From Candidatus Udaeobacter sp. (GTDB lineage Bacteria; Patescibacteriota; Patescibacteriia; Magasanikbacterales; GWA2-37-8): a stretch of DNA of 64,000 bases. Positions 1 to 64,000 of the stretch are shown here, in pieces. The position numbers were made by a program, and so were the translations under genes. The notes below the pieces were generated by a model. That model made no database searches. It worked only from the letters and a program-made list of their open reading frames with translations, and had not been told where the DNA came from. The stretch covers positions 9,469 through 73,468 of the forward strand of contig DATION010000002.1 of the NCBI GenBank assembly GCA_035473115.1. Reading direction: 5' to 3'. How positions within the stretch are numbered: the first letter of the stretch is position 1; every line of letters begins with the position of its first letter.

Positions 1-957
1 ATTGGTGAAACAATTGCTGATTTAAATAATCCAATTGCTTTACCGTTGTTAAAAGTTGAAGAACCGACTGTAAAAATGACTTTTTCCGTTAATGATTCGC
101 CATTTGCCGGTAAAGAAGGCCAGTTTACAACTTCCAGACAAATTAGAGAAAGATTAATGAAAGAATTAGAGACCGATATGGCTCTAAGAGTGGAAGATAG
201 CGACGAAGGTGGTTGGATCGTTTCCGGTCGTGGTGAGTTGCATTTGGCAATTTTAATTGAACGTTTGCGTCGTGAAGGTTATGAATTGCAAGTTTCTCGT
301 CCACAAGTTATAGTTAAAGAAATTGATGGCCAAAAAATGACTCCTTATGAACAGGTATTTATTGAAGTTCCGGAAGCTCATTCCGGATCGGTAATTCAAA
401 AATTAGGCAGCCGGCATGGTGAAATGCGAGAAATGAGAACTGAAAACGGCATTGTTTTCTTAGAATTTATTATTCCGACTCGCGGGTTGTTTGGTTACCG
501 TACTGAATTTTTAACAGATTCTAGAGGATTGGGAATTATCAATACAATTTTTCATCAATATTTACCAGACCCAGGCAATTGGCGCGAACGTGAGCAGGGT
601 TCTTTGGTCGCCCACGAAACTGGTGCCAGTAGTCTATATGGTTTGCTTAACGTGCAAGACAGAGGCGTCATGTTTATTGGTCCGGGTGTGCAGGTTTATA
701 AAGGCCAAGTAGTTGGTCAAAATGCTCGCAGCGAAGATATTAGTGTGAATGTTTGTAAAGAAAAACAGTTATCTAATATGCGTTCTAAAGGTGATGGCAG
801 CGCTGAACATTTTAATACTCCAAAAACAATGGGCTTAGAAGAAGCTTTGGAATATATTGGCGATGATGAATTAGTGGAAATAACTCCAAAAAATGTTAGA
901 ATAAGAAAAGTGGTTTTAGATGAAAATGATGCTCGCCGCAAAGCTAGAGGAATGTAA
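1..957 (+). CDS. typA: GTP-binding protein TypA/BipA, C-terminal part (5' end lies upstream of the window)
   Basis: Frame is open from nt 1; the translated sequence matches the TypA/BipA C-terminal domains (EF-G-like domain plus the TypA-specific C-terminal domain). Listed ORF 46..957 is the internal-Met version. Confidence 0.85.
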   Translation: MGETIADLNNPIALPLLKVEEPTVKMTFSVNDSPFAGKEGQFTTSRQIRERLMKELETDMALRVEDSDEGGWIVSGRGELHLAILIERLRREGYELQVSRPQVIVKEIDGQKMTPYEQVFIEVPEAHSGSVIQKLGSRHGEMREMRTENGIVFLEFIIPTRGLFGYRTEFLTDSRGLGIINTIFHQYLPDPGNWREREQGSLVAHETGASSLYGLLNVQDRGVMFIGPGVQVYKGQVVGQNARSEDISVNVCKEKQLSNMRSKGDGSAEHFNTPKTMGLEEALEYIGDDELVEITPKNVRIRKVVLDENDARRKARGM

Positions 958-1041
958 TTGGCGGCCCCATCGTCTATCAGTTAGGACGTGACCTTCTCAA
1001 GGTCGAAAGACGGGTGCGATTCCCGTTGGGGCTACAAATAA

Positions 1042-1075
1042 AAACACTTCGGTTTATCCGGAGTGTTTTTTATTT
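1042..1075 (+). terminator. Intrinsic terminator after typA
   Basis: Stem AAACACTTCGG / CCGGAGTGTTT (one G-U pair), loop TTTAT, followed by TTTTTTATTTT. Confidence 0.6.
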
Positions 1076-1080
1076 TGCGG

Positions 1081-1109
1081 TTGACAGTAAATATTGCATG
1101 TGTTATACT
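1081..1109 (+). promoter_or_regulatory. Sigma70-like promoter for mntR-mntH
   Basis: TTGACA (1081-1086), 17-nt spacer, TATACT (1104-1109). Confidence 0.55.
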
Positions 1110-1110
1110 T

Positions 1111-1130
1111 TTGTTCGTATATACGAACAA
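1111..1130. promoter_or_regulatory. 20-bp perfect palindrome, candidate MntR/DtxR operator
   Basis: TTGTTCGTAT|ATACGAACAA lies between the -10 element and the mntR ATG (1137), where it would cover the transcription start. Confidence 0.5.
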
Positions 1131-1136
1131 ATTTGT

Positions 1137-1544
1137 ATGTCTAAAATTACTCAAACGCGGGAAGATTATCTGCGAGCTATATATCGTTTTTCGGAACAAG
1201 GTGTCCATGTTCGTATTATTGATATTGCTAACAATCTTGGCTTAGCTCGTTCAACTGTTTCGGAAAGAATAAAAGATTTACAATTGGCAAAACTTGTTAA
1301 GCCAAATCAAAATGAGGGGATTGTGCTTACTCCAAAAGGCGATTTGCTAGGACGGCAGCTTACTTATAAGCATCGGCTTATTGAAGTTTTTCTTAATAAA
1401 ACTTTAGGTATTGATGCTAAAAAAGTCCATGCCGAAGCGCACAAACTGGAGCATGCTTTTTCCGATGAGGTAATTGGCAGGCTGGCAAAATTTTTGGGAA
1501 ACCCAACTCAAGATCCACATGGAGAAAAAATTATTAAAGCTTAA
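1137..1544 (+). CDS. mntR: DtxR/MntR family metal-dependent transcriptional repressor
   Basis: N-terminal winged HTH (REDYLRAIY...LARSTVSERIKDL) plus a metal-binding dimerisation region. The ATG at 1137 is preferred over the ORF-track start at 1014, which would run through the promoter. Confidence 0.8.
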   Translation: MSKITQTREDYLRAIYRFSEQGVHVRIIDIANNLGLARSTVSERIKDLQLAKLVKPNQNEGIVLTPKGDLLGRQLTYKHRLIEVFLNKTLGIDAKKVHAEAHKLEHAFSDEVIGRLAKFLGNPTQDPHGEKIIKA

Positions 1545-1547
1545 TTT

Positions 1548-2921
1548 ATGAATCAAGCAGAAGAAAAAATAGATTTAACTACTCAAGGTTGGAGATTAAA
1601 AAATAATACTCCCAGTCTTTCCGAAGTTCATCGCAGTATTTCTATTCCCAAGGGAATAAAGTTTTGGCAGAAAATGTTGGCTTTTGCCGGGCCAGGTTAT
1701 CTGGTTGCGGTTGGTTATATGGATCCGGGGAATTGGGCAACGGATTTGGCCGGCGGATCTCACTTTGGCTATACTTTGCTAAGTGTTATTCTTATTTCCA
1801 ATTTAATGGCGATTTTATTGCAATCTTTGGCAGCTAAATTAGGAATTGTGACCGGCAGAGATTTAGCGCAAGCATGCCGAGATCACTATTCTAAACCGAT
1901 TGCCTTTTGTCTTTGGGTTTTATGCGAGATTGCTATTATTGCTTGTGATTTAGCAGAAGTTATCGGTTCAGCCATCGCGCTTAATTTACTTTTTAAAATC
2001 CCTTTGATTTTGGGAGTCTGCATAACGGCGCTTGATGTTTTGCTTATTTTATTTTTGCAAAATAAAGGCTTTAGGTACATTGAAGCTTTGGTAATTGCTC
2101 TAATTGCCACGATTGCCGTCGCTTTTGGTGCGGAAATTATTTTTTCTCATGCCAATTTGGCCGGAGTCATGTCTGGATTTATACCGAGTTTTGAAATTAT
2201 CAAAAATAAAGAGATGCTGTTTATCGCCATTGGTATTTTGGGCGCAACAGTGATGCCGCATAATTTATATTTGCATTCTTCAATTGTGCAGACTCGCCAG
2301 TTTGAAACTGATTCCGAAGGTAAGAGAGAAGCAATTAAATTTGCCACTATCGATTCAACTGTAGCGCTTACTTTTGCCTTATTTGTTAATGCTGCTATTT
2401 TAATTGTTTCGGCCGCCACCTTTTTTACTACCGGACAGCATGAAGTTGCTGAAATTGGCGATGCTTATCGTTTGTTATCACCAACACTCGGTGTCGGCGT
2501 GGCCAGTATTTTATTTGCGGTAGCCTTGCTTGCTTCTGGGTTAAATTCCACATTTACCGGCACTCTTGCTGGTCAAATTGTGATGGAAGGTTTTTTACAG
2601 ATTCGCCTAAAGCCTTGGTTGCGCCGTTTGATTACTCGGTTGATGGCCATTGTCCCGGCAGTAATTGTAGTGGCGCTGTATGGTTCAAGCGGCACTGCTA
2701 AACTGCTTATCTTGAGTCAGGTTGTGCTTAGTCTGCAATTATCTTTTGCGGTTGTGCCTCTTATTTTGTTTACTAGTGATAAAAATAAAATGGGTGAGTT
2801 TGCCAATTCTTGGTGGATAAAATCTTTAGCTTGGATTGTTGGCATTGTAATAATAATTTTAAATACCAAATTACTTCTTGATTTTTTTGGCATTACCAGC
2901 TTTGTTACTAGTTTATTTTAA
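1548..2921 (+). CDS. mntH: NRAMP family divalent metal (Mn2+/Fe2+) transporter
   Basis: Nramp signature [24 protein letters not shown]; polytopic membrane protein; starts 4 nt after mntR. Confidence 0.9.
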
Positions 2922-2999
2922 CTCTTCATTTAGGATTGACTAAAATGCAATTTGGTGGTTAGATGATTGGACGAAACAAACTAACAACAGGAGAGAGCC

Positions 3000-3476
3000 A
3001 TGCCTCTGATGAGTTCAAGGAAGAAAGTAATGGAGGAGGTAGGGGTTCTTTTCGTTCTTTATGTTGCGGTTGGTTTCACTGCCGAAGCATTATCAACCGG
3101 AATTCGAGATTCCATTGGCGCTATGATCGCCGGGAAGTTTGATCCCACACTTCCTTGTCGGACAAATCTTTGGGTCGTACCGGTCTATGCTTTGTCTGCG
3201 ACAGTGGGCTTCAGTGTACTGGGCGCCTTGTTTCCAAACTTTTTCAGACTACCCTGGCGGGTTCGTGGTCTAGTTTATATGCTGGGCATATACTGTATAG
3301 AATATGTCTGGGCAGTGCTAATCAGGGCAGTTTTTGGGATTGAGGTTTGGGTATATAGCGACTCAGAGTTCAGTGTCTTACGCTATAATAACCCTAACTT
3401 CTTCGCACTTTGGTTTCTGTTTGGTTTTGTGTTAGAGAAAATAAAAACCTCGGTTTTGCCGCGCTTATTGCGCTAG
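3000..3476 (+). CDS. Small polytopic membrane protein, unknown function (GC-rich, foreign-looking)
   Basis: About 4 predicted TM segments; RBS AGGAGAG upstream; GC clearly above the local background. Confidence 0.55.
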   Translation: MPLMSSRKKVMEEVGVLFVLYVAVGFTAEALSTGIRDSIGAMIAGKFDPTLPCRTNLWVVPVYALSATVGFSVLGALFPNFFRLPWRVRGLVYMLGIYCIEYVWAVLIRAVFGIEVWVYSDSEFSVLRYNNPNFFALWFLFGFVLEKIKTSVLPRLLR

Positions 3477-3505
3477 TATATTTTGGCAAAACATTTCAAT
3501 ATCGT

Positions 3506-3546
3506 CCCCGCGTATGCTTTAGCGCTGCGCGGGTGTTGTTTTTTTA
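3506..3546 (+). terminator. Intrinsic terminator
   Basis: CCCCGCG...CGCGGG stem followed by TGTTGTTTTTTT. Confidence 0.5.
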
Positions 3547-3644
3547 AATAAAATAAAAATTTGGAAAATAATAATATTGACAGGACAGTAATTTAATGAT
3601 TAGCTAGAGCCAGGAAAAAACAACCATTAAGGGAGGAGTGTATC

Positions 3645-4409
3645 ATGATGACTTCTAGGTTGCTCGCAGCGGAAACAGTTTCTCAGGTTTTTGATGCCAT
3701 CGGTGCGTTTCCGGATCGCATCAAAGGTGTTGGTGCTGCAGAAGCAGTTCATGTCATTAAGGTTTGTGGTGGGTGGTGGGCCTTTGATGCAAAAAGCGGA
3801 GGGAACCATCCTCAAATAAACGGGATTCACTTTTCTGATTTTATCCATATGGCTCGCGCCATACAGCATCCGCATATCAATGATTTTTTTTCCATGCTGC
3901 TGGTTAGAAAGATTATTCAAAATCTGAACTCTAACCCTGATCAGTATGCTACGAGCTATGTTGTAGCTGCTCTAGATAGAGCCGGAGAGATGCTGGCGCC
4001 TCAAGTTGCGTTTCGTTTACAAAGAGAGTTGTCTGCTTCTGGTTCAGTTGTACAGAGGCCGTTTAGGAGCGATATCTCAGAGCCTATTATTGCAGGAAAA
4101 AAACAAAGAGTGATCTATGTCAGGAGCTTGATTCCTGCATGTGCGGACTTTGATCCGTTTTTGGCACCGCAGCCTGATGGAGCTTTGAAGCCGTTAGTAG
4201 CAGCAGTATTTGACAGAAGAAGGCTGGAGGATGAAGGTTTTTATACTGCCACCGATATTGTATCTTTGGTCAGAAACCAGCTCGTTACTTATAATGTTCA
4301 TGCCGGAGTAGTTTGTCCGCTATGCAAGGCCGGTTCCCTGGCTATTGGTATGAATGGTGTTTATGATAACCCGGAAGTATGGGACAGGCTTACTGGTCGT
4401 AACACCTGA
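3645..4409 (+). CDS. Hypothetical cytoplasmic protein (GC-rich island)
   Basis: 254-aa ORF with a strong RBS GGAGG 8 nt upstream; roughly 50% GC; no recognisable family. Confidence 0.55.
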   Translation: MMTSRLLAAETVSQVFDAIGAFPDRIKGVGAAEAVHVIKVCGGWWAFDAKSGGNHPQINGIHFSDFIHMARAIQHPHINDFFSMLLVRKIIQNLNSNPDQYATSYVVAALDRAGEMLAPQVAFRLQRELSASGSVVQRPFRSDISEPIIAGKKQRVIYVRSLIPACADFDPFLAPQPDGALKPLVAAVFDRRRLEDEGFYTATDIVSLVRNQLVTYNVHAGVVCPLCKAGSLAIGMNGVYDNPEVWDRLTGRNT

Positions 4410-4436
4410 GTCGGTGGTTAGGTTGGTACAAACAAA

Positions 4437-4499
4437 GACCGCCCGCTGATTCGTTAGATTTCTAAATTTAGAAGTTTGGCGAGTCGGGCGGTTTTTTTG
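4437..4499 (+). terminator. Terminator-like hairpin with a large loop
   Basis: GACCGCCCG...CGGGCGGTT followed by TTTTTT; the loop contains the palindrome TCTAAATTTAGA. Confidence 0.4.
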
Positions 4500-4507
4500 T
4501 TCTGCCA

Positions 4508-4536
4508 ATTGACCGTAAAGCTTTTTTCATATACAA
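4508..4536 (+). promoter_or_regulatory. Putative promoter for dus
   Basis: TTGACC, 17-nt spacer, TACAAT. Confidence 0.4.
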
Positions 4537-4549
4537 TGGTGTATTGATA

Positions 4550-4567
4550 ATATATATATATATATAT
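4550..4567. repeat. (AT)9 dinucleotide microsatellite
   Basis: ATATATATATATATATAT read directly from the sequence. Confidence 0.9.
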
Positions 4568-4636
4568 CTACGGATATATTCTCATTCGTTCGAAAATATT
4601 TTAGTAAACTAAATATTTTGCTCACTCATTTCGATT
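4562..4636 (+). promoter_or_regulatory. Conserved ~75-nt leader element, copy A (abuts the dus ATG)
   Basis: Hairpin ATATATC-TACG-GATATAT, then CTCATTCG box, then CACTCATTTCGATT directly before the ATG. Near-identical to 44712-44790. Confidence 0.5.
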
Positions 4637-5695
4637 ATGGTAAATGGATTTTGGAAAAAATTAAAAAAACCGATAATGGTTCTGGCGCCAATGGCTAATG
4701 TCACCGACGCCGCTTTTCGGCGTATCATTGCGAAATACTCAAAATATGGCGGGCAAGATATGGGCGACTGGTCTAAGGAAAGTTTACCCGTCCGAAGCCT
4801 TAGCGAAGGCGGGCCAGATGTAATGTGGACTGAATTTGTGTCTTGTGACGGCTTAATGTCGCCGGGTCAAAAAAAGTTATTGGTAGATTTTATGTATACC
4901 GAAGCCGAGCGTCCGATCGTGGCGCAGATTTTTGGTTCCAAGCCGGAAAATTTTTATAAAACTGCTTTGCTTATCCAAGAGTTAGGTTTTGACGGCATTG
5001 ATATAAATATGGGCTGTCCGGATAAGAATGTAGAAAAACAGGGCGCCGGAGCCTGTCTAATAAAAAATCCTCAGCTAGCTCAAGAAATTATTCGGGAAAC
5101 AAAACGTGGAGCCGGTAAACTGCCGGTTTCAGTTAAAACCAGAATTGGTTATAATAAAAATTCTCTTAGTGAATGGTTGCCGGCATTGCTGGAAACCGAA
5201 CCCGCAGCCATTACCATCCATGCACGCACACGCAAAGAGTTATCTTTAGTTCCGGCCAAATGGGAAACAGTTGCCGATGCGGTGCGTATTCGTGATAGTT
5301 ATGATAGTTCGGAAAATAAAACTTTGATTTTAGGAAATGGGGACGTAAAAGATTTGGCTGATGCGGCAGAAAAAATAAAAATTAGCGGCGCCGACGGGGT
5401 AATGATCGGACGGGGTATTTTTGGTAATCCTTGGCTGTTTAATCCTGCCGTTGATTATGCCAAAATTCCAATTGAAGAAAAATTAAAAGTGATGGTTGAG
5501 CATACTTATTTGTTTGAAAAACTTCTGGTAGAGCACAAAAGTTTTGATATCATGAAAAAACACTACAAAGCCTATGTTAATGGCTTTGACGGCGCCAAAG
5601 AACTTCGTATTCAGTTGATGGAAGGAGCTAAAACTGCAGGTGATGTAGAAAATATTGTCACAATTTTTTTAGAGAAATTAAAAATATCTCAATAA
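4637..5695 (+). CDS. dus: tRNA-dihydrouridine synthase
   Basis: LAPMANVTDAAFR N-terminus and a TIM-barrel Dus family profile with a conserved Cys (NMGCP). Confidence 0.85.
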   Translation: MVNGFWKKLKKPIMVLAPMANVTDAAFRRIIAKYSKYGGQDMGDWSKESLPVRSLSEGGPDVMWTEFVSCDGLMSPGQKKLLVDFMYTEAERPIVAQIFGSKPENFYKTALLIQELGFDGIDINMGCPDKNVEKQGAGACLIKNPQLAQEIIRETKRGAGKLPVSVKTRIGYNKNSLSEWLPALLETEPAAITIHARTRKELSLVPAKWETVADAVRIRDSYDSSENKTLILGNGDVKDLADAAEKIKISGADGVMIGRGIFGNPWLFNPAVDYAKIPIEEKLKVMVEHTYLFEKLLVEHKSFDIMKKHYKAYVNGFDGAKELRIQLMEGAKTAGDVENIVTIFLEKLKISQ

Positions 5696-5780
5696 GTTGG
5701 TATTATTTTTACAGCGACCATCCCACCCTCAAGAGGGCGGCCTGCAAGGTCGTTTGGTCGCAAGAAAATAATACCAACTT
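5694..5780. repeat. AT-rich 16-bp perfect hairpin with conserved GC-rich core (family copy 1)
   Basis: Arms AAGTTGGTATTATTTT / AAAATAATACCAACTT enclose the core ...GCGACCATCCCACC...TTTGGTCGCAAG. Confidence 0.6.
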
Positions 5781-5817
5781 ATTGTTTTTTTTACTTGTTA
5801 AGGCTAATATATAATGT

Positions 5818-6921
5818 ATGGAATTCAGTTATAAGTTTTATAATACTACAGCTTTAGCCTGGGAGGGGATGCGCCAGGCAATTTCGGTTGCCAAAGAATC
5901 AATTTATTGGGAAATTTTTACTCTGGCCGACGACATATCCGGCAAGCCCTTTATAGATTTGTTATGCGCCAAAGCTCGTGGCGGTCTGGATGTTAAACTG
6001 ATCGTCGACGCGTTTGGCAGTTTTTATTTATCCAAAGAGGCTACCAGTCGCTTAAAAAATTCCGGCGTTAAATTTTTAGTTTTTCATAACTTTCGCCCGG
6101 AGATCGCTTTGCAAAATTGGTGGCGCCGAGTTTGGCATCGTACGCACCGCAAAGTTATGATTATTGATAAAGAAATTATTTTTATCGGTGGTGTTAATGT
6201 GTCTGATCATTCTGCCAGCTGGCAAGATCTGCATTTGCGTTTGACAGGCAAAATAGCCTTGCCTATTTTGTTTAATTTTGCGAGGTCGTATATTATGGCC
6301 GGCGGAGATAAAAAAGATGTGCAAAATTTATTACGGCCAAATTTTTTACCAAGCTTTAGTGATGTGAGGGAAAAAATAAGTTTAATTATTAATTCTCCTT
6401 TGCGTACCACCAACCGCTCACCATTTAAAAATTTTTATAAAACAGCCTTAAGCACTGCCAAAGAAAAGTTTAACCTTCTCACTCCGTATTATGTACCGGA
6501 TAAACATTTTTTGGATTTGGTATCCCGCGCCAAAAATCGCGGTGTGAATATCAATATCATTATGCCTTGGAGAAGCGATGAACGCATCATGCGTTATTTT
6601 GCTTCTATGCTTTATGGAGTTTCGGCCAAAGCCGGAGCAGTTTTTTATTTTTTAAAAAAAATGAATCATGGCAAGGCGGTGAGTGTGGATAATAAATTGG
6701 GAATGGTGGGCAGTGCCAACTTAACTCCGCGCAGTTTTTATATCAATCATGAAGCCGGAGTAACTTTTGCCCAAGAACGGATGGTAGAAGATCTGAATAA
6801 TATTTTGGATGAGTGGAAAAAAGAAACTGTACCGTTGGCTGATTTTGGCTTTGGCAATAGAACCGGTTGGTATCGCAGATTTAAAGATTGGTGGATGAAC
6901 AAATTACGTGATTATGTTTAG
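5818..6921 (+). CDS. cls: Phospholipase D family protein (cardiolipin synthase-like)
   Basis: Two HKD motifs: HRKVMIID and HGKAVSVD...GSANL. Confidence 0.8.
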   Translation: MEFSYKFYNTTALAWEGMRQAISVAKESIYWEIFTLADDISGKPFIDLLCAKARGGLDVKLIVDAFGSFYLSKEATSRLKNSGVKFLVFHNFRPEIALQNWWRRVWHRTHRKVMIIDKEIIFIGGVNVSDHSASWQDLHLRLTGKIALPILFNFARSYIMAGGDKKDVQNLLRPNFLPSFSDVREKISLIINSPLRTTNRSPFKNFYKTALSTAKEKFNLLTPYYVPDKHFLDLVSRAKNRGVNINIIMPWRSDERIMRYFASMLYGVSAKAGAVFYFLKKMNHGKAVSVDNKLGMVGSANLTPRSFYINHEAGVTFAQERMVEDLNNILDEWKKETVPLADFGFGNRTGWYRRFKDWWMNKLRDYV

Positions 6922-6991
6922 TTAGTGCTGGACATTTTTGGAGCAGGTGGTAGTATTTAATAATCATCTAATTTATTTATTTAACTTACTT

Positions 6992-8227
6992 ATGATTAAT
7001 AACGACCCGTTTCTTGGCGCTTTAAAACAGCTGGAAAAATTAAAAAATCTAGTCAATTTGGAAGATAATATTTACGAACAATTAAAATCTCCGCAGAAAT
7101 TTTTGGAAGTGTCTATTCCGGTAAAAATGGATAATGGCAAAATTAAAGTTTTTAAAGGTTTTCGTTCCCAGTTTAATAACGCTCGCGGCCCATACAAAGG
7201 CGGTATTCGTTTCCACCCGCAAGTAAATGAATCAGAAGTAAAAGCTTTGAGTATGTGGATGGCACTCAAAACAGCTGTGGTTGGTATTCCGCTAGGGGGC
7301 GGCAAGGGCGGTGTAATAGTTAACCCAAAAGAATTATCTGCCGCAGAATTAGAAAAATTATCTCGCGGTTATATCGCGGCTATTTATAAATTAATCGGAC
7401 CAACAGTAGATGTGCCAGCGCCGGATGTTTATACTGATCCAAAAATAATGGGCTGGATGCTTGATGAATATGAAAAATTAACTGGTGGCGGCAATCCGGG
7501 AGTTATCACCGGCAAACCGCTGAGCATCGGCGGTTCCAAAGCCCGCGGTTATTCTACTGCTCAAGGCGGTTTTTATGCTTTGCAAGAAGCGGTGAAAAAA
7601 ATTAATTTGGCAAATTTACGAGTAGCCGTACAAGGTTTTGGCAATGCTGGTGCCACTATGGCCAAAATTGTTGCCGAAAATGGCTATAAAGTTGTAGCTG
7701 TTTCCGATTCCAAAGGTGGAATATATCAAGCCGATGGTTTAGAAATAGAAAAATTATTTGCTCATAAAGAAAGTTCAGGGTCAGTAGTGAATTTTGCTGG
7801 CTCAACAAATATTGGTGAAGATATTTTGTCTCAGGATGTTGATGTTTTGGTTTTGGCAGCTCTGGAAAATAGTATTACCGCAGATAATGCCAATAAAATA
7901 AAAGCTAAATTAATCATTGAGTTAGCTAATGGCCCTATAACTCAGGAAGGTGATGAGGTTTTAACTAAAGCCGGCGTGGTCGTGGTGCCAGATATTTTGG
8001 CCAATGCCGGAGGAGTGGCTGTTAGTTATTTTGAACAAGTGCAAAATGCGTATGGATATTATTGGGAAGAAGCAGATGTTTTGGAAAAATTAGAAAAAAT
8101 AATGATTTCGTCTTTTGCCGAAGTCTGGAATAGAAAAGAAAAATATAATAGTGATATGCGTATGGGCGCATATGCTTTGGCCATAGAACGAATCGCTCAA
8201 GCAATTAAAGACAGAGGTAGTTTTTAG
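6992..8227 (+). CDS. gdhA: Glutamate dehydrogenase (Glu/Leu/Phe/Val dehydrogenase family)
   Basis: KGGIRFHP and GGGKGG motifs with an NAD(P) Rossmann fold (GFGNAG). ATG 6992 is preferred over the TTG at 6938. Confidence 0.85.
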   Translation: MINNDPFLGALKQLEKLKNLVNLEDNIYEQLKSPQKFLEVSIPVKMDNGKIKVFKGFRSQFNNARGPYKGGIRFHPQVNESEVKALSMWMALKTAVVGIPLGGGKGGVIVNPKELSAAELEKLSRGYIAAIYKLIGPTVDVPAPDVYTDPKIMGWMLDEYEKLTGGGNPGVITGKPLSIGGSKARGYSTAQGGFYALQEAVKKINLANLRVAVQGFGNAGATMAKIVAENGYKVVAVSDSKGGIYQADGLEIEKLFAHKESSGSVVNFAGSTNIGEDILSQDVDVLVLAALENSITADNANKIKAKLIIELANGPITQEGDEVLTKAGVVVVPDILANAGGVAVSYFEQVQNAYGYYWEEADVLEKLEKIMISSFAEVWNRKEKYNSDMRMGAYALAIERIAQAIKDRGSF

Positions 8228-8255
8228 CTGCTACTTGTGGTATAATCTATCTCAT

Positions 8256-8993
8256 ATGCTAAGCTATATTTGGTCAAACTTTCTGTACCAGCCGTTATTT
8301 AACGCTCTCATTTGGATTTATCTTAATATTGCCGGCCGCAATCTGGGCTGGGCCGTAGTTTGGCTCACAATTTTATTGCGTATTTTTCTTTTGCCACTGA
8401 CTATTATCTCCGAACATGACGCCATTAAACAAAAAAAAGTGGAAGAAGAAGCTCGTTTAGCAGCCAAGGCCTATAAAAATGATACAGTTGCTCAAAAAGA
8501 AGAGATCAGAAAAATAATGCGCAAAAACAGAGTCTCTCCGTGGGCCAAAGTAATGTCTCTCGGCCTGCAATTATTAGTTTTAATACTTCTTTATCAAGTT
8601 TTTATCCGAGGCATAACCGGCGAAAGAGTGGTAAAGATTCTCTATCCGTGGATAGATTTTCCGGGCAAAATCAATACCGATTTTTATGGATTTAATATCG
8701 GTAATAGGCATGAAATTATTTGGGCCGGAGCCGCTGCTTTATATCTGTTTGTTTCTATATTCTTAAAAGAAGGCGTAAGTCGAAAAAAAGACAGCTCAAA
8801 AAATACCTTTTTATTTTTATTTCCTTTAATTACTCTTGCTCTGTTATGGTATTTGCCAATGGTCAAATCACTTTTTATTTTGACAACAATGATATTTTCT
8901 GATATAATTTCTTTTATAAAAAATCTAATTTTTGCTGATAAAGATAAAGAGAAAGAAAAACAAATCGCTGAGGCAGTTCCTGCTAAAAAATAG
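8256..8993 (+). CDS. yidC: YidC/Oxa1 family membrane protein insertase (short form)
   Basis: LLRIFLLPL helix typical of YidC; polytopic; Lys-rich tail. Confidence 0.7.
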   Translation: MLSYIWSNFLYQPLFNALIWIYLNIAGRNLGWAVVWLTILLRIFLLPLTIISEHDAIKQKKVEEEARLAAKAYKNDTVAQKEEIRKIMRKNRVSPWAKVMSLGLQLLVLILLYQVFIRGITGERVVKILYPWIDFPGKINTDFYGFNIGNRHEIIWAGAAALYLFVSIFLKEGVSRKKDSSKNTFLFLFPLITLALLWYLPMVKSLFILTTMIFSDIISFIKNLIFADKDKEKEKQIAEAVPAKK

Positions 8994-9034
8994 GCTTCAA
9001 GCGCAGAGTTTAAATTAAATTTAACTTTTAAAGT

Positions 9035-9601
9035 ATGTCGGACGATTCATTGGATAAGTTAATGTATTCCTTTGTAATGGATGACGTCTTAAAAGGGCTT
9101 TTCATTAGTGTTCCTCCGGGGTATGTGGCTTGCGTGTATGATCTGGGCAGAGGAGTGCTGAAAAAAGTTTTAACTCCCGGATTACATTTAAAAATTCCTT
9201 TTTGGCAAAAAGCCAAGTTGTTTAATACTCAAACCTTAGAATATAGCGTTTCCCGCCAGTTTAATCCGGAGCACGAAAAGGCTTTGGGTGATATACCGAT
9301 TGCTGCCGGTACCAAAGATGGCCAGCGCGTGGGGGTAGAAGGCACAATTTTATTGCGTTTAGATGTTCATCAGGTGCCATCTATCTGGCAGACAGTCGGA
9401 GAAGACTTTGTAGCCAAAATTGTGCGTCCAACTATCCGGAGCCGGGTACGCATGGTATTTAGCAAATTTGATTACCAAGACATAGTTGGCGCCAAAAGAG
9501 ATTCCGTAGAAATGGAGCTAAAAAACGAACTGGAAAGGATATTTTATGCTCGAGGAATCTATGTAGAAAATGTTCTACTTAGCGAAATAGCCAAGATTTA
9601 A
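9035..9601 (+). CDS. SPFH/band-7 (prohibitin/HflC-like) domain protein
   Basis: Band-7 core (LHLKIPFWQKAKLFNTQTLEY...) and no obvious TM segment. Confidence 0.6.
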   Translation: MSDDSLDKLMYSFVMDDVLKGLFISVPPGYVACVYDLGRGVLKKVLTPGLHLKIPFWQKAKLFNTQTLEYSVSRQFNPEHEKALGDIPIAAGTKDGQRVGVEGTILLRLDVHQVPSIWQTVGEDFVAKIVRPTIRSRVRMVFSKFDYQDIVGAKRDSVEMELKNELERIFYARGIYVENVLLSEIAKI

Positions 9602-9624
9602 GCCAAACTACTTAATAAACTAAA

Positions 9625-9668
9625 AAATCGACCCAAACCAGACAGGTAGGGTCGATTTTTGTTTTTAA
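9625..9668 (+). terminator. Intrinsic terminator
   Basis: AAATCGACCC...GGGTCGATTT followed by TTGTTTTT. Confidence 0.6.
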
Positions 9669-9676
9669 CCTTGCCT

Positions 9677-9705
9677 TGACAAATACCTCAAAACGTGGTA
9701 GTATG
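9677..9705 (+). promoter_or_regulatory. Promoter for the GC-rich lipoprotein pair
   Basis: TTGACA, 17-nt spacer, TAGTAT with an extended TG. Confidence 0.55.
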
Positions 9706-9766
9706 GCGACTTGAGGCCTAGGAGTTGTTCCAAGAGGCTTCATAACTTGTTTTCGGAGGTTTTCCA

Positions 9767-10099
9767 ATGCAAAGTATCGCGATTCTTATCGCTCTCTGGC
9801 TCATCAGCTGTGTTGGCTGTGGCGCTGCTATTCAGACGCCAAAGGTCAAGAGGGATTTTATCGAGACACCCGGCGTGGTCGCTTTCGAGATCAAGCGTCC
9901 AAACGAGAGTGGTCAGCTCGTTCATCTGATCGGTCGTCGGTTCACTGATCCGGTGACTGTGGTCAGAGGCCCGTGCCATTTTGGCCCAGATTGTTTCACT
10001 TGGCCAGATCCACAGGAAGGAATGCAGACAGTCCAGGTTCTGGACCACTGGGAAGTCATTCTTACAGAAGAAACAACAGTTACAGTCGTCAACAACTGA
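9767..10099 (+). CDS. Small lipoprotein, unknown function (GC-rich island)
   Basis: Signal peptide with lipobox LISC; RBS GGAGG; about 52% GC. Several overlapping ORFs on both strands are GC-induced artefacts. Confidence 0.55.
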   Translation: MQSIAILIALWLISCVGCGAAIQTPKVKRDFIETPGVVAFEIKRPNESGQLVHLIGRRFTDPVTVVRGPCHFGPDCFTWPDPQEGMQTVQVLDHWEVILTEETTVTVVNN

Positions 10100-10132
10100 A
10101 GCTTCGCCAATTCCAGACAAGGAGAGTTTCCA

Positions 10133-10687
10133 ATGAAGTATTACATTATTGTTGCGATCGCTTTCATTGCCTTCGGCTGTGCTTCCACAGTACAGCAACC
10201 TGCGATGAAGAACAACACAGTTCCGATGGTCATGGGTGCGAATGCTCAGGTCGTTCAGCCAGTAACCGGAGCAGCTCCCAGGGCTGGCCAAGAGGTAATG
10301 GACATGGAGTTGGAGTTTCCAAAAACTCCCAAGAATTTGACGATCAAGGAAGTCCAGGCTGAACTCGGGTCATACACGGCGACGACCAATGGTTGCTATC
10401 TCAAGTATGTTCGCGATGTTCGTCGCGCCACATATATGGATCTGGCAATCGTGGTAGGTTGGAACGGTTATCCTGTTTCAATTAATGTAGTTGCTCCCGG
10501 GCTATCAGCTACAACCGAGAAGAAGATCGAGAGCTGTGTGCGGGATGAGATAGGTTCGTTGCTCCACTTTCCCGAGCGCCGTTTCGATACGACTGCGGTA
10601 ATACGGTACGAATTCCAGCATACCTACACAGAAACGCCTGGCGGCGGCCCACAGCTGAGCTGCTACAACCCGAACGGCTGCCACTAG
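10133..10687 (+). CDS. Secreted/lipoprotein, unknown function, Cys-rich C-terminus (GC-rich island)
   Basis: Signal peptide MKYYIIVAIAFIAFGCAS; RBS AGGAGAG; same spacing (tttccaATG) as the preceding gene. Confidence 0.55.
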   Translation: MKYYIIVAIAFIAFGCASTVQQPAMKNNTVPMVMGANAQVVQPVTGAAPRAGQEVMDMELEFPKTPKNLTIKEVQAELGSYTATTNGCYLKYVRDVRRATYMDLAIVVGWNGYPVSINVVAPGLSATTEKKIESCVRDEIGSLLHFPERRFDTTAVIRYEFQHTYTETPGGGPQLSCYNPNGCH

Positions 10688-10784
10688 GCGGCCCAGCAAG
10701 ATGTCGTGGCCGACAATCGTCGGCCCGCGGCTCGAAGAGAAGTCAAGGACTCCACCCGGGGTCCTGTTGTATTTTATAAGGTTC

Positions 10785-10813
10785 TTGACTTGGTTTTTAA
10801 GACATGATATATT
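10785..10813 (+). promoter_or_regulatory. Promoter of the hrcA-grpE-dnaK operon
   Basis: TTGACT, 17-nt spacer, TATATT. Confidence 0.55.
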
Positions 10814-10838
10814 ATCACTCATAAGGTTTGAGTGATAA
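10812..10838. promoter_or_regulatory. CIRCE-like HrcA operator (variant TTATCACTC-N9-GAGTGATAA)
   Basis: 9-9-9 architecture identical to CIRCE (TTAGCACTC-N9-GAGTGCTAA) with G>T/C>A swaps. Overlaps the -10 element upstream of hrcA. Confidence 0.65.
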
Positions 10839-10853
10839 TTGCTAAGGTCGAGT

Positions 10854-10877
10854 CAGATATATGCTTGCATATATCTG
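10854..10877. promoter_or_regulatory. Second perfect palindrome in the hrcA leader
   Basis: CAGATATATGC-tt-GCATATATCTG, 11-bp arms. Confidence 0.35.
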
Positions 10878-10917
10878 TGAGGCCTGACGCAATTACAAAG
10901 CTTTGCTTCTAACTTAT

Positions 10918-11598
10918 ATGAATATTCGCGGAGAAAAAATTTTAAATTTAGTTATTGAAAACTATATAGCCAATGCCGAACCGGTAGGCTCTAAATTTTT
11001 GGTTTCCGCAGCTGGTTTGGATCTTAGCGAAGCTACAGTCCGTAATGAACTGCGTGCTTTGGAAGAGGAAGGTTATCTTACTCATCCGCATACTTCGGCA
11101 GGACGAATTCCCACCGAAAAAGGTTATAAGCACTATATTAAAAATTTAAATTTAGCCAAGAGTAATATTTCCAAAAATGACAGCAAAGTCTTGGTGAATT
11201 CTTTGGATAAAACTAGTGACCATGACTTAGATATAAAAAGCTTAGCCAAAACAATGGTGGAACTATCTAATGAAACAGTAATTATTGCTTTTTCTCCAGA
11301 AAATATATATTATACCGGTCTGACCAATCTTTTTAATAAACCAGAGTTTGATGAGCGCAGTGTGGCGGCGGAAATTTTTGAAGTTTTTGATAATTGTGAA
11401 GACTCAATGGAAGATTTTTTTGCTAAAGTAGAAGATAATCCGAAATATTTTTTTGGCAATGAACATCCGTTTGGTGAAATGGTCAGTGTCCTATCCATGC
11501 GCTTTGGCAAAGAAGGTTTGGTGGCTATTTTGGGTCCGCAGCGAATGGATTATAAATACAATTTTGGTTTAATGAAAAAATTGTTAGAATTGATTTAG
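10918..11598 (+). CDS. hrcA: Heat-inducible transcription repressor HrcA (short form)
   Basis: N-terminal winged helix (AEPVGSKFLV...ATVRNELRALEEEGYL); operon context with grpE/dnaK and a CIRCE box. Confidence 0.8.
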   Translation: MNIRGEKILNLVIENYIANAEPVGSKFLVSAAGLDLSEATVRNELRALEEEGYLTHPHTSAGRIPTEKGYKHYIKNLNLAKSNISKNDSKVLVNSLDKTSDHDLDIKSLAKTMVELSNETVIIAFSPENIYYTGLTNLFNKPEFDERSVAAEIFEVFDNCEDSMEDFFAKVEDNPKYFFGNEHPFGEMVSVLSMRFGKEGLVAILGPQRMDYKYNFGLMKKLLELI

Positions 11599-11606
11599 AA
11601 TTATTA

Positions 11607-11697
11607 GTAAATATTATTATTTTTTTGCTGCAGGTGCGCACGCCCGCAAAGGCTGCAAGCACGCAAGCGGCTTCGCTGCAAAAATAATAATATTTAC
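11607..11697. repeat. AT-rich 18-bp hairpin with GC-rich core (family copy 2, rearranged core)
   Basis: Arms GTAAATATTATTATTTTT / AAAAATAATAATATTTAC; the core carries GGTGCGC and ACGCCCGCAAA motifs. Confidence 0.45.
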
Positions 11698-11710
11698 TTA
11701 AATTATTTAT

Positions 11711-12232
11711 ATGACAGATGAAGAAAAAAATAAAGAAGATTTGCCAAATGAAGCAGGTGGCATTCCAAGTGAATTAGATTTAGCTCAAGCGCAAGCTGAA
11801 GAATATAAAACTAATTGGCAGCGAGCTTTGGCTGATTATCGTAATTTGCAAAAAGAAACCGCTGCTATGCGTTCGCAATGGGCGCAGATGAGTGAAGAAC
11901 AGATTTTGCAGAATTTTATTCCGGTTTACGAAAATTTTAAAAAAGCATTTAGCGCCAATTTGTCCGCAACCGGCGGTGATAGCGAAAAACAGTGGCAAAA
12001 CTGGAAGCAGGGAATAGAATATATCATGAAGCAATTTGGCGATGTGTTGAAGTCTTATAATGTTCAAGAAATTAAAACTACTGACGAAAAGTTTGATCCG
12101 CGGATGCATGAAGCGATTAGCGAAGAACAGGTGGATGGTAAAGAAGCCGGAATTATTTTAAGAGAAGTTGAAGGTGGATATAAAATGGGTGATAAAATAA
12201 TAAAACCAGCGCGAGTTATTATTAGTAAATAA
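11711..12232 (+). CDS. grpE: Nucleotide exchange factor GrpE
   Basis: Coiled-coil N-terminus and GrpE C-terminal beta domain (...GGYKMGDKIIKPARVII). Confidence 0.85.
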   Translation: MTDEEKNKEDLPNEAGGIPSELDLAQAQAEEYKTNWQRALADYRNLQKETAAMRSQWAQMSEEQILQNFIPVYENFKKAFSANLSATGGDSEKQWQNWKQGIEYIMKQFGDVLKSYNVQEIKTTDEKFDPRMHEAISEEQVDGKEAGIILREVEGGYKMGDKIIKPARVIISK

Positions 12233-12240
12233 GTTTATTT

Positions 12241-12894
12241 ATGAGAAGAGGAGAAACAGGAGATTTTCCTAAACCTAATGAAAAAAAACTAGATCGTGCT
12301 GCCACGGACTCTTTGCTTGATGATCGGGCTAAAACTGAGGATCATTTTGCTAATGATGCTGTTGAGCCGCCTGTTATTCTTGCTACTCAACATAACGAGG
12401 ATAGTAGTACGTTAGGTAGTGTAACAGAGGCTGCTGGCATTATTGAAGAAGCTGAAGAAGTTAATTTTCCAACTGGAAATGATACAGACGATGATCAGAA
12501 TTTTAGAGACCCAGAGGATGATGTTGAGATAAACAAATTTGGCATGGAAAATTTAAGAAAGTTAAGAACAGTAGATGAGGGCGATAGTTTTGACATGGAA
12601 AAGTTTCTTAGAACAAGAGCTTTAAAAAATAAATTAGGTTTATCACTTCCTTTGTTTGAAGTAGATAATAGAAATCCAAAATATGAAAAGGTTTTGAGAG
12701 CTGCTGAGAAGATAGTGGCTAAAAGTGATTCGAGTAAAATGCTTGTTCATATCATGCAGCGTTTGGTAGTTCATCCTACAGTTTTACGTCGTTTATTAGA
12801 AAAATATATAATAGAAAAAAAGACCGCTGAAGATAATTATATAAAAGTAAGAGACGCTTTAGCTGAATTGGATGGAACCAAACAAGGTGAATAA
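12241..12894 (+). CDS. Hypothetical protein with an acidic disordered N-terminal half, inserted between grpE and dnaK
   Basis: ORF 217 aa, AT-rich like the host genome, no family recognised; the start codon is uncertain. Confidence 0.5.
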   Translation: MRRGETGDFPKPNEKKLDRAATDSLLDDRAKTEDHFANDAVEPPVILATQHNEDSSTLGSVTEAAGIIEEAEEVNFPTGNDTDDDQNFRDPEDDVEINKFGMENLRKLRTVDEGDSFDMEKFLRTRALKNKLGLSLPLFEVDNRNPKYEKVLRAAEKIVAKSDSSKMLVHIMQRLVVHPTVLRRLLEKYIIEKKTAEDNYIKVRDALAELDGTKQGE

Positions 12895-12927
12895 TTTTAA
12901 ATATAAAATTTTAATTAAATAAATCAT

Positions 12928-14829
12928 ATGTCTAAAGTTCTTGGAATCGACTTAGGTACAACCAATTCCTGCATGGCCATCATTGAAGGCGGCCAGCCAA
13001 AAGTAATTGAAAACAAAGAAGGCGCCCGCACCACTCCTTCTATTGTGGCTGTTTCCAAAACCGGTGAACGTCTGGTCGGTCAATTAGCCAAGCGTCAATC
13101 AATCACTAATCCACAAAATACTTTATACTCGGTTAAGCGTTTAATTGGTCGCCGTTTTGAAGACGCCGAAGTTAAGCGTGATTTGTCTCTTTTACCATAC
13201 AAAATAGTTAAGAGCGGTGATGCCGTAAAAATAGAGATGCAAGGCAAAGAATATACTCCGCAAGAAATTTCGGCCATGGTATTGCAGAAAATGAAAACCG
13301 ACGCTGAAGAAAAATTAGGCGAAAAAATTACGGAAGCGGTCATTACCGTGCCGGCTTATTTTGATGACGCGCAGCGCCAAGCCACCAAAGATGCTGGAAC
13401 AATTGCTGGTTTAAATGTTTTGCGTATTATTAACGAACCAACTGCCGCTGCTTTGGCCTATGGTTTTGATAAAAAGAAGGATCAAAAAATTGCAGTTTAC
13501 GATTTGGGCGGCGGAACTTTTGATATCTCTATTTTGGAAGTCAGCGCCGATACTGTGCAAGTTTTATCCACCAACGGCGATACTCATCTTGGCGGTGATG
13601 ATTTTGATCAGGTTATAATTTCTTGGATCTTAGAAGAGTTTAAACGCGACCAAGGTTTGGATTTGAGCAAAGATCCTTTGGCTCTGCAGCGCATAAAAGA
13701 AGCGGCAGAAAAAGCCAAAATAGAATTATCTACTGCTCAAGAAACCGAAATCAATCAGCCGTTTATTACTTCCGATTCTACCGGGCCAAAACATTTGGTA
13801 ATGAAATTAACTAGAGCTAAATTGGAAGAATTAGTGGGCGATTTAGTTGATAAAAGTATGATTCCGGTACGCAAAGCCTTGGAAGACGCCAAGCTTTCGG
13901 CTAGTGACTTAAACGAAGTAGTAATGGTCGGCGGTATGACTCGTATGCCGCTGGTATTGCAGACTGTAGAAAAATTCTTTGGTAAAAAACCAAATATCAG
14001 TGTTAATCCGGATGAAGTTGTAGCTGTTGGCGCAGCCGTACAAGCTGGTGTCTTAAAAGGTGAAGTACATGATGTATTATTACTCGATGTTATCCCGCTA
14101 TCTTTTGGTTTGGAAACTATGGGGGGTGTGATGACCAAACTGATTGAACGCAACACTACTATTCCAACTTCCAAGAGTCAAGTATTTTCTACTGCCGCTG
14201 ACAATCAACCGGCTGTAGAAATTAATGTTTTGCAAGGTGAGCGTCCAATGGCTGCCGACAATAAAAATTTGGGCAGATTTATTTTGGATGGCATTCCGCC
14301 AGCTCCGCGCGGTGTGCCTCAAGTAGAAGTTACTTTTGATATTGATGCCAACGGTATTTTAAATGTTAAAGCCAAAGACAAGGCTACTAACAAAGAACAG
14401 TCGATTCGCATTGAAGCTTCAACCGGTTTATCCAAAGAAGAAGTGGAAAAAATGAAAAAAGACGCGGAGTCTCACGCTGAAGAAGATAAGAAAAAACAAG
14501 AACTGATTGAAACAAAAAATTTGGCTGATACCATGGTTTATACTACCGAAAAAATGATGAAAGAAGTTGAAGAAAAGAAAGTTGATGTTAGCGAAGATGA
14601 AAAAAATAAAGTAAATGAAGCTCTAAAAGTTTTGAAAGAAGTAAAAGATAAAGATGATGTTGAGGCGATTAAAAAAGCTTCGGAAGAATTATCTAAAGTC
14701 GCTCAAGTTGTCGGTACCAAGATGTATCAACAACAGCAGACAGCCGGTCAGCCAGGAGCAGAAAAAAAAGATGAAAAAGGAAACGAAGGTCCGATAGAGG
14801 GTGAAGTTGTTGATGAGCAAAATAAATAA
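12928..14829 (+). CDS. dnaK: Chaperone DnaK (Hsp70)
   Basis: Full-length Hsp70 with [16 protein letters not shown] and IVLVGG motifs. Confidence 0.97.
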
Positions 14830-14876
14830 TTGTCCGGATTTATTTGGATGATGATTTTATTTAATAAAAATTTACT

Positions 14877-15176
14877 ATGGAAAAATTTGCTATCGAAGCT
14901 GAAAAAATAGGCGAGTTAGAAAATTTTCGCCGAGAAATTAGGAAAATTAAAGCCAGATTGGTTGATGATAAAAGAAAAGCTGGAAATGACGAGTATGATG
15001 CTACTTTGGCTGAAGTTGACGTCGATAAGTTGGGAGAAACAGAAATGAAGATCTGGCAAGAGTATAAAGATGTTTTTGCCAAGGTGTATAGTAGTTTTGA
15101 TGATACTAGTGATGCCTGGAAAAACGTGCAAGAGCAAAATGTTAATCCCTTAGTTAAAAATATTAAAAAATTCTAG
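14877..15176 (+). CDS. Small helical hypothetical protein between dnaK and dnaJ
   Basis: 99-aa ORF with host-like composition. Confidence 0.45.
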   Translation: MEKFAIEAEKIGELENFRREIRKIKARLVDDKRKAGNDEYDATLAEVDVDKLGETEMKIWQEYKDVFAKVYSSFDDTSDAWKNVQEQNVNPLVKNIKKF

Positions 15177-15335
15177 ATGGAGCAAATAATGGTACATTGA
15201 GCAATGAAATCGCCCAGTTTTACGGTTGGTTGAATAATCATATTATGCCTTTAATGTACCAGCTAAAGGGACTATTGGATAAAGAAAAAATTGATGTGTT
15301 TGGAGAAGCTAAAGGTTAATTTCATAAATTATAAA

Positions 15336-16427
15336 ATGTCCAAAGACTATTATAAAATTCTTGGCGTAGATAAAAATGCTTCTGTCGATGATATTAAAAA
15401 GGCTTTTAAAAAAGCTGCTATGCAGCATCATCCGGATCGTCCGGGTGGAGATGAGGCTAAATTCAAAGAAGTAAATGAAGCTTACCAAGTTTTAAACGAT
15501 AAAGAAAAGCGCCAACGCTATGACCAGTTTGGCTCTGATTTTGAACAGCAAGGCGGATTCAGCGGTGGAATGAATTGGGAAGATGTTATGCGTCAAGCCA
15601 GAGGCCAAGGTGGTCAGAGCCAAGGTTTTGGTTTTGATTTTGGCGATCTGGGAGATGTTTTTGGCGATATGTTCGGCGGTGGCCGGCAGAGTCGTGGTCC
15701 GGCCAGAGGCAGAGATATTCAGGTAGATGTGGAGATTGATTTTAAGGAAGCTGCATTTGGGGTAGAGCGTGATTTGTCACTGCGTAAACAAGATCAATGC
15801 GATGTTTGTCATGGCACTGGCGGTGAACCAGGCAGTAAAATGGAAAAATGTTCAACCTGTAAAGGGCAAGGGCAGATAGTCCAAACCCAGCGGACATTTT
15901 TGGGTAATATGCAATCAGTAACAACTTGCCCGGATTGTCATGGACGCAAAGAAAAACCGAGCAAGAAATGCAAGCATTGTGGTGGTGATGGTGTTTTATC
16001 CAAAACTTCCAATATAAAAGTAAAAATCCCAGCCGGTATAGACGACGGGCAATCAATTCGCTTAGAAGGCTATGGTGAAGCTGCTGCTCATGGCGGAGGC
16101 AAAGGAGATCTGTATGTGCGGGTTCGTGTTAAAACCTTAAAAGGTTTTGAGCGCGATGGTTTTGATGTTTACTCCGAAAAAGAGATTAGTTTCCCTCAGG
16201 CAGTTTTGGGTGATCATATTGATGTAGAAACTTTGGACGGAGCAGTTAAGATTTCTGTGCCGGAAGGTACGGAATCCGGCCAGTTGATCAGAATTAAAGG
16301 CAAAGGAATTCAACATCTGGGCAGAAGCAGCCGAGGTGATCATTATTTTAAGATAAGAATAAGAGTACCTAAAAAAATAAATAAAGAAACCAGGAAAAAA
16401 TTAGAAGATTTAAAGAAAGATTTATAG
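15336..16427 (+). CDS. dnaJ: Chaperone DnaJ
   Basis: J domain with HPD, G/F region, and four CxxCxGxG zinc-finger repeats. Start set at MSKDYYKILGV. Confidence 0.9.
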   Translation: MSKDYYKILGVDKNASVDDIKKAFKKAAMQHHPDRPGGDEAKFKEVNEAYQVLNDKEKRQRYDQFGSDFEQQGGFSGGMNWEDVMRQARGQGGQSQGFGFDFGDLGDVFGDMFGGGRQSRGPARGRDIQVDVEIDFKEAAFGVERDLSLRKQDQCDVCHGTGGEPGSKMEKCSTCKGQGQIVQTQRTFLGNMQSVTTCPDCHGRKEKPSKKCKHCGGDGVLSKTSNIKVKIPAGIDDGQSIRLEGYGEAAAHGGGKGDLYVRVRVKTLKGFERDGFDVYSEKEISFPQAVLGDHIDVETLDGAVKISVPEGTESGQLIRIKGKGIQHLGRSSRGDHYFKIRIRVPKKINKETRKKLEDLKKDL

Positions 16428-16434
16428 TTTATAA

Positions 16435-16529
16435 AAAATAAATAACATAAATTTTTTACGCCCAAACTCTCCTTGCAGTCGGCCTCTGCGGAGGTGCGAT
16501 GGTCGTAATAAATTTATGTTATTTATTTT
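16435..16529. repeat. AT-rich 20-bp perfect hairpin with conserved GC-rich core (family copy 3, inverted orientation)
   Basis: Arms AAAATAAATAACATAAATTT / AAATTTATGTTATTTATTTT. The reverse complement of the core shares ACGACCATCGCACC and TTTGGGCGTAAAA with copy 4. Confidence 0.6.
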
Positions 16530-16534
16530 AGCGT

Positions 16535-16936
16535 TTATCTTCTATTGTCAAGTATTTTATTTACCCAATGATCCGCTTCTTGATTTTTGGCGCGCAGCAC
16601 ATGGCGGAAAGAAACTTTTTTAAAAGCACTGGTTAAATTAAAAGCTTGGATGAAAAGTTTTTGCAGAGTTGGTTCTTTTACCTTGTACTGTCTGTTCATC
16701 TGTTTGGTTACCAGTTCGCTGTCTAAGATACATTCGACTTCGGTAGCTCCTAATTCTTTGGCTTTTTTTAACGCAGAAATCAAAGCTGAATATTCAGCAT
16801 AATTATTAGTTTGTTCGCCAAGATATTCTCCGTAGCCGGCTATTGTTTTACCGGTTGCGTCTTTTATAATTATGCCCGCGGCCGCTGGGCCTGGGTTGCC
16901 GCGCGCGCCACCATCAGTATAAGTAGTGAGTTTCAT
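16535..16936 (-). CDS. rnhA: Ribonuclease HI
   Basis: TDGGARGNPGPAA, NNxAEY, DS.LV and RxxNxxAD motifs of the RNase H fold. Confidence 0.85.
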   Translation of the reverse strand: MKLTTYTDGGARGNPGPAAAGIIIKDATGKTIAGYGEYLGEQTNNYAEYSALISALKKAKELGATEVECILDSELVTKQMNRQYKVKEPTLQKLFIQAFNLTSAFKKVSFRHVLRAKNQEADHWVNKILDNRR

Positions 16937-16945
16937 GATAAATAA

Positions 16946-18316
16946 TTAATAATTTAGCTTCCAGATCCCGTCTTTATTTTTATCAGTAAAGTATAGTATT
17001 TTATTTATCGTGTCAGCCGCCACATTAGTAATTTTTTCAGTCAGCAAATCATGCGTTACCAGATAATAAGGGAAAAGCACATTGGTTTTTTCCGCCCAAA
17101 CTAAAGCCAGAGTGTTGTATTGGTCTAAAGGCAAAACTTCCTGTAAATGTTCACCGGAGCGATTGAGCAGGTTTGGTTCCGAGCCTTCACTGTAAGTCCA
17201 TATTTCTAGGGGCGACCAAATTAGCCACCAGTTATTATAACGGGAAATCAAAAATTTATCAGCCGCTATTTTATATTTAGCAGAATTTGTCAGTAAAATT
17301 ATTTGCGAATTTTTACTGTTTTGTAAAAGCAGAGTGTTTTGACGCGCCGCTACAATGCGCAGATTTTCTTTTTCGGTTTGGCCGGTTGCTAAGTTTATAT
17401 CGGTGGAATCTAGCTGGTTAAATACCGAACTAAAACCAAGAGTATTTCTGATCACAGAATATTGTTTGGTAGAACTGTCCATCTGCATAGTCCATAGCTG
17501 TCCGTTTTCCATATACCAATCAAGGTAGGTATTTTTACTTACCGATGAGTCGTTATTAGTAATAGGGGAGTATAGGTTGATATTTTCTTTGTCGCTATAA
17601 TACAGTTGCGGTTCGGTAGAATTTTCCCACTCAAATTTATTTATAAATGGATTATTTTTGGCAATGTTTATCTGTTCTGTACTAGCGGGGTTAATAATTA
17701 TTAAGTTAGAGTATGGCGGGGTTAAATCAGAAACTATCGCGTAATCATTTTTTTCAGCCCAAAGTATTTTTACTGGTTCTGTTTTATTCAAGTTGTAAAC
17801 CTTTTTAGTTTGTTGAGTAGTATTATCCCAAAGCCAGATTTCAGTGGATTGTCCTTTGTTTTGAACGCTATAAATTATAAAACGGCCGTCGTAAGATATA
17901 GCCAAGTTATCTATTTTTGCATTGATCAAATTTTCCGGTTTATTTTTTTGTATTAGACTGATTTCTTTTATGTAATTAGTCTGATTTTCTTTTACGTCAA
18001 TCTCTTTTGACCAATCAAAATAATTTGGAGCGGTAATGCGTAAACTGTATTTGTTCTGTGCGATATTATTTAAACGGATAGGCATCTTGTCTTTTAGCTT
18101 TATGCCATTTAAAAAAACGGTAGCATTTTTTGGCTGGACATCAATACTGATAGCTCCGGTTTTTTTTAAAGGTCCGTTTTTTAAATTTTTCCAGTCCAAA
18201 TGGTAGCCGGCAGTGTACATTATTACCAGCGGCGCAATTATAAAAAAAGCGACAATAAATGTAGTTAGTATTATCAGGCGAACTTTGTGAGTCAGCTTGG
18301 TGTTTGGGTATTCCAT
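16946..18316 (-). CDS. Membrane-anchored PEGA domain protein with beta-propeller-like C-terminal region
   Basis: N-terminal TM followed by a PEGA-like beta-sandwich (VQPKNATVFLNGI...), then a long W/Y-rich repeat region. Confidence 0.55.
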   Translation of the reverse strand: MEYPNTKLTHKVRLIILTTFIVAFFIIAPLVIMYTAGYHLDWKNLKNGPLKKTGAISIDVQPKNATVFLNGIKLKDKMPIRLNNIAQNKYSLRITAPNYFDWSKEIDVKENQTNYIKEISLIQKNKPENLINAKIDNLAISYDGRFIIYSVQNKGQSTEIWLWDNTTQQTKKVYNLNKTEPVKILWAEKNDYAIVSDLTPPYSNLIIINPASTEQINIAKNNPFINKFEWENSTEPQLYYSDKENINLYSPITNNDSSVSKNTYLDWYMENGQLWTMQMDSSTKQYSVIRNTLGFSSVFNQLDSTDINLATGQTEKENLRIVAARQNTLLLQNSKNSQIILLTNSAKYKIAADKFLISRYNNWWLIWSPLEIWTYSEGSEPNLLNRSGEHLQEVLPLDQYNTLALVWAEKTNVLFPYYLVTHDLLTEKITNVAADTINKILYFTDKNKDGIWKLNY

Positions 18317-18353
18317 GTTAAGTTTACGAGGAATTAGAGCAAAGTACCGGCCT

Positions 18354-18382
18354 TTGACTTAGAGTTAATTTTGTAATATACT
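18354..18382 (+). promoter_or_regulatory. Promoter for murA
   Basis: TTGACT, 17-nt spacer, TATACT. Confidence 0.5.
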
Positions 18383-18448
18383 TATTGTAATTATATCCTA
18401 ATATACTAGCTAAAAAATTGGCTTTAGTCAAAGCATGAAGACCGATTT

Positions 18449-19747
18449 ATGTCATATCTAATAATCAATGGAGGCAAAAAATTACACGGCGAAATAACTA
18501 ATCAGTCAGCCAAGAATTCGGCTGTCTCAATTTTGTGCGCTTCTTTGATGATCAAAGGCAAAACAATTTTATCCGATGTGCCGCAAATTGAAGAAGTGAG
18601 TCGTATTTTGGAGTTGCTAACGAGCTTGGGAGTAAAAATAGAAAAATTAGGTCCTGGAAAAATAAGCTTGGATAGTTCTGCTGGTTTAAAATTTGATAAT
18701 ATCGACAAACACGCTTCCGAAGTGACCAGATCATCTTTGCTTTTACTAGGAGCTCTGGCTTCTCACAAGACTACTTATAAACTTTATAAATCCGGCGGCT
18801 GCCGTTTGGGAGAAAGAACTGTCCGGCCTCATTTATACGCTTTGGAAAGTTTTGGTGTTAGCGTAGTTTCCAAACAGCATTTTTATGAAGTTAAAAATAG
18901 TCAGCTCCGTTCCTCAGAAATAGTAATGTATGAATCCGGAGATACTCCAACTGAAAATGCAATTATGGCGGCAGTACTTGCTCCGGGCAAAAGTATTATC
19001 AGAATGGCCTCGGCAAATTATATGGTGCAAGATCTATGTTATTTTTTATGCCAAGCTGGCGCTAAAATTGAAGGCATTGGCACCACTACACTTGTTATAG
19101 AAGGAGTAAAAGAGTTGAAGCCAGTAAAAAATTATTCCATAATGCCAGACCCAATCGCCGCCATGACTTTTGTATCAGCCGCTATAGTTACCGGTTCTCA
19201 CTTAACTGTTAAAAATTGTCCATTGGATTTTTTGGATTTGGAATTGTGCAAGCTAGAAAAAATGGGGCAAAAATTACAGGTAAAAAACAAACATTTGCGC
19301 GGTAATTTTCGCATGGCTGATATAGAAATCTGGCCGTCTGCTTTAAAAGCTTTGCCTGATAAAATTTACGGACGGCCTTTCCCCGGTTTAAATATAGACA
19401 ATCTGCCATTGTTTGTCCCTATTTTGGCCAAAGCCAAAGGCAGAACTTTGGTCCATGACTGGGCTTATGAAAACAGAGCGGTATATAATTTGGAATTACA
19501 AAAATTGGGAGCAAATATTACTTTAGTTGATTTGCATAGAACTTGGGTAGAAGGCCCGACTAAATTTAAAGCCAATGAAGTAGTCGCGCCGCCAGCTTTG
19601 CGTCCGGCCGTAAATATTTTGCTGGTAATGCTGGCTGCCAAAGGCAAATCAATTTTACGTAATACTTATGTAATTGATCGCGGCTACGAAAAATTGTATG
19701 ATATATTTAATAAAGCCGGTGCGGATATTAAAATAATTAGCGAATAA
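18449..19747 (+). CDS. murA: UDP-N-acetylglucosamine 1-carboxyvinyltransferase
   Basis: EPSP-synthase fold with the catalytic Cys loop (SGGCRLGERTVRPH). Confidence 0.9.
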   Translation: MSYLIINGGKKLHGEITNQSAKNSAVSILCASLMIKGKTILSDVPQIEEVSRILELLTSLGVKIEKLGPGKISLDSSAGLKFDNIDKHASEVTRSSLLLLGALASHKTTYKLYKSGGCRLGERTVRPHLYALESFGVSVVSKQHFYEVKNSQLRSSEIVMYESGDTPTENAIMAAVLAPGKSIIRMASANYMVQDLCYFLCQAGAKIEGIGTTTLVIEGVKELKPVKNYSIMPDPIAAMTFVSAAIVTGSHLTVKNCPLDFLDLELCKLEKMGQKLQVKNKHLRGNFRMADIEIWPSALKALPDKIYGRPFPGLNIDNLPLFVPILAKAKGRTLVHDWAYENRAVYNLELQKLGANITLVDLHRTWVEGPTKFKANEVVAPPALRPAVNILLVMLAAKGKSILRNTYVIDRGYEKLYDIFNKAGADIKIISE

Positions 19748-19752
19748 ATTTT

Positions 19753-21012
19753 ATGTCAGACATATCGCCTGTAAAAATTAGAGCCAAAAAATATGCCGGA
19801 GTTTATTTGGCAATAATCTTATTTATCATATCTTTTGGCGGCGGTGTTATCGTTGGCAAAACCTGGTATGTAAAAAAACAGATTACCGATGAGAACGGTA
19901 ATGTGCAGATAGAAAAAGTTTTAAATTTAAATCGTTCTATTAATCATTCCAATTTGGACTTTAGCCAGTTTTGGGATGTTTGGGATAAGATACAGGCTAA
20001 ATATGTAAAAAAGCCATCCAAAGATACAGACATGTTTTATGGAGCGATCCAGGGTTTGGTCGCATCTTTGGGAGATCCATATTCTTTGTATTTCCCTCCT
20101 AAAGCCGCTGAAGAATTTGCCAAAGATCTGTCCGGAGAATTAGAAGGTATTGGCGCGGAAATCGGTGTTAAAAATAATCAATTGGTAGTGGTATCACCAT
20201 TGCCGGATTCTCCGGCCGAAAAAGTTGGCTTAAAACCTGGAGATAAAATTTTAGAAATAGATAAAGAAAGCACTTTTGGCATGGATGTAAATACCGCTGT
20301 GACCAAAATTCGCGGTAAAGCAAGCACAAAAGTAGTTTTAACCATTACCAGAGACGGTCTGACTAAATCCTCCGAAGTTACTATTGTACGATCAAAGATA
20401 AATGTGCCATCTGTGTTATTTTCCGTTAAACCGGGCAATATCGCTTATCTGAGAATAATGCAATTTAGTGGCGATACGACGAATCAGCTTAATAAGTATA
20501 TAAAGCAGATAAAAGCCAAAGGTAATAAAGCGATAATTCTTGATCTGCGCAACAACCCCGGCGGTTATTTAGATGCGGCCATTGAAATGGCTAGTGATTG
20601 GGTGACTAGCGGCGTGGTTGTAAGTGAAAAAGGCAGAGATGGTCAGAGCAATGAACATGAAACCCAAGGTTCTCATCCTTTATCAGGAATTAAAACTATA
20701 GTTTTAGTCAATAAAGGTTCGGCTTCCGCCTCCGAAATTGTGGCCGGAGCTTTACAAGATACTAAAAATGCAATTTTGATAGGTGAGCAGACTTTTGGCA
20801 AAGGTTCGGTGCAGGACTTTGAAACTTTCCCAGATGGCTCGGCGCTTAAATTAACTGTGGCCGAATGGTTTACTCCAAATGGCAAAAATATTAATAAAGA
20901 GGGGATTAAGCCAGATATAGAAGTAAAAGAAGATTGGGATAAAGAAAAAATTGGCGAAGATGTAGTTTTGAGTAAAGCCTTGGAATTAATTGCTTCCTCG
21001 ACTGTAAAATAA
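19753..21012 (+). CDS. ctpA: S41 family C-terminal processing peptidase
   Basis: N-terminal TM, PDZ domain, and S41 core (DLRNNPGGYL...GSASASEI). Confidence 0.85.
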   Translation: MSDISPVKIRAKKYAGVYLAIILFIISFGGGVIVGKTWYVKKQITDENGNVQIEKVLNLNRSINHSNLDFSQFWDVWDKIQAKYVKKPSKDTDMFYGAIQGLVASLGDPYSLYFPPKAAEEFAKDLSGELEGIGAEIGVKNNQLVVVSPLPDSPAEKVGLKPGDKILEIDKESTFGMDVNTAVTKIRGKASTKVVLTITRDGLTKSSEVTIVRSKINVPSVLFSVKPGNIAYLRIMQFSGDTTNQLNKYIKQIKAKGNKAIILDLRNNPGGYLDAAIEMASDWVTSGVVVSEKGRDGQSNEHETQGSHPLSGIKTIVLVNKGSASASEIVAGALQDTKNAILIGEQTFGKGSVQDFETFPDGSALKLTVAEWFTPNGKNINKEGIKPDIEVKEDWDKEKIGEDVVLSKALELIASSTVK

Positions 21013-21042
21013 ATTATTTATAAATCTTTTTCGTCGGCTATA

Positions 21043-21075
21043 AAATACCTGCTAAATTAGCAGGTATTTTATTTA
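21043..21075 (+). terminator. Intrinsic terminator after ctpA
   Basis: AAATACCTGCTAA-t-TTAGCAGGTATTT followed by TATTTAT. Confidence 0.6.
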
Positions 21076-21135
21076 TCCACTTGTGCATAAATTGGTAGTA
21101 TGATAATATTTAAGTAATCACTTAAATATATTTTT

Positions 21136-21597
21136 ATGAAAATTAAAAATAGTACTAAAAAATTTAGACCATTTAAAAATGAAAAAATAAAAGGCATTTT
21201 TGATTCATATCCAGAAAATATCCGTACAAAACTCATGCAGTTACGAGAATTAGTTTTTGATGTTGCTTCAAAGACTAAAGTAGTAGGTAAAATTAAAGAA
21301 ACTCTAAAATGGGGTCAGCCCAGTTATATTACCGCGCAATCTAAAAGCGGAACAACTATTAGGTTGGATCGAGTAAAATCTGAGCGTGGAGTATATGCTT
21401 TGTATGTGCATTGCCAGACACCGCTGATAGCTAAACTTAGAAGTATGTATGGCAGCGCTTTTACTTATGAAAAGAATCGAGCGATTCATTTTAACTATTA
21501 TGAAGATGTTCCTTTGGTAAAATTACGTAATTTTATTGCAATGGCTTTAACTTACCATCTTAATGCAAGAAACAAATATTATGGGAAGAAGCAATAA
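21136..21597 (+). CDS. DUF1801 (YdhG-like) domain protein
   Basis: ETLKWGQPSY motif and domain length typical of DUF1801. Confidence 0.5.
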   Translation: MKIKNSTKKFRPFKNEKIKGIFDSYPENIRTKLMQLRELVFDVASKTKVVGKIKETLKWGQPSYITAQSKSGTTIRLDRVKSERGVYALYVHCQTPLIAKLRSMYGSAFTYEKNRAIHFNYYEDVPLVKLRNFIAMALTYHLNARNKYYGKKQ

Positions 21598-22171
21598 AAA
21601 AGATATCAAAGAAATTTTACATAATTCTTGCATGCTTTTTTGGAATAAAGGTTATGCTCAAACTTCAATTAAAGATATAGAAAAAGCAACCGGACTTAAT
21701 CCAGGCAGTCTTTATTATTATTTTAAAAATAAGGAAGTTATATTTGAAAAAGTTCTTGAACACTATGTATCAACGGTTGTTGAACCTCGCTTAAAAGAGT
21801 TTTTATTCACTACTAAAGGGAATGGTTTAAATAATATACAAAGAGTGTTTGATTCTGTAGTTGAGATACCAAGTGAGTATCGATGGATAGGTTGTTTAAT
21901 GACTAATACGTCAGTTGAAGTACAAGAAATACCAAAGATAAAGAAAAAGATTCAAACGATTTTTGATTTATTTGAAAGTGGTTTTTTAAAGCAGATAAAT
22001 CGTGTCTCGGTTTTAAAAACCAAAACTTTGTTAGAACGCAGGAAGCTAGCGGGGTATTTATTAGTAGCCATGGAAGGATTTTTTGTTTTGGTGCGATTGC
22101 AAAATGATACTGCCCAATTAAAAAAATATGTTAGTAACGCCTTATACCCATTAAAAAGTGCATTAAAATAG
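21581..22171 (+). CDS. TetR/AcrR family transcriptional regulator
   Basis: N-terminal TetR HTH (GYAQTSIKDIEKATGLNPGSLYYYFKNKE); overlaps the preceding gene by 17 nt. Confidence 0.8.
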   Translation: MGRSNKKDIKEILHNSCMLFWNKGYAQTSIKDIEKATGLNPGSLYYYFKNKEVIFEKVLEHYVSTVVEPRLKEFLFTTKGNGLNNIQRVFDSVVEIPSEYRWIGCLMTNTSVEVQEIPKIKKKIQTIFDLFESGFLKQINRVSVLKTKTLLERRKLAGYLLVAMEGFFVLVRLQNDTAQLKKYVSNALYPLKSALK

Positions 22172-22198
22172 TTTATTTATTTTTTTAATAATGTATTT

Positions 22199-22561
22199 AT
22201 GGAAAAATACCAAAATAATTGGCAGCAGTATATGCAAGTATGGTCAGAAACTAGTAATGAAAAAAGACTAATGATACTCAAAAAAGTTTTAAGTGAAAAA
22301 GCGACTTACATTGATCCGGTGACAGAAGAAACCCTGATTGGATATGATGCAATTAACAGCTACATAGAACAAACACAGAAAATTGTGCCAGGTGTTAGTC
22401 TTAATCTTGTTGCCTATCAAGAGCATCATAGTATCAGTTTAGCACAGTGGAATATGTGTGTTGGCGAGATGGTTATTGCGCCAGGTCATAGTTTTGCTAG
22501 GTATGGCAATAACGGAGAAATAATCGAAACAATTGCTTTTTTCTCTTTGCCTAAAAAATAA
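22199..22561 (+). CDS. NTF2-like (SnoaL-like) family protein
   Basis: Size and secondary-structure pattern fit the NTF2-like fold; weak call. Confidence 0.45.
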   Translation: MEKYQNNWQQYMQVWSETSNEKRLMILKKVLSEKATYIDPVTEETLIGYDAINSYIEQTQKIVPGVSLNLVAYQEHHSISLAQWNMCVGEMVIAPGHSFARYGNNGEIIETIAFFSLPKK

Positions 22562-22572
22562 AATATAAGACT

Positions 22573-22600
22573 AAAAAACACCGATTGCGGTGTTTTTTTA
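22573..22600. terminator. Bidirectional terminator (NTF2-like gene / era)
   Basis: AACACCG-attg-CGGTGTT flanked by an A-run and a T-run. Confidence 0.65.
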
Positions 22601-22621
22601 GTTTTGTGTAAAAATTTTAAA

Positions 22622-23503
22622 TTAAATCCGTTCTTCCCAGCGCCGATCAGTCTCAACTTCCAGTTGCAAAAATATTTTTTTATTTAAAGCTGCTTCTAAT
22701 TCTTTGCGGGCGGCAATGCCGATTTCTTTTATGGATCGGCCATTTTTGCCGATAATCATTTTTTTGTAGCGGCTATCGTAGGTATAAACAGTAGCATCAA
22801 TTACAAAGACATCTGGTTTTTCTTCGATACCGGTTACCTCTACATGAGTGGTATAAGGGACTTCTTGTCTGAGGGCTTTAAAAATTTTTTCTCTGATCAG
22901 TTCCGCTATCCAAAACTTCTCATCCATGTTCGTTAGCTGGGTTGGCGGGTACGTTGGCTCGCCGACCGGCAATAGTTCAAAAACTTTATCGCGCAGCGGT
23001 TGGACATCTCTATTTTCTTGAGCGGATAATTCAAACACTTGGGTAAACTGATCAGCCAAGGCTTTGTAGTCATCCAAAAAAACTTTTTCTTTAGTCGGCA
23101 AATCAGATTTATTTATAACTAGCAATTTTGGTGTTTCTAAGTTTCGGATCATCGCCAGAGTGGCTCGTTCTTCTACCCCCAAAGATTTGCTTGGATCAAC
23201 CACGTATAAAATTATATCAATGCCTTGCAGAGCTTCTTGGGCACGCTGAGTCAGTTTGCCGGATAGTGGATTGCCTTTGTCTTTAAAAATTCCCGGAGTA
23301 TCAATAAAAACAGCCTGCCCTTGCGTGGTGTTTAGCACTCCGTGTATAATGTTCCTGGTGGTTTGCGGTTTATCGGTGACAGCGGCAATTTTAGTGCCAA
23401 TGAGTGTGTTTAACAAAGCAGACTTGCCGGCGTTAGAGCGTCCGATCAAAGTCACAAAACCGGCTTTAAATTGTTCTGCGGCTGGCTGTTTGGCCTTAGG
23501 CAT
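22622..23503 (-). CDS. era: GTPase Era
   Basis: G1 GRSNAGKS, DTPG and NKSD motifs plus a C-terminal KH domain. Confidence 0.9.
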   Translation of the reverse strand: MPKAKQPAAEQFKAGFVTLIGRSNAGKSALLNTLIGTKIAAVTDKPQTTRNIIHGVLNTTQGQAVFIDTPGIFKDKGNPLSGKLTQRAQEALQGIDIILYVVDPSKSLGVEERATLAMIRNLETPKLLVINKSDLPTKEKVFLDDYKALADQFTQVFELSAQENRDVQPLRDKVFELLPVGEPTYPPTQLTNMDEKFWIAELIREKIFKALRQEVPYTTHVEVTGIEEKPDVFVIDATVYTYDSRYKKMIIGKNGRSIKEIGIAARKELEAALNKKIFLQLEVETDRRWEERI

Positions 23504-23573
23504 ATTTTATTTGCATTTAGCGGTTAAACGATAGTATAATATATCAAAATACAAACTAAAGCAAGATGCGGGT

Positions 23574-24014
23574 ATGCAAGTTGTTTTTATACAAAATGTG
23601 GCCGGAATCGGCAGAATAGATGATGTAAAAGAAGTTAGTGAAGGCTATGCGCGTAATTTTTTGTTTGCCAAAAATTTGGCTGTGCCGGCTACCACAAAAG
23701 TTTTGTCCGATCTAAAATCACGTAAAAATAAAAAAACCAAAGACCATGAAATGGAGCTGCGAGAACAGCAAAGCTTGGCCGACAAATTGGAAGGCTATGA
23801 GCTGTCTTTAAAAGAAAGAGCTGGTACGGCTGGAAATTTATATGCTGCTGTTGGGCAGCAAAAAGTTGCCGAAGCCTTGGTAAAATCCGGGTTTAAAATA
23901 AGCAAAGATCAAATTTTATTAAAACCGATCAAAGAAATCGGTCAGTTTTCGGCAAAAATCAAGTTTTCCCATGGACTAGAATCCGCAATATCAATAATCG
24001 TTTCTAAAATTTAA
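23574..24014 (+). CDS. rplI: 50S ribosomal protein L9
   Basis: MQVVFIQNVAGIGRIDDVKEVSEGYARNFL N-terminal domain. Confidence 0.85.
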   Translation: MQVVFIQNVAGIGRIDDVKEVSEGYARNFLFAKNLAVPATTKVLSDLKSRKNKKTKDHEMELREQQSLADKLEGYELSLKERAGTAGNLYAAVGQQKVAEALVKSGFKISKDQILLKPIKEIGQFSAKIKFSHGLESAISIIVSKI

Positions 24015-24024
24015 ATAAGCTAGC

Positions 24025-25659
24025 ATGAAAAAAACCAAATATATTTTCGTAATCGGCGGCGTACTTAGCGGGGTAGGAAAGGGAGTAACCACGGCATCCA
24101 TTGGCCGTATTTTTAAAAATAGAGGTTTTAAAGTTTCAGCCATCAAAATTGATCCATATATAAATGTGGATGCTGGCACAATGAATCCGATTGAACACGG
24201 CGAAGTGTTTGTAACCGAAGATGGAGATGAAACTGATCAGGATCTGGGTAATTATGAAAGATTTTTGGAAACAGATATATTTTCTTTTAATTACATGACC
24301 ACTGGCCGGGTTTATCTGAGTGTGATTGAAAAAGAACGCAGTATGTATTACAAAGGAAAATGTGTTGAAGTGGTGCCCCATATCCCAATGGAAATTATTG
24401 GCCGAATAAAAAATGCCGCCGCTAAAACTCAAGCCGAAGTGATGGTGGTAGAAATTGGCGGCACAGCCGGAGAGTATCAAAATATTCTGTTTTTGGAAGC
24501 TGCGCGCATGATGAAGTTAGAAACTCCGGAAGACGTCGCTTTTATTTTGGTAAGTTATTTGCCGGTACCGGGCCATTTGGGAGAAATGAAAACCAAACCG
24601 ACTCAGTACGCTTCGCGCACCTTAAATGCTAGCGGCATTCAGGCAGACTTTATTGTGGCGCGCGGACCGGACGAACTAGATAAACCAAGACGAGAAAAAT
24701 TGGCGCTTTTGTGCGGTTTGCGCAACGAAGAAGATGTGATTGCGGCTCCGGATGTAAATAGTATCTACGAAATTCCTTTGATTTTGGAAAGACAAAAATT
24801 TGCCGAATTATTAATGAAAAGGTTAAAAATTAAATCCAGAAAACCGGCTGATAAAGAATGGGATAATTTTGTCGATAAAATAAATAAAATTAATAAAGTA
24901 TTAAAGATCGCGGTGGTTGGAAAATATTTCTCCACCGGTGATTATACTCTGGCTGATTCATACATTTCTGTGATTAATGCGGTCAAGCATGCAGCTTGGC
25001 ATAGCGGGGTTAATGCCGAAATGACTTGGATCGATGCTGAGGACTATGAAAAAAATCCGGAAAAAGTAAAAGAACTCGGCAATTACAACGCTTTGATTGT
25101 TCCGGGCGGATTTGGCACCAGAGGTATCGAAGGTATTTTAAAAACTATTAAATACGCCAGAGAAAATAATTTGCCATATTTTGGTTTGTGTTATGGCATG
25201 CAACTTGCAACGATAGAATTTGCACGCAATGTTTTGGGATATAAAGATGCGCATACGGTAGAATGCGACGCAAAAAGCAAGAATTTAATAATAAATATCA
25301 ACACCACTCAAGCCGAGAATATTAAAAAAGAACGTTATGGCGGCACAATGCGTTTGGGGGCATATGATTGTGTTTTAACTGCTGGCAGTTTGGCTCGTAA
25401 ATGCTATGGCGCTGATAAAATTAGTGAACGCCACCGGCATCGCTATGAATTTGCTAATAAATATAGAGAAGAGATAGAAAAGCATGGTATGCTGGTAACG
25501 GGAGTAAATCCGCAATCGGATTTGGTAGAAATTATTGAATTAAAAAATCATCCATTTTTTGTCGGTGTCCAATTTCATCCGGAATTTAAATCCAGGTTTT
25601 TGCAGCCGCACCCATTGTTTGTGGGGCTGATAAAAGCGGCGCTTGGAAAAACTAAATAA
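24025..25659 (+). CDS. pyrG: CTP synthase
   Basis: Synthase domain (GVLSGVGKG) and glutamine amidotransferase domain (GLCYGMQ, HPEF). Confidence 0.95.
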   Translation: MKKTKYIFVIGGVLSGVGKGVTTASIGRIFKNRGFKVSAIKIDPYINVDAGTMNPIEHGEVFVTEDGDETDQDLGNYERFLETDIFSFNYMTTGRVYLSVIEKERSMYYKGKCVEVVPHIPMEIIGRIKNAAAKTQAEVMVVEIGGTAGEYQNILFLEAARMMKLETPEDVAFILVSYLPVPGHLGEMKTKPTQYASRTLNASGIQADFIVARGPDELDKPRREKLALLCGLRNEEDVIAAPDVNSIYEIPLILERQKFAELLMKRLKIKSRKPADKEWDNFVDKINKINKVLKIAVVGKYFSTGDYTLADSYISVINAVKHAAWHSGVNAEMTWIDAEDYEKNPEKVKELGNYNALIVPGGFGTRGIEGILKTIKYARENNLPYFGLCYGMQLATIEFARNVLGYKDAHTVECDAKSKNLIININTTQAENIKKERYGGTMRLGAYDCVLTAGSLARKCYGADKISERHRHRYEFANKYREEIEKHGMLVTGVNPQSDLVEIIELKNHPFFVGVQFHPEFKSRFLQPHPLFVGLIKAALGKTK

Positions 25660-25713
25660 GTTTGACTATTTTTTCTGATAGTATAAGATACACTCTAAGG
25701 AGGACTCTTAAGT

Positions 25714-25923
25714 ATGATTGCCGATAATGATTCCGACGATGCTTCCAATGCTACAGGTCAAGTGCCGGAAAACACTTTGGCGGGTACGGGGTTTGTCGGA
25801 GGTCATGGTTTCCCAGCGCAAGATGCTGAAAAGCCAAGAGGTTGTCCAATATGCCGGACTCCTGTTTGTCAGCTTCCGCCAGATGGAACAGGTAAACCAA
25901 GAAGTCATGTTGTAGTAGTCTAG
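25714..25923 (+). CDS. Small GC-rich acidic peptide with CxxC...C motif (69 aa)
   Basis: Strong RBS AAGGAGG 10 nt upstream; about 55% GC; followed by an 11-bp-stem hairpin. Confidence 0.45.
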   Translation: MIADNDSDDASNATGQVPENTLAGTGFVGGHGFPAQDAEKPRGCPICRTPVCQLPPDGTGKPRSHVVVV

Positions 25924-25969
25924 AGGTTCAAGCTCGGTAGAGCTGTGTTATTGTATTGGAGGAGTAGGG

Positions 25970-26009
25970 ACAGGTAAGGAGTACGGATTTTATTCGTTTC
26001 CTTACCTGT
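25970..26009. terminator. Hairpin between convergent genes
   Basis: ACAGGTAAGGA...TCCTTACCTGT with 11-bp perfect arms and weak U-tracts. Confidence 0.4.
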
Positions 26010-26022
26010 AAAAGTTAAATTT

Positions 26023-27393
26023 TTATCTTCCAGCCAATCGCAAAATGGTATTGATGGTCCGCAGTATTATCGAAATATCCAAAGTTAAACCCCGGTTTTT
26101 TATATAATATAAATCATATTCCAGTTTCTGCAGATTTTCTTCTATGGTGCCGTAATAAGCTTTATTAATTTGCGCCCAACCGGTTAATCCTGGTTTGATT
26201 AAATGACGCAGAGAATAGTAAGGCATTTTTTCCGTTAGTTGCTGTACAAATTCCGGACGTTCGGGGCGCGGACCAATAACTGACATTTCGCCTTTTAAAA
26301 TATTTATAAACTGTGGCACTTCGTCCAGACGGGTTAATCGTAAAATTTTTCCCACGGAAGTAATACGGCTATCTTGAGTAGCGGCAAACTGCGGACCGCT
26401 AGTTTCGGCGCTGCCGTCAGCTGCCAGTGATTGCATGGTACGGTATTTATAAACTTTAAAAATTTGGCCTTGTCTGCCAACTCGGTTTTGAGTAAAAAAT
26501 ATTTTGCCTTTGGAGTTTATTTTAATGGCTAAAGCTAAGAACGGAAAAGTAATTCCAAAAAATAGGCCGATTAAAACTGCTAAAACATAATCCGTTAAGA
26601 TGCGAAAGCGGTCATAAATTTTTTTCTGCTGTTCATGCAGATTGGCGATAAACCAGCCTTCCGAAAAGGTAAACGGGGGAATGCGGCGCATGACTGATTC
26701 ATAAAAATCAGCTAGGTTAATAATGCTTACTTGTTGAAACAAGCTAAGATAAAGCTCTTTGAGCAAGGTTTTTTCAGCTGTCATCTGCGGTGAGAGTACG
26801 ATGATAGTGGCCGGATTTTTATTTTTATTGTTTATTTCAGTAATAGTTTTGCCAAAAACTATATTAGCAAACTGATTTTCTAAATTTTTATTTTCCTCAA
26901 TTATGCCACTAATAAAATAGCCTAGACGAGGCTCTTTTTGAATATTAATTATCAGTTCTTTAACCTCGTCGGTTATTCCGGCAAAAATCACGTTATATTT
27001 TAAAGTAGTAGAGATAAATTTATTATAAAAAAAACGCCATAAAGAGATTAATCCAAAACCGATCAGGGCGGTAAGCAGCAGAATCGTTTTAGGGGTAATG
27101 GCCGTTTTGGGGTTGATATAAAAATAAATGATGCCGAAAACCGTCCAGGTTAGAGTGCTGATGATAATTTTTTGGTAAAAAGACCAGGAGTTTTTGGTTT
27201 TACTGACATCATAAAGACCGGCGATAAAAAGAACGATTATTGCCAAGAAAAATAGTTGAGTCATCGGAGAAAGCAGATCTTGCCAATTTTGCGCGGGAAT
27301 TTTTAAATATCTAAAATAAAGGGCAAAATATAAGCCCAAATATAGCATAATCAGGTCGCCAAGAAGCAAGGTAAGCTGTTTTAAACGCAGCAT
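26023..27393 (-). CDS. Undecaprenyl-phosphate sugar phosphotransferase (bacterial sugar transferase, WbaP/EpsB-like)
   Basis: N-terminal TM helices and the C-terminal catalytic domain (KFRTM, GPRPE.PEF, KPGLTGWAQ). Confidence 0.85.
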   Translation of the reverse strand: MLRLKQLTLLLGDLIMLYLGLYFALYFRYLKIPAQNWQDLLSPMTQLFFLAIIVLFIAGLYDVSKTKNSWSFYQKIIISTLTWTVFGIIYFYINPKTAITPKTILLLTALIGFGLISLWRFFYNKFISTTLKYNVIFAGITDEVKELIINIQKEPRLGYFISGIIEENKNLENQFANIVFGKTITEINNKNKNPATIIVLSPQMTAEKTLLKELYLSLFQQVSIINLADFYESVMRRIPPFTFSEGWFIANLHEQQKKIYDRFRILTDYVLAVLIGLFFGITFPFLALAIKINSKGKIFFTQNRVGRQGQIFKVYKYRTMQSLAADGSAETSGPQFAATQDSRITSVGKILRLTRLDEVPQFINILKGEMSVIGPRPERPEFVQQLTEKMPYYSLRHLIKPGLTGWAQINKAYYGTIEENLQKLEYDLYYIKNRGLTLDISIILRTINTILRLAGR

Positions 27394-27429
27394 AAGTCGG
27401 TATATAACTTATTATGGTATAATATTACA

Positions 27430-28959
27430 ATGTTTCGATTATATCTCAAATTTAAGCGAAAAGCAAGCTTAATCATCCTTTTTTTAGCAGGAGTAATTTT
27501 GTTTTTGGCAAACATTCCTGCCTGGTCCAAAGAGCCAAATGATCCGGAATACAATCTGCAACAAACTTTTTATAATCAAATTAGCGCTCCAACTGCCTGG
27601 GATTTCACTAATGGCACAAGCAGCGCGGTGGTAGCAATAATTGATGTGGGTGTAGATATTTCTAATGAAGATTTAAAAGCCAATATTTGGCAAAATCAAA
27701 AAGAATTGCCAGGCAATGGTATTGACGATGACAAAAATGGCTATATAGATGATATTCATGGTTGGAATTTTGTGGAAAAAAATAATGATATAACTGTTTC
27801 TAATCTGAATAATAACTTAGATGATCGCGGAGCTGTCAGTCATGGAACTATTTTAGCCGGACTTATCGGAGCGGTAGGGGATAATAATTTTTTAGGAGCC
27901 GGATTAAATTGGCATATAAAAATTATGCCGCTGCGCGCTGTGCGCAACGATGGCAATGGCTCTTTGGAAGACGTGGCTAAAGCTGTAAATTATGCCGTAA
28001 ATAATGGAGCTGATATTATCAGTCTAAGCTTTGTGGGTGGAGCTACTAATTTTAGTTTAGAAGGAAGTTTGTTTAATGCCAGAAAGCACGGGGTGCTAGT
28101 GGTAGCAGCAGCCGGTAATAACAGAAATGACGGCATTGGCGATGAGGATTCGGCAAAAGTAAAACAGTACCCAATTTGTGTAGATTTTGAAAATTCAGAA
28201 AATTGGATTTTGGGCGTAACTTCGGTTGATAAAAATAATAAGTTAAGCGAGTTCGCCAATTATGGCGCTTGTGTGGATATTACGGCTCCGGGCGAATACA
28301 TTTACAGCACTCAAAAATATTCTCCGCAGTACGGGTATGATAAAAATTTTGCTGGCCCTTGGTTTGGGTCTTCTTTTTCTGTTCCTTTAGTTACCGGCGC
28401 TGCTGCTTTGGTAAAATCAGTCCGCCCAGACTGGGGAGCAAAAGAAATAGTGTCTGATCTGCTGGCTACTACCGATGATATCGATAGTTTAAATCCGGGT
28501 TATGCAGGACAAATTGGCTATGGCCGTTTGAATGTCGGTCGAGCTGTGGCTAGAGCCGTGGAATCAAAATCAAAAATTATTCCTACATTTATTTTTGATG
28601 CAAAATTAATTAAAAAACAGAAAAAATATTTTGTCCGCATTATTTCTGATGAAAAGATTTTGCATGAATTGTCTTTGCCGGGTTATACAGAAAAATCTAG
28701 TAAATGGGCCGTAACTGAGAATTTATTGGTATCTGTCAATCTGAGCCGGAAAAAAATAACTGTAAATGCTTGGGATTGGGAAGGTAAGCAAAAATTAACA
28801 AATTTTGTTTTGGGCGGAGTAGATAGCTTATCTGATTTAAAGATTGATAAAGTGTGGGGTGATAATCCTAATCCAATTTTATTTATTAAACGTACTGGAG
28901 AAAACCAGAAAGTTATTATCGATTTACCAAGTCAGAGCTGGAAGATTGAGCAATTGTAA
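27430..28959 (+). CDS. Secreted subtilisin-like S8 peptidase
   Basis: Signal peptide and the catalytic triad in context: D (AIIDVGVD), H (SHGT), S (GSSFSVP). Confidence 0.85.
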   Translation: MFRLYLKFKRKASLIILFLAGVILFLANIPAWSKEPNDPEYNLQQTFYNQISAPTAWDFTNGTSSAVVAIIDVGVDISNEDLKANIWQNQKELPGNGIDDDKNGYIDDIHGWNFVEKNNDITVSNLNNNLDDRGAVSHGTILAGLIGAVGDNNFLGAGLNWHIKIMPLRAVRNDGNGSLEDVAKAVNYAVNNGADIISLSFVGGATNFSLEGSLFNARKHGVLVVAAAGNNRNDGIGDEDSAKVKQYPICVDFENSENWILGVTSVDKNNKLSEFANYGACVDITAPGEYIYSTQKYSPQYGYDKNFAGPWFGSSFSVPLVTGAAALVKSVRPDWGAKEIVSDLLATTDDIDSLNPGYAGQIGYGRLNVGRAVARAVESKSKIIPTFIFDAKLIKKQKKYFVRIISDEKILHELSLPGYTEKSSKWAVTENLLVSVNLSRKKITVNAWDWEGKQKLTNFVLGGVDSLSDLKIDKVWGDNPNPILFIKRTGENQKVIIDLPSQSWKIEQL

Positions 28960-29012
28960 ATTAGCATGGCAAGTGGTATAATTTAAGCATAATTTAGGAC
29001 TTAAAAAGACCT

Positions 29013-30035
29013 ATGGATACGCCTATTTTTGAGAAAAAAAACGTCTTGGTTACAGGTGGAGCCGGTTTTATCGGTTCCCATCTCTGTGAGCGTTTATTAA
29101 AAGAAGCCAAGGTAATCTGTTTGGATGATTTTTCCAATTCTTCTCCGGCTAATATAAAACATTTATTGCAATATCCGGATTTTGAATTTATAAAATACGA
29201 CGTCAATCAGCCAATTGATCTGGATAAATTTGAAGAGTTAGACAAATTTAGAATAAAATTTCAAGGTATCCAAGAAATTTACCACCTGGCTTGCCCGACC
29301 AGCCCGCATGATTTTGAGAAGTTAAAAATGAAATCTTTGTGGGCTAATTCTTCATCAATGATTAACACATTAGATTTAGCAGTAAAATACAAAGCTAAAT
29401 ATGTTTTTACTTCCAGTTCAGTTGTCTATGGAAATGCTACTGAAGAAAAATCTATTTTTAAAGAAACCGATCAAGGTGCGGTAGATCATCTGTCTCCGCG
29501 CGCTTGCTACGACGAAGGCAAGCGTTTTGCCGAAACTTGCGTGGCCACTTATCGCCAAGTTTATGGTATTGATGCTAAAATTGCCCGAATATTCACCACT
29601 TACGGCCCAAACATGAAATTATTTGAAGGTCAAATGATACCGGATTTTATAATTAACGCTTTGGAAGGAAAAAATTTAACTATCAATGGTGATGAATCTT
29701 TTTCTACTTCACTTTGTTATGTTACTGATCTGGTTGACGGCTTAACACGCCTAATGGCCAGCGCCCCGGAAGTAGAAATTGTTAATTTTGGTGATGATAA
29801 AATTGTAAAAATGTCTGATGTTGCCGAAACGATAATTAAATTGACAAATTCTTCATCAAAAATTGTTTTTGAAAAACCGCTGTTGTTTTTAACCCGCAAA
29901 GGAGCGCCAGATTTGGCTTATGTAAAAGAAGCTTTGGGTTGGCTGCCGCTGGTAAGATTACAAGACGGCTTAGAAAAAACTATAGACTACACTATTGCTA
30001 ACAAAGAAGCTTTGCTGTTTGATCATGGGTATTAA
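29013..30035 (+). CDS. NAD-dependent epimerase/dehydratase (UDP-glucuronate decarboxylase/UXS-like SDR)
   Basis: VLVTGGAGFIGSHL Rossmann motif and YDEGKR active-site motif. Confidence 0.8.
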   Translation: MDTPIFEKKNVLVTGGAGFIGSHLCERLLKEAKVICLDDFSNSSPANIKHLLQYPDFEFIKYDVNQPIDLDKFEELDKFRIKFQGIQEIYHLACPTSPHDFEKLKMKSLWANSSSMINTLDLAVKYKAKYVFTSSSVVYGNATEEKSIFKETDQGAVDHLSPRACYDEGKRFAETCVATYRQVYGIDAKIARIFTTYGPNMKLFEGQMIPDFIINALEGKNLTINGDESFSTSLCYVTDLVDGLTRLMASAPEVEIVNFGDDKIVKMSDVAETIIKLTNSSSKIVFEKPLLFLTRKGAPDLAYVKEALGWLPLVRLQDGLEKTIDYTIANKEALLFDHGY

Positions 30036-30045
30036 GATAGAGTAT

Positions 30046-30708
30046 ATGCTGTTTGTGATTGTTCCCGCTTATAATGAATCAAAAAATATCGGTCGCGTTA
30101 TTAGCGGCCTTTTTAGTCAGGGGTTTAAAAATATTGTGGTGATTGACGACGCTTCAGCTGATAATACATACGAAGAGGCAAAAAAAGCTGGCGCAGCTGT
30201 TTTAAAGCACGAAGTAAATAGAGGCCAAGGTGCCGCTCTGCAAACAGGCAATGAGTATGCTATGGCCAGCGGAGCTAGTTTTGTAGTTCATTTTGACGCC
30301 GATGGCCAATTTAACCCGGCTGACATAAACAAGGCTTTAGCTGTGATGCAAGAAAAAAATATAGACGTACTGCTCGGGTCACGTTTTTTAGATAATCGTT
30401 CGCAAATTCCTTGGACAAAAAAACATCTGGTGTTGCCGATGGCTAGGCTAATCAATAATTTTTTGACAGGGATAGAATTAACAGATGTTCATAACGGCTT
30501 TAGAATTTTATCGCGCCGAGCGCTCGAAAATATAAATATATCTCAAGACAGAATGGCTCATAACTCTGAAATTGTTAGGCAGATAAAGCAAAAAAACCTT
30601 TCCTATCTTGAATATCCGGTTGAGGTTACTTATAATGAATATGGCCAGGGAGTAGGCGGGGGGCTAAAGATAATTTGGGAGATTTTACATGGACGTTTAA
30701 CTAGATAG
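30046..30708 (+). CDS. Family 2 glycosyltransferase (DPM/GtrB-like)
   Basis: VIVPAYNES...VVIDDASAD and the DAD motif. Confidence 0.8.
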   Translation: MLFVIVPAYNESKNIGRVISGLFSQGFKNIVVIDDASADNTYEEAKKAGAAVLKHEVNRGQGAALQTGNEYAMASGASFVVHFDADGQFNPADINKALAVMQEKNIDVLLGSRFLDNRSQIPWTKKHLVLPMARLINNFLTGIELTDVHNGFRILSRRALENINISQDRMAHNSEIVRQIKQKNLSYLEYPVEVTYNEYGQGVGGGLKIIWEILHGRLTR

Positions 30709-30713
30709 TTTAT

Positions 30714-31055
30714 ATGATTGTAACTCAAATTTTACTAGTAGTTTTTTTCTTGTTTGCACTGATAAAAGTCATCAGCCGCTTTCGAGACGGTGATTTAAGT
30801 AAGCTCGGTTTAATTTTGTGGTCATTATTTTGGCTGGCAGCTGCTGGAGTAGTTTTATTGCCAAATTCTACTGCTTATCTGGCAAAGCTGGCTGGTATTG
30901 GTCGCGGCGCGGATCTGGTGGTATATGTATCTTTGGCTGCGATATTCTTTATTATATTTCGTTTGCTGATAAAAATTGAATTATTAAATAAAGATATCAC
31001 TAAGCTTACCAGAAAAATTGCTTTGCAGGATAAAAATAAAAATTTAGATAAGTAA
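30714..31055 (+). CDS. Small membrane protein, DUF2304-like (GT2-associated)
   Basis: Three TM helices with a Lys-rich tail; immediately follows the GT2 gene. Confidence 0.5.
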   Translation: MIVTQILLVVFFLFALIKVISRFRDGDLSKLGLILWSLFWLAAAGVVLLPNSTAYLAKLAGIGRGADLVVYVSLAAIFFIIFRLLIKIELLNKDITKLTRKIALQDKNKNLDK

Positions 31056-31060
31056 ATTAT

Positions 31061-32173
31061 ATGCGGGTAGCCCATGTTGTTTCTACTTTTTATCCTCATG
31101 TGGGCGGAATGGGTTCGGTTTGCTACAACGAAGCTAAAAGTTTGGCAGAGAGCGGACATGATGTAACAGTTTTTACTTTAAAATACCCAAACGAAGTTTA
31201 TAATGATGTTAAATTTCCTTTTAAAATTGTTCGTTTAAAACCGATAATTAAATTGGGAGATGCCGGGCTGGTGCCGCAAATATTAAATCAGCTCAAAGGC
31301 TTTGATCTAGTTCATCTGCACTATCCTTTTTATGGTGGAGCCGAATGGTTAAGTTTTTTTAATATTCCACTAGTAATTACTTACCACATGGATGCTCAAT
31401 CGGGTGGGTTAAAAGAAATTATCGCCAAAGCATATGATCTATTTTGGTCTAAAATTTTATTCTCTAAAGCTAAAAAAATAATTACAGTTGATACAAATCA
31501 TTTTCAAAATACAAAATTCGGTCAGTATTTTATTAATAAAACAGTTGAAATTCAAAATGGAGTTGATACAGAAATTTTTCGGCCACATTCTGTTAGTTTA
31601 GAGAGTGTTGGTTTATCTCATTTAAAAGATAAAAAAATTATTCTTTTTGTCGGCAACCCGATGCCAGTAAAGCGATTGGATATTCTTTTAAATTCATTAA
31701 AGTTATTAAATGACAATAGTTTGGCTTTAATGGTCATTGGCGGAGGTTATCAACTAGAAAAATATAAACAGATGGCCAAAGATTTACATATTGAGAAAAA
31801 CGTATCTTTTGTTGGGCAATGCGATGATCGACAAAAGTTATCTGATTATTACAATATGGCTAGTTGCGTGGTTGTGCCGTCAGATTATGAATCTTTCTCT
31901 TTGGTAACAATTGAAGCTATGGCTTGTGGGATCCCGGTAATTGCCAGTAATATTGCCGGATTAGCAAGTAGAGTTAAACCTGGAGAAAACGGGTTTTTAT
32001 TTGCAAAAGGTTCAGTAGAAAGTTTGGTAAAAGAGCTTAAAAAAGTTTTGGCAATGAGTAAAGAAGAAAAACAGATCATGGGCGAAAAAGAAGTGTCGGA
32101 AATAAAAAACAATTATTCTTGGAAAAATCATATGGAAAAGTTGTTGAACTTATATAATAATATTTTGTCTTAA
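31061..32173 (+). CDS. Family 4 glycosyltransferase (GT-B)
   Basis: EAMACGIPVIAS C-terminal motif. Confidence 0.8.
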   Translation: MRVAHVVSTFYPHVGGMGSVCYNEAKSLAESGHDVTVFTLKYPNEVYNDVKFPFKIVRLKPIIKLGDAGLVPQILNQLKGFDLVHLHYPFYGGAEWLSFFNIPLVITYHMDAQSGGLKEIIAKAYDLFWSKILFSKAKKIITVDTNHFQNTKFGQYFINKTVEIQNGVDTEIFRPHSVSLESVGLSHLKDKKIILFVGNPMPVKRLDILLNSLKLLNDNSLALMVIGGGYQLEKYKQMAKDLHIEKNVSFVGQCDDRQKLSDYYNMASCVVVPSDYESFSLVTIEAMACGIPVIASNIAGLASRVKPGENGFLFAKGSVESLVKELKKVLAMSKEEKQIMGEKEVSEIKNNYSWKNHMEKLLNLYNNILS

Positions 32174-32174
32174 T

Positions 32175-33077
32175 ATGAATTTGATTTCTAACTTTGACTA
32201 TATCCCAGATATAAACTCAACCGCTCGGAAACCTTCTGACAAGTCAGAGGTTTCGCTCGCTAGTTTCGATTATGAAAAATCTATTTGGGGGTATGGTAAT
32301 GCCAGTTTGAGTTTGAAATCGCCAACGAGCTTTCGTTTGCGCCAAAGTTTAAAGTCAATTGCCGAATTAAAAAGTGGAGCAAAGGTTTTGGAATTAGGCT
32401 GCGGAGCTGGCCAGTTTATTCGTGAAATCAAGAAAATCAGACCGGATCTGGATTGTTATGGCTGTGATATTAGTCAACATGCAATTGCTTTGGCCAAACA
32501 AGCTGATGATGGTGTTAGTTATGATTTAAGTACAGAAAACAACTCTACCTATGCCGATAATTTTTTTGATGCGGTTCTGATTTTTGATGTTTTAGAGCAT
32601 GTGGAAAATCCAAGCTTAATTTTATCTGAAGTAAATCGAGTATTAAAAAGCGGGGGAGTATTTTATTCTTTTGTGCCCTGCGAAGCTGACTCGCTATCTT
32701 TTTGGAATTTATTGTACAAACTTGGTTTAAAAAAAGAACTTACTAGAATGTATGCCGGTCACATAAATAAATTTTCTCGCAAGAGTTTGGTAGATATAGT
32801 TCAATCTCATGGTTTCGCTGTAAAATCAGTTAGATATAGCGAGCAGATCCTAGGGCAGTTATTGGGGCTATTTGCATTTTTTTCTATGGATCATTTTGCA
32901 AAGAAAAATCATTTAAGCCAAGTTAATAATGAGCAGTATTTTTATGGCTTAGATCAAAAAGGCGGAGGAGTTTTAAAAGTAATAAAAAATATTGTAAATA
33001 GTTTGGTTGCCTTGGAGTCAATTATTTTTTCTAAAGTTCCATCTCCGAATGTGCATTTAACAGTGGTTAAAAAATAA
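32175..33077 (+). CDS. Class I SAM-dependent methyltransferase
   Basis: VLELGCGAG motif I. Confidence 0.75.
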   Translation: MNLISNFDYIPDINSTARKPSDKSEVSLASFDYEKSIWGYGNASLSLKSPTSFRLRQSLKSIAELKSGAKVLELGCGAGQFIREIKKIRPDLDCYGCDISQHAIALAKQADDGVSYDLSTENNSTYADNFFDAVLIFDVLEHVENPSLILSEVNRVLKSGGVFYSFVPCEADSLSFWNLLYKLGLKKELTRMYAGHINKFSRKSLVDIVQSHGFAVKSVRYSEQILGQLLGLFAFFSMDHFAKKNHLSQVNNEQYFYGLDQKGGGVLKVIKNIVNSLVALESIIFSKVPSPNVHLTVVKK

Positions 33078-33083
33078 TAAAAT

Positions 33084-33178
33084 AACCTCAGTTATAATAA
33101 TTTTTGCAACGACCATCGCACCCCCAGGTGGGAGACCGTAGGGAATTTGGGCGTAAAAAAATTATTATAACTGAGGTT
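33084..33178. repeat. AT-rich 22-bp perfect hairpin with conserved GC-rich core (family copy 4)
   Basis: Arms AACCTCAGTTATAATAATTTTT / AAAAATTATTATAACTGAGGTT; core GCAACGACCATCGCACC...TTTGGGCGTAAA. Confidence 0.6.
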
Positions 33179-33185
33179 TAGACTT

Positions 33186-33698
33186 ATGCGCGTCATCCAT
33201 GTAATTCCATCCGCTTTTGAATATTTTGACGATATTAGATCGCAAGCTTTTAAGTTACTAGAAGAATTAAATAAGTTAGGAGTAGAAACTGAAGCTTTTA
33301 CTCTGCAGTACGGGTCGCCAAATAGAGAGGAAAAAGCAAGTATTAAAGAAGCTGCACCATCGGTTCATAGTCACATAGGGGATTTTAATGCTAAGAACGT
33401 TATCGAAAGTTTTTCTGATTTTGATATAGTGCATCTGCATTGTCCATTTTTTGGCGCAGCTGGCAAAATTTTGCGCTGGAAAAAACTTAATCCAAACTCT
33501 CCATTAGTTATTACTTATTACCGCGAAATAAAATTAGAAGATACTTTCAGTCTTATTATCAGGCTCTATAACGCTTATTTTTTACCAAAGATCTTTAACT
33601 TAGCAGACGCCTCCTATCGTTTTAATAGAGAACAATCAACAGAGTCTATTGCGGCGGAAACATTATCAGTGTATAATAGCTTTTATACAGCTAACTAG
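33186..33698 (+). pseudogene. Truncated GT4 glycosyltransferase (N-terminal domain only)
   Basis: 170 aa, paralogous to the N-terminal half of the 31061..32173 product (MRV.HV...HLH.PF.G....ITYH); the C-terminal catalytic domain is missing. Confidence 0.45.
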
Positions 33699-33742
33699 CT
33701 AATTTAATACTATAAGCAAAGCTTGTCATTTTCGTCAGGCTT

Positions 33743-33770
33743 CACCCCGCTAAGCGGGGATTTATTTATT
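33743..33770 (+). terminator. Intrinsic terminator
   Basis: CCCCGC-taa-GCGGGG followed by ATTTATTTATTT. Confidence 0.6.
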
Positions 33771-33784
33771 TGAATTTAGAAAAT

Positions 33785-34096
33785 ATGGGAATGTTTAAAA
33801 AAGGACTTTTTTTAGGAGGATTGTTAGGGGCTGCGGCAATGTGGTTAAATACCACTCCTAAAGGCAAGGAGATGCGAGCCAAGCTAATGGGCCAAGCCAA
33901 TGACCTGTATGGCCAGCTTAAAGAAAGCATGAAGCAGTTAGAAGGCCCAACCAAAGAAATGTATGATGCCTTGGTAGAAAGAGCGGTAGAAGAATATGCC
34001 GCCAGAGTAGAAATGGCTATGGAAATGAAGAACCAATTAATCAAAGAATTAAAAAAGAGATGGAAAGATTTGGAAGAAGAGATCAAAAATAAATAA
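33785..34096 (+). CDS. YtxH-like protein
   Basis: Gly-rich hydrophobic N-terminus followed by a charged helical region. Confidence 0.5.
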   Translation: MGMFKKGLFLGGLLGAAAMWLNTTPKGKEMRAKLMGQANDLYGQLKESMKQLEGPTKEMYDALVERAVEEYAARVEMAMEMKNQLIKELKKRWKDLEEEIKNK

Positions 34097-34110
34097 AAAT
34101 CATCATTGTT

Positions 34111-34146
34111 AAAAAGCAGTTTTTTCAGGGCTGCTTTTTATTTTAT
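34111..34146. terminator. Bidirectional terminator (ytxH-like / recJ)
   Basis: AAAAAGCAG...CTGCTTTTT. Confidence 0.65.
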
Positions 34147-35913
34147 TTTTTTGATATCATCAATTGTCAGTTGTAATTCTCGATTACCGTTCCATTCGTT
34201 TACGCTGAGAGAAAAAACTATATCTATCTTGTCTCCTGGTTTAAGATTTTCTTTCCAGTTTTCAGTGCAACGGTTCACATCGCCCAAGCCAAAGCCGATG
34301 GTTTTTTTAATTACCTGAGATTTATGTTTGACCATTAAGCGTAAATGTTTGCCATCTTGACCGACCGGTTCGATGGCTGTAACTGTCAGATCTCGGGAAA
34401 CGTATTTTGGTTCTTCGTTGGCTTGGCCAAAAGGTTCAAACTTTTCCAACAAATCATAAAGCTTCCAGTTAACTTGGTCCAACTCAACTTCGGCATCAAT
34501 AGTGATTTGCGGCGTTAAATCCACGGCCGCAGTTTGCAAAGCGGTTTTTTCGATAAGTGTTCTTTTGAATTCTTCCAATTTATCTTTTTCTTTTAAAGTA
34601 AAACCGCAAGCTTGAGGATGTCCGCCAAATTTAAGAAACATTTCCGGCATGCTTTGGAGAGCGGCGATTAAATTAAATTCTTTTATACTTCTGCCCGAGC
34701 CGTTTATTTCTGTCTCAGTTTCTCCCATTACGATCGCCGGCTTGTAATGATCATCTTTTATTTTTCCGGAAATTAAACCTAAAATTCCGGTCGGCCAACT
34801 TTTTCCTAAGACAAATAAAATCGGGTTATCTTGCTGCTTAGTTTCTTTTATCTGTTTGCGGGCTTCACTGACGTATTGTTCGGTAAGTTTTTGGCGGTCA
34901 ATATTATTTTTATTCAACTGCAAAGCCAAACTTTCCGCTTCTTTCTCATCTTGCGCCATAAGTAGTGCAAAGGCAGTATTGGCATGATCCATACGTCCGG
35001 CAGCGTTAAGTCTGGGCACAACTTGAAAACTCATCGTGTAGGAATCATAAGTACCGCGTTTGGATTGGCCATTTTCATCAGCCATGCCCGCTACTATAAA
35101 AAGTTTTTTTAAACCAATATTTCTGGTTTTATTAATCACAGTTAGTCCATATTTGGTTATCGTTCTCGATTCGCCCAAGAGCGGCACCATATCGCCAATA
35201 GAAGCAATCGCTGCCAAATCTAAGAGCCACTTTTCAAACCCTTCAAACGTTTGTCCGTCCGGTAAAACGGTATGTGACTGAGAATATTTTTTTAATAATC
35301 CCTGAACCAATTTAAAAGCTACGCCGCCGCCGCAAAGGCCTTTGTCCGGGTATGGTTCGCCAGCTACTAGCGGGTGAATGATAGCATCAGCCTTAGGAAG
35401 TTTGGGCGGCACAGTGTGATGATCGGTAACAATTACTTTTATTTTATATTTTTTTGCCAGATCAATTTCAGCCACATTGCTGACGCCGCAATCGCAAGTA
35501 ATTATTAAATCTGTTTTTTGACTGTGTAAAAGTTCAATCGTACGCAAATTAATCCCATAGCCATCAGTTTCCCGGTGAGGGATAAATACATTTACATTTT
35601 TTGCGCCTAATTTTCGTAGTCCAGTAATAATAATGGCCGAAGAGCAGACACCGTCGGCGTCATAATCTCCGTGGACAACGATGTTTTCCTGTTTGGCTAT
35701 GGCTTTAAAAATAATATCAGTGGCTTTTTCCATGTCTTGAAAAAGAAACGGATCATGGATATCTTGAGAATAATCAGGGTTCAAAAATTCATCAATTTGA
35801 GTTTGGGTGCGCAGATTTCTGTTCCAAAGCAATTGAGCCACGGCAGTTGGTAATTCCGGGTGAGAATTGATAAATTCTATTGGCGGCGCTGGCAGAACAT
35901 TCCATTTTTTCAT
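34138..35913 (-). CDS. recJ: Single-stranded-DNA-specific exonuclease RecJ-like (DHH/DHHA1)
   Basis: DHH motifs (VHGDYDADGV, DHH) plus DHHA1 and an OB-like C-terminus. Start set at MKKWNVLP, not the upstream-extended ORF. Confidence 0.85.
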   Translation of the reverse strand: MKKWNVLPAPPIEFINSHPELPTAVAQLLWNRNLRTQTQIDEFLNPDYSQDIHDPFLFQDMEKATDIIFKAIAKQENIVVHGDYDADGVCSSAIIITGLRKLGAKNVNVFIPHRETDGYGINLRTIELLHSQKTDLIITCDCGVSNVAEIDLAKKYKIKVIVTDHHTVPPKLPKADAIIHPLVAGEPYPDKGLCGGGVAFKLVQGLLKKYSQSHTVLPDGQTFEGFEKWLLDLAAIASIGDMVPLLGESRTITKYGLTVINKTRNIGLKKLFIVAGMADENGQSKRGTYDSYTMSFQVVPRLNAAGRMDHANTAFALLMAQDEKEAESLALQLNKNNIDRQKLTEQYVSEARKQIKETKQQDNPILFVLGKSWPTGILGLISGKIKDDHYKPAIVMGETETEINGSGRSIKEFNLIAALQSMPEMFLKFGGHPQACGFTLKEKDKLEEFKRTLIEKTALQTAAVDLTPQITIDAEVELDQVNWKLYDLLEKFEPFGQANEEPKYVSRDLTVTAIEPVGQDGKHLRLMVKHKSQVIKKTIGFGLGDVNRCTENWKENLKPGDKIDIVFSLSVNEWNGNRELQLTIDDIKKIK

Positions 35914-35974
35914 ACTTAGTAAGATGAGTGAGATCCCGCTAAGCGGGACGAGTGAATGAGTATATATGGATTTT

Positions 35975-36385
35975 TTAATCCATATATATTTCTTTTTTAT
36001 CTCTAAAACTAGTGATAGTAATTTTTTTGAAATCCCAATATGAATCGGCCAAGAGCAGGGTAAAAACAATGAACATTATTTTAATTGTTAAATACTGGTT
36101 TAAAGAAATAGGGGAGTTAAATCTATTAAATAGAATTATGCCCAGAGCAATCCAGTAGATTAAAGTTTTGCTGGTCAGCCTTCTTCTTTCGGAGATATTT
36201 ATTTTGCTTCGTATATTCCAAAGATAGGCAAAATACAAAAGTATTAAAGGGGCCGCTGTATACCATTCAAAATCATGCGGATCTTTGCCAAAATGAGATA
36301 ACGTATAAAAAATTAAAGCCAGTATCAGGATCAAAGCAAAGAAAAGAAAAATAATATCCAGTTGGTATTTGCGTAAGACAAGCAT
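35975..36385 (-). CDS. Hypothetical membrane protein
   Basis: Four predicted TM helices. Confidence 0.45.
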   Translation of the reverse strand: MLVLRKYQLDIIFLFFALILILALIFYTLSHFGKDPHDFEWYTAAPLILLYFAYLWNIRSKINISERRRLTSKTLIYWIALGIILFNRFNSPISLNQYLTIKIMFIVFTLLLADSYWDFKKITITSFRDKKEIYMD

Positions 36386-36512
36386 AATTTACGCTAATAA
36401 TTTATTGCAAAGCCGGCAAAAAAGTAAACGCCAGCATGGCAATAATGCCAATAAAAGAAATTACTATCCAAAGTTTTTTTATGGTCTTCTGTTTCACAGA
36501 ATTTATTAATTA

Positions 36513-38333
36513 TTATCGCTTTAATACTGCCAAATAAGTTTCCGAAGGAATATCTATTTTTCCGTGTGATAACATGCGTTTCTTACCTTTTTTCTGCTTT
36601 TCCAGTAGTTTTCGTTTACGAGTATAGTCACCGCCGCTCATAGTTTCAATGACGTCTTTGCGTAGAGCAGACAACCTGTCTGAAGCAATTATTTTTCCGC
36701 CTACGGCCGCTTGAATCTTTAAGACAAATTGCTGTCTGGGCAAGGATTCTTTTAATGATTCAACTATTTTTTTGCCGGTTTTGTAAGCATGATCTTCCCA
36801 AACTAGAGTTGATAAAGCCTCCACTTTTTCTTCGGCCACTATAATATCCAAACGCACAACTTGGGTTGGCTGGTAGTCCATAAATTCATAGTTCATGGAT
36901 GCGTAGCCGGAAGTAACGGTTTTTAGTTTATCATAGAAATCGGTAACAAGCGAGGCAAGCGGAATTTCGTAGTGCAGCATGGCTCTCTGGTCTGTATCAG
37001 TGCTTAAATATTCAGTATTTATATATTTTCCTTTGCGTTCGGAAACGAGTCCCATCACATTGCCGACAAAACTTTTGGGAGCAATGACGTCCATTTTCAT
37101 CCATGGCTCAAGAATCTGTTCCAAATGATTTGGATCAGGCATTTCTTGCGGGCTATGAATGGTTTTTTCTTGATGAGCGGTGTTTATAACTCTATAGGCC
37201 ACGCTTGGTACGGTAATAATAATTTCCAGATTATATTCTCGCTGTAATCTTTCTTGAAAAATATCCAGATGCAATAATCCCAAAAATCCGCAGCGAAAAC
37301 CAAAACCAAGAGCCAAAGAATGTTCTGGCTCATAAAACAGAGAAGCATCATTTAGTTTTAGTTTATCAATAGCGTCACGCAGAACTTGATAATCGTCGCC
37401 TTCTTTAGGGAATATGCCGGCATAAACCATTGGTTTTACTTCTTTATAACCAGGCAGGGGAAGAGTGTGAATATCTTTTTCTTCCTCATCTTTGGTAAAA
37501 GTAGTAATAGTATCACCAACTCGACAATCCTTAAGATCTTTTAAACCGGTAATACAGTAACCAATCTCGCCATTATACAATTTTTCGGTTGGTTGAAATT
37601 TTGGTTTGTAGTAACCAACTTCCAGAATTTCGGCCGGGGTTCTTGTTCCCAAAAGAAATATTTTATCGCCTTTTTTTAGTTCGCCATCCACAACTCTTAC
37701 CGAAGCAATTACGCCTTTGTAGTCATTATAAACAGAATCAAAAATCAGGGCGCGAGTCGGTTGGTTAGTGGTATCTGGCGGAGGAGACAGGCGTTCAATT
37801 AGAGCTTTGACAATTTCTTCCACGCCCTGGCCAGTTTTGCCGGAAGCCAGAATTATTTCTTCCGGTTTGCAGCCGAGCAGATGCAAGATTTCTGCCTTTG
37901 TTTTTTCCACATTGGCATTTGGCATGTCTATTTTGTTTATAACCGGAATAATCGTTAGGTTTTGTTCAATGGCTAAATATAAATTGCCAATAGTTTGCGC
38001 TTGTACGCCTTGGCTGGCATCTACCAGCAAAATGGCGCCTTCGACAGCTGCCAAAGAGCGGGAAACTTCATAATTAAAATCTACATGACCGGGAGTATCA
38101 ATTAAATTCAAAATATATTCTTTATAATTCATGCGTACCGGCGTCAGCTTGATGGTAATACCTCGCTCCCGTTCCAAATCCATAGAATCCAAAAGCTGGG
38201 CTTTCATATCTCGGCGAGCCACTGTGCCCGTAAATTCTAAAAGACGATCGGCCATGGTTGATTTACCATGGTCGATATGAGCGATAATACAGAAATTACG
38301 GATGTTTTTATTCATTGTTACTAATAGATTCAA
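36513..38333 (-). CDS. lepA: Elongation factor 4 (LepA)
   Basis: G domain (AHIDHGKST) plus the LepA-specific C-terminal domain. Confidence 0.95.
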   Translation of the reverse strand: MNLLVTMNKNIRNFCIIAHIDHGKSTMADRLLEFTGTVARRDMKAQLLDSMDLERERGITIKLTPVRMNYKEYILNLIDTPGHVDFNYEVSRSLAAVEGAILLVDASQGVQAQTIGNLYLAIEQNLTIIPVINKIDMPNANVEKTKAEILHLLGCKPEEIILASGKTGQGVEEIVKALIERLSPPPDTTNQPTRALIFDSVYNDYKGVIASVRVVDGELKKGDKIFLLGTRTPAEILEVGYYKPKFQPTEKLYNGEIGYCITGLKDLKDCRVGDTITTFTKDEEEKDIHTLPLPGYKEVKPMVYAGIFPKEGDDYQVLRDAIDKLKLNDASLFYEPEHSLALGFGFRCGFLGLLHLDIFQERLQREYNLEIIITVPSVAYRVINTAHQEKTIHSPQEMPDPNHLEQILEPWMKMDVIAPKSFVGNVMGLVSERKGKYINTEYLSTDTDQRAMLHYEIPLASLVTDFYDKLKTVTSGYASMNYEFMDYQPTQVVRLDIIVAEEKVEALSTLVWEDHAYKTGKKIVESLKESLPRQQFVLKIQAAVGGKIIASDRLSALRKDVIETMSGGDYTRKRKLLEKQKKGKKRMLSHGKIDIPSETYLAVLKR

Positions 38334-39924
38334 TAGTTGGCAGGTTTTTGGTTTTTAGCCAGCGCCGAGCCAAGCTGTCTTTTAACTGCATCATTTCCGG
38401 CACCCTCAAAAAGTAACATATTAGCAGATAAATTACCAGACCAGCCATACCGGCTACCAACCCTTGTCCAAAAATGCCGGCATAATGAGTTTGGTCAAAT
38501 ATTTTAGCCAAAGGATATTTGAAAAATTGGATAACTAAAGCCATCGGTATAGCTGCGGCAATAATGCGAAAAAAAGACGAAAGTATTTTTTGGCCATCGA
38601 TTTTTTTAAGAGTCTGTCTAAGCACTACAGACAAAATTATAAAATTTAAAATAGATCCAACTGAAAAGGCTAGTGCTAATCCGGCTACACCCAACGGCTT
38701 CATTAAAAATAAAGCGGCAATAATGCTGCCAACCTCAGAAATAACGCCGATAATAAATGGAGTTTTGGTATCTGCTAAAGCATAAAAAGCGCGGGCAATT
38801 ACCGGAATTAAAGCTTGGGCAAATAGGCTTAAAGCAAATAGAGCTAAAGCATCAGCGGTATTTATTGTTGCTGTCCAAGTGAATTCTCCTCGACCTAATA
38901 TTACGCGTACAATTTGCGCCCGCAGCAGCATTAAAATTGCCGATAGAGGAATAATTAAAAATAAAATTTGTCTGATAGTTGAAGATAAATTTTTTATAAA
39001 TTCTTCGGTATCATTTTTGGCTGCAGCCATAGATAGTATTGGAAAAACTGCTAGCGCAAAGGGGATGCCGATTATACCAACCGGTACGGCCTGTAAGTTA
39101 TTAGCAAAATTTAAAACAGCTACGCTGCCAACAGGCAATAACGAAGCAAAAATTGTGAAAATTATTAAATTTAATTGGCTGATAGCTAAACCAAGAGTCC
39201 GTGGAATCATTAGTTTGCCAATCAATCTGGTTTCTTTGTCTTTAAAGTTTAACTGCCAGCGCCAGCGGTAGCCATTGGCATAAGCGCTGTATGTTTGCAA
39301 GCTAAAATGCAAAAATGCTCCCAGAACTACACCCCAAGCCAAGCCGTTTACGCCCCAAAGCGGAACTAAGACAACGGCTCCGATAATAATCCCAACATTA
39401 TAAAATATTGGCGCCAGGGAATAGAGAAAAAAAGCGCGCAAAGATTGCAATATGCCGCCAATTACCATTGATATACCCAGTAAAATAGTTGAACCAAACA
39501 TTATTCTAGTAAAATTAATTACCATCTGTTTAGAAGCTAGGCTAAATCCGGGGGCGATAATCGGAGCCAGAACTGGAGTAAAAATTATTCCTAAAACACT
39601 TAAAAAAGCTAACAAAATAGCAATTATATTTAAAACATTATTGGCTAGTTTCCAGGCAGGGGATTTGTCTTCGCCGGAGTTGAATAATTTTGTAAAAGTT
39701 GGAATAAAGGCTGTGCTTAGAGCGCCGACAATGAGCAAGTTATAAATCAAGTCAGGAATTTTAAAGGCGGCGTAATAGGCATCGGTAATTGGACCGGCGC
39801 CAAAGTAGTTGGCAAAAATCTGATCGCGTAGTAATCCGACTAAACGGCTAACTAATGTGGCTGCCGAAATTATAATGGCAGCTCCGGTTATGGATTTAGA
39901 TTGGCCGTTAAGAATTTTTAACAT
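38308..39924 (-). CDS. murJ: Lipid II flippase MurJ (MviN)
   Basis: 14-TM MOP superfamily protein of MurJ size. Confidence 0.85.
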   Translation of the reverse strand: MLKILNGQSKSITGAAIIISAATLVSRLVGLLRDQIFANYFGAGPITDAYYAAFKIPDLIYNLLIVGALSTAFIPTFTKLFNSGEDKSPAWKLANNVLNIIAILLAFLSVLGIIFTPVLAPIIAPGFSLASKQMVINFTRIMFGSTILLGISMVIGGILQSLRAFFLYSLAPIFYNVGIIIGAVVLVPLWGVNGLAWGVVLGAFLHFSLQTYSAYANGYRWRWQLNFKDKETRLIGKLMIPRTLGLAISQLNLIIFTIFASLLPVGSVAVLNFANNLQAVPVGIIGIPFALAVFPILSMAAAKNDTEEFIKNLSSTIRQILFLIIPLSAILMLLRAQIVRVILGRGEFTWTATINTADALALFALSLFAQALIPVIARAFYALADTKTPFIIGVISEVGSIIAALFLMKPLGVAGLALAFSVGSILNFIILSVVLRQTLKKIDGQKILSSFFRIIAAAIPMALVIQFFKYPLAKIFDQTHYAGIFGQGLVAGMAGLVIYLLICYFLRVPEMMQLKDSLARRWLKTKNLPTIESISNNE

Positions 39925-39926
39925 AG

Positions 39927-40610
39927 TTACTCGGTTGTTGAAGTTGCGTTTAAATTTATCGTTAAAACCAAATAGTCTGTTCCGGATTTTACTTCTTCAT
40001 TGCCTTCGGCATAAATAGAACCGGTCATTGAATCTTGGCTGAAAGAAAATTGTTTGACTCCATTGCCTTCGCTTTCCACATCAATTTTGTAATTATTTTT
40101 GCTTAATTCAGTTTTGTAATAATTTATTATAAATGACGGCGAGGCGCTGAGATTTTTCCATTCTATCTGCACAGTATCTCGGTGGTCGCTGACTGGTTCA
40201 CTGATTATTTTCCATAGATTTTTTACGGAAGTAAGCCGGTCGGTATCATTGGCGCTTTGCGCGTTTTTATTCATGGTCAGAAGAAGAGGCGAGAGGATTA
40301 TTTTTGGAAAAAAAGCGGCGATTTCTATGCCTCGGTTTTTGTATTTTCCGGATACAAAAGTTATTTTATCAATATTGTCATTATCGTATATAGGGATTGC
40401 GGACGGAAAATTATCAGGCAGCTGTTTTAATGTTTGCGGACCATTGCCTAAGGCTACTCGCAAGAAAATTATTATGCCAATTATAACTACGATTAAACAG
40501 CCGCACCCAGCAAAACAGGTGCGTTTAATATTGGAAAAAGTGGAATATTTTCGGGTCATTTCACCCAGTGGCGGCTCAACTATCTCAACATCATTTATAT
40601 TGCGTCGCAT
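39927..40610 (-). CDS. Hypothetical membrane-anchored protein
   Basis: Single TM with an extracytoplasmic domain of unknown family. Confidence 0.45.
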   Translation of the reverse strand: MRRNINDVEIVEPPLGEMTRKYSTFSNIKRTCFAGCGCLIVVIIGIIIFLRVALGNGPQTLKQLPDNFPSAIPIYDNDNIDKITFVSGKYKNRGIEIAAFFPKIILSPLLLTMNKNAQSANDTDRLTSVKNLWKIISEPVSDHRDTVQIEWKNLSASPSFIINYYKTELSKNNYKIDVESEGNGVKQFSFSQDSMTGSIYAEGNEEVKSGTDYLVLTINLNATSTTE

Positions 40611-40659
40611 AGTGGGATTATTGTATCAGGAAAAGTTAAATTTGGGTAGGGATAAGTCG

Positions 40660-40688
40660 TTGACCTTTTTGAAAAATTATAGTATAGA
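40660..40688 (+). promoter_or_regulatory. Putative promoter
   Basis: TTGACC, 17-nt spacer, TATAGA. Confidence 0.4.
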
Positions 40689-40750
40689 TATAGTTATCTT
40701 ATTGCCTAGCCATGACGGTTGGGAATAACGATAAAATGGAGGAATACAAA

Positions 40751-41080
40751 ATGGGAAACGAGCAGATCAGTTCTAATTTTGCAGTAAAGGCTAGGCCTGC
40801 AGTGGAGCAAAGGATAGATCAAAAGAAATACACAAAAACTGAAGGCGGGTTAGCCAGGGCTGGCCATATATTAGTTTTTTTAGGCGTTCTTGCCCTAGTG
40901 GGTGGTTTCCTCTATGGAAGCTTTATCTTTGATCCGTTTGTTTCTCGATTTTCCCGAGAAAAACTTGAATGGATAGGTCACGTAGTTATACCTGCCATTA
41001 CAATTGGTCTAATATGTGTAGGTGGAGTGCTGATATGGCTAGCTGGCTGTAAGCGCAATAGGCGTCTTAATAGCCTATGA
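40751..41080 (+). CDS. Small membrane protein
   Basis: RBS GGAGG upstream of MGNEQ and two TM helices. Confidence 0.5.
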   Translation: MGNEQISSNFAVKARPAVEQRIDQKKYTKTEGGLARAGHILVFLGVLALVGGFLYGSFIFDPFVSRFSREKLEWIGHVVIPAITIGLICVGGVLIWLAGCKRNRRLNSL

Positions 41081-41330
41081 TGGCTAGTTTGTTTATTAGA
41101 TTTTTCAATCTGTTGCGTATACTGGTAGCTAAACGCAACAGCCAAACCAACAGGCAGCTACCTGTTATAAAGCAGCTTTTTCCAAAGGCTGTTTTATTTT
41201 TCTATAATTATTGTTATACTTATTTGCAAGTAGAATGAGAGAAAAGGACGTTTTTATGTTCTTTTTCGAGCGAGCGAAGCAAATATACAACAAAGCCTAT
41301 ATTCAATATTAAACCGGTGTTAAAAATTTT

Positions 41331-42686
41331 ATGCAGATTATTTTTTATGGAGCAGCGGGAGAGGTGACTGGTTCATGCAATATGTTTATTACCGGCGGTA
41401 AGAAATTTTTGGTTGACTGCGGTATGTTTCAAGGCAATCAGTTTAATGAAGATAAAAACCGAGATCCATTGCTTTTTAACCCGGCCGAACTTTCCGGAGT
41501 AATTGTTACTCATGCTCATTTAGACCACATTGGTCGGTTGCCATTACTGGTAAAAAACGGTTATGAAGGGCATTTTTATGCTACGCCGCCTACGGTAGAA
41601 CTGGCTGAATTAATTTTGGACGATGCTTTGCATATCATGCTTTATAATCAGCGTCATTTTGGCCGCGAACCTTTATATGATAGTACAGATATCGCCAAAG
41701 TGATGGAGCGGTTTAAGCCGGTAGATTATTACGAAAAATTTAAGCTGTCTTCGGACGTTAATTTTACTTTCCACGATGCTGGCCATATTTTTGGTTCAGC
41801 TTTTGTGGAAGTACAAGCCGAAGGAAAGAAAGTAGTTTTTTCCGGAGATATTGGAAATATAAATGTACCAATTCTGCGCGATACGGATACTTTGCCCGGC
41901 GAAGTAGATCTTTTGGTATGTGAATCAACTTATGGCGATCGTTTGCATGAAACAACTTTTCGCCGGCAGGAAATTTTGGAAAATTTAATTGCCAGTGCCA
42001 TTAGTCGTGGCGGTACTTTAATGATCCCATCCTTTTCTTTAGAGAGAACACAGGAATTAATTTACGATTTAAACGATTTGGTGGATCGCAAACATTTGTT
42101 GCCGCGCGTGCCAATTTTTTTAGACAGTCCTTTGGCCATCAGAGCCATAAGAGTTTATTTAAAATATCCTCAGTATTACGATAATGAAGCCGAGCGTTTA
42201 TTTAAAAGCGGTGATAAATTATTTGATTTTCCCGGATTAGTTTTGACCGAAACAAAAGAAGAATCAAAAAGAATAAATCAGATACCAACAGCCAAAATAA
42301 TTATTGCCGGCGCCGGCATGATGAATGGCGGACGCATTATCCATCATGCTTTGCGTTATTTATCAGATGAAAGAAATACTTTATTGATAGTCGGTTATCA
42401 AGCCGAAAATACTTTGGGCAGAAAAATTTTAAACGGCCAGTCACCGGTTGAAATAATGGGAGAAAAAATTCCCGTGCGCTGTCATGTCAAAGCCATTGGT
42501 GCGCTTTCGGCTCATGGTGATCAAAATAAATTATTAGATTGGGTTGGCGGTGGAACTTCTATTCCTAAAAAAGTTTTATTAACTCATGGTGAATTACCGG
42601 CTGCCGAAGCTTTGGCCAAAAGATTGGCAGGGGATTTGGGGGTAGAAGCATTACCAACTAGTTTTGGAATGAAAGTTGAAATATAA
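41331..42686 (+). CDS. MBL-fold beta-CASP family hydrolase (RNase J/CPSF-like nuclease)
   Basis: HxHxDH motif (THAHLDHIG) and beta-CASP motifs. Confidence 0.75.
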   Translation: MQIIFYGAAGEVTGSCNMFITGGKKFLVDCGMFQGNQFNEDKNRDPLLFNPAELSGVIVTHAHLDHIGRLPLLVKNGYEGHFYATPPTVELAELILDDALHIMLYNQRHFGREPLYDSTDIAKVMERFKPVDYYEKFKLSSDVNFTFHDAGHIFGSAFVEVQAEGKKVVFSGDIGNINVPILRDTDTLPGEVDLLVCESTYGDRLHETTFRRQEILENLIASAISRGGTLMIPSFSLERTQELIYDLNDLVDRKHLLPRVPIFLDSPLAIRAIRVYLKYPQYYDNEAERLFKSGDKLFDFPGLVLTETKEESKRINQIPTAKIIIAGAGMMNGGRIIHHALRYLSDERNTLLIVGYQAENTLGRKILNGQSPVEIMGEKIPVRCHVKAIGALSAHGDQNKLLDWVGGGTSIPKKVLLTHGELPAAEALAKRLAGDLGVEALPTSFGMKVEI

Positions 42687-42744
42687 ATTAAAAAAACAAC
42701 AGACCTCCTTTGGGGGAGGCCATACTTCTTCCGAGCTTTCTAGA

Positions 42745-43464
42745 TTAAAGGCACACATGGTGCACAGTGCAGAAAGCTTTGATATCGGGCGGACCGATGT
42801 ATAATCCGTTTTCGTCCGTGGTGTACCACATCTTTTTGTCGTTCATGATACTCATTCCGTCTTCATATATATGAGGTAGTCCTGTGACGTGTCCCATCTC
42901 ATGAATTACGGTTTGTAGCAGGAGGTGATACATCTTGTTCTGAGCATCATCTGGCATCATCTTTACCGGATGATTTTTGATATAAGATGGAAATATGTCA
43001 ACATGCATTAGCACGTCCCCACCCGGTATGGCGAATCCTGTATTGTTACCATCTCCGGTACTATTGTCTCTTTCGAATTCTATCATCTCACGAGTTGTTT
43101 GCGGTATCTTGTAGACTACCACTCGTCCGTCAGTGAAGGAATTAGTTTTGGACGGGTCAAAGTCTTCGATGTTGATGAAGCCTTCGAAGATAAATACTTT
43201 CTTCCCGTTCCTAATATACGGAGCCATAGCAGTGTTCCACTGCTCGACAGCTCTCTGAATAAGCTCACGAGGGTTTTCTACCCGCATACCGTTGCTATCG
43301 TAAGCTGGATCTCCATTCCAGCTATCCTGAGCATACACATGGATCGGTAAAGATGGTGGCGGGTCTGCTGCGTCAAACATCTCTGTGAGACATCCAGTGG
43401 TGCCAGTAATAGCACCAAAGAATATCACCAGACGAATTACCAACGTCGACATAGCCCTAGCCAT
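42745..43464 (-). CDS. Metzincin-type zinc metalloprotease lipoprotein (GC-rich island)
   Basis: Signal peptide with lipobox TTGC; HEMGHVTGLPH (HExxHxxGxxH) followed by the Met-turn SIM. Confidence 0.65.
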   Translation of the reverse strand: MARAMSTLVIRLVIFFGAITGTTGCLTEMFDAADPPPSLPIHVYAQDSWNGDPAYDSNGMRVENPRELIQRAVEQWNTAMAPYIRNGKKVFIFEGFINIEDFDPSKTNSFTDGRVVVYKIPQTTREMIEFERDNSTGDGNNTGFAIPGGDVLMHVDIFPSYIKNHPVKMMPDDAQNKMYHLLLQTVIHEMGHVTGLPHIYEDGMSIMNDKKMWYTTDENGLYIGPPDIKAFCTVHHVCL

Positions 43465-43982
43465 AGCTGACCTTGTTTTTCTGCTCCCTCAATAAGGGGG
43501 CGGTAAAGGTATCCGAGTTGTTTGATCATTTCTGGGTTAGGAAGGAAAACCTTCCAGCTCGCCATCCCAGTCCATTTGCCAACTGCGACTTCTGCCCCTA
43601 TTCCCAGAGCAAGATCCCAGGAACGAGGCGTGTCTTGGTTGCTCAGATACTTAGAACCGAAATATCTGAAGTACCCGAGACTAACTGGCACTCGCCACCG
43701 TGCACCATGAGCAATGTCAATTGTTAGCTCTCCCAGCCAGCCGTGGTGGTTTAGAGAGGTACTCAATCCGAAGGGCGTATGTTCATTGCGGATCTTAGCA
43801 ACCAGATTCGTGGTTATTGTACGCCACTCTGGCTGTAGGATTGATGTGCCAACACTTGCACCAGCCTGAATCTCAAACCTTCCGGGAAGGTTGAAATCGA
43901 ACCCATCAGCCTTTGCGGTTTGGTTGAAGGTTGAGAGGCCAAGAAATAGCACCCCGACCACTAGAGTAAGTAGTACTTTCAT
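43437..43982 (-). CDS. Secreted beta-rich protein, possibly a small beta-barrel (OmpX/OmpW-like) (GC-rich island)
   Basis: Signal peptide; alternating hydrophobic pattern with an aromatic C-terminus; RBS GGAGG; 28-nt overlap with the downstream metzincin gene. Confidence 0.45.
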   Translation of the reverse strand: MKVLLTLVVGVLFLGLSTFNQTAKADGFDFNLPGRFEIQAGASVGTSILQPEWRTITTNLVAKIRNEHTPFGLSTSLNHHGWLGELTIDIAHGARWRVPVSLGYFRYFGSKYLSNQDTPRSWDLALGIGAEVAVGKWTGMASWKVFLPNPEMIKQLGYLYRPLIEGAEKQGQLWLGLCRRW

Positions 43983-44110
43983 CTGAGCCTCCTATAACCG
44001 TGATTGGTGATAATTTACTTATACCACAAAATAAGCAAAATGTCAATCGTATTAAATACAGATTAGATAGATTATTTTTTACCTTTTATTTTTACAATTT
44101 TTATCCACAC

Positions 44111-44140
44111 CCTCCGCTTGTAAGCGGTTTTTTATTTTAT
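44111..44140 (+). terminator. Orphan intrinsic terminator-like hairpin
   Basis: CCGCTTGTAAGCGG followed by TTTTTTATTTT; there is no plus-strand gene upstream. Confidence 0.4.
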
Positions 44141-44179
44141 ATTAGCCAAAAAAATTAGTATAAAAAATGGATGAAAATG

Positions 44180-44208
44180 TTGACTTATGTTTTAAAGTGG
44201 TATAAAAT
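44180..44208 (+). promoter_or_regulatory. Putative mraZ promoter
   Basis: TTGACT, 17-nt spacer, TAAAAT. Confidence 0.4.
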
Positions 44209-44276
44209 GGATTGTAGTGGAATTAAGTGGGGAATATGCTTGTCTCTCTAACTTAAATAAATTTTCCCATTTTATT

Positions 44277-44708
44277 ATGTTCATTGGTGAATACAGCCAC
44301 AGCATAGATGAAAAAGGCAGAATGGCTATACCGGCCAAATTTCGTCAGGAATTAAATAAAGGTGCGGTGGTAACCAGAGGTTTAGATAACTGTCTTTTTA
44401 TTTACACCAAAAGCGAATGGGCAAAGGTGGCAGAAAAATATGCTAATTTGCCAATTGCTCAAGCCAATAGCCGAGCTTTTTCCCGTTTAATGCTGGCTGG
44501 CGCTATGGATGTTGAGCTTGATAAGCAAGGCAGAATTATTTTGCCGGAGTATTTGCGCCAATTTGCCAATGTGAAAAAAAATGTAGTTATCGCTGGTCTA
44601 TATAGCCGGTTAGAAATTTGGGATGAAGAAGTTTGGAATAAATATAAAGGCCAAACTGAAGCCGAGAGCGGCGCGATTGCCGAAAAAATGTCAGAATTAG
44701 GAGTTTAA
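44277..44708 (+). CDS. mraZ: Transcriptional regulator MraZ
   Basis: Duplicated MraZ/SpoVT-AbrB-like domains (MFIGEYSHSIDEKGRMAIPAKFR and DKQGRIILPEYLR). Confidence 0.85.
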   Translation: MFIGEYSHSIDEKGRMAIPAKFRQELNKGAVVTRGLDNCLFIYTKSEWAKVAEKYANLPIAQANSRAFSRLMLAGAMDVELDKQGRIILPEYLRQFANVKKNVVIAGLYSRLEIWDEEVWNKYKGQTEAESGAIAEKMSELGV

Positions 44709-44711
44709 TAA

Positions 44712-44790
44712 AATTATATCTGCGGATATAAACTCATTCGCTCAGAAATAAATTAAAAATATTAATTTATTTCTTTCACTCATTTCGATT
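44712..44790 (+). promoter_or_regulatory. Conserved ~75-nt leader element, copy B (abuts the rsmH ATG)
   Basis: Hairpin TTATATC-TGCG-GATATAA, CTCATTCG box, and CACTCATTTCGATT directly before the ATG. Confidence 0.5.
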
Positions 44791-45693
44791 ATGAAACATA
44801 TACCTGTTTTACTTTCCGAAGCGATAGATTCTTTACAACTTAAGCCAAATCAAAATGTCGTTGATTGCACTTTGGGCGATGCCGGGCATAGTGAAATTAT
44901 TTTGCAAAAAATCGCGCCCAAAGGAAAATTGTTAGGCATAGATCTGGATGCGGAAGCAGTTTTGCGTTCAAAAAGATTTTTATATAATTTTGAATCCAGA
45001 ACTGTAATCGCACGAGATAATTTTGCCAATTTAAAAGCGATTGCTGAGAAAAATAATTTTAAACCGGTTAACGCCATTTTAATGGATTTGGGCTGGTCCA
45101 CGCCGCAATTTGAAGAACGAGGCAGGGGATTCAGTTTTTTAAAAGATGAACCCCTAGACATGCGTTATTCAACCATCGAACTACAAACCGCCGCAGACAT
45201 TATAAATAGTTATAGCGAAAGCGAGTTGGCAGGTATATTCAAAAATTTTGGTGAAGAAAGTTTAAGCAAAGAAATAGCCAAAGCCGTTGCAAGTTATAGG
45301 AAGAACAAAAAAATAGCCAAAACAGGAGAGTTAGCAGAAATAATTTTGCAAGTGTATAGAGAAAAACTGCGTACAAATAAAGAAATTCCCTGGATCGGCG
45401 GTTTACATCCGGCCACAAAAGTTTTTCAAGCACTGCGCATGGAAGTAAATCATGAGTTGGATAATTTAAAAAAAGTTTTGCCGCAAGCCGTAGAAATTTT
45501 GGCCGGCGGCGGCAGATTGGCGGTAATCTCGTTTCATTCTTTGGAAGATAGAATCGTAAAACAATATTTTAAATCAATTGCGGGTAAAACAATAAAATTA
45601 ATTAATAAAAAACCGTTAATAGCTAGTGAGGAAGAAATAAAAAATAACCCCCGCGCTCGGAGCGCTAAGCTGAGGGTAATAGAAAAAATTTAA
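44791..45693 (+). CDS. rsmH: 16S rRNA (cytosine1402-N4)-methyltransferase RsmH (MraW)
   Basis: MraW family signature; dcw cluster context. Confidence 0.9.
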   Translation: MKHIPVLLSEAIDSLQLKPNQNVVDCTLGDAGHSEIILQKIAPKGKLLGIDLDAEAVLRSKRFLYNFESRTVIARDNFANLKAIAEKNNFKPVNAILMDLGWSTPQFEERGRGFSFLKDEPLDMRYSTIELQTAADIINSYSESELAGIFKNFGEESLSKEIAKAVASYRKNKKIAKTGELAEIILQVYREKLRTNKEIPWIGGLHPATKVFQALRMEVNHELDNLKKVLPQAVEILAGGGRLAVISFHSLEDRIVKQYFKSIAGKTIKLINKKPLIASEEEIKNNPRARSAKLRVIEKI

Positions 45694-45697
45694 TCGT

Positions 45698-46057
45698 ATG
45701 TCAATCAAACGTCAAATTAAATTCAAATATTTAGGACTGATCGATTCTTTACAAACACTCAGTTTGCCTCGCTGGTTAAATTCCGGCACTACCAGATTTG
45801 GCCTGTTGGTAATTATCTTTTTCTTCGGCATTGCCTATGTTGTCAAAACAACCGCTTCCGCTACCAGCGGCTATCAGGTGCATGAATTAGAAAAACAGAC
45901 TGCGTCACTGGAAACCGAAGTGCAAAAAATACAAGTAGAGATTGCCGACAATAGTTCAATAAATAATATTTCTTCTCGAGTGGCAAAATTAAATATGGTT
46001 GAGGTAAGCGGTGTGAAGTATTTAGCGATTAAAAATATGGCAGTGGCCAAAAATTAA
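45698..46057 (+). CDS. ftsL: FtsL-like cell division protein
   Basis: Single TM plus a coiled coil, in the canonical position after rsmH. Confidence 0.45.
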   Translation: MSIKRQIKFKYLGLIDSLQTLSLPRWLNSGTTRFGLLVIIFFFGIAYVVKTTASATSGYQVHELEKQTASLETEVQKIQVEIADNSSINNISSRVAKLNMVEVSGVKYLAIKNMAVAKN

Positions 46058-46071
46058 GGCTGATTCGGGAA

Positions 46072-46096
46072 AGTCCCCTCAAAGGGGATTTTTTGT
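46072..46096 (+). terminator. Intrinsic terminator
   Basis: TCCCCT-caa-AGGGGA followed by TTTTTTGT. Confidence 0.55.
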
Positions 46097-46110
46097 GCTA
46101 TAATTAATAT

Positions 46111-46452
46111 ATGAATATTTTAGTTTTACAACGTTTGCTAATAGAGACCGTCTTAGATGTTATCTACTTTCCGATTTGGTGGTACACCAAAGGCGCGGCG
46201 CATGCCCTGCGCTGGTGTTTTAATTTATTAAAAACCGGCAATGAAAATTTGGCGCCCGGTCTCTGGTTAGCCAATCTGTTTGTGCCGATGTTTGGGCAAT
46301 TTGATATCCAAGGCCGAATCGTTAGTTTTTTTATGCGTCTGGTACAAATTTTGGCGCGCACTGTGGCTTTAGCTGTCTGGCTTACTTTATGCCTGGTTTT
46401 ATTTTTGGTTTGGTTGGCATTGCCGGTTTTAGTAGCTAAATCTATTATCTAA
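46111..46452 (+). CDS. Hypothetical membrane protein
   Basis: 113 aa with three TM segments. Confidence 0.45.
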   Translation: MNILVLQRLLIETVLDVIYFPIWWYTKGAAHALRWCFNLLKTGNENLAPGLWLANLFVPMFGQFDIQGRIVSFFMRLVQILARTVALAVWLTLCLVLFLVWLALPVLVAKSII

Positions 46453-46462
46453 GTTTGTTCAC

Positions 46463-49228
46463 ATGGAATTTGAAAAAAACACGCCTTTAAACATCCTTTC
46501 TTGCGACCGTTGTCAAGCAACCGGTTTTATTGGCTTTAGAAAATGCCCGCAATGCAAAGGTATGGCTATGGGAACGATGCAGCGAGACAGGTGGATGTAT
46601 TGGGATTATCCGCTGACTCGTTACCATTTAAACTTGCAGTCCGGTCGTCGTATTTTAAACCGTATTCGTTTAATCACAGCGCTAGTTTTTTGGCTCAATT
46701 GTTGGATCTGGGTTGGATTTCTGGTTTATAAACAAGGAGTTTATAAAATTTTAATAGATCCAAAACATTGGCAAACATTTTTGACTGCTCTCAATCATAG
46801 AACTTTAGTTTTATTTTGGCTGGGCGCGATCGGTTTTTTGTATTTGTGGTATAGAATTATTAAACAAAAAGAATTAGTTGGCGCTGTGGAATCATTTAAC
46901 TATCAAGAAGTTGCAGCAAAGAAAAATAATAATGCGGTGGTTGACTCTTGGATAGCCGTGAAAAAAATATCTAGAAGAAAAAAACATAATATTGCTCATG
47001 CTTTTGTAGAGGAAGCTTTGTCCGCACTTGCTAAAACTTATCATTTTGCCGACAAAAATAAATCCAAAGAAGTCCGGCCAGAGCATCTGTTTTATACCTT
47101 GCTATCATTTAACAGAATCGGCAATATTTTTATCAGACTTGGTATCCCAGCTACTGCTTTGCAAAAAGAATTATTGCCAATGTTTACTAGCGGTATTAAA
47201 GAAAATAAAAATTTACCGCCACTAATAGCAAAAGATCTGCAGCAGATAATCTTTCAAGCTTATGAAGAAGCCTATAAAGCTCACCAAGATTATGTCAGCG
47301 TTACCGATTTGTTAGTAGCTACTCTGCGGGAAACGCCGGCTATTGCCGAAGTTTTATTTAATTTTAATGTTAGCCAGCGCCAGTTGGAAAATGTGGTTGA
47401 GTGGGCCAGGATGCGTGAGAAATTGCATCGCCAGTATGTTAAATTCAGACGCGCAGCCAGTCACCATTCCAAATATGGTATGGATAAAGCCATGACAGCG
47501 CTAGCCACTCCTTATTTAAACAGCTTTAGTTCTGACCTAACTATGTTGGCGCATTATGGCCAGTTAACGCAGTGCGTAGCTAGAAATCAAGAACTAGAAG
47601 AAATTTACCAAATAATTAATGGTGGTGAACATAATGTGTTGCTGGTCGGAGAGCCTGGAGTAGGCAAGCGAACTATTGTTGAAGGCATTGCCCAGAGTAT
47701 GGTTGAAGATGATGTGCCGGAAAGATTAAAAGATAAGCGTTTGGTGCGGTTAAGTGTATCAGCGCTACTGGCTGGCACCAGTCCAACCGGAGCGGTAGAA
47801 AGATTGCGCGGCATAATGCAAGAAATGTCCCGAGCGCGTAATGTTATTTTATTTATTAATAATCTGCATGAACTGGTCGGTGTTTCGGCCGGAGAAAATG
47901 GTAGTCTAGATATAGCCGGTACTTTGGCGGAGTTTCTTAGTAGTGATCGGTTTTTAACCATTGCCACCACTACCCCCGAAGATTATTCTCAGCATATATT
48001 AAATTCTTCTGTTAAAGATGTATTTACCAAAGTAGCTATCGCGGAGATGAATGAAGACCAGGCCATTCAAGTTTTGGAATCTAAAGTGGGTATGTTGGAG
48101 TACAAGCAAAAAATATTTTTTTCTTATGATGCTTTAGAAAAATCTGTTGAGTTCGCGCAAAAGTTTATCCACGAATCATATCTGCCGGTAAATGCTATAG
48201 AAATAATGACTGAAGCGGCCGCGTTTACCCGTAATAAAAAAGGAATCAATTCTATCGTAAGCAAAGAAGAAGTGGCGGCAGTGGTGACCGAAAAAACTAA
48301 AATTCCTTTAGCCACAATTTCTAGCGATGAATCAAGTAAGCTATTGCTCCTAGAAGAAGAGATGCATAAGCGCGTTGTTGGCCAAGATGAAGCCGTAACT
48401 GCCGTGGCTAATGCTTTGCGCCGGGCTCGCGCGCAAATGCGTTCCGCCAAACGGCCGATTGCCAATTTTTTATTTCTTGGGCCTACCGGTGTTGGTAAAA
48501 CCGAACTAACTAAAACAATCGCCGAAGTTTATTTTGGCGGTGAAAATAGGATGATTCGATTGGATATGAGTGAATATCAAGATAAAAATAGTATTTATCG
48601 CTTGATCGGTATGCCCGGAGAAAAAGGTACTGGTATCTTAACCGAAGCAGTGCGGCAAAATCCGTTTTCATTGGTACTTTTGGATGAAATCGAAAAAGCT
48701 GATCAAGATATTCTTAATTTATTCTTACAAGTTATGGATGACGGCCGTTTAACGGATTCTTCTGGCCGGGTATATGACTTTACTAATGTTATTTTGATAG
48801 CTACTTCCAATGCTGGCACGGCTTATGTACAGGAACAAAACAAAAATGGCATTTCTCACGAAGCTTTGCTAAATCAGCTTTTGCATGGCGAACTTAAACA
48901 GTATTTCCATCCGGAATTTTTAAATCGTTTTGATGGCGTTATTTTGTTTAATCCTTTAACCCATGCCGATATCAAAAAAATTGCTGGTATTATGTGTCAG
49001 CAAATTGTTAAAGACATTGAACAAAAAGGGGTAGAATTGCAAGTAACTGATGAAGCTTTGGAATTTTTGGCTGATGTTGGTTTTGATCCGGAGTTCGGAG
49101 CGCGGCCAATGCGCCGGGTTTTACAGGACAAAGTAGAAAACAAATTAGCCGAATTATTCTTGCAGGGCAAATTAAAGAGAGGTAGTGTTATTACTATCGG
49201 AGCCGGTGGAGAGATAAGCGTGGAGTAA
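46463..49228 (+). CDS. Membrane-anchored Clp/Hsp100-family double AAA+ ATPase with N-terminal CxxC zinc ribbon
   Basis: N-terminal CDRCQ...CPQC motif, two TM helices, Clp_N-like repeats, NBD1 GEPGVGKRTIVEGIA, and NBD2 GPTGVGKTELTK with a Walker B motif. Confidence 0.8.
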   Translation: MEFEKNTPLNILSCDRCQATGFIGFRKCPQCKGMAMGTMQRDRWMYWDYPLTRYHLNLQSGRRILNRIRLITALVFWLNCWIWVGFLVYKQGVYKILIDPKHWQTFLTALNHRTLVLFWLGAIGFLYLWYRIIKQKELVGAVESFNYQEVAAKKNNNAVVDSWIAVKKISRRKKHNIAHAFVEEALSALAKTYHFADKNKSKEVRPEHLFYTLLSFNRIGNIFIRLGIPATALQKELLPMFTSGIKENKNLPPLIAKDLQQIIFQAYEEAYKAHQDYVSVTDLLVATLRETPAIAEVLFNFNVSQRQLENVVEWARMREKLHRQYVKFRRAASHHSKYGMDKAMTALATPYLNSFSSDLTMLAHYGQLTQCVARNQELEEIYQIINGGEHNVLLVGEPGVGKRTIVEGIAQSMVEDDVPERLKDKRLVRLSVSALLAGTSPTGAVERLRGIMQEMSRARNVILFINNLHELVGVSAGENGSLDIAGTLAEFLSSDRFLTIATTTPEDYSQHILNSSVKDVFTKVAIAEMNEDQAIQVLESKVGMLEYKQKIFFSYDALEKSVEFAQKFIHESYLPVNAIEIMTEAAAFTRNKKGINSIVSKEEVAAVVTEKTKIPLATISSDESSKLLLLEEEMHKRVVGQDEAVTAVANALRRARAQMRSAKRPIANFLFLGPTGVGKTELTKTIAEVYFGGENRMIRLDMSEYQDKNSIYRLIGMPGEKGTGILTEAVRQNPFSLVLLDEIEKADQDILNLFLQVMDDGRLTDSSGRVYDFTNVILIATSNAGTAYVQEQNKNGISHEALLNQLLHGELKQYFHPEFLNRFDGVILFNPLTHADIKKIAGIMCQQIVKDIEQKGVELQVTDEALEFLADVGFDPEFGARPMRRVLQDKVENKLAELFLQGKLKRGSVITIGAGGEISVE

Positions 49229-49230
49229 TT

Positions 49231-50298
49231 ATGCCGATTATTTTTTTAAAAATATTCATTATAACTTTGGCTCTGGCTGTAGTTTTTACTTTGATTATCA
49301 AAAGTATAGCCATATATTTTCAGGTTTTTGATTTCCCGGATGGAAACAGAAAAACTCATTCCAGACCAATGCCTCTTTTGGGAGGAGTAGCAATTTTTGT
49401 TACCTTTTGGTTGGTAGCTGGGTATCTTTTATTTTCTTACCAAATATATGGCTTGGAATTATTAGCCAAAAAAATGATCGGCGTTTTTCTGGCCAGTTTA
49501 ATTTTGGTGGTAATGGGAGTGATTGACGATAAAAAACAGTTATCTCCAAAATTACGCTTGGTGGTTACTATTTTGGCAGCTTTAGTGGCTATGGGCTGGG
49601 GGTTAGGTTTAGAAAAAATTACCAATCCTTTGGGTGGAATTTTAAATTTAAGTTTTTGGCCGATAAAAGTCGGTGGCGGAACCTTTTATTTACTGGCGGA
49701 AATTTTGGTTTTTATTTGGCTAATGGGCATGATGTATACCACCAAAGTTTTAGATGGGTTAGACGGATTATCTGTTGGCACTGCTTTTATCGGCGGAGTT
49801 ATAATATTTTTTTTATCTACTTCCGCCAAATATTTCCAGCCTAACGTAGCTATTTTAGCGCTTATTTTCGCCGCCAGCTGTTTGGGTTTTCTGTTATTTA
49901 ATTTTTATCCTGCCAAAATTTTTTTGGGCGAAGGTGGCAGCCTGTTTATTGGTTTGATATTAGGGGTTTTGGCTATAATTTCTGGTGGGAAAGTGGCCAC
50001 AGCTCTACTGGTCATGGCCATTCCGATTTTGGACTTAGCACGAGTGGTCTATATTAGAATCAAAAATAATCAGTCCGTGTTTAAAGGTGATAGAGAACAT
50101 CTTCATTTTCGTTTGCTAGATTCAGGGTTAAGCCATAGGCGCACAGTTTTATTTCTATATTTTTTGGCTTTTTTATTTGGTATTACCACTTTATTTTTAC
50201 AAAGCACGCAAAAATTATATGCGCTTTTAGTCTTGGTAATTTTGTTAGCTTTTATTAATTATCGTTTGGGAAAAAAAGGTAGCAATTTTCGCATATGA
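49231..50298 (+). CDS. MraY/WecA family polyprenyl-phosphate N-acetylhexosamine-1-phosphate transferase
   Basis: GT4 (MraY/WecA) membrane topology with DDxxD-like and VLDGLDGL motifs. Confidence 0.8.
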   Translation: MPIIFLKIFIITLALAVVFTLIIKSIAIYFQVFDFPDGNRKTHSRPMPLLGGVAIFVTFWLVAGYLLFSYQIYGLELLAKKMIGVFLASLILVVMGVIDDKKQLSPKLRLVVTILAALVAMGWGLGLEKITNPLGGILNLSFWPIKVGGGTFYLLAEILVFIWLMGMMYTTKVLDGLDGLSVGTAFIGGVIIFFLSTSAKYFQPNVAILALIFAASCLGFLLFNFYPAKIFLGEGGSLFIGLILGVLAIISGGKVATALLVMAIPILDLARVVYIRIKNNQSVFKGDREHLHFRLLDSGLSHRRTVLFLYFLAFLFGITTLFLQSTQKLYALLVLVILLAFINYRLGKKGSNFRI

Positions 50299-50762
50299 CA
50301 CAACCAAAACCATTTAAATTTTGGCATTTAATTTTTTTATTAGTAGTCTTTATATTTTTTATTGGCAACGCCATTTATAGTTCTTGGTGGAAAAAAGCAG
50401 TTGTAAAAATTGGCGGTCAGGAAGTGCGTGTTTTGGTAGCTGATAATTATAAACATCAAGTAAAAGGCTGGAGCGGCCGAAAAGATATGGGCCAGTATGG
50501 CGGCATGTTATTTATTTTTGCCGATCACGGTCAGCATGCTATGGTTATGCGCGATATGCAATTTCCCTTAGATATTGTTTGGCTAGATGGCAATAAAATT
50601 ATCGATTTTGCGCCAAACTTGCCTGCAGAAGCGGGGATTGCCGAAGACAAATTAACTATATATCGGAGCCGAGCGGCTTCTACTATGGTTCTAGAACTGC
50701 CAGCTGGGTTTATGGAGAAAAATGGCTTAAAAATAGGGGATACAATCCAGGTGCAAGGATAA
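50295..50762 (+). CDS. DUF192 domain protein
   Basis: N-terminal TM and a DUF192 core (MQFPLDIVWLD). Confidence 0.6.
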   Translation: MTQPKPFKFWHLIFLLVVFIFFIGNAIYSSWWKKAVVKIGGQEVRVLVADNYKHQVKGWSGRKDMGQYGGMLFIFADHGQHAMVMRDMQFPLDIVWLDGNKIIDFAPNLPAEAGIAEDKLTIYRSRAASTMVLELPAGFMEKNGLKIGDTIQVQG

Positions 50763-50775
50763 AATATAGCGGCCA

Positions 50776-50804
50776 TTGACATATTTTAAGCCTTAGTATA
50801 TACT
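50776..50804 (+). promoter_or_regulatory. Promoter for rplU
   Basis: TTGACA, 17-nt spacer, TATACT. Confidence 0.55.
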
Positions 50805-50843
50805 AATCGCACCCCGTACAAATTATTTAATTTTAAGTTTTTT

Positions 50844-51149
50844 ATGTATTCAGTCATAGCTACCGGCGGAAAACAGTATCTAGTTAAGAGCGGCGATGTT
50901 TTAAAAATAGAAAAATTACCTGTAGCCGAAGGCGGTAAAGTTGTTTTTGATAAAGTATTACTCACTGCTAACGAAGATGGTACTGATGTAAAAATTGGTA
51001 AACCTTATTTGGCTGGCGCTACTGTCGAAGCCACTCTGGAAAAGCAAGGAAAAGAACGCACTTTACGTGTAGAAAAGTTCAAAAATAAAGTTCGTTACCA
51101 CAAAGTTCATGGTCAAAGACAGAGATTCAGCCAAGTAAAGATTAAATAA
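50844..51149 (+). CDS. rplU: 50S ribosomal protein L21
   Basis: MYSVIATGGKQYLV... L21 family. Confidence 0.9.
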   Translation: MYSVIATGGKQYLVKSGDVLKIEKLPVAEGGKVVFDKVLLTANEDGTDVKIGKPYLAGATVEATLEKQGKERTLRVEKFKNKVRYHKVHGQRQRFSQVKIK

Positions 51150-51167
51150 AATTAAAACTTCAAAACT

Positions 51168-51203
51168 AACCCCGCCTTTCACGAAAGGCGGGGTTTTGGT
51201 TTA
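51168..51203 (+). terminator. Intrinsic terminator after rplU
   Basis: CCCCGCCTTTC-acg-GAAAGGCGGGG followed by TTTTGGTTT. Confidence 0.75.
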
Positions 51204-51214
51204 TTGTAAGGGGA

Positions 51215-51243
51215 TTGACAAATGGTGATTTTTGTGGTATATT
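51215..51243 (+). promoter_or_regulatory. Promoter for the GC-rich gene 51406..52275
   Basis: TTGACA, 17-nt spacer, TATATT with an extended TG. Confidence 0.55.
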
Positions 51244-51405
51244 ATTCTGTTACTTAATTAGAGTAACAATTTCTTTACAATTCAATTACAGGCGGTTTCT
51301 CTCTGTTTTAGAGGTCTTTAATTTGGGTCTCAAAAACAGGGAGAAATCCCGCTTCTTATCGGCAGTCCTGTTTCAGGACTGCTAACCACCGTTTCAAGAG
51401 GAGAG

Positions 51406-52275
51406 TTGAACATGATGAACTATCGGAATTCCTTGCAGTCGACCAGTGCCAATGGCCCGTTTATTGTCCTGGATCATTTCAGGATGACCAAGAAGCAAGT
51501 TGCCGAATTCCATCGGCGACTCCCCGGAGTGACCGAGGAGACGGTCCGCCAGGCGATCGAGCAGTACAACTTCTTCCTCGCCGAGGGTGGTAACGTCAGG
51601 CGCCCCTGGTTGCATGATGGTCAGAGCCGGATTGTCGCACCAATGTGCAGCGAAGCGGTGGACTTGCTCCAGCGTAAGTTCCCCAGGACCGTTGCGTCGT
51701 CCAATTGGTGTGGAGGATGGCCACGACAGCAGCAGCGCCAGGACCGTAAGGAGTACGGCCGGTACTACGAGCCGGGAGTCCGTGTGCTCATTGCTGCCAA
51801 GCGATCTCGTGTCGCGGTGGAGAAAGCACCAGTGACGACCTCGTCCCTGTCGATGGATTACGATGATGACTTTCCCGATCAGCGTGCATATGATAGAGCC
51901 TTCCGTGATCCTGATGACGATGACTATGGCCATGATGGAGACGGTGGCTTCTACGGAGATGGAGATGGTGATGGTTCGGACAACGAACCAAACCATGACA
52001 CCGACTCGGAGAATGCGACCAAGAAGATGTATGCCGCGACCCCTGTTGTGTTCAAACGATTCGGCGATCAGAAAACGATCGTTCTCGTCATCTCCAATGG
52101 TGATCGGAAGCGTGCCGAGATCTTCGAGATCAACGGGAGTGTTGTCACCACCCACAAGACCTCGCGTGCTCAGAAGTACACCGACGCTGAGCTCAAGGCC
52201 AAGGGATGGCAGCACGGCAATCTCGGTGACGAACGTTTCAAGCCGATTTTGGCGGTCATCCTGACCGCCAACTAG
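51406..52275 (+). CDS. Hypothetical bipartite protein with D/G-rich acidic linker (about 58% GC, foreign)
   Basis: RBS GAGGAG; N-terminal domain of about 130 aa, a DGDG/DDDD low-complexity linker, and a C-terminal domain of about 90 aa. The antisense 297-aa ORF is a GC artefact. Confidence 0.6.
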   Translation: MNMMNYRNSLQSTSANGPFIVLDHFRMTKKQVAEFHRRLPGVTEETVRQAIEQYNFFLAEGGNVRRPWLHDGQSRIVAPMCSEAVDLLQRKFPRTVASSNWCGGWPRQQQRQDRKEYGRYYEPGVRVLIAAKRSRVAVEKAPVTTSSLSMDYDDDFPDQRAYDRAFRDPDDDDYGHDGDGGFYGDGDGDGSDNEPNHDTDSENATKKMYAATPVVFKRFGDQKTIVLVISNGDRKRAEIFEINGSVVTTHKTSRAQKYTDAELKAKGWQHGNLGDERFKPILAVILTAN

Positions 52276-52404
52276 AAGGAGTCTCACTACCGTGAACTGA
52301 GCGTCAGTTCGCGGTACAGGCGCCCTCAGGAATATTTCTCCAGAGTCTGCGCTTCTTGCGCCAAATCATTTGGCCCCAGAAGCGCTCTGGAGAAATCCAA
52401 AACT

Positions 52405-52438
52405 AAAAACACCTTGTACATTTGTACGAGGTGTTTTT
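52405..52438. terminator. Bidirectional terminator (recR / GC-rich gene)
   Basis: ACACCTTGTAC-attt-GTACGAGGTGT flanked by A-runs and T-runs. Confidence 0.7.
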
Positions 52439-52439
52439 G

Positions 52440-53042
52440 TTATCTCTCAGTTCTATTCTTTAAAGCGCTGCCCAAAGTTATTTCATCAGCGTATTGCAAG
52501 TCACTGCCCATAGGCAAGCCGCGAGCCAGACGAGTAATTTTTAAATCCGGTTTTTCTTGTTTAATTTTTCTTTCCAAAAATAACATAGTAGTTTCGCCGG
52601 CCAAGTCGGGGTTGAGAGCCAAAACTATCTCTTTTATTTTTGTTTCTTTTTTTATTTTAAGAAATAATTCTTTAAGTTTTATTTTTTCCAGATCTTCTTC
52701 CGCACCTGGTTCAATTGTACCGCGCAACACGTGGTATAAGCCATTATATATACCGGTTCGTTCCAAAACCGGTATATCTTGCGGTTCACTGATTATGCAT
52801 AATAAAGATTGATCTCTGCTTTTATTACCGCAAATAGTGCAAGGGTTTTGGTCGCTAAAATCCCAGCAGTTTTCACAGCTTTTGACATTATCAATCAGTT
52901 CTTTTAAAGCCAAAGTAATCTCTCCAACTTCTTTTTTTCCTGATTTTAGCAGATAAAAAACAAACCGTTCAGCTGTTCTTTGACCGACAGTTGGCAGTTT
53001 ACGAAAAGCTTGAATGAGATTTTGAATTGATTTGGAGTACAT
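52440..53042 (-). CDS. recR: Recombination protein RecR
   Basis: HhH motif, C4 zinc finger (CENCWDF...CTIC), and Toprim domain. Confidence 0.9.
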   Translation of the reverse strand: MYSKSIQNLIQAFRKLPTVGQRTAERFVFYLLKSGKKEVGEITLALKELIDNVKSCENCWDFSDQNPCTICGNKSRDQSLLCIISEPQDIPVLERTGIYNGLYHVLRGTIEPGAEEDLEKIKLKELFLKIKKETKIKEIVLALNPDLAGETTMLFLERKIKQEKPDLKITRLARGLPMGSDLQYADEITLGSALKNRTER

Positions 53043-53049
53043 TTTTAAA

Positions 53050-53343
53050 TTAATTCATTCCCGGGAATCCGCCCATCTCCTGCATTTTGCTGGCCATTAT
53101 TTTTTGCATTTTTTTGGTAGCGTCGCTGTGGGCGTCTTTAATAGCATTTTGTAACTTTTCTTTTTTTGTCGGGCTTAGCATTTCTTCATCAATGGCTACA
53201 CCAGTTAATTGCAAATTTCCATCCATAGTCAAAGCCACACCATTGTTGTGACTAGTAACAGATTCTCCGGCCAAAGCCCCCTGTAGTTTTTTCCCCTGAT
53301 CTCTTAAATCTTTAAATTGTTTTAGCTTTGAAAATACGGACAT
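53050..53343 (-). CDS. ybaB: Nucleoid-associated protein YbaB/EbfC
   Basis: YbaB family size and motif, with the conserved recR neighbourhood. Confidence 0.85.
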   Translation of the reverse strand: MSVFSKLKQFKDLRDQGKKLQGALAGESVTSHNNGVALTMDGNLQLTGVAIDEEMLSPTKKEKLQNAIKDAHSDATKKMQKIMASKMQEMGGFPGMN

Positions 53344-53369
53344 ATAGTTTATTAATTAATAATTTATAA

Positions 53370-54809
53370 TTACATTGGTGGTAAGTTTGAGTTATTTTTT
53401 TGCATAAACGCTGATTTTGGTTTAAGAGCCGGAGCAGCTGCAGAACGTTCTATGTACTGAGTCGTTAAATTCCGGAAAGATGCTCGTTCGGCATCAAAAA
53501 TCATGCGAGCCATGCCGGTTGGACCGTTACGATGTTTAGCGATATGGATTTCAGCAATATTTTTTTCATCGGGAGAAATATCTTCGGGGCGATAATTACG
53601 GTCGGCTGATTTTCTGTAAATAAATAATACCACATCCGCATCTTGCTCAATAGATCCGGATTCACGCAAGTGAGAAAGTTTAGGTATGGCTGGCGTGCTT
53701 GCTTCCACGGTACGAGAAAGCTGAGAAAGAGCCAAAACCGGGATATTTAATTCGCGAGCGATACTTTTTAGGCCACGAGTTATTTCGGCAACTTCTTGCA
53801 CACGGTTTTCTATGCTGCCACGTGATTCCATCAGCTGCAAGTAGTCTATAACTATCAGCCCCAAGCCATGTTCCATTTGCAAACGCCGCGCTTTGGTGCG
53901 GATCTGCATTATATTATTATTCGAGGCGTCATCAATAAAAATTGGCGCTTCCGAAAGTACCCCTAAAGCATGTCCAATTTTAGGAAAATCTTCTTCACCC
54001 AGATTACCCGTGCGCATTTTCCATAAATCCACATTGGCTTCAGAACAAAGTAAACGATCAACGAGTTGTTCTTTACTCATTTCCAGAGAAAACATACCCA
54101 CTGGTATTTTTTGTTTACCGCCGATATGACGCACGATATCTAAAGCTAAAGAAGTTTTTCCTACACTGGGGCGGGCAGCTAAAATTATTAAATCAGATCT
54201 TTGTAAGCCAGCTAGTGATTTATCTAGATCTGGATAACCGGTAGGAACTCCGCGTAATTGTCCTTTGTTATTATGCAGTTCGTCAATTCTATCAAAAGCT
54301 TCGTTTAATACTCCACGAATAGGAGTAAAAGTTTGGCGCATGAAGTTTTGAGATACACCAAATAGTTGTCTTTGCGCGTTATCAAGTAAAGAATCAAGCT
54401 CTTCGGTTTCTTCATAGCCCATTTTAGAAATTTCATGAGCTGCCGAAAGTAGTCGGCGCCGAGTCGCTTTTTTATGGACAATGTTGGCATAATTAACTAC
54501 ATGCGAAGCGGTTGGAACGGTGTTGGTAAGAGAAACTAGATAGCTATAACCGCCAGCTTGGTCTAAGTGTCCTTTTTCTGTTAGGCGGTTGCTGAGAGTG
54601 AGTAAGTCGATCGGTTCATTTTTTTGGTAAAGTTCCAAAATTACTTCAAAAATTTGGGCATGCGCGTTTTTATAAAAATCTTCCGGCTGCACAATATCGG
54701 CAATTTTTAACATCGCGTCTTTATCCAGCAAAATAGAGCCCAAAAGTGACATCTCAGCTTCTATGCTTTGCGGTGGAATTTTTTCTAGTTCTTTTATATC
54801 TTGAGGCAC
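53370..54809 (-). CDS. dnaB: Replicative DNA helicase DnaB
   Basis: N-terminal domain plus a RecA-like domain (Walker A GKTS, LIVIDYLQLM). Confidence 0.95.
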   Translation of the reverse strand: MPQDIKELEKIPPQSIEAEMSLLGSILLDKDAMLKIADIVQPEDFYKNAHAQIFEVILELYQKNEPIDLLTLSNRLTEKGHLDQAGGYSYLVSLTNTVPTASHVVNYANIVHKKATRRRLLSAAHEISKMGYEETEELDSLLDNAQRQLFGVSQNFMRQTFTPIRGVLNEAFDRIDELHNNKGQLRGVPTGYPDLDKSLAGLQRSDLIILAARPSVGKTSLALDIVRHIGGKQKIPVGMFSLEMSKEQLVDRLLCSEANVDLWKMRTGNLGEEDFPKIGHALGVLSEAPIFIDDASNNNIMQIRTKARRLQMEHGLGLIVIDYLQLMESRGSIENRVQEVAEITRGLKSIARELNIPVLALSQLSRTVEASTPAIPKLSHLRESGSIEQDADVVLFIYRKSADRNYRPEDISPDEKNIAEIHIAKHRNGPTGMARMIFDAERASFRNLTTQYIERSAAAPALKPKSAFMQKNNSNLPPM

Positions 54810-54919
54810 AAATTAAGCAAAAATTTGAATATTTTCTAAGTTCACAGATAGTTCGTATATCTTAATCTAAGGGTTTATTTTTGGCAAGAAAAGTAAGGGG
54901 ACGAAATGTGGGCAAAGAG

Positions 54920-54948
54920 TTGATATTTAAAAGAAGTAAAGTTATAAT
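54920..54948 (+). promoter_or_regulatory. Near-consensus promoter directing an apparently leaderless mRNA
   Basis: TTGATA, 17-nt spacer, TATAAT; the ATG at 54959 lies 10 nt after the -10 element. Confidence 0.55.
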
Positions 54949-54958
54949 TATAAACGTT

Positions 54959-57106
54959 ATGTTTTATCAGTTTTTTTACAGTAAAATAGCACCAACTGTA
55001 GCTCTATCAGCTTTAGGGTATTTATTTTTTAGTGTTTGGCATAGCTGGATTTTTGGATCAATAGTTTTAGTTTTATATTTCTTGTTTGTTTCTGCCGGAA
55101 CTCAAAAAGTACTTATAAATTATTTTGATTTTGTAAAATCTTTCCAAACCAGAGTTTTAGCTATTTTTTTTAGTTTAGTTACCTTTGGTTGGTTTTTGGG
55201 ATTCTTTATTTTTTTAAATTATTTTAATGGCTTATCCGTATTTTTAGCCTTTTTTCTTAACGCTTTAGTTTGGTCTTTGGTTAAAGCCAATAATATTACC
55301 AGCTTGGAAAATAAAATAGAGGATAAAGATGAAATTTCGCCCCTATCTTGGTATGAAAAAGTTGGTGTTTTGTTTTATTTTTTGTTAATTATTTACGGAT
55401 TTTATCTTTTAATAAAATCCAAAACCGGCGGCGCTATTTATTCTCCCTGGCAAGCGATTGACTCAAGTTATGTTTGGGTTTTTTTGTTAGTTATTTTTTT
55501 ATCTGGAATGCTGATTTTGTTTTCTAAATTTTCGTTAAAAATTTTATTGTTTTTTGTCATAGCTAATTCATTTTTGCTGCATAGCTATCTGCCTTTGACT
55601 CATGAATTATTTTATGGCGCCGATGGTTGGCGGCACATGGCCACGGAACAAAGATTAATGGATGGCAAACAATTTTTACAAGTCGAGCTTGCAGGTTCAA
55701 ATAATCGGGCCAGTCGTCAGTCATTGATTTCTAATTTACAAGCAAAGGTCGGTGTTTTGTCTTATGCCAATTTTTGGGGTACAAATGTAATTATAGGAAA
55801 AATATTGCAAGTTAATTTGATTTCCTTAACCAAATGGTTTTTACCAATACTCTGGTCTATAATTTTTACAATTTTGCTGTACGAAATTGGCTTGGCTCTA
55901 GGTTGGTCTGCAAAAAATTCTTTGCTTTTAGCTTGGGGCGGTATGTGGCCGTTTGCGTTGCAAGCAGGCGGATCTTTTTCTCTGCCCGTTAATTTTGGTT
56001 TTTTGATTTTTATTTTATTTGTCCTTTTATTTTTAAAAAAGTTTCGCCAGCCTAACATTAAACAGAAAAATATTTTATTAGCATTAGGTTTTGGTTCAGC
56101 ATTTGGTTATCTATTATTTTTTATTCTCTATTGGTTAGGCTGGGGGATAACAGCTATATTAAAGAACGGTAAAAAAATAATTATTATTCCCGGTTTAATT
56201 TTTGCGTCCGCAGCCCTGCCAATTTTAGAATTAGCAGGAAAATTTAGTTTTATTGATCGTAAAATAAATATTTTAACGCAAATAAAACAGTTTGTCGGTA
56301 ATATTTTTGCTGTTTATTTAGCCAGCGGACCTAGGCCGCACGATATTGCTGGCGGTAATATTTTATTTAATCAAGTAACTTTATCAATTTTTACGCCAAA
56401 TTTTCTGACGCAATTTAGATGGTGGCTGCCAGTTTTGGTTTTAGCAACTTTTATTATTGTTATCTTAGGAGTAAAGAAAAATTTAAAAGATTTAAACTAT
56501 CAATTTATTTTGGCTTTTGCGACAGTTTTGTTTGTCGGTTATTTTTTATCTTTTTATTTACTAACCGGAGAGCATCTGTTTTCTCGCCGGCTTGATACGG
56601 TTTTGGCTTGTCTGTTTTTAATTTTACTTTTTTACGGATTAAGTAATTTTTTTGATAAAAAATATATTGCTGGCTTGACTGTAATAGTTTTATCACTGGC
56701 TATTACCGCTTCCTATACTCTTGGTCCAGATACTTTTACTGTAAAATCAAATGAGTTGGAGGCTATGAATTATGTTTGGTCCAAAGAGGAGATTTATAAT
56801 ACCCACTGTGTTTTAGCTGATGTATATCCATTACTGGCTTTAGAAGCTGTTTCTAAAAAAGAAATTGTCGGCGGCGGGTTTCCCATAGACGCTAATTTTG
56901 CTCAACCCGAAAGAGTAAAGTTGTATGAACAGATGAAATTGACTATCAATGATAATTTATTAAGAACCACAGCGACTTTAACAAAAACTGATCATTGCTG
57001 GTTGGTCGGAGAAACCGGAAATTTTTACCGACAAGGCGTTTTAAATTATGGAGATTATAAAATATTTGGTGATGTCGCTGCGGTACGATATAATACAAAA
57101 TATTAA
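54959..57106 (+). CDS. Large polytopic membrane protein (possible GT-C-like glycosyltransferase/polymerase), function unknown
   Basis: More than 12 TM helices. Start moved to the ATG after the promoter; the ORF-track start 54881 would include the promoter. Confidence 0.55.
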   Translation: MFYQFFYSKIAPTVALSALGYLFFSVWHSWIFGSIVLVLYFLFVSAGTQKVLINYFDFVKSFQTRVLAIFFSLVTFGWFLGFFIFLNYFNGLSVFLAFFLNALVWSLVKANNITSLENKIEDKDEISPLSWYEKVGVLFYFLLIIYGFYLLIKSKTGGAIYSPWQAIDSSYVWVFLLVIFLSGMLILFSKFSLKILLFFVIANSFLLHSYLPLTHELFYGADGWRHMATEQRLMDGKQFLQVELAGSNNRASRQSLISNLQAKVGVLSYANFWGTNVIIGKILQVNLISLTKWFLPILWSIIFTILLYEIGLALGWSAKNSLLLAWGGMWPFALQAGGSFSLPVNFGFLIFILFVLLFLKKFRQPNIKQKNILLALGFGSAFGYLLFFILYWLGWGITAILKNGKKIIIIPGLIFASAALPILELAGKFSFIDRKINILTQIKQFVGNIFAVYLASGPRPHDIAGGNILFNQVTLSIFTPNFLTQFRWWLPVLVLATFIIVILGVKKNLKDLNYQFILAFATVLFVGYFLSFYLLTGEHLFSRRLDTVLACLFLILLFYGLSNFFDKKYIAGLTVIVLSLAITASYTLGPDTFTVKSNELEAMNYVWSKEEIYNTHCVLADVYPLLALEAVSKKEIVGGGFPIDANFAQPERVKLYEQMKLTINDNLLRTTATLTKTDHCWLVGETGNFYRQGVLNYGDYKIFGDVAAVRYNTKY

Positions 57107-57112
57107 TTTTAA

Positions 57113-57202
57113 CTGTCATTCCGAATCCATTTGTGGGATGAGGAATCTATTCATTAAAGTATAGATCCCTCGTCGCTATGGCTCGCTCGGGATGACAATC
57201 GA
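57113..57202. repeat. Imperfect ~90-bp inverted-repeat element
   Basis: ACTGTCATTCCGA...TCGGGATGACAAT outer arms with an inner GAGGAATCTAT...ATAGATCCCTC pair. Confidence 0.4.
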
Positions 57203-57216
57203 AAATATTAAATTAT

Positions 57217-57618
57217 ATGGATTGTTTGTTCTGTAAAATAATCAACAAAGAAATTCCTAATTACACTGTATGGGAAGATGAAAACGTTTTAGCATTTTTA
57301 GATATTCATCCTTGCGCCAAAGGTCATACGGTGGTGGTGCCAAAAAAACATGCGGCCACACTTTGGGACATGCGCACCGAAGAGTTTGATTTAATGGCGC
57401 ATAGCCTGCGCGCTGCAGCCGGACGAGTGCAAGCTCGTTTAAAACCAGATGGCATGAATATTGGGATAAATAATGATAAAGCTGCCGGTCAAGCTGTTGG
57501 TCATGTTCATTGGCATATTATTCCGCGCTGGCAAGGCGATGGCGGCGGCAGTATGCACTCCATAATCCGTAAAACCGATCTGGAAGACGTAAAAGAAGTG
57601 GCTAAATTATTTATTTAA
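57217..57618 (+). CDS. HIT family hydrolase
   Basis: Histidine triad HVHWHIIPR. Confidence 0.85.
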   Translation: MDCLFCKIINKEIPNYTVWEDENVLAFLDIHPCAKGHTVVVPKKHAATLWDMRTEEFDLMAHSLRAAAGRVQARLKPDGMNIGINNDKAAGQAVGHVHWHIIPRWQGDGGGSMHSIIRKTDLEDVKEVAKLFI

Positions 57619-57620
57619 TT

Positions 57621-58175
57621 ATGTCTATCAAAAAAATTTCTTCGCAAGTTGTTCATAAAAATCCGTGGTGGGAATATAAATGCGATAAAATAGTTCGTTT
57701 AGATGGCACAGAAGGTGAGTATTGCTATACCGAAACGCTTGGCAATGTAATTATTGTGCCAGTTTTGCCTGATGGCCGTTTGGTTTTGGTTAGGCAGTAT
57801 AGATATTTGGCGGACAAAAACAGCGTTGAATTCCCGGGCGGAGGAATTGCTAAAAATGAATCTGCCGAAGATGCGGCACAGAGAGAATTGTTAGAAGAAA
57901 CCGGTTACAGCGCCGATACTTTAACTAACATCGGTATTTTTGAACCTTCGGTAGGCGTAATAAAAGATCTGTCTCATGTTTTTATTACCAATGATTTATT
58001 TTTAGCTCAAGAAGCAAAATCGGATAAATTTGAGAAAACGGAAGTAATTGTCCGGCGAGTGGATGAATTTGAAAATATGATTAAACATGGTGAGATTTGG
58101 GATGGCCAAGTTTTGGCTGCTTGGGCTTTGGTGCGAGATCTGGTGAAAAATAAATTTTCTCAGTCGGCGGAGTAA
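57621..58175 (+). CDS. NUDIX hydrolase
   Basis: Nudix box GGG...AAQRELLEETGY; starts 3 nt after the HIT stop. Confidence 0.8.
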   Translation: MSIKKISSQVVHKNPWWEYKCDKIVRLDGTEGEYCYTETLGNVIIVPVLPDGRLVLVRQYRYLADKNSVEFPGGGIAKNESAEDAAQRELLEETGYSADTLTNIGIFEPSVGVIKDLSHVFITNDLFLAQEAKSDKFEKTEVIVRRVDEFENMIKHGEIWDGQVLAAWALVRDLVKNKFSQSAE

Positions 58176-58229
58176 AAATTAAATTTTCTTCTTTGCTCAT
58201 TCTTCTAAATTGTGTTATTATTTTAGTAT

Positions 58230-60278
58230 ATGGCTTCAGAAGAAAAAGAAAAAAATATTGCTGGCAATCCGGAAATAAACTACTTTGCCATGACTAATTT
58301 TCGCAATAAAAATGCGAAATTTGGCATAAAGTTGGATGACCGTCGCCGGCATTTGTATGTGGTAGGCAAAACCGGAATGGGTAAAACAACCATGTTGGAA
58401 AACATGGTTCTTAATGATATCTATGCCGGTCATGGTGTCGGCGTAGTGGATCCGCACGGGGATTTTGCCGAAAAAATAATTGACTACATTCCGCCAAATC
58501 GTATCAACGACGTTGTCTATTTTAATCCGGCTGACATCGATTATCCGATCGGTTTTAATATTTTAGAAAGTATTGATCCGCGCTATCGCCATTTGGTAGC
58601 CTCGGGCCTGATGGGTGTTTTCAAAAAAATCTGGCCTGATGTTTGGAGTGCGCGCATGGAATACATTTTGAATAATACTCTTTTGGCTTTGCTGGAATTT
58701 CCTAATACAACTCTTTTGGGTATCAATCGTTTGCTCGCCGATGACGCTTATCGCAAACGAGTCATTAAAAATCTTAAAGATCCGGTCATCAGGTCTTTTT
58801 GGGAATCGGAATTTGCGGGCTATAACGATCGGTATAAGCAAGAAGCGGTAGCGCCGGTGCAAAATAAAATCGGTCAGTTTTTGTCCGCTTCGGTTATTCG
58901 CAATATTGTGGCGCAAGTAAAATCACGTATCAATATCCGCGAAATCATGGATACACGTAAAATTTTCATCATGAACTTATCCAAAGGTAGAATCGGTGAA
59001 GACAACTCCCGTTTGCTTGGTGGTATGTTAATTACCAAAATTCAGCTGGCAGCTATGGAAAGAGTAGACACTCCGGAAAAAGAACGCAAAGACTTTTTTC
59101 TTTATGTAGATGAGTTTCAAAACTTTGCCACTGAAAGCTTTTCTAACATTTTGTCCGAAGCCCGTAAATATCGCTTAGACCTGACCATGGCTCATCAATA
59201 TATGGAGCAGCTAGACGAAACAGTTTTGTCGGCGGTAATTGGTAACGTCGGTACGCTAGTAACTTTTAGAGTTGGCTCAACTGATGCCGAAATTTTAGCC
59301 AAAGAATTTGCCCCGACTTTTGTGGAAACTGATTTAGTAAACTTAACTAAATTTCAAATCTATTTAAAATTAATGATCGATGGCGTCGCCTCGCAGCCAT
59401 TTTCCGCCAACACTTTATCGCCGATAAATTTATCAACCAATAGCGCTGAAAAAGTTATTAAAGTTTCCCGCGAGCGTTATGCCACTAGCCGAGATAATAT
59501 TGAAGATAAAATTATGCGCTGGACCGGTATGGAAAGCGGCGGAACCGGTGAAACTGATGAAGATGATGAAGATTTGGATCCAGATGAAAACTACACTGAA
59601 GATGAAGAAGGTATGCCTGTTAAAATTTCTGATACTCCTAAAGTAACAGAAAAGAAACCGGTTGCACCCGCGCCCATAGCTCCAAAACCAGCTCCGGCGC
59701 CCGTTAAAAATAAAATGCCGGTGACAAATAATAACCGTTCATCTTCACCGGCTATTAATTCAACTGCCAAAAGGCCGCCAGCAGATATTAAAGGAGGCAA
59801 GCCGGTTTTATTAGTTGATACTAACCAAAAAGGCATAAGTTTATCACAGGCTGTGCATGCAAATAAAAATCAACAAAAACCGCCTCAGATTACCAAACAG
59901 TCTCCACCGGTTATAGAAAAAAAACAGGAACTTAAACCGGCAGCTTCTAATTTTAACCAAGCAAAACCAACTCCATCTCCATCTCCATCTCCATCTCCAT
60001 CTCCATCGTCAATATCAGCGCAGTCTGCGGTAGCTTCAGTTCAACCAAAAAATATTCCGCAACCAGCCCTTTCTGATAAAAAAGAACTAAATAGTGATAC
60101 TACGCCAATTCCAGTTTCAACTGCTTCTAATCAGCCAGCTGCTCCGCAGGATTCATTACCGCCAGCTGTTAAAGAATTAGAAAAACCAGTAGTGGCAGCT
60201 AGTTTGCCAAATCAGCAGGGTGCCATAGTTGGCGGAAAGATTATGCCAAATAGAATTGTAAAATTAGACGATAAATAA
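58230..60278 (+). CDS. TraD/VirD4/HerA-like (DUF87-type) P-loop ATPase with Pro/Ser-rich C-terminal tail
   Basis: Walker A VVGKTGMGKTTM and Walker B FLYVDEFQNF; no N-terminal TM; the final ~270 aa are low-complexity PAPxP/PSPS. Confidence 0.65.
   Translation: MASEEKEKNIAGNPEINYFAMTNFRNKNAKFGIKLDDRRRHLYVVGKTGMGKTTMLENMVLNDIYAGHGVGVVDPHGDFAEKIIDYIPPNRINDVVYFNPADIDYPIGFNILESIDPRYRHLVASGLMGVFKKIWPDVWSARMEYILNNTLLALLEFPNTTLLGINRLLADDAYRKRVIKNLKDPVIRSFWESEFAGYNDRYKQEAVAPVQNKIGQFLSASVIRNIVAQVKSRINIREIMDTRKIFIMNLSKGRIGEDNSRLLGGMLITKIQLAAMERVDTPEKERKDFFLYVDEFQNFATESFSNILSEARKYRLDLTMAHQYMEQLDETVLSAVIGNVGTLVTFRVGSTDAEILAKEFAPTFVETDLVNLTKFQIYLKLMIDGVASQPFSANTLSPINLSTNSAEKVIKVSRERYATSRDNIEDKIMRWTGMESGGTGETDEDDEDLDPDENYTEDEEGMPVKISDTPKVTEKKPVAPAPIAPKPAPAPVKNKMPVTNNNRSSSPAINSTAKRPPADIKGGKPVLLVDTNQKGISLSQAVHANKNQQKPPQITKQSPPVIEKKQELKPAASNFNQAKPTPSPSPSPSPSPSSISAQSAVASVQPKNIPQPALSDKKELNSDTTPIPVSTASNQPAAPQDSLPPAVKELEKPVVAASLPNQQGAIVGGKIMPNRIVKLDDK
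59973..60008 (+). repeat. (CCATCT)5-CCATCG hexanucleotide tandem repeat encoding (PS)n
   Basis: Perfect tandem copies inside the ATPase tail ORF, in frame. Confidence 0.9.
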
Positions 60279-60311
60279 AACAGGTTGATACATGATTGTT
60301 CCTCGGTAGAG

Positions 60312-60340
60312 TTGACAAAAACATAAATTTGTGATATCAT
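60312..60340 (+). promoter_or_regulatory. Promoter for the zinc-ribbon gene
   Basis: TTGACA, 17-nt spacer, TATCAT. Confidence 0.55.
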
Positions 60341-60482
60341 CTTAACTAATAATTTGGGGTACAGAAGTACCAACTAAGTTCCCAAAATTTTACCCGACCT
60401 TCGTCCAAAACGGCGAAGACAGGGGGTCGAATTTAATAAATTCTCAAAAACCATTTTGGGAACTAGCAGAAGTACAAATTCT

Positions 60483-60794
60483 ATGGCATTCGCAGGAACA
60501 CGGCAAATGTACAATGTGGATCTTACTTGCGCTAAATGCGGTAACCACATTTCTCAATTGCCTTTCGAACCAAAGGGTGATCGTCCAGTTTATTGCTTTG
60601 ATTGCAATAAAGCCTATCGTCAAGACCGACCAGGTAACGATAGAGGAGCTCGCGCCCCAAGACAGATGTATAGCGTAAACGTAACTTGCGCTCAGTGTGG
60701 AACTCAGATTACAGAATTACCTTTCCAACCATCTGGAGACAAGCCGGTTTATTGCCGAGCATGTATGCAGGATCGCAGAAATTCTCAAAATTAA
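60483..60794 (+). CDS. Tandem-duplicated CxxC...CxxC zinc-ribbon protein
   Basis: Two ~43-aa repeats (RQMY.V..TCA.CG..I..LPF.P.GD.PVYC..C); ATG 60483 preferred over the TTG at 60456. Confidence 0.6.
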   Translation: MAFAGTRQMYNVDLTCAKCGNHISQLPFEPKGDRPVYCFDCNKAYRQDRPGNDRGARAPRQMYSVNVTCAQCGTQITELPFQPSGDKPVYCRACMQDRRNSQN

Positions 60795-60805
60795 TTTTCA
60801 AAAAC

Positions 60806-60842
60806 AAAACACCTTCCTTAATCGGAAGGTGTTTTGTTTTTT
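60806..60842 (+). terminator. Intrinsic terminator
   Basis: AAAACACCTTCC-ttaatc-GGAAGGTGTTTT followed by GTTTTTT. Confidence 0.8.
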
Positions 60843-61391
60843 AAAGAATTTTTTTAAAATAAAATAATTTTAATTTCTATTTACGCTTTTTGACCGAGCA
60901 AAAAGCGTAAGAAAAACTCGCCGAGCCAGTGCTCTCCACCGGTACTTCCATCGGCTCATGTCGCTTTGGCTGGCAAAGAGCATAGTCGCATGCCAGCCAA
61001 TAGCCTGACATTTCACCGTGGCAAGTACACGGTGAATCGCAAAGCTCGGATCGACCGTCCATTGTCCGTCGTTGTCAGTTCGGGCGAGCATTGGAAATCT
61101 TGAGGTTTAATTTATAGGTGAATTGGAATGGTCGCTATTATTCCATCTGTAGATGGAATAATAGGACTGGTTGTGCTGTTTGAGCCGACCGTTAGAAACG
61201 GTCGAGCGAGTTCACAACCAGAATGACAATGAATCCTAAATTATCCGAAAGTTTCCACCGCGAGCGATTCTTGGTTACTTCTTTGAAGAAGTAACGGGGG
61301 ATGGTTACAAAAGGTGGATGTTAGGTTTGGGTTAGGAAAAGTTAGTAGTACTTTACTTGAAAAAATCTAAAAAATAGAGTAGTTTAGGTTT

Positions 61392-62471
61392 ATGAAAAAT
61401 AGTCTTAAGAAAAATTCCAAGGAAAAAATTTTAGTTGCCATGAGCGGCGGAGTAGATTCTTCAGTTGCTGCTGCTCTTTTAGTTGCTCAAGGCCACGATG
61501 TTACCGGCGCTTTTATGGTAAATTATGACGAAATTGGCCCAAGCGGAGAATCTTGCTGGGCCGGAGATTACCAAGACGCGCTACGTGTAGCTGCTAAATT
61601 AAACATACCGCTATTGCGTTGGGATTTTGTTAAAGAGTACAAAAAAACCGTTTTGGATTACATGTATGCCGAATATGAAAAAGGCAGAACGCCCAATCCG
61701 GATGTTTTGTGCAATAAGTTTGTGAAGTTTGGCTCTTGGTTAGACAAAGCCAGAGAGTTAGGTTTTACCAAACTGGCTACGGGCCATTATGCGCAAACTA
61801 AAAAAATAAAAAATTCCACAAAATTAATAAAAGCTAAAGATGATAATAAAGACCAAACATATTTTTTGCATCAGCTTAGTCAAGACCAGCTAAAAGATAT
61901 TTTATTTCCCATTGGCGGTTATACAAAGCCGGAAGTGAGAAAACTGGCTAAAAAGTTTGGTTTGCCAAACGCGGACAAAGAAGAAAGTATGGGTATCTGT
62001 TTTATCGGTGAAGTGCCGATGAAAGATTTTTTGTTAAAAAAAATTAAATCCCAAAAAGGAAAAATAGTTCTAAGTACCGGCCAAATCATTGGCGAGCATG
62101 ATGGTTTATCTTTTTATACTATTGGTCAAAGAAATTTGGGTGTAAAAACAGATCAAAATAAACCTCTATATGTGCTTGATAAGAGTTTTGTCAAAAATGA
62201 ATTAGTTGTTGGTTATGAAGATGATCCTTTGTTATATAAAAAAGAGACAGAAATTACAGATGTAAATTGGATAAACGGACAAAAGCCAAAGCTGCCTTTA
62301 ACTTGTGAAGTTCGTTTACGCCATAGACAGCCGTTGCAGAAAGTAAAAGTGGAAGAAAAAAATGGTAAAGTATTTTTAAAATTTTCTAAAGCACAGCGTG
62401 CTGTAACCCCTGGGCAATTTGCAGTACTCTATGCAAAAAATGAATGCTTAGGTGGGGGAATCGTTAAATAA
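61392..62471 (+). CDS. mnmA: tRNA-specific 2-thiouridylase MnmA
   Basis: PP-loop SGGVDSSV with the catalytic Cys region. Confidence 0.9.
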   Translation: MKNSLKKNSKEKILVAMSGGVDSSVAAALLVAQGHDVTGAFMVNYDEIGPSGESCWAGDYQDALRVAAKLNIPLLRWDFVKEYKKTVLDYMYAEYEKGRTPNPDVLCNKFVKFGSWLDKARELGFTKLATGHYAQTKKIKNSTKLIKAKDDNKDQTYFLHQLSQDQLKDILFPIGGYTKPEVRKLAKKFGLPNADKEESMGICFIGEVPMKDFLLKKIKSQKGKIVLSTGQIIGEHDGLSFYTIGQRNLGVKTDQNKPLYVLDKSFVKNELVVGYEDDPLLYKKETEITDVNWINGQKPKLPLTCEVRLRHRQPLQKVKVEEKNGKVFLKFSKAQRAVTPGQFAVLYAKNECLGGGIVK

Positions 62472-62977
62472 AATTAAAAAGACCCGCCTAACAGCTCTAC
62501 CGCTCTTGTACGCCTCACATAAGCGCGAACGGTCTGTCTGTTGGCAGGTCGTAGGTCGGGTGGGCGGCTCTGCGCCCCGGTTTTGTTTTCTTGTGCTTGG
62601 TAGGCTCTTTGTGCTGCACAGCACATTGAGCTTTCTAGCCTAGAGGACAGCTAGATGGGGTTCACTAACCCCATGTGTCTGGAATGACTCGCTCCTTCTT
62701 GCCAATTGCCATCATTTTTCCAGCCACCTTGCACTAGTTTTTTCTCCTTATTATTTTTTGTTTAGCTGGTTTTCGGGCCCATGTTTCCGGTGCGCTCTCT
62801 GGCGCCTTTTTCCGCTTTGGACCCTTTGTGATTGTCGGCTTCCATTCGGTGCCGACCTCAACCGGCGTATGGGGCTTTACTTAGGCCACCGATTACGCAT
62901 TCAGATAGTAGTACTTCTCTTGAATTTTGTCAAGAATAATGTTAAATTATTCACAGTTTAAATTATTAAATATCGTT

Positions 62978-64000
62978 ATGCTTAGCTCACAGCAACTCCG
63001 TCAAAAATACCTGGAATTTTTCGCTTCCAAAGAACACTCACTTATTTCTTCGGCTTCTTTAATTCCCGAAAATGATCCGACTGTTTTGTTTACCACAGCC
63101 GGCATGCATCCGCTGGTGCCATATTTATTAGGAGAAAAACATCCGGGCGGCAAGCGAGTATCAAATGTGCAAAAATGCGTGCGCACGGGTGATATAGACG
63201 AAGTCGGCGATAATCGCCACTTAACTTTTTTTGAAATGATGGGTAACTGGTCTTTTGGGGATTATTTTAAAAAAGAAGCTATTGCCTGGAGTTGGGAATT
63301 TTTAACTTCCAGCAGTTATTTAGGCTTAGACCCGCGCTTGTTGGCGGTATCTGTTTTTGCCGGCGATGCTGATGCTCCAAAAGACGAAGAATCTGCCGGG
63401 TTTTGGAAATCTTTAGGCGTGCCGGAAAATAGAATCGGTTATCTGCCAAAGAAAAATAATTGGTGGGGTCCAGCCGGACAGACTGGTCCGTGTGGTCCAG
63501 ACACGGAAATGTTTTTTTGGCGTGGAAACACAGAATTTCCTCCGGAAAATAGCAATCCAGCAACAGATGAAGATAATTGGCTGGAAATTTGGAATGATGT
63601 TTTCATGCAATATAACAAAAAAATAGATGGAACTTTTGAACCCTTAAAACAGCAAAATGTTGATACTGGCATGGGGCTGGAAAGAACCTTGGTAGTTTTA
63701 AATGGCAATGCCGATGTTTTTCAGATTGATACGCTTTGGCCACTTATTCAAAAAATCCAAGAAATTTCCGGCCGTGAATATATAGAAAATCAAGAAGTTA
63801 CTAAATCAATGAGAATCATTGCCGACCACCTGCGTACGGCCACCATGATTATGGGTGATGATAGGGGAATTGCGCCAAGCAATGTGGATCAAGGTTATAT
63901 TGTCCGCCGTTTAATTCGCCGTGCCGTGCGTCAAGGGCGACAACTTGGTATTAAAGAAAATTTCTGCAGTTTAATTTCCGAAGAAGTAATTAAAATTTTT
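62978..64000 (+). CDS. alaS: Alanine--tRNA ligase, N-terminal part (continues past the window end)
   Basis: MLSSQQLRQKYLEFFASKEH...FTTAGMHP class II AlaRS N-terminus; frame stays open to the window end, and the ORF track has no entry here. Confidence 0.85.
   Translation, partial: MLSSQQLRQKYLEFFASKEHSLISSASLIPENDPTVLFTTAGMHPLVPYLLGEKHPGGKRVSNVQKCVRTGDIDEVGDNRHLTFFEMMGNWSFGDYFKKEAIAWSWEFLTSSSYLGLDPRLLAVSVFAGDADAPKDEESAGFWKSLGVPENRIGYLPKKNNWWGPAGQTGPCGPDTEMFFWRGNTEFPPENSNPATDEDNWLEIWNDVFMQYNKKIDGTFEPLKQQNVDTGMGLERTLVVLNGNADVFQIDTLWPLIQKIQEISGREYIENQEVTKSMRIIADHLRTATMIMGDDRGIAPSNVDQGYIVRRLIRRAVRQGRQLGIKENFCSLISEEVIKIF

Follow-up and report, generated by a model that had tools for sequence, protein, structure and literature searches.

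Near-identical leaders of dus and rsmH are copies of an interspersed repeat family that docks on start codons in Candidatus Magasanikbacteria

Why do two genes of one genome, dus and rsmH, carry nearly the same leader, fused in both cases to the ATG? The two genes lie in the window, the whole 64-kb stretch of DNA analysed here, and an earlier note on it had proposed a shared cis-regulatory RNA leader or a dedicated promoter or translation-initiation module. It is now evident that the module is real, recurrent, fused to the ATG and, judged by position, located in leaders, but a regulatory role for it is not supported. The dus and rsmH leaders are copies of a previously undescribed interspersed repeat family in Candidatus Magasanikbacteria, and this family is real and structured. 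As for its nature, we lean, with a probability of roughly 0.55, toward a non-autonomous mobile DNA repeat that favours the site TAT/GAAA (the slash marking the point of insertion) and is co-transcribed as a leader lacking a Shine-Dalgarno sequence, with one of its conserved boxes, box B, serving as the initiation region.

Both look-alike stretches are found on the forward strand, the dus leader at 4562-4636 and the rsmH leader at 44712-44790. With a TAT at either end as its limits, copy 1 spans 4563-4638 (87 bits), the closing AT being part of the dus ATG. It is built of a first hairpin, HP1 (ATATATC-TACG-GATATAT, 4562-4579), box A (CTCATTCG, 4581-4588), a second hairpin, HP2 (AAAATATTTTAG-TAAA-CTAAATATTTT with one bulged T, 4593-4619), and box B (CTCACTCATTTCGATT, 4621-4636), which contains the 14-mer CACTCATTTCGATT (4623-4636) and abuts the dus ATG at 4637. 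Copy 2 (44715-44792, plus strand, 68 bits) occupies the spacer between mraZ and rsmH, beginning 6 nt past the mraZ stop codon (44706-44708) and reaching the rsmH ATG at 44791. Its parts follow the same order: HP1 (TATATC-TGCG-GATATA, 44715-44730), an identical box A (44733-44740), HP2 (AGAAATAAATTAA-AAATA-TTAATTTATTTCT, a perfect 13-bp stem, 44744-44774) and box B (TTCACTCATTTCGATT, 44775-44790, the 14-mer part at 44777-44790). The mean column identity of the two copies in a pairwise alignment is 81%, and they have in common a run of 18 consecutive identical bases, TCACTCATTTCGATTATG, that ends at the ATG. HP2, lying between the boxes, keeps its pairing while its sequence differs from one copy to the other; it folds weakly on its own in copy 1, whose whole leader has a z of -0.1, and the copy 2 leader reaches z = -3.8. 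HP1, box A and the identical 14-mer had been placed correctly in both leaders by the earlier note; its box pattern (T/C)TC(G/A)GAAA describes a box that does exist, though one base off for copy 1 (TTCGAAAA), and it had included neither HP2 nor the other two copies present in the window. The window has two exact occurrences of the 14-mer, and since its matches at up to three mismatches are at chance level (10 found against 8.0 expected), only these two exact copies count.

The family extends well beyond the two genes. When public genomes were scanned for the two-box pattern, 38 copies came to light, spread over 17 Patescibacteria/Magasanikbacteria genomes, where about 2 would be expected by chance according to our own estimate. 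A covariance model, R1, found 53 strong copies (above 45 bits) in 409 kb, a set of loci picked because they already bore the element, so that densities derived from it are biased. A chance match, or a recent local duplication limited to dus and rsmH, is thereby already refuted and keeps practically no weight: the search of related genomes that had been proposed as a check returned further copies in at least 17 genomes, and two more copies lie in the window itself. From TAT to TAT the copies measure 71-93 nt, with a median of 81, and the consensus order from 5' to 3' is TAT, HP1 (a variable, covarying stem), AW, box A (CTCATTCG), HP2 (11-14 bp, strongly covarying) and box B (CTCACTCATTTCGATTAT). 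The start could be located in 43 copies, of which 39 open with TAT and four with AAT, GAT or TGT; at the other end, every one of the 53 strong copies has AT. The boxes are near-invariant across at least 17 species and the hairpin sequences drift with compensation. Orientation agrees with that of the downstream gene in about 80% of copies, about 8 are reversed and antisense to both neighbours, and a tandem dimer is present in L024. The density of about one copy per 15-20 kb (four in the 64-kb window, two in 45 kb of unselected relatives) would extrapolate to roughly 50 copies per megabase. Nothing relevant on a repeat of this kind turned up in literature searches covering Magasanikbacteria, Patescibacteria and the candidate phyla radiation, and an Rfam 15 scan of the window at gathering thresholds gave one tRNA only; with E up to 10, the two leaders yielded sub-threshold noise and no known ribozyme or processing motif. 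Viral contigs were considered as hosts and set aside, the three matches to a 17-mer there lacking hairpins and box A and being attributable to chance.

The right end of the element is tied closely to start codons. In 39 of the 53 strong copies the next base is G, which completes an ATG (binomial p = 2e-15, with G at a background frequency of 0.22), and about 72% of copies are fused base for base to a start codon. All but one of these 39 (38) open real genes, with long ORFs, of unrelated function, including dnaG, topA, uvrD/pcrA, rplX, rpsE, dnaK, trmD, mntH and glycosyltransferases; that dus and rsmH both act in RNA modification, which had been taken as a link between them, is a coincidence. 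The copies without an ATG are mostly the reversed ones, and no RNA genes were found behind them. The right flank is strongly G-A-A-A-A: among docked genes, 77% have an A immediately after the ATG, compared with 31% of background genes (p = 3e-5), and the second codon is AAA in 49% against 11%. On the left, the flank TT[CT]G[AT][CT] accompanies 6 of 43 copies, compared with 0.8% in the background (p = 1e-6). Selection for translation, and not choice of target, could lie behind the excess of ATGAAA, and the terminal TAT could be a duplication, the target or part of the element. Occurrence of 'TATG' at empty sites was discarded as evidence for a TA or TAT target, because T stands at -1 in 74% of genes anyway (p = 0.18). 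The ends show no terminal inverted repeats (4.56 of 16 positions match between the left end and the reverse complement of the right end, against 4.58 after shuffling), and in this the element departs from a classical MITE, a derivative of a DDE transposon. Neither a transposase nor an autonomous parent element was seen in the 8-kb pieces of host genomes, and no solo left end was found. One transposase, of IS1595 type, lies nearby in L049 and has no evident link to the element.

Orthologous sites occur in occupied and empty states. The dus site is occupied in the window and empty in L002, L003 and L004. At rsmH, the window and L046 (RsmH 90% identical) are occupied, and L047 and L049 (82%) are empty, with spacers of 12 and 10 nt; the L046 copy has kept both boxes and lost half of HP2. 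Conversely, the mntH and dnaK sites are occupied in L002 and empty in the window. The element precedes rplX in L010, L013 and, in reverse orientation, L018 and is missing there in L030, which carries one at rpsE, where L010 is empty. At the compared sites the native N-termini are retained in both states, the sets of docked genes differ between close relatives, and a solo box B has been retained before rplN in L013.

The covariance model recognises four copies in the window, and the remaining two are diverged. Copy 3 (32199-32273, plus strand; model match 32209-32274, 63 bits) has TATATC-CCA-GATATA as HP1 and an HP2 richer in GC (32226-32255), and its boxes read CTCAACCG (A') and CTCGCTAGTTTCGATT (B'). 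The unit that was inserted, 32202-32273, measures exactly 72 nt, keeps the reading frame and adds 24 residues after residue 9, in the N-terminal region of a SAM-methyltransferase ORF (32175-33077). This unit is present in the window and six homologues and absent from the 272-residue short-form homologues. The junctions read TTTGA(C/T)TAT before and GAAAAA after the unit, between flanks of TTTGA(C/T)TAT and TTCGATTAT, and the allele without it is TTTGATTAC/GAAAAA. The minus strand carries copy 4, likewise diverged (35914-35986; model match 35915-35967, 27 bits, E about 7e-4), with TATATGGATT-AAAA-AATCCATATA as HP1, a short HP2 rich in GC (GTCCCGC-TTA-GCGGGAT) and the boxes CTCATTCA (A') and CTCACTCATCTTACTAAGT (B'). 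This copy abuts the recJ ATG at 35913-35911, from which the RecJ domains run, and the ORF upstream ends (TAA, 35977-35975) within its HP1. A further minus-strand match at 12179-12240 (E = 0.06) was dropped, as it sits in the coding end of the ORF 11711-12232. Taken together, presence and absence at orthologous sites, the reversed copies and the in-frame coding copy suggest a repeat that moves, not a conserved regulon.

The hairpins are maintained by covariation. HP2 was assessed on an ungapped alignment of 25 sequences with a user-specified structure; RNAalifold on a plain MAFFT alignment had returned no structure because the hairpin regions were misaligned. Of its cells, 82% are paired, against 37-52% when the partners are slid, 10 of the 11 pairs have changed on both sides, and the observed score was reached by none of 500 shuffles. 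HP1 forms at least 6 pairs in 30 of 54 copies, its sixth pair being G-C in 16 copies and C-G in 7, and its inner stems vary between copies (GGGC/GCCC, CGATTG/CAATCG). The loops show no conservation among copies, and the HP2 bulge was rejected as a protein recognition mark, since only the 34-nt class has it and the 35-36-nt class consists of perfect stems. A test for the functional strand was not decisive, with 23 G-U against 14 A-C cells and similar fold energies on both strands; the hairpins may therefore serve DNA transposition rather than RNA.

From their position, we infer that copies 1 and 2 lie inside transcribed leaders and are co-transcribed with their genes. A sigma-70-type promoter, TTGACC-17-TACAAT (4509-4537, plus strand), stands upstream of copy 1 and is orthologous to the TTGACC...TATAAT found 8-27 nt before the ATG of the element-free dus genes of L003, L002 and L004. 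Many copies are intercistronic, in ribosomal-protein and other operons, and fill the stop-to-start spacers exactly. Nothing terminator-like occurs in copy 1 or 2, where HP2 is AT-rich and is followed by CUCACUCAU. No GGAGG-like sequence precedes the ATG of dus or rsmH, as had been observed before, and most family members likewise lack a Shine-Dalgarno sequence; this is not distinctive, since most genes of the window lack one too. Box B, with one G in 16 nt, is no Shine-Dalgarno sequence. A Magasanikbacteria 16S rRNA (L009) ends in the canonical GAUCACCUCCUUU, and pairing of box A or B with it was rejected, because shuffled boxes form duplexes at least as strong as their best ones. Folding predictions leave box B more unpaired than the matching region of element-free genes (0.65 against 0.46, p = 5e-9), and the AUG of docked genes slightly more paired than that of control genes (unpaired 0.34 against 0.46).

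In the mechanism that we favour, the mobile repeat would insert next to TAT, with a preference for TAT/GAAA and for sites resembling its own 3' end (TTYGAYTAT). T-ATG-AAA is the usual gene start in these AT-rich genomes, and this preference, combined with the loss of disruptive insertions, would cause copies to pile up before start codons. Once inserted, the element would be transcribed within the mRNA as a 5' UTR or an intercistronic spacer, where both hairpins would fold and leave the pyrimidine-rich, G-poor box B single-stranded beside the AUG. Box B could then act as a translation-initiation region without a Shine-Dalgarno sequence, perhaps with a role for ribosomal protein S1, and such a function would account for the tolerance of essential genes towards the element and for the persistence of box B while the rest decays.

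Other readings put the emphasis on translation or regulation. One that we entertain tentatively would make the element, beyond a parasite that is put up with, a portable initiation cassette that replaces the Shine-Dalgarno sequence in a lineage where many genes are leaderless or lack this sequence, its invariant boxes CUCAUU(U)CG being read by the ribosome or by a factor, and that would have spread via recognition of TAT/GAAA without inverted repeats or a known transposase; if true, it would be the first mobile element known to target start codons. Doubtful, in our estimate, is a host cis-regulatory leader, in which a putative protein or small RNA would read the boxes CUCAUUCG and CUCACUCAUUUCGAUU as presented by the hairpins, and so control 5-10% of genes together, at the level of translation or stability. 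The boxes, which a host factor could read, hardly vary beside drifting hairpins, and this speaks for such a leader, as do the fixed spacing to the AUG and the solo box B kept before rplN. It might even contain a switch, in which UCG(G)AAAU at the foot of HP2 pairs with AUUUCGA in box B and hides the initiation region: this alternative UCGAAA/UUUCGA pairing is the predicted minimum-energy fold of copy 1, and the changes GGAAAU to GGAAAC and AUUUCG to GUUUCG in copy 3 preserve it. That pairing is, however, backed by a single compensated example, and box B variants in L023 and L038 break it. A regulon also sits badly with docked genes that share no common function and vary as a set between close relatives, with the reversed copies and tandem dimers, with a copy that is translated within a coding sequence with canonical boxes, and with boxes that are not complementary to 16S rRNA.

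The exact coincidence of the element's end with the AUG invites a different thought, namely a cut between GAUU and AUG, made by a host nuclease or by the RNA, that would leave the mRNA leaderless, with AUG as its 5' terminus. In this organism leaderless starts seem to be common, several genes of the window having a -10 box 6-8 nt before the ATG. Several copies before first genes (L041, L015, L016, L024) lie 5-8 nt past a -10-like hexamer, as though a leaderless gene had been split from its promoter, and the empty dus site of L003 reads TATAAT-N8-ATG. We nevertheless regard such processing as unlikely, given the lack of a known processing motif in the Rfam search, the unconserved loops, which give no sign of a tertiary fold, and the reversed, in-coding-sequence and non-ATG copies, which do not fit. 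Less credit still can be given to a portable promoter, another role that had been suggested for the leaders. The 3' arm of HP1 and the two bases after it do form a TATAAT-like hexamer before box A (TATAAT in 18, TATATT in 12 and TATAAA in 13 of 53 copies), from which transcription would begin in box A, but the TATAAW is joined by no conserved -35 or TG extension, as a sigma-70 promoter would be, and the final T of the hexamer is missing in 18 of the 53. The TATAT/ATATA arms are accounted for by the hairpin. A consensus promoter scan found no promoter inside copy 1 or 2; the only one it placed lies before the element in the case of dus and before mraZ in the case of rsmH. The many copies inside operons, together with the divergent gene pairs of L016, which leave 133 bp of promoter space between their two elements, argue in the same direction.

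Among known systems, the REP/BIME and REPIN sequences of proteobacteria owe their mobility to RAYT, which belongs to the Y1 transposases in the IS200/IS605 superfamily. Like the present element, they are short, abundant, hairpin-forming intergenic repeats in transcription units, with hairpin subfamilies and tandem or compound arrays. A REP, however, consists of one imperfect palindrome, bears a conserved 5' GTAG, often occurs in head-to-head pairs and lies mostly at gene 3' ends, whereas the element has two unlike hairpins, invariant non-palindromic boxes, a direction, start-codon docking and no GTAG, and is not a REP or REPIN. Miniature elements derived from IS200/IS605 (palindrome-associated transposable elements) seem to resemble it in lacking terminal inverted repeats and a clear target duplication, in carrying hairpins near each end, in inserting beside a short specific sequence that resembles their own end and in inserting in tandem beside an existing copy. 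IS608-type end hairpins are alike, whereas HP1 and HP2 are unrelated to one another and HP2 is variable between copies; within this window the orientation of the element, unlike that of IS200/IS605, tracks the gene (the minus-strand copy 4 included) rather than the replication strand, and no TnpA gene was found in the 8-kb pieces of host genomes. Correia elements (NEMIS, of Neisseria) and the ERIC/IRU of enterobacteria are also small non-autonomous repeats in transcribed intergenic regions; they are co-transcribed with their neighbours and can alter mRNA processing, stability or translation. They differ in having terminal inverted repeats, one long hairpin and no fixed start-codon register, Correia elements duplicate TA, and there is no sequence similarity to the element. 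Copy 3, an in-frame repeat within a coding sequence that is missing from orthologues, matches the Rickettsia palindromic elements (RPE) in being kept as extra residues, but RPE lie mostly within genes, and here the coding location is the exception (1 of about 54 copies). The double-hairpin elements of Allomyces mitochondria are likewise small mobile two-hairpin repeats without a protein-coding part in compact AT-rich genomes, and the repetitive hairpin-forming elements of sponge mitochondria show the same likeness (PMC2800124). Both differ in their organelle host, in having no relation to start codons and in their unrelated sequences. Pyrimidine-rich leaders that act as enhancers dependent on ribosomal protein S1 share with box B a G-poor, pyrimidine-rich tract by the AUG that is predicted to be unpaired, and no Shine-Dalgarno sequence, yet they are gene-specific sequences and box B is part of a repeated, probably mobile cassette. 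Three resemblances we take to be short matches without supporting context: CTCACT is similar to T7/T3 promoters, the boxes to the initiator tRNA anticodon loop, and HP1 together with box A to nut or rrn boxB-boxA.

Genomes of the candidate phyla radiation are small and compact and are generally thought to be poor in repeats. Here is an element whose copies rewrite the 5' ends of essential genes and which appears to move without the usual hallmarks of a transposon. The element also leads gene prediction astray, with 20-38 surplus residues in several RsmH entries and 52 codons added to the recJ ORF. The presence or absence of copies at given sites could be leveraged to mark strains in groundwater metagenomes. 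Finally, the occurrence of the same gene with and without the leader in close relatives constitutes a natural experiment on initiation without a Shine-Dalgarno sequence in an uncultured lineage.

The leaders of dus (tRNA dihydrouridine synthase) and rsmH (16S m4C methyltransferase) do form two look-alike regions that read as the earlier note described them, and the identities of Dus, RsmH and MraZ are confirmed by Pfam. In copy 1, on the plus strand, a first hairpin, HP1 (ATATATC-TACG-GATATAT, 4562-4579), is followed by box A (CTCATTCG, 4581-4588) and box B (CACTCATTTCGATT, 4623-4636), with the dus ATG at 4637; copy 2, also on the plus strand, repeats this order with HP1 (TATATC-TGCG-GATATA) at 44715-44730, box A at 44733-44740, box B at 44777-44790 and the rsmH ATG at 44791. 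The aligned copies share 81% column identity and 18 identical bases up to and including the ATG. Between the boxes lies a second hairpin, HP2, overlooked in the earlier note, which reads AAAATATTT(T)AG-TAAA-CTAAATATTTT in copy 1 and AGAAATAAATTAA-AAATA-TTAATTTATTTCT in copy 2, the pairing being maintained while the sequences are unlike. The box B 14-mer occurs exactly twice in the window, looser matches being at chance level, and neither leader matched an Rfam family, even at E up to 10. Since a terminator and a TTGACC-17-TACAAT promoter stand upstream of copy 1, this copy lies within a 5' UTR of ~90 nt. Copy 2 begins 6 nt past the mraZ stop codon, and the only promoter found for it is before mraZ.

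It is evident that these leaders belong to a larger family. A scan of one genome per species with the pattern CTCATTCG-N25-50-CACTCATTTCGATT returned 38 matches in 17 assemblies, against about two expected by chance on our own estimate; all matches share the same anatomy, and ATATA(A/T)N ahead of box A and AT behind box B are conserved though not demanded by the pattern. Across the 409 kb searched, a covariance model of the element, R1, detected 53 copies scoring above 45 bits. The search of other genomes called for earlier has thus recovered the module, and chance or local duplication is excluded as the source of the dus/rsmH likeness. R1 also found two overlooked copies in the window: copy 3 (32209-32274, plus strand, 63 bits) and copy 4 (35915-35967, minus strand, 27 bits), the latter fused to the recJ ATG at 35913. 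In an ungapped alignment of 25 copies, 82% of the HP2 helix cells are paired as against 37-52% with partners slid, both sides have changed in 10 of 11 pairs, and none of 500 shuffles matched the observed score. HP1 is more irregular, with at least six pairs in 30 of 54 copies; 16 copies have G-C as the sixth pair and seven have C-G, and the inner stems are unrelated. The hairpin strand test favoured neither strand clearly, with 23 G-U versus 14 A-C cells. More distant variants with different boxes, such as TTTACTRCRCTTG ... CTCACTTCGYTTGTAAATAAA, or CTCACTTTACTTG, were seen at loci from relatives (L035, ~3750-3840, minus; L042, ~660-750, plus; L009, 2781-2844, plus), where they form tandems with canonical copies or follow trmD, and the family is probably wider than R1 detects.

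All 17 assemblies are Patescibacteria/Magasanikbacteria by title or gene content, several being titled 'uncultured Gammaproteobacteria'. Patescibacteria-type gene content under that title was noted at L008, L011, L012, L014, L015 and other loci (assemblies CAZXML, CAZUFD, CAYIHE, CAYIJG, CAZBWU, CAYXJO, CAZXFG and CAYZYP), and the protein record of the window's exact RsmH, P0121, bears the name Candidatus Udaeobacter sp. The window has ~39% G+C, and the proteins nearest to its Dus and RsmH bear the names Candidatus Magasanikbacteria or Patescibacteria. The organism labels of these records and of P0121 are likely wrong.

The base following the element is G, completing an ATG, in 39 of 53 copies, and 38 of these 39 open long ORFs. 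The docked genes serve DNA metabolism (primase, topoisomerase I, a UvrD-type helicase, RecJ), translation (TrmD, RsmI, L24 twice, S5, an RNase J-like protein) and other functions (DnaK, an Nramp transporter, glycosyltransferases); given that they are functionally unrelated, the link to RNA-modifying genes that the dus and rsmH leaders had suggested is a coincidence. For about 18 copies the element is the entire intergenic spacer, the upstream co-directional gene stopping inside HP1 or at most 10 nt away, and at L021, L023 and L026 an altered base in the 5' arm of HP1 creates that stop codon. About eight copies run counter to both flanking genes, and there the box B end adjoins the stop of the gene on the opposite strand or provides its TAA; copy 4 has the same orientation as its minus-strand genes. 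The mechanical recJ ORF (34138-36069, minus strand) starts at a TTG at 36069 and passes through this variant element, directly after which the ATG at 35913 is the likely true start. In the protein database, entries for RsmH homologues 320-338 residues long look over-extended in a comparable way.

Copy 3 lies inside a SAM-dependent methyltransferase ORF (32175-33077, plus strand; compare L053 and L054). Most homologues have 272 residues and the N-terminus MAFDYEKSIWG, whereas in the window protein and six others FDY is followed by 24 additional residues, encoded by a 72-nt in-frame insertion; long forms (291-300 residues) and short ones both occur among close homologues. The empty allele reads ATG GCT TTT GAT TAC|GAA AAA and the occupied ones ...TTT GA(C/T) TAT|(72 nt ending TTC GAT TAT)|GA(A/G) AAA, and therefore the element entered a site resembling its own 3' end plus GAAAA. 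The copy in L054 retains canonical boxes and both hairpins. The ATG abutting copy 3 (32272) is out of frame, with only 12 codons, and is no working start codon; judged from these alleles, the in-gene copy would show that sequence guides placement.

The same preference is seen across the family. The element starts with TAT in 39 of 43 placeable copies (AAT, GAT or TGT in the other four) and ends in AT in all 53 strong copies, and the right flank is G, A, A, A, A in 39, 38, 36, 36 and 32 of 53. An A follows the ATG in 77% of docked genes versus 31% of element-free window genes (p = 3e-5), and the second codon is AAA in 49% versus 11%. The left flank TT[CT]G[AT][CT] precedes six of 43 copies versus 0.8% of all TATs (p = 1e-6); among these six are a complete tandem dimer (L024) and elements behind a solo box B (L005, L022, L019). 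Only four of the 17 occurrences of TATGAAA in the window are gene starts, so that site preference alone would put most insertions inside genes, where all except rare in-frame ones would be lost. Start-codon docking is best explained by site preference acting together with purifying selection.

Comparison of orthologous sites reveals both states. The dus site is occupied in the window and empty in L003 (Dus 85% identical), L002 (81%) and L004 (78%), where the promoter is conserved despite the empty site. The rsmH site is occupied in the window and in L046 (RsmH 90%), whose copy has lost the 3' half of HP2 with both boxes intact, and empty in L047 and L049 (82%), with spacers of 12 and 10 nt. 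The mntH and dnaK sites are occupied in L002 and empty in the window; the rplN-rplX spacer is occupied in L010 and L013 (forward) and L018 (reverse) and empty in L030; the rpsE site is occupied in L030 and empty in L010. Since the first codons of each gene are identical in either state, the element brings no start codon of its own. The HP2 subfamily can differ among genomes at one site, and the same subfamilies reappear at other sites and in other genomes, a distribution that would fit repeated insertion or conversion better than slow in-place divergence. At the left junction of copy 1, an (AT)n run of ~10 units (4549-4567) connects the native leader of dus (TTGATAAT) with HP1, the same stretch in element-free L002 being only ATTATAT; the run may reflect slippage at the insertion junction. 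A different 95-nt insert occupies the mraZ-rsmH spacer of a more distant relative (L052, 1404-1500; L051 likewise). It lacks all of the boxes, contains a long-range inverted repeat of 14 bp (GAAATTAAGAAATT ... AATTTCTTAATTTC), and appears to be an intergenic element of another kind at this site. A gene for an IS1595-family DDE transposase (L049, 8-874, minus strand) lies just upstream of mraZ in Parcubacteria Gr01-1014_13, a genome with at least three element copies.

By its position, the element would be transcribed together with the downstream gene, and it cannot block transcription or translation, because essential genes in ribosomal-protein operons carry it. Most window genes lack a Shine-Dalgarno sequence, T stands at -1 in 34 of 46 element-free ATG starts, and several window genes have a leaderless-looking layout with a -10 box 6-8 nt ahead of the ATG. 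Several genes in which a TATAAT-like box precedes the ATG by 2-8 nt (window 27430, 46111 and 5818; L003, 1555-1573) probably yield leaderless mRNAs. A single G occurs among the 16 nt of box B, which is predicted to be more unpaired than the corresponding region of genes without the element (0.65 vs 0.46, p = 5e-9), the AUG of docked genes being slightly more paired (0.34 vs 0.46) via a weak UCAU/AUGA contact. Compared with one Magasanikbacteria 16S rRNA, which ends canonically, the boxes show no complementarity; its complete gene, from Candidatus Magasanikbacteria RIFOXYD1_FULL_40_23 (L009, 4074-5697, plus strand; anti-Shine-Dalgarno 3' end GAUCACCUCCUUU), sits 2 kb downstream of a trmD that carries a docked element. 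In L013 (746-763, minus strand), box B alone (CTCACTCATTTTGAATAT + G), lacking hairpins and box A, stands directly ahead of the rplN start codon, and comparable solo boxes precede the full copies of L005, L022 and L019. The G-poor box B with its predicted lack of pairing, the lack of a 16S match, the solo box of L013 and the boxes of L046 without a complete HP2 together suggest that box B, unstructured and lacking a Shine-Dalgarno sequence, could act as an initiation tract, while the hairpins may serve another need, such as mobility or insulation.

Given how constant the boxes are, a regulon leader whose boxes are recognised by some factor is possible, and UCG(G)AAAU/AUUUCGA pairing could conceal box B; however, the set of docked genes changes, some copies are reversed, dimers occur and one copy is translated, all of which speaks against a conserved regulon. 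A processing cassette yielding leaderless mRNAs would suit the organism's leaderless habit and the several copies 5-8 nt behind a -10 box, and we regard it as quite improbable. TATAAW ahead of box A is unlikely to be a promoter, and the dedicated promoter considered earlier is not borne out, the only ones found being upstream of copy 1 and before mraZ.

Finally, in its behaviour the element resembles the small structured repeats found between genes in other bacteria (REP/REPIN, Correia, ERIC, RPE). By their defining tests it is neither a classical MITE nor a REP, and its closest likeness is to miniature derivatives of IS200/IS605, with which it shares the absence of inverted repeats and a short target resembling its own end. 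Rfam holds nothing matching the element, and the literature searched on Magasanikbacteria, Patescibacteria and the candidate phyla radiation describes no such repeat. As far as can be told, both its fixed register with the start codon and its arrangement of two boxes and two hairpins are new.

Follow-up and report, generated by a model that had tools for sequence, protein, structure and literature searches.

In Correia elements, Rickettsia palindromic elements, REP/BIME, and ERIC sequences, the stems or terminal repeats are conserved, and the copies are numerous and similar to one another. REP and REPIN sequences have a conserved repeat that itself forms the stem, together with a RAYT gene. 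Integron attC sites carry conserved outer R''/R' boxes (RYYYAAC ... GTTRRRY), an imperfect stem with extrahelical bases, and a cassette/IntI context, and retron non-coding RNAs are built of inverted repeats (a1/a2) around msr-msd with a reverse transcriptase gene adjacent. Among transcribed hairpins, an intrinsic terminator consists of a GC-rich stem, a loop of 3–8 nt, and a U tract directly after it; RNase III processing hairpins (e.g., rRNA intervening sequences and phage T7 intercistronic sites) are another class, the substrate of this enzyme being uninterrupted double-stranded RNA of ~20 bp or more that is cleaved in a staggered manner. CPR bacteria have very compact genomes, and to our knowledge few mobile elements have been described in them. 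The palindromic GC clusters of yeast mitochondria are GC-rich hairpins of tens of bases in AT-rich intergenic DNA, which are sporadic, exchanged between species, and diversify fast by substitution, merger, and shuffling; their putative target duplications are short, and their mobilizing enzyme is unknown (PMC4478555).

Here, we describe hairpins in a 64-kb stretch of DNA from a Logan/NCBI contig (hereafter the window) whose proteins are labelled Udaeobacter by NCBI and whose close homologues are all from Magasanikbacteria or Parcubacteria. These hairpins are a previously undescribed family of unusual anatomy, which is best placed among the small palindromic insertion elements.

Perfect AT-rich hairpins around GC-rich cores

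A repeat search and an independent scan both located perfect AT-rich inverted repeats enclosing a GC-rich core at four places in the window (c1 to c4), and neither detected any other hairpin of this architecture in the 64 kb. Copy c1 lies on the plus strand at 5690–5784, with 20-bp arms (5690–5709 and 5765–5784) around a 55-nt core (5710–5764); c2, to which no strand is assigned, lies at 11606–11698, with 19-bp arms (11606–11624 and 11680–11698) and a 55-nt core; c3 is on the minus strand at 16435–16529, with 20-bp arms (16435–16454 and 16510–16529) and a 55-nt core (16455–16509); and c4 is on the plus strand at 33084–33178, with 22-bp arms (33084–33105 and 33157–33178) and a 51-nt core (33106–33156). 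The original prediction, which had picked out these four hairpins with arms of 16–22 bp, was borne out, the arms being somewhat longer (19–22 bp) than noted. The GC content was 5–20% in the arms and 56–67% in the cores (67% in c2), compared to 34–44% in the window. Ordinary hairpins of the window have perfect arms of 12–16 bp or mismatched arms (e.g., I1 with 78% and I8 with 84%), and loops of at most 14 nt. Perfect repeats of 19–22 bp are expected by chance, by our estimate, ~1e-5 times in 64 kb, which excludes a chance origin of four of them, and the c1–c4 hairpins are real features of the sequence. Folding of the copies, as had been suggested, gave structures far better than shuffled sequences in every case (−35 to −46 kcal/mol, z −4 to −9.6; −46.4 kcal/mol and z −9.6 for c1), and c1–c4 fold equally well on either strand.

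A sequence family and its distribution

Two blocks, CGACCATCSCACC and TTTGGKCGYAA, were found in c1, c3 (minus strand), and c4, and neither was found in c2. When strict exact patterns were scanned against one genome per species (185,579 genomes), 29 loci were returned. Three of these were read, and the sole true copy was L009, from Candidatus Magasanikbacteria RIFOXYD1_FULL_40_23; this copy (hereafter L9) has a 53-nt core between 22-bp arms whose sequence again differs from the others. The two other loci read were plain GC-rich sequence with no flanking arms, and the remaining 26 of the 29, on non-Patescibacteria contigs, were taken as chance. A pattern scan of JGI metagenomes returned only the L9 copy again (L039), such that L9 is known from two assemblies; c1 is likewise present in an independent Logan contig (L030).

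A covariance model built from c1, L9, c4, and c3 scored their core strands at 103.8, 101, 96.0, and 88.4 bits, respectively, versus 33–41 bits on the opposite strand (40.6 for c1, 40.4 for c3, and 33.0 for c4), which is the contribution of the arms alone; the core is thus both conserved and strand-asymmetric. Judged from these sequences, c1, c3, c4, and L9 are one family, in which L9 (26 of 28 positions of the 5' half identical) is a closer match to c1 than c3 and c4 are. The earlier view that the hairpins are a sequence family rather than unrelated terminators therefore gains from both the scores of 88–104 bits and the discovery of L9 as a fourth standard copy. The same view had extended the shared core blocks to all four window copies, which is right for c1, c3, and c4 and wrong for c2. 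Under the covariance model, c2 scored 39.1/29.0 bits, the arms-only level on both strands, so its core is not a standard family member. Its plus strand shares CGCAC, a small GCC/GGC hairpin, and CTGCAAG with the other copies at the same positions, and it has a 7-bp helix of its own (TTGCTGC/GCTGCAA, with one T.T mismatch). We treat c2 as a probable divergent relative of the family, of uncertain orientation; a standard copy in reverse orientation was rejected on the basis of the arms-only scores of both strands and the CGCAC and CTGCAAG shared in the plus-strand alignment. The known copies are thus four standard ones and one variant (c2) in two genomes, and the window genome holds three of the standard copies and the variant, all diverged, in 76 kb.

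The suggested covariance-model scan recovered c1, c3, c4, and L9 and, with filters off, no further copy in the window or in ~164 kb of relatives. An architecture scan of ~300 kb of loci showed no copy in relatives, and a further 12-kb contig of the window genome (L051) had none. Three scans of viral contigs gave chance matches only, none with flanking arms, and a phage or plasmid origin was rejected, with only 21-nt chance matches found. At the gathering threshold, Rfam 15 identified tRNA-Glu only in the whole window. At E<=10, c1 gave only terminator-like chance matches far below threshold, the c2 core gave three sub-threshold chance matches, and the c4 core gave nothing; known RNA families were therefore rejected for c1, the c2 core, and the c4 core. 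A proposed link between a CGACCAT motif and the GC-rich stretch at 60880–61340 dissolved into a chance 8-mer at 61128 (at least two matches in 30 of 100 shuffles), and the covariance model finds nothing there. The likeness of TTTGGGCGTAAA to TTGGGCGTAAAG, which we take to be a 16S rRNA motif, was set aside as a coincidence, as the spacing of the neighbouring motifs does not fit.

Anatomy and covariation of the element

Conservation is concentrated in the centre of the element. The conserved module comprises an 8–9 bp AT-rich inner inverted repeat, ATWAWTTT(T), followed by a 7-bp GC-rich helix, RCGACCA/TGGKCGY, and an asymmetric, GC-rich interior of ~35 nt with TCSCACC, a 3–5 bp hairpin, and GTTT. 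In c1, the 7-bp helix is formed by GCGACCA (5714–5720, plus strand) pairing with TGGTCGC (5755–5761, plus strand), the latter within the conserved block TTTGGTCGCAA, and the small inner hairpin is CCCT CAAG AGGG (5726–5737, plus strand). The arms had been described as completely different between copies. Whole-arm similarity between copies is indeed not above shuffles, but the inner 8 nt, ATWAWTTT, are common to all five known copies and nearly invariant, c2 included, such that copy-specificity is restricted to the outer 10–14 bp, which bring each perfect stem to 19–22 bp. The hairpin measures ~95 bp, and ~107–112 bp were gained per event (see below).

In an alignment of four copies, 95% of cells were paired, compared to 82% in shuffled alignments and 43–53% with slid partners. 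Two-sided changes occurred in 10 pairs and one-sided changes in none, and all differences at paired positions were Watson-Crick double changes with no G-U. The 103 arm base pairs are likewise all Watson-Crick with no G-U. Only the outer stem, the 7-bp helix, and the 4-bp hairpin are supported as helices: the expectation that inner helices stay paired while their sequence varies holds for the 10 double-change pairs and the small hairpin, and fails for the second inner helix, which is not conserved. The outer pair of the 7-bp helix is G-C or A-U, and at position 4 of this helix three copies have A.G where c1 has A-U; the small hairpin is kept in all copies with differing sequences, two compensatory pairs, and one broken cell. 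Covariation without G-U fits a DNA-level palindrome as well as an RNA. As the 103 arm base pairs are perfect, one-sided changes are absent, and the ordinary hairpins of the window are imperfect, these data point to a DNA-level constraint on the stems. That the blocks stay identical in copies otherwise diverged to saturation shows purifying selection, which could act either on the element (through its competence for copying) or on the host (through an RNA function). No adenine-specific (DGR-like) or 7-nt periodic pattern was seen in the cores, as judged by eye.

Gain of the whole unit at gene junctions

All four window copies sit directly 3' of genes, as first noticed, starting 0–7 nt after the stop codon (0–19 nt over all copies). 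Copy c1 lies between dus upstream and a phospholipase D-like (PLD) gene downstream, with the dus stop codon (5693–5695) inside its left arm and a T8 run right after its right arm; c2 lies between hrcA and grpE inside the hrcA-grpE-dnaK heat-shock operon; c3 takes up the 107-nt spacer that separates the convergent dnaJ and rnhA; c4 lies between genes for a class I methyltransferase and a small GT4 N-domain protein; and L9 fills the spacer between convergent genes for a PLP enzyme and a GHL15 protein. The core strand is the sense strand of the upstream gene in all four standard copies, of which only c1 and c4 are informative.

Syntenic loci of relatives, obtained through DnaK, the PLP enzyme, and the methyltransferase, provided orthologous sites for comparison. 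The dus/PLD spacer is 31 nt in relatives (L031 and L033) versus 122 nt with c1; the hrcA/grpE spacer is 4 nt (L031, L033, and L034) or 15 nt (L035) versus 112 nt with c2; the methyltransferase/GT4-N spacer is 1 nt (L055 and L057) versus 108 nt with c4; and the PLP enzyme/GHL15 spacer is 4 nt (L052 and L054) versus 116 nt with L9 (L039). In the aligned sequences, the relatives lack the whole palindrome and 6–15 extra nt at these four sites, three of which were spacers of just 1–4 nt. At the c3 site, where the window has c3 only, relatives have two or three additional genes plus an ordinary bidirectional terminator beside rnhA. DnaK identity makes the window the sister of L031 (95.2%) and leaves L033/L034 and L035 outside, so one gain per site is more parsimonious than at least three losses. 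These sequence comparisons show that the whole unit, stem included, was gained at gene junctions in this lineage after the split from the nearest sequenced relatives, and since the orthologous sites of four of the five copies have no hairpin, stem and core arrived together rather than the core entering old terminators. A related copy (L9) occupies a non-orthologous junction in a distant Magasanikbacteria genome. The relatives are distant enough that intergenic DNA does not align, and the insertion events therefore cannot be dated.

Some of the junctions carry short direct repeats in low-complexity sequence. Those flanking c2 are ~10 nt (TTAGAATTATT / TTAAATTATTT, versus a single TTAAAATTAT in relatives), those flanking L9 are 5–6 nt (TTAACT / TTACTG, versus a single CTACTG in relatives), c4 has possible repeats of 3–4 nt, and c1 and c3 have none. 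The repeats at c2 and L9 could be target duplications. Copying of the outer arms from the target flank was rejected, as their similarity to the empty target sites was not above shuffles, and no source for arms or cores was found among all sequences compared.

Comparison with described systems

The element resembles bacterial MITEs and other small palindromic repeats in its size (~100 bp), its non-coding hairpin structure, its intergenic position at gene ends, its presence or absence between relatives, its short conserved inverted repeat (here ATWAWTTT), and its presumed transcription with neighbouring genes. It differs from them in its conserved centre, in a stem that is mostly copy-specific yet perfect, in its tiny copy number, in having no known partner transposase, and in the unequal lengths of the putative target duplications. 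Of the features by which MITEs are recognized, presence/absence is seen in the orthologous empty sites at c1, c2, c4, and L9; the terminal repeats are conserved over the inner 8–9 bp in five copies and differ over the outer 10–14 bp, which are the true termini; and many similar copies and an autonomous partner were not found in the 76 kb read and the window ORFs scanned. No transposase, integrase, or reverse transcriptase domain was detected among the ~30 window ORFs scanned. REP and REPIN sequences are a poorer match, as here the stems differ and the centre is conserved, and the scanned ORFs contain no Y1 transposase domain.

Like the folded single-strand recombination sites of integrons (attC) and of IS200/IS605 (end hairpins), the element conserves its structure rather than its stem sequence, and an irregularity (here the A.G mismatch) could mark one strand. 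Unlike in these systems, the window ORFs scanned nearby gave neither an integrase nor a Y1 transposase; the outer arm ends have no shared motif, the stems are perfect, and the neighbours are housekeeping genes without cassette context, none of which is expected of attC. Retrons are likewise a poor match: the copies are flanked by dus/PLD, hrcA/grpE, dnaJ/rnhA, and methyltransferase/GT4-N, and a core of 51–55 nt is too short for msr plus msd.

Compared to bidirectional intrinsic terminators, the element shares a gene-end hairpin between convergent genes, with a GC helix and with one side A-rich and the other T-rich. The polarity is reversed here (on either strand, a T run comes first, then the GC helix and an A run), the loop measures ~35 nt versus 3–8 nt, and 19–22 bp of AT stem separate the GC helix from any T run. 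On the core strand, AAGAAAA or AAAAAA comes after the GC helix, and the other strand has an A run there too; only c1 and L9 have a T run after the complete hairpin, and a terminator scan called none of c1–c4. The element is not a canonical terminator. With RNase III hairpins it has in common that both are sporadic ~100-nt insertions, placed in or between transcribed units, whose duplex runs unbroken for about two helical turns. In contrast to those hairpins, the element occupies spacers of mRNA instead of rRNA, and it has a conserved apical domain. A perfect duplex of 19–22 bp has the size of an RNase III substrate, and the modeled stems would be long enough for this enzyme.

By analogy, the element is also like the GC clusters of yeast mitochondria, which are sporadic GC-rich hairpins in AT-rich intergenic DNA (PMC4478555). 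The clusters differ in their organelle host, the lack of a long perfect AT-rich stem, and their many copies per genome (PMC4478555). This likeness is one of description, and a sequence relationship is not expected.

Possible origin and role of the element

We propose, with moderate confidence, that each hairpin is a copy of a small palindromic insertion element, rare, lineage-specific, and non-autonomous, that is transcribed as a very stable intergenic hairpin. A spreading insertional element, whether horizontal or intragenomic, is suggested because the copies are a family, the unit was gained at non-orthologous junctions in two distant genomes, sister lineages lack it, and c1 is closer to L9. 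Mechanistically, the conserved module would be copied in trans by an enzyme encoded elsewhere, probably on a folded single strand, and the stem would be extended and held perfect at the DNA level through template switching within the hairpin as it replicates. Template switching in replication creates perfect stems in one event and also repairs them (PMC8794818), and this would explain why the outer stem is copy-specific yet without mismatch or G-T; given that the arms have no similarity to target sites, such an origin of the outer arms is without direct support. Once inserted, the element would be transcribed along with the upstream gene and fold to a stable hairpin (−35 to −46 kcal/mol), which would set adjacent cistrons apart as a 3'-end or processing structure. 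Several observations count against the palindromic insertion element: its copy number is very low for a mobile element (though the scans used strict patterns), the ~30 window ORFs scanned gave no transposase, integrase, or reverse transcriptase, phage and plasmid matches were absent beyond chance, the putative target duplications are of unequal length in low-complexity AT-rich sequence, and the diverged core centre with two identical blocks also fits selection on a host function. A more specific form of the idea, which we put forward as rather doubtful, is a mobile element defined by structure, in which a ~70-nt GC-rich junction is copied and each insertion builds or re-templates its own ~20-bp stem, so that termini are not inherited; it would act as a portable hairpin between cistrons, perhaps serving as an RNase III site, and could split genes that are closely coupled in the streamlined genomes of CPR bacteria.

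It is possible, though we would lean against it, that the copies are instead functional structured RNAs (a small RNA, or a cis-acting 3' UTR or intercistronic element), each selected by the host, in which a long closing stem presents the GC-rich junction to a protein or RNase III; an insertion origin is compatible with this. Blocks of 13 and 11 nt have remained (near-)identical though centres and arms have diverged to saturation, the core is strand-asymmetric (88–104 versus 33–41 bits), stem length is held at 19–22 bp, and the 7-bp helix and small hairpin show compensatory changes, all of which an RNA would account for, as it would the folding z-scores of −7 to −9.6. The core also lies on the sense strand of the gene ending 0–19 nt upstream in four of four standard copies, yet orientation is informative in only two. 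An RNA is harder to reconcile with the 103 arm base pairs, which have no G-U and no one-sided change, and with strands that fold equally. Moreover, the second inner helix first read in the cores is not conserved, Rfam has no match even at E<=10, the flanking genes (dus, hrcA/grpE, dnaJ/rnhA, methyltransferase, and PLP enzyme) have no common function, and close relatives do without the element.

The remaining explanations start from the core ends or from the position at gene ends. Conserved blocks at both ends of the core, like transposon termini, and the ordinary bidirectional terminator beside the rnhA stop codon at the relatives' c3 site would agree with a GC-rich core that is itself the mobile part and inserts into the loops of existing AT-rich terminator hairpins. 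This was one form of the original prediction, a miniature element targeting such hairpins, and we now find it very unlikely: it is contradicted at four of the five sites, where the empty c1, c2, c4, and L9 sites (31, 4, 1, and 4 nt) have no hairpin and almost no spacer, the window has no unoccupied AT-rich palindrome with arms of at least 16 bp, and the inner 8 bp of the arms are conserved together with the core. The same conserved ends around a variable centre, the position of c3 where three genes of relatives are missing, and the c2 core, which looks rearranged compared to the others, could alternatively be read as scars or attachment-site remnants of a larger integrating element, its ends joined after excision or internal deletion. 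We consider such remnants improbable, since no larger element with these ends (CGACCATCSCACC and TTTGGKCGYAA) was found in the window, the loci, or the collections, core length is tight (51–55 nt), and the perfect copy-specific stems would be left unexplained. Finally, the location of the copies at gene ends and the T runs after c1 and L9 are what ordinary, independently evolved terminators would show, and an assembly artefact might also be thought of. Either is scarcely credible: the 13-nt and 11-nt blocks recur in three window copies and in another genome from another sample, which is no convergence; the terminator scan calls none of c1–c4, and an A run follows the GC helix on both strands; and c1 is also found in Logan contig L030 and L9 in two assemblies.

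A hairpin unit of ~100 bp was gained in spacers of 1–4 nt between adjacent genes, with the reading frames on either side seemingly left intact. Should the element be mobile, it would invert the familiar MITE/REP logic, with the centre conserved and most of the stem free but perfect, and it would offer a natural case for how template switching makes and maintains perfect stems; if it is a functional RNA, it would be a new motif that breaks up operons. Either reading shows how intergenic hairpins may arise in streamlined genomes, and rarity (five copies in two genomes) limits the general importance for now. A detail of c4 bears on the later history of the stem. Its right arm places GAGG 9 nt ahead of the downstream ATG, and the left arm has the matching CCTC, at a site where stop and start are 1 nt apart in relatives; this hints that the arm sequence may evolve after insertion, with the partner arm following.

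Hairpins at gene junctions in the window and its relatives

The junction between the class I methyltransferase gene and the small GT4 N-domain (GT4-N) gene, which carries the fourth copy of the hairpin element in the window (c4, 33084-33178), is occupied differently among syntenic relatives. An 81-nt imperfect hairpin built of AAGGCTT/AAGCCTT units and unrelated to c4 was found there in one relative (L058, 6228-6308; folding energy -36 to -41 kcal/mol), and the two genes are separated by a 1-nt spacer in two other relatives. Because an unrelated hairpin occupies the same junction as c4, we suggest that hairpins have been gained repeatedly at this junction, or at gene junctions generally in these genomes.

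The surroundings of the third copy (c3, 16435-16529), which lies between the convergent genes dnaJ and rnhA, also vary among genomes that share the dnaK region. In three of these relatives (L031, L033, and L035), the interval between dnaJ and rnhA holds three genes that encode a sigma-70 factor, an unknown protein, and a DUF5666 protein, and two of the three genes are present in a fourth (L034). Compared to the L031 interval (12172-14285), the corresponding stretch of the window (16428-16534) lacks all three, and the position of c3 is the exact point at which they were deleted or not inserted.

Promoter-like hexamers in the element arms

Hexamers resembling a -10 promoter box are located in the left arms of c1 (5701-5706), c2 (11612-11617), and c4 (33093-33098), and also at the mirror positions of the right arms, in each case within the arms and 3-7 nt from the core boundary. 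Their sequences are TATTAT and TATAAT, with TACAAT in L9, the copy from Candidatus Magasanikbacteria RIFOXYD1_FULL_40_23. In both c1 and c2, the left arm was flagged by a promoter scan; such matches are frequent in AT-rich DNA.

Non-coding stretches and other features

The non-coding stretch of ~460 nt between a zinc-finger ORF and mnmA (60880-61340) has a relatively high GC content and contains several hairpins, one of which (61135-61164) is perfect over 14 bp. No credible Rfam match was obtained for it at E<=1 and neither tRNA nor tmRNA was found, and it may represent an unknown non-coding RNA. Another non-coding stretch (611 nt) follows the PLP-enzyme gene on a further contig of the same genome (L051, 2059-2669), where searches returned no tRNA, no tmRNA, and no Rfam match at the gathering threshold. 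A homologue of TraG/VirD4-like coupling proteins (58230-60278; domains TrwB_AAD_bind and T4SS-DNA_transf) sits amid housekeeping genes and is directly followed by the zinc-finger ORF and the 60880-61340 stretch. Long overlapping ORFs on opposite strands were observed at 51394-52287 (297 aa on the minus strand and 289 aa on the plus strand), and the minus-strand ORF, which was the one scanned, had no Pfam match.

Proteins of the 233,864-bp source contig carry the NCBI name ‘Candidatus Udaeobacter sp.’ (Verrucomicrobiota). We regard this name as a probable taxonomic misassignment of the MAG, as all close homologues and the synteny of the contig are those of Magasanikbacteria/Parcubacteria (CPR).

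What the first reader, a model, noticed from the sequence alone, without database searches (positions are those of the whole stretch)
9677..10687. GC-rich island encoding two small lipoproteins/secreted proteins with their own promoter
A strong promoter (TTGACA-17-TAGTAT) drives two tandem genes at about 52% GC, each with an RBS and identical tttccaATG spacing. Both have signal peptides (lipobox LISC; AFGCAS), and the second ends in a Cys-rich tail (GGGPQLSCYNPNGCH). The pair is flanked by host-type terminators. This is a compact, horizontally acquired surface module of unknown function, a candidate host-interaction or toxin/immunity-like pair.
Basis: partly seen in the sequence, partly recalled or inferred. 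Interest (0 to 1): 0.55.

Follow-up and report, generated by a model that had tools for sequence, protein, structure and literature searches.

The report
Foreign lipoprotein operon in CPR genome
A tiny candidate-phyla-radiation bacterium (Candidatus Magasanikbacteria) carries, next to its heat-shock operon, a small GC-rich two-gene cassette for surface lipoproteins, one of them borrowed from soil myxobacteria (Kofleriaceae), so this is a real and fairly clean cross-phylum gene capture whose function is still unknown.

Summary
Window 9676-10775 holds a self-contained operon: promoter, conserved 5' hairpin, two ORFs (9767-10099, 10133-10687) and a terminator. It has 52% GC against 38-39% in the host. 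It lies between an SPFH/Band-7 gene and the CIRCE-controlled hrcA-grpE-dnaK operon.

- **Host:** Candidatus Magasanikbacteria (Patescibacteria/CPR). In 56 of 72 related species this spacer is at most 350 nt. In 14 it holds unrelated inserts, so the site is a variable hotspot.
- **ORF2:** lipobox, a roughly 50-aa tether, an AgmX/PglI-type (TonB-C-terminal-like) domain and a conserved Cys tail. It belongs to a family otherwise seen as a single-copy syntenic gene of 70%-GC Kofleriaceae (Myxococcota).
- **ORF1:** belongs to a very rare family of about 100-aa all-beta lipoproteins. Gene callers missed it.
- **Distribution:** the cassette recurs at the same site only in a small sister clade (L008, L009-L011). 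L016 has ORF2 alone.
- **Evolution:** both genes are under purifying but relaxed selection (dN/dS 0.3-0.47). The window's ORF2 and the sister clade's ORF2 trace to different Kofleriaceae branches, which suggests two captures or a replacement.

The toxin/immunity idea has no support. Function is inferred only: surface-displayed protein-binding modules, possibly aimed at a partner cell.

The parts
9035..9601 (+). Upstream host gene: SPFH/Band-7 protein (188 aa). It is the left anchor of the insertion site.
   Evidence: Pfam PF01145, E = 7.9e-25. It is 94-98% identical in related Magasanikbacteria.
9628..9672 (+). Intrinsic terminator of the SPFH gene: stem CGACCC/GGGTCG followed by a T-run.
   Evidence: RNA fold of -14.4 kcal/mol; inverted repeat I1. 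An equivalent hairpin is present in L008, L009 and L016.
9676..9704 (+). Cassette promoter, TTGACA-17-TAGTAT, with an extended -10 TG.
   Evidence: 10 of 12 consensus matches. The same architecture is conserved in L008, L009 and L016.
9712..9742 (+). Conserved two-tier hairpin at the 5' end of the leader, probably an mRNA-stabilising 5' stem-loop (inferred).
   Evidence: It folds at -12.7 to -16.5 kcal/mol in all four cassette-bearing genomes, with base changes that keep the pairing.
9767..10099 (+). ORF1: a 110-aa predicted lipoprotein. RBS GGAGG at 9755-9759. Lipobox Cys15 (9809-9811) or Cys18 (9818-9820). Invariant Cys70 and Cys76, and the motif PVTV.RGPC....DC.WP. The mature domain is all-beta.
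   Evidence: ORF. Homologues P0121, P0122, P0123 and P0126 (E = 1.8e-13 to 5.7e-4) come from an exhaustive search. The AF2 model has pLDDT above 90 for residues 31-105, with no PDB fold or sequence match. dN/dS is 0.30-0.47. There is no Pfam or NCBIfam hit.
10133..10687 (+). ORF2: a 184-aa predicted lipoprotein. RBS GGAGA at 10121-10125. Signal peptide and lipobox are residues 1-16 (10133-10180). A low-confidence tether covers residues 17-68 (10181-10336). The AgmX/PglI-type TonB-CTD-like domain covers residues 69-162 (10337-10618), with invariant Cys88 and Cys135. The conserved tail TETPGGGPQLSCYNPNGCH (residues 166-184, 10628-10684) ends the C-terminal segment 163-184.
   Evidence: NCBIfam NF033768 scores 17.6 bits for residues 72-162, below the 40-bit cut-off. 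ORF2 is 52% identical to P0002, which NCBI names an AgmX/PglI C-terminal domain protein. The family holds 171 proteins, and all 74 aligned members hit NF033768. The AF2 model has pLDDT of 92-97 for most of residues 71-160 (83 for 91-100). The top PDB matches are the C-terminal domains of TonB, HasB and TolA. dN/dS is 0.33-0.43.
10746..10775 (+). Intrinsic terminator of the cassette.
   Evidence: Eight-pair stem with 5 G-C pairs plus a T-run; -14.4 kcal/mol.
10785..10839 (+). hrcA promoter (TTGACT-17-TATATT) overlapping the CIRCE operator TTATCACTC-N9-GAGTGATAA. This is the right anchor of the insertion site.
   Evidence: Promoter. Perfect 11-nt inverted repeat I3 at 10811-10839. The element is conserved in empty-site and filled-site relatives.
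10918..11598 (+). Downstream host gene hrcA, followed by grpE at 11711-12232 and dnaK at 12928-14829.
   Evidence: Pfam PF01628. The start codon was set by comparison with the 226-aa homologues.

Best explanation
**What it is**
The region is a horizontally acquired two-gene operon in a Candidatus Magasanikbacteria (Patescibacteria/CPR) chromosome. It sits in the short spacer between the SPFH gene and the CIRCE/hrcA heat-shock operon. In this lineage that spacer is a recurrent landing site for unrelated foreign genes.

**How it is expressed**
Transcription runs from its own host-type extended -10 promoter, through a conserved 5' hairpin leader, to its own terminator.

**The two products**
- Both products are exported and, by the lipobox rule, lipid-anchored. 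In a cell without an outer membrane (established knowledge for CPR) this places them on the cell surface.
- ORF2 descends from a single-copy secreted protein of Kofleriaceae (Myxococcota) that has a type-I signal peptide. The original is built from an AgmX/PglI-type, TonB-C-terminal-like domain plus a disulfide-looped tail. In this genome it has gained a lipobox and a roughly 50-residue flexible tether.
- ORF1 is a small all-beta lipoprotein with one conserved Cys pair, from a very rare family otherwise seen in high-GC soil bacteria.

**Most likely working (inferred, not shown)**
ORF2 acts as a tethered protein-protein binding module. This is what TonB/TolA/GltG-type C-terminal domains do: they bind partner proteins. 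A CPR cell has no TonB-dependent outer-membrane partners of its own, so the ligand is more likely on another cell's envelope or in the cell wall. ORF1 is an accessory that can be lost.

**History**
The cassette was fixed in the ancestor of a small clade. Its ORF2 was later exchanged, or captured a second time, from a different Kofleriaceae branch.
For: **Real, expressed unit**
- The leader and promoter are conserved in four genomes.

**Host**
- The 80 best SPFH loci are Magasanikbacteria/Patescibacteria MAGs.

**Foreign origin**
- GC is 0.52 against 0.38, and GC3 is 0.53-0.57 against 0.30-0.40.
- 56 of 72 species representatives have an empty spacer of at most 350 nt.
- ORF1 is found only in the window (W), L008 and L009. 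ORF2 is found only in W, L008, L009 and L016.
- On a housekeeping-gene tree the cassette-bearing genomes form one clade, next to the cassette-free L017 and L018.

**Donor**
- The ORF2 family has 171 members. Those with a source name are Kofleriaceae or 'Deltaproteobacteria', with about 71% GC. In every locus examined the gene lies between Peptidase_S46 and UvrD.
- The window protein is the compositional outlier of the family: FYMINK residues make up 27% against a median of 12%.

**Domain**
- GltG and GltJ TonB-CTD-like domains act as periplasmic protein-binding modules (PMC11761067).

**Lipoproteins**
- Pattern test.

**Selection**
- dN/dS is 0.30-0.47 for both genes, against 0.005-0.08 for the flanking genes.

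**Two donor branches**
- W ORF2 is 52.5% identical to Kofleriaceae clade A and 41.7% to clade B. The L008-type proteins are 37-41% identical to A and 44-47% to B. W against L008-type is only 31%.
- At the 36 sites where the two clade consensuses differ, W matches A at 19 and B at 3 (p = 0.0009).
- Monophyly of the CPR copies appears in 32 of 200 bootstraps.

**Hotspot**
- 14 species carry inserts longer than 600 nt, of at least 8 unrelated kinds.
Against: - No experiment or expression data exist. The surface location rests on a pattern match, not on LipoP or SignalP, and Lgt/Lsp were not looked for in this genome.
- The window's ORF2 scores below NCBIfam's cut-off, and no Pfam TonB_C hit exists for any family member.
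- The Foldseek matches are weak in absolute terms: best E = 9e-4, TM 0.3-0.5.
- The function of the donor family in Kofleriaceae is itself unknown.
- The two-donor inference uses NJ on 113 columns. The clades were chosen from the same tree, which is partly circular. The L008-type preference for clade B is not individually significant (p = 0.06-0.27).
- ORF1 and ORF2 have similar GC3 within each genome but different GC3 between genomes (W about 0.55, L009 about 0.72). This could equally mean that whole cassettes were exchanged rather than ORF2 alone.
- No mobility gene is present, and the only border repeat is an 11-nt imperfect one.
Confidence: 0.6

Rival explanations
1. There was one ancient transfer only. 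The whole cassette, including ORF2, entered the clade ancestor once. The 31% identity between the window's ORF2 and the sister clade's ORF2 then reflects very fast divergence, for example after the switch from a secreted protein to a lipoprotein.
For: The promoter, leader and ORF1 are homologous across the four genomes, and the cassette-bearing genomes are monophyletic. 32 of 200 bootstraps still recover a single CPR clade. ORF1 is also very divergent at 39-42% identity. dS is saturated, so the time elapsed is long.
Against: The window's ORF2 is much closer to Kofleriaceae clade A (52.5%) than to its positional counterparts (31%), and the counterparts lean towards clade B. In the L008-L009 pair, ORF1 accumulates 2.3 times more dN than ORF2. 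In the W-L008 pair, ORF2 has more dN than ORF1 (0.71 against 0.58). Long-branch attraction would favour a single CPR clade, not oppose it.
Confidence: 0.3
2. The cassette serves the cell's own envelope. Both lipoproteins would work with the neighbouring SPFH and heat-shock functions, for example in membrane or cell-wall organisation under stress, rather than in contact with another cell.
For: The cassette lies directly between an SPFH scaffold gene and the hrcA-grpE-dnaK operon. TolA- and TonB-like C-terminal domains also take part in envelope integrity, which is established knowledge.
Against: The same spacer holds at least 8 unrelated cargos in other species and is empty in 78% of them, so the position looks accidental. 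The cassette has its own promoter and terminator and no CIRCE. The nearest sister genomes do without it.
Confidence: 0.15
3. It is a toxin/immunity or defence pair.
For: Small tandem genes in a foreign islet with fast-evolving sequences.
Against: There are no PADLOC, PHROGs, Pfam or NCBIfam toxin or immunity hits. Both products carry export signals. The genes occur separately in L016, Kofleriaceae, L012 and L015. ORF2 has a binding-domain fold.
Confidence: 0.03
4. It is not foreign at all: native, rapidly evolving surface genes whose GC-richness comes from selection on codons or amino acids; or else an assembly chimera.
For: The promoter and RBS are host-like. The cassette has clearly been resident for a long time.
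Against: ORF1 is absent from all 80 related species representatives and ORF2 from 79 of them. ORF2 belongs to a syntenic Kofleriaceae gene family. The GC3 excess is 0.2-0.4 over the flanks in four genomes. The same junctions are found in a second assembly and in four other genomes from different samples.
Confidence: 0.03

Closest known systems
AgmX/PglI C-terminal domain proteins (NCBIfam NF033768, 'myxo_SS_tail'): the periplasmic TonB-CTD-like domains of the Myxococcus gliding proteins GltJ (AgmX) and GltG (PglI), and the small secreted Kofleriaceae proteins of this family
   Same: ORF2 residues 72-162 align to positions 4-90 of the 92-position model. It has the same helix-helix-strand-strand-helix-strand core and the same invariant Cys pair. 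It is 52% identical to Kofleriaceae members that NCBI names this way, and it carries the same C-terminal PGGGPQLSC(W/Y)NPxGC(H) tail.
   Different: It is encoded in a 38%-GC CPR genome rather than in Myxococcota. It has a lipobox and a roughly 50-aa tether in place of a type-I signal peptide. It scores below the curated cut-off (17.6 against 40 bits). It lacks the cytoplasmic and transmembrane parts of GltG and GltJ, and no Glt or Agl genes lie nearby.
TonB / TolA / HasB C-terminal domains
   Same: These are the best structural matches to the ORF2 model: 6sly, 2m2k, 5lw8, 9dc4_T, 6s3w and 2x9a. Like ORF2, they have a flexible spacer followed by a small alpha/beta binding domain.
   Different: There is no Pfam TonB_C match in any family member. 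ORF2 has no N-terminal transmembrane helix to couple to ExbBD or TolQR, no such motor genes nearby, and a host that presumably lacks an outer membrane. It cannot work as an energy transducer.
Integration hotspots / genomic islets between conserved core genes (for example variable surface-antigen loci flanked by conserved genes)
   Same: The flanks are conserved (SPFH 94-98%, DnaK about 95%), the cargo between them varies among species, the composition is atypical, and the contents evolve fast and are surface-exposed.
   Different: It is very small (1.1 kb), with no integrase, tRNA or clear att repeats. The cargo carries its own host-type promoter.

Membership tests
AgmX/PglI C-terminal domain (NCBIfam NF033768) | Whole-protein HMM score at or above the curated cut-off of 40 bits | tested here: not met
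   The window's ORF2 scores 17.6 bits, E = 0.0031, over residues 72-162. All 74 aligned relatives match at E <= 0.01, with a best E of 3.6e-13.
AgmX/PglI C-terminal domain (NCBIfam NF033768) | Clear homology to proteins that are accepted members | tested here: met
   52% identity over 116 residues to P0002 (pairwise BLASTP E = 4e-43). NCBI names P0002 and P0078 'AgmX/PglI C-terminal domain-containing protein'.
AgmX/PglI C-terminal domain (NCBIfam NF033768) | TonB-CTD-like alpha/beta fold with a conserved Cys pair | tested here: met
   The AF2 model has pLDDT of 92-97 for most of residues 71-160 (83 for 91-100), with elements H71-79, H82-92, E101-108, E114-120, H126-140 and E153-160. The top PDB hits are TonB, HasB and TolA C-terminal domains. 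C88 and C135 are invariant in 74 sequences.
TonB energy transducer | Pfam TonB_C (PF03544/PF13103) match | tested here: not met
   No such hit for ORF2 or for any of the 74 family members.
TonB energy transducer | N-terminal transmembrane anchor with an ExbB/ExbD partner system and TonB-dependent receptors | tested here: not met
   The N-terminus is a cleavable lipoprotein signal. The neighbouring genes are SPFH and hrcA. The rest of the genome beyond the window was not searched.
Bacterial membrane lipoproteins (PROSITE PS51257 lipobox) | Hydrophobic signal peptide followed by [LIVMFWSTAG](2)-[LIVMFYSTAGCQ]-[AGS]-C within the first 40 residues | tested here: met
   Met by ORF1 at Cys15, ORF2 at Cys16, and all four ORF1 homologues. 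Not met by the L008-type and Kofleriaceae ORF2 proteins, which have AxA-type signal peptides.
Bacterial membrane lipoproteins (PROSITE PS51257 lipobox) | Processing by Lgt and LspA in the host | not tested
   The genome outside the 64-kb window was not available, and no lgt or lspA search was made.
Horizontally acquired genomic islet | Absent from close relatives at an otherwise conserved site, with a compositional deviation and a donor-side phylogeny | tested here: met
Horizontally acquired genomic islet | Mobility machinery or target-site repeats | tested here: not met
   No integrase, transposase or tRNA at the site. The only repeat at the borders is an imperfect 11-nt AT-rich one at 9658 and 10790.
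Toxin-immunity / defence pair | A recognisable toxin or defence domain and obligate co-occurrence of the two genes | tested here: not met
   No PADLOC, PHROGs, Pfam or NCBIfam hit. The genes occur separately.

The most novel reading that the evidence does not exclude
This Magasanikbacteria clade lives attached to Kofleriaceae-type myxobacteria. It has captured, probably twice and at the same chromosomal hotspot, a host periplasmic TonB-CTD-like protein, and now displays it on a lipid anchor and flexible tether as a mimic or adhesin that docks onto the host's own envelope machinery. If so, the cassette would be both a host-interaction factor and the first sequence-based pointer to a host for Magasanikbacteria.
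Probability: 0.12. Interest if true: 0.8.

Novelty: new variant of a known kind. Interest (0 to 1): 0.45.

Why it matters
CPR/Patescibacteria are thought to depend on partner cells, but for most lineages, Magasanikbacteria included, neither the partners nor the contact molecules are known.

- **A concrete candidate.** This is a small surface-exposed, foreign cassette whose donor family can be named (Kofleriaceae), and which seems to have been acquired or exchanged more than once. It is a testable candidate for an interaction factor and a possible clue to the partner organism.
- **A protein refit.** It shows how a secreted, probably periplasmic, protein of a diderm can be adapted to a monoderm-type cell by gaining a lipobox and a tether.
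- **A practical warning.** Standard gene callers miss or mis-strand genes in GC-rich islets of low-GC genomes. ORF1 is absent from the protein databases, and an antisense ORF was called in L008. Surveys based on predicted proteins will therefore under-count such acquisitions.

If the function turns out to be ordinary envelope housekeeping, the finding remains a tidy but unremarkable case of HGT.

Tried and rejected
- **ORF1 word-index search.** The word-index protein search found nothing, not even ORF1 itself. The exhaustive HMMER search was needed.
- **P0124.** This 1385-aa hit to ORF1 is only a 22-residue repeated 'FTW.DP' motif without the cysteines, in a phage-tail-like Ig/fn3 protein. I treated it as chance.
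- **Metagenome scans for ORF1.** The three-sequence scan returned only the contig already known.
- **Small lipoproteins next to ORF1 relatives.** The 127-aa protein in L012 was compared with the ORF2 profile and the 113-aa protein in L015 with the ORF1 profile. Neither comparison gave a significant match.
- **Antisense 183-aa ORF (9740-10291).** It has no family hit and overlaps two ORFs that are supported by homology, so I rejected it as a GC-driven artefact.
- **Pfam DUF4330.** The weak hit to ORF2 (15.5 bits against a 27.6-bit cut-off) was ignored.
- **Rfam.** Nothing was found in the region.
- **Literature.** Searches found no prior description of this cassette or of Magasanikbacteria-Myxococcota links.
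- **First phylogeny script.** It timed out and was rewritten.
Full report
**1. Observation**

- Two same-strand ORFs lie at 9767-10099 (110 aa) and 10133-10687 (184 aa).
- Each ORF has 51.7% GC, with GC3 of 0.53 and 0.57. The neighbouring SPFH, hrcA, dnaK, yidC and gdh genes have 35-42% GC and GC3 of 0.30-0.40. The window mean is 38.9%.
- A TTGACA-17-TAGTAT promoter with a TG extension sits at 9676-9704.
- The two ribosome-binding regions form a 15-nt direct repeat, GGAGGTTTTCCAATG and GGAGAGTTTCCAATG.
- Hairpin-plus-T-run terminators flank the unit, each folding at -14.4 kcal/mol.
- Downstream come the hrcA promoter and a perfect CIRCE inverted repeat at 10811-10839, then hrcA-grpE-dnaK-dnaJ.
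- A second assembly of the same sequencing run is identical over 11.6 kb.

**2. Are the ORFs genes?**

ORF2 is in the public protein databases and has a family of 171 relatives.

ORF1 is in no protein database. It was not called in either annotation of this contig. An exhaustive HMMER scan of 1.84 billion representatives nevertheless found five homologues of similar size, counting the frameshifted allele P0125. These share a lipobox, an invariant Cys pair and the motif PVTV.RGPC....DC.WP.

Pairwise dN/dS is 0.30-0.47 for ORF1 and 0.33-0.43 for ORF2. It is 0.005-0.01 for SPFH and 0.05-0.08 for hrcA. Both ORFs are therefore protein-coding and under purifying but relaxed selection. The 183-aa antisense ORF is a by-product of the GC-rich sequence.

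**3. Host and insertion site**

The 80 best genomic matches to the SPFH protein (81-97% identity) carry one of three kinds of label. Some are named Candidatus Magasanikbacteria, Magasanikiibacteriota or Patescibacteria. Some are generic, such as 'bacterium' or 'uncultured bacterium'. The rest carry labels that look wrong for this set, such as 'uncultured Gammaproteobacteria' and one 'Candidatus Paceibacter'. NCBI's label for the source contig, 'Candidatus Udaeobacter sp.', is therefore almost certainly a mis-assignment.

In 72 of the 80 species representatives SPFH is followed directly by hrcA.
- In 56 of them the spacer is at most 350 nt (median 197). The SPFH terminator hairpin then carries the hrcA -35 box in its loop, followed by the -10 box and CIRCE.
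- In 14 the spacer exceeds 600 nt. It holds at least eight unrelated cargos, six of them enriched in GC.

The site is thus a recurrent landing place for foreign genes.

**4. Distribution of the cassette**

Profile searches of all six-frame ORFs in these loci gave the following.
- ORF1 is present only in the window, L008 and L009 (and in L010 and L011, which carry the same protein as L009).
- ORF2 is present only in those genomes and in L016.

Further points:
- In L008 the JGI annotation had called an antisense ORF instead of ORF2.
- L016 has the same promoter and leader driving ORF2 alone.
- P0125 is an ORF1 allele with a frameshift.
- On a concatenated YidC-SPFH-HrcA-GrpE-DnaK tree the cassette-bearing genomes form one clade, W + (L008, (L009, L016)), next to the cassette-free L017 and L018.
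- The promoter (TTGACA, 17 nt, TG-extended -10) and a two-tier 5' hairpin are conserved in all four genomes, with base changes that preserve the pairing.

The simplest history is one insertion in the clade ancestor, followed by loss of ORF1 in L016.

**5. Origin of ORF2**

Every family member that carries a source name is from Kofleriaceae or 'Deltaproteobacteria' MAGs. Kofleriaceae belong to Myxococcota, order Haliangiales.

In all four Kofleriaceae-type contexts examined the gene is monocistronic and lies next to a divergent Peptidase_S46 gene. A UvrD helicase gene lies on its other side in the three contexts that extend that far. The contigs checked have about 71% GC. There is no ORF1 upstream. 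There it encodes a protein with a type-I signal peptide.

The window protein is the compositional outlier of the family. FYMINK residues make up 27% against a median of 12%. Its GC3 is intermediate between donor and host. It has therefore been resident long enough to ameliorate, which fits the saturated dS.

**6. One capture or two?**

The flanking proteins of the window and its sisters are 81-98% identical, except YidC at 72-75%. ORF1 is only 39-42% identical and ORF2 only 31-32%.
- The window's ORF2 domain is 52.5% identical to one Kofleriaceae group (A: P0002, P0003, P0005, P0022, P0031, P0039) and 41.7% to another (B: P0083, P0086, P0089, P0098).
- The L008, L009 and L016 proteins show the reverse: 37-41% to A and 44-47% to B.
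- At the 36 sites where the A and B consensus differ, the window protein sides with A at 19 and with B at 3 (p = 0.0009). The L008-type proteins side with B at 9-11 and with A at 3-4.
- Motifs agree. The window has FQHT..ETPGGGPQLSC...GCH, as in group A. The others have FHKA.APGDGPQ.SC, close to the FHKTDAPNAGPQ of group B.
- NJ recovers a single CPR clade in only 32 of 200 bootstraps.
- In the L008-L009 pair ORF1 diverges faster than ORF2. In the W-L008 pair the order is reversed.

I read this as a second capture or an allelic replacement from a different Kofleriaceae branch, with probability about 0.6.

Three caveats apply. The alignment is short. The clade choice was partly circular, because it came from the same tree. 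Within each genome ORF1 and ORF2 have similar GC3, which would also fit exchange of the whole coding cassette.

**7. What the proteins are**

*ORF2*
- Residues 72-162 match NCBIfam NF033768 (AgmX/PglI C-terminal domain) at 17.6 bits, below the 40-bit cut-off. All 74 aligned relatives match the same model.
- The AF2 model built on the family alignment has pLDDT of 92-97 for most of residues 71-160 (83 for residues 91-100). Residues 17-68 and the tail are modelled with low confidence.
- The best PDB matches are the C-terminal domains of TonB, HasB and TolA.
- No Pfam TonB_C match exists.
- In Myxococcus the homologous domains of GltG and GltJ are periplasmic protein-binding modules that dock onto GltD and GltF (PMC11761067).
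- Cys88 and Cys135 are invariant. Cys177 and Cys183 are nearly invariant.

*ORF1*
- Its model has pLDDT above 90 for residues 31-105 and consists of five beta strands.
- It has no significant PDB fold or sequence match.

*Export signals*
- Both window proteins satisfy the PROSITE lipobox pattern.
- The sister-clade and Kofleriaceae ORF2 proteins do not.
- The lipobox-plus-tether form of ORF2 is therefore specific to this genome.

**8. Mechanism**

*Shown:* an autonomous operon of foreign origin that encodes two exported, Cys-paired small proteins, one with a TonB-CTD-like binding fold.

*Inferred:* both are lipid-anchored on the outer face of the membrane. CPR cells lack an outer membrane (established knowledge), so both would be exposed on the surface. 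ORF2 would work as a tethered protein-binding module. The cell has no TonB-dependent partners of its own, so the ligand would be foreign or in the wall. ORF1 is dispensable.

The speculative extension is mimicry of a Kofleriaceae host protein by an epibiont. It is attractive because the same donor family appears twice, but nothing here tests it.

**9. Rivals**

- A single ancient transfer followed by fast divergence remains possible (0.3).
- A self-directed envelope role linked to SPFH and heat shock is weakened by the hotspot behaviour of the site and by the cassette's separate regulation (0.15).
- Toxin/immunity, native origin and assembly chimera are each very unlikely.

**10. Verdict**

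It can now be stated more exactly: a Kofleriaceae-derived AgmX/PglI-domain lipoprotein plus a rare orphan lipoprotein, in a Magasanikbacteria hotspot, shared by a small clade.

This is a new variant of a known kind, an HGT islet carrying a known domain in a new guise and a new host. It is of moderate interest, mainly as a lead for CPR-host biology.

Noticed in passing
window 9601-10918, compared with L016-L095: The SPFH-hrcA spacer is a variable hotspot across Candidatus Magasanikbacteria. In 56 of 72 species it is at most 350 nt. In 14 it holds inserts longer than 600 nt, of at least 8 unrelated kinds. Examples are a GC3 = 0.86 MGH1-like glycoside hydrolase in L037, a shared 105-110-aa gene in L037 and L039, and a native-GC 131-147-aa gene in L071, L073 and L077.
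   Followed up: partly
window 42745-43982 (- strand): A second GC-rich islet (about 50% GC). It holds a 239-aa ORF with a lipobox (GTTG|C) and a weak Peptidase_M10 hit (E = 4.6e-4, below the cut-off), plus a 181-aa ORF with no family hit. Apart from an antisense ORF inside grpE that I treated as spurious, this is the only lipobox ORF outside the studied cassette found by the pattern scan of the window, which required a K/R in the first 8 residues.
   Followed up: partly
window 51300-52300 and 62400-62900: Two further GC-rich patches. The first reaches 60% GC and has near-full-length overlapping ORFs on both strands (297 aa on -, 289 aa on +) with no Pfam hit. The second reaches about 52% GC and has only short ORFs.
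   Followed up: no
window 12241-12894: A 217-aa acidic ORF of native GC (35%) is wedged between grpE and dnaK. It is absent from the sister genomes L008 and L016, where grpE is followed directly by dnaK. Only partial homologues exist, in L020 and L024.
   Followed up: partly
window 9767-10099; L008 5515-5961: Gene callers fail in these GC-rich islets. ORF1 of the window is absent from all protein collections, and in L008 the JGI annotation called an antisense ORF instead of the ORF2 homologue.
   Followed up: yes
source contig of the window; L018-L027 and others: There are taxonomic label conflicts. NCBI names the source 'Candidatus Udaeobacter sp.', and many related TPA MAGs are labelled 'uncultured Gammaproteobacteria bacterium'. 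Their SPFH-hrcA-dnaK loci are 81-97% identical in SPFH to genomes named Magasanikbacteria.
   Followed up: partly
L018 6564-6660, L019, L020, L021: In empty-site genomes the SPFH terminator hairpin carries the hrcA -35 hexamer (TTGAC) in its loop, and its T-run forms the promoter spacer. This is a compact terminator/promoter overlap.
   Followed up: no
L017 6564-6861; L025 4655-5056: The nearest cassette-free relatives have a different tiny ORF with its own RBS in the same spacer. It is about 45 aa and begins MWNLVKRILQRVGLKK... in L017.
   Followed up: no
window 9658-9668 and 10790-10800: An imperfect 11-nt direct repeat (TTTGTTTTTAA and TTGGTTTTTAA) brackets the cassette, and each copy lies near a TTGAC box. 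It could be a trace of the insertion event or simply chance in AT-rich DNA.
   Followed up: no
L015 40-801; L012 4001-4872: In high-GC genomes the ORF1 relatives sit in runs of other small exported proteins: a 113-aa ORF with a similar layout in L015 and a 127-aa lipoprotein in L012. Several of these signal peptides share an MKNLLIS/MRNLLIS start with the L009-type ORF2.
   Followed up: partly
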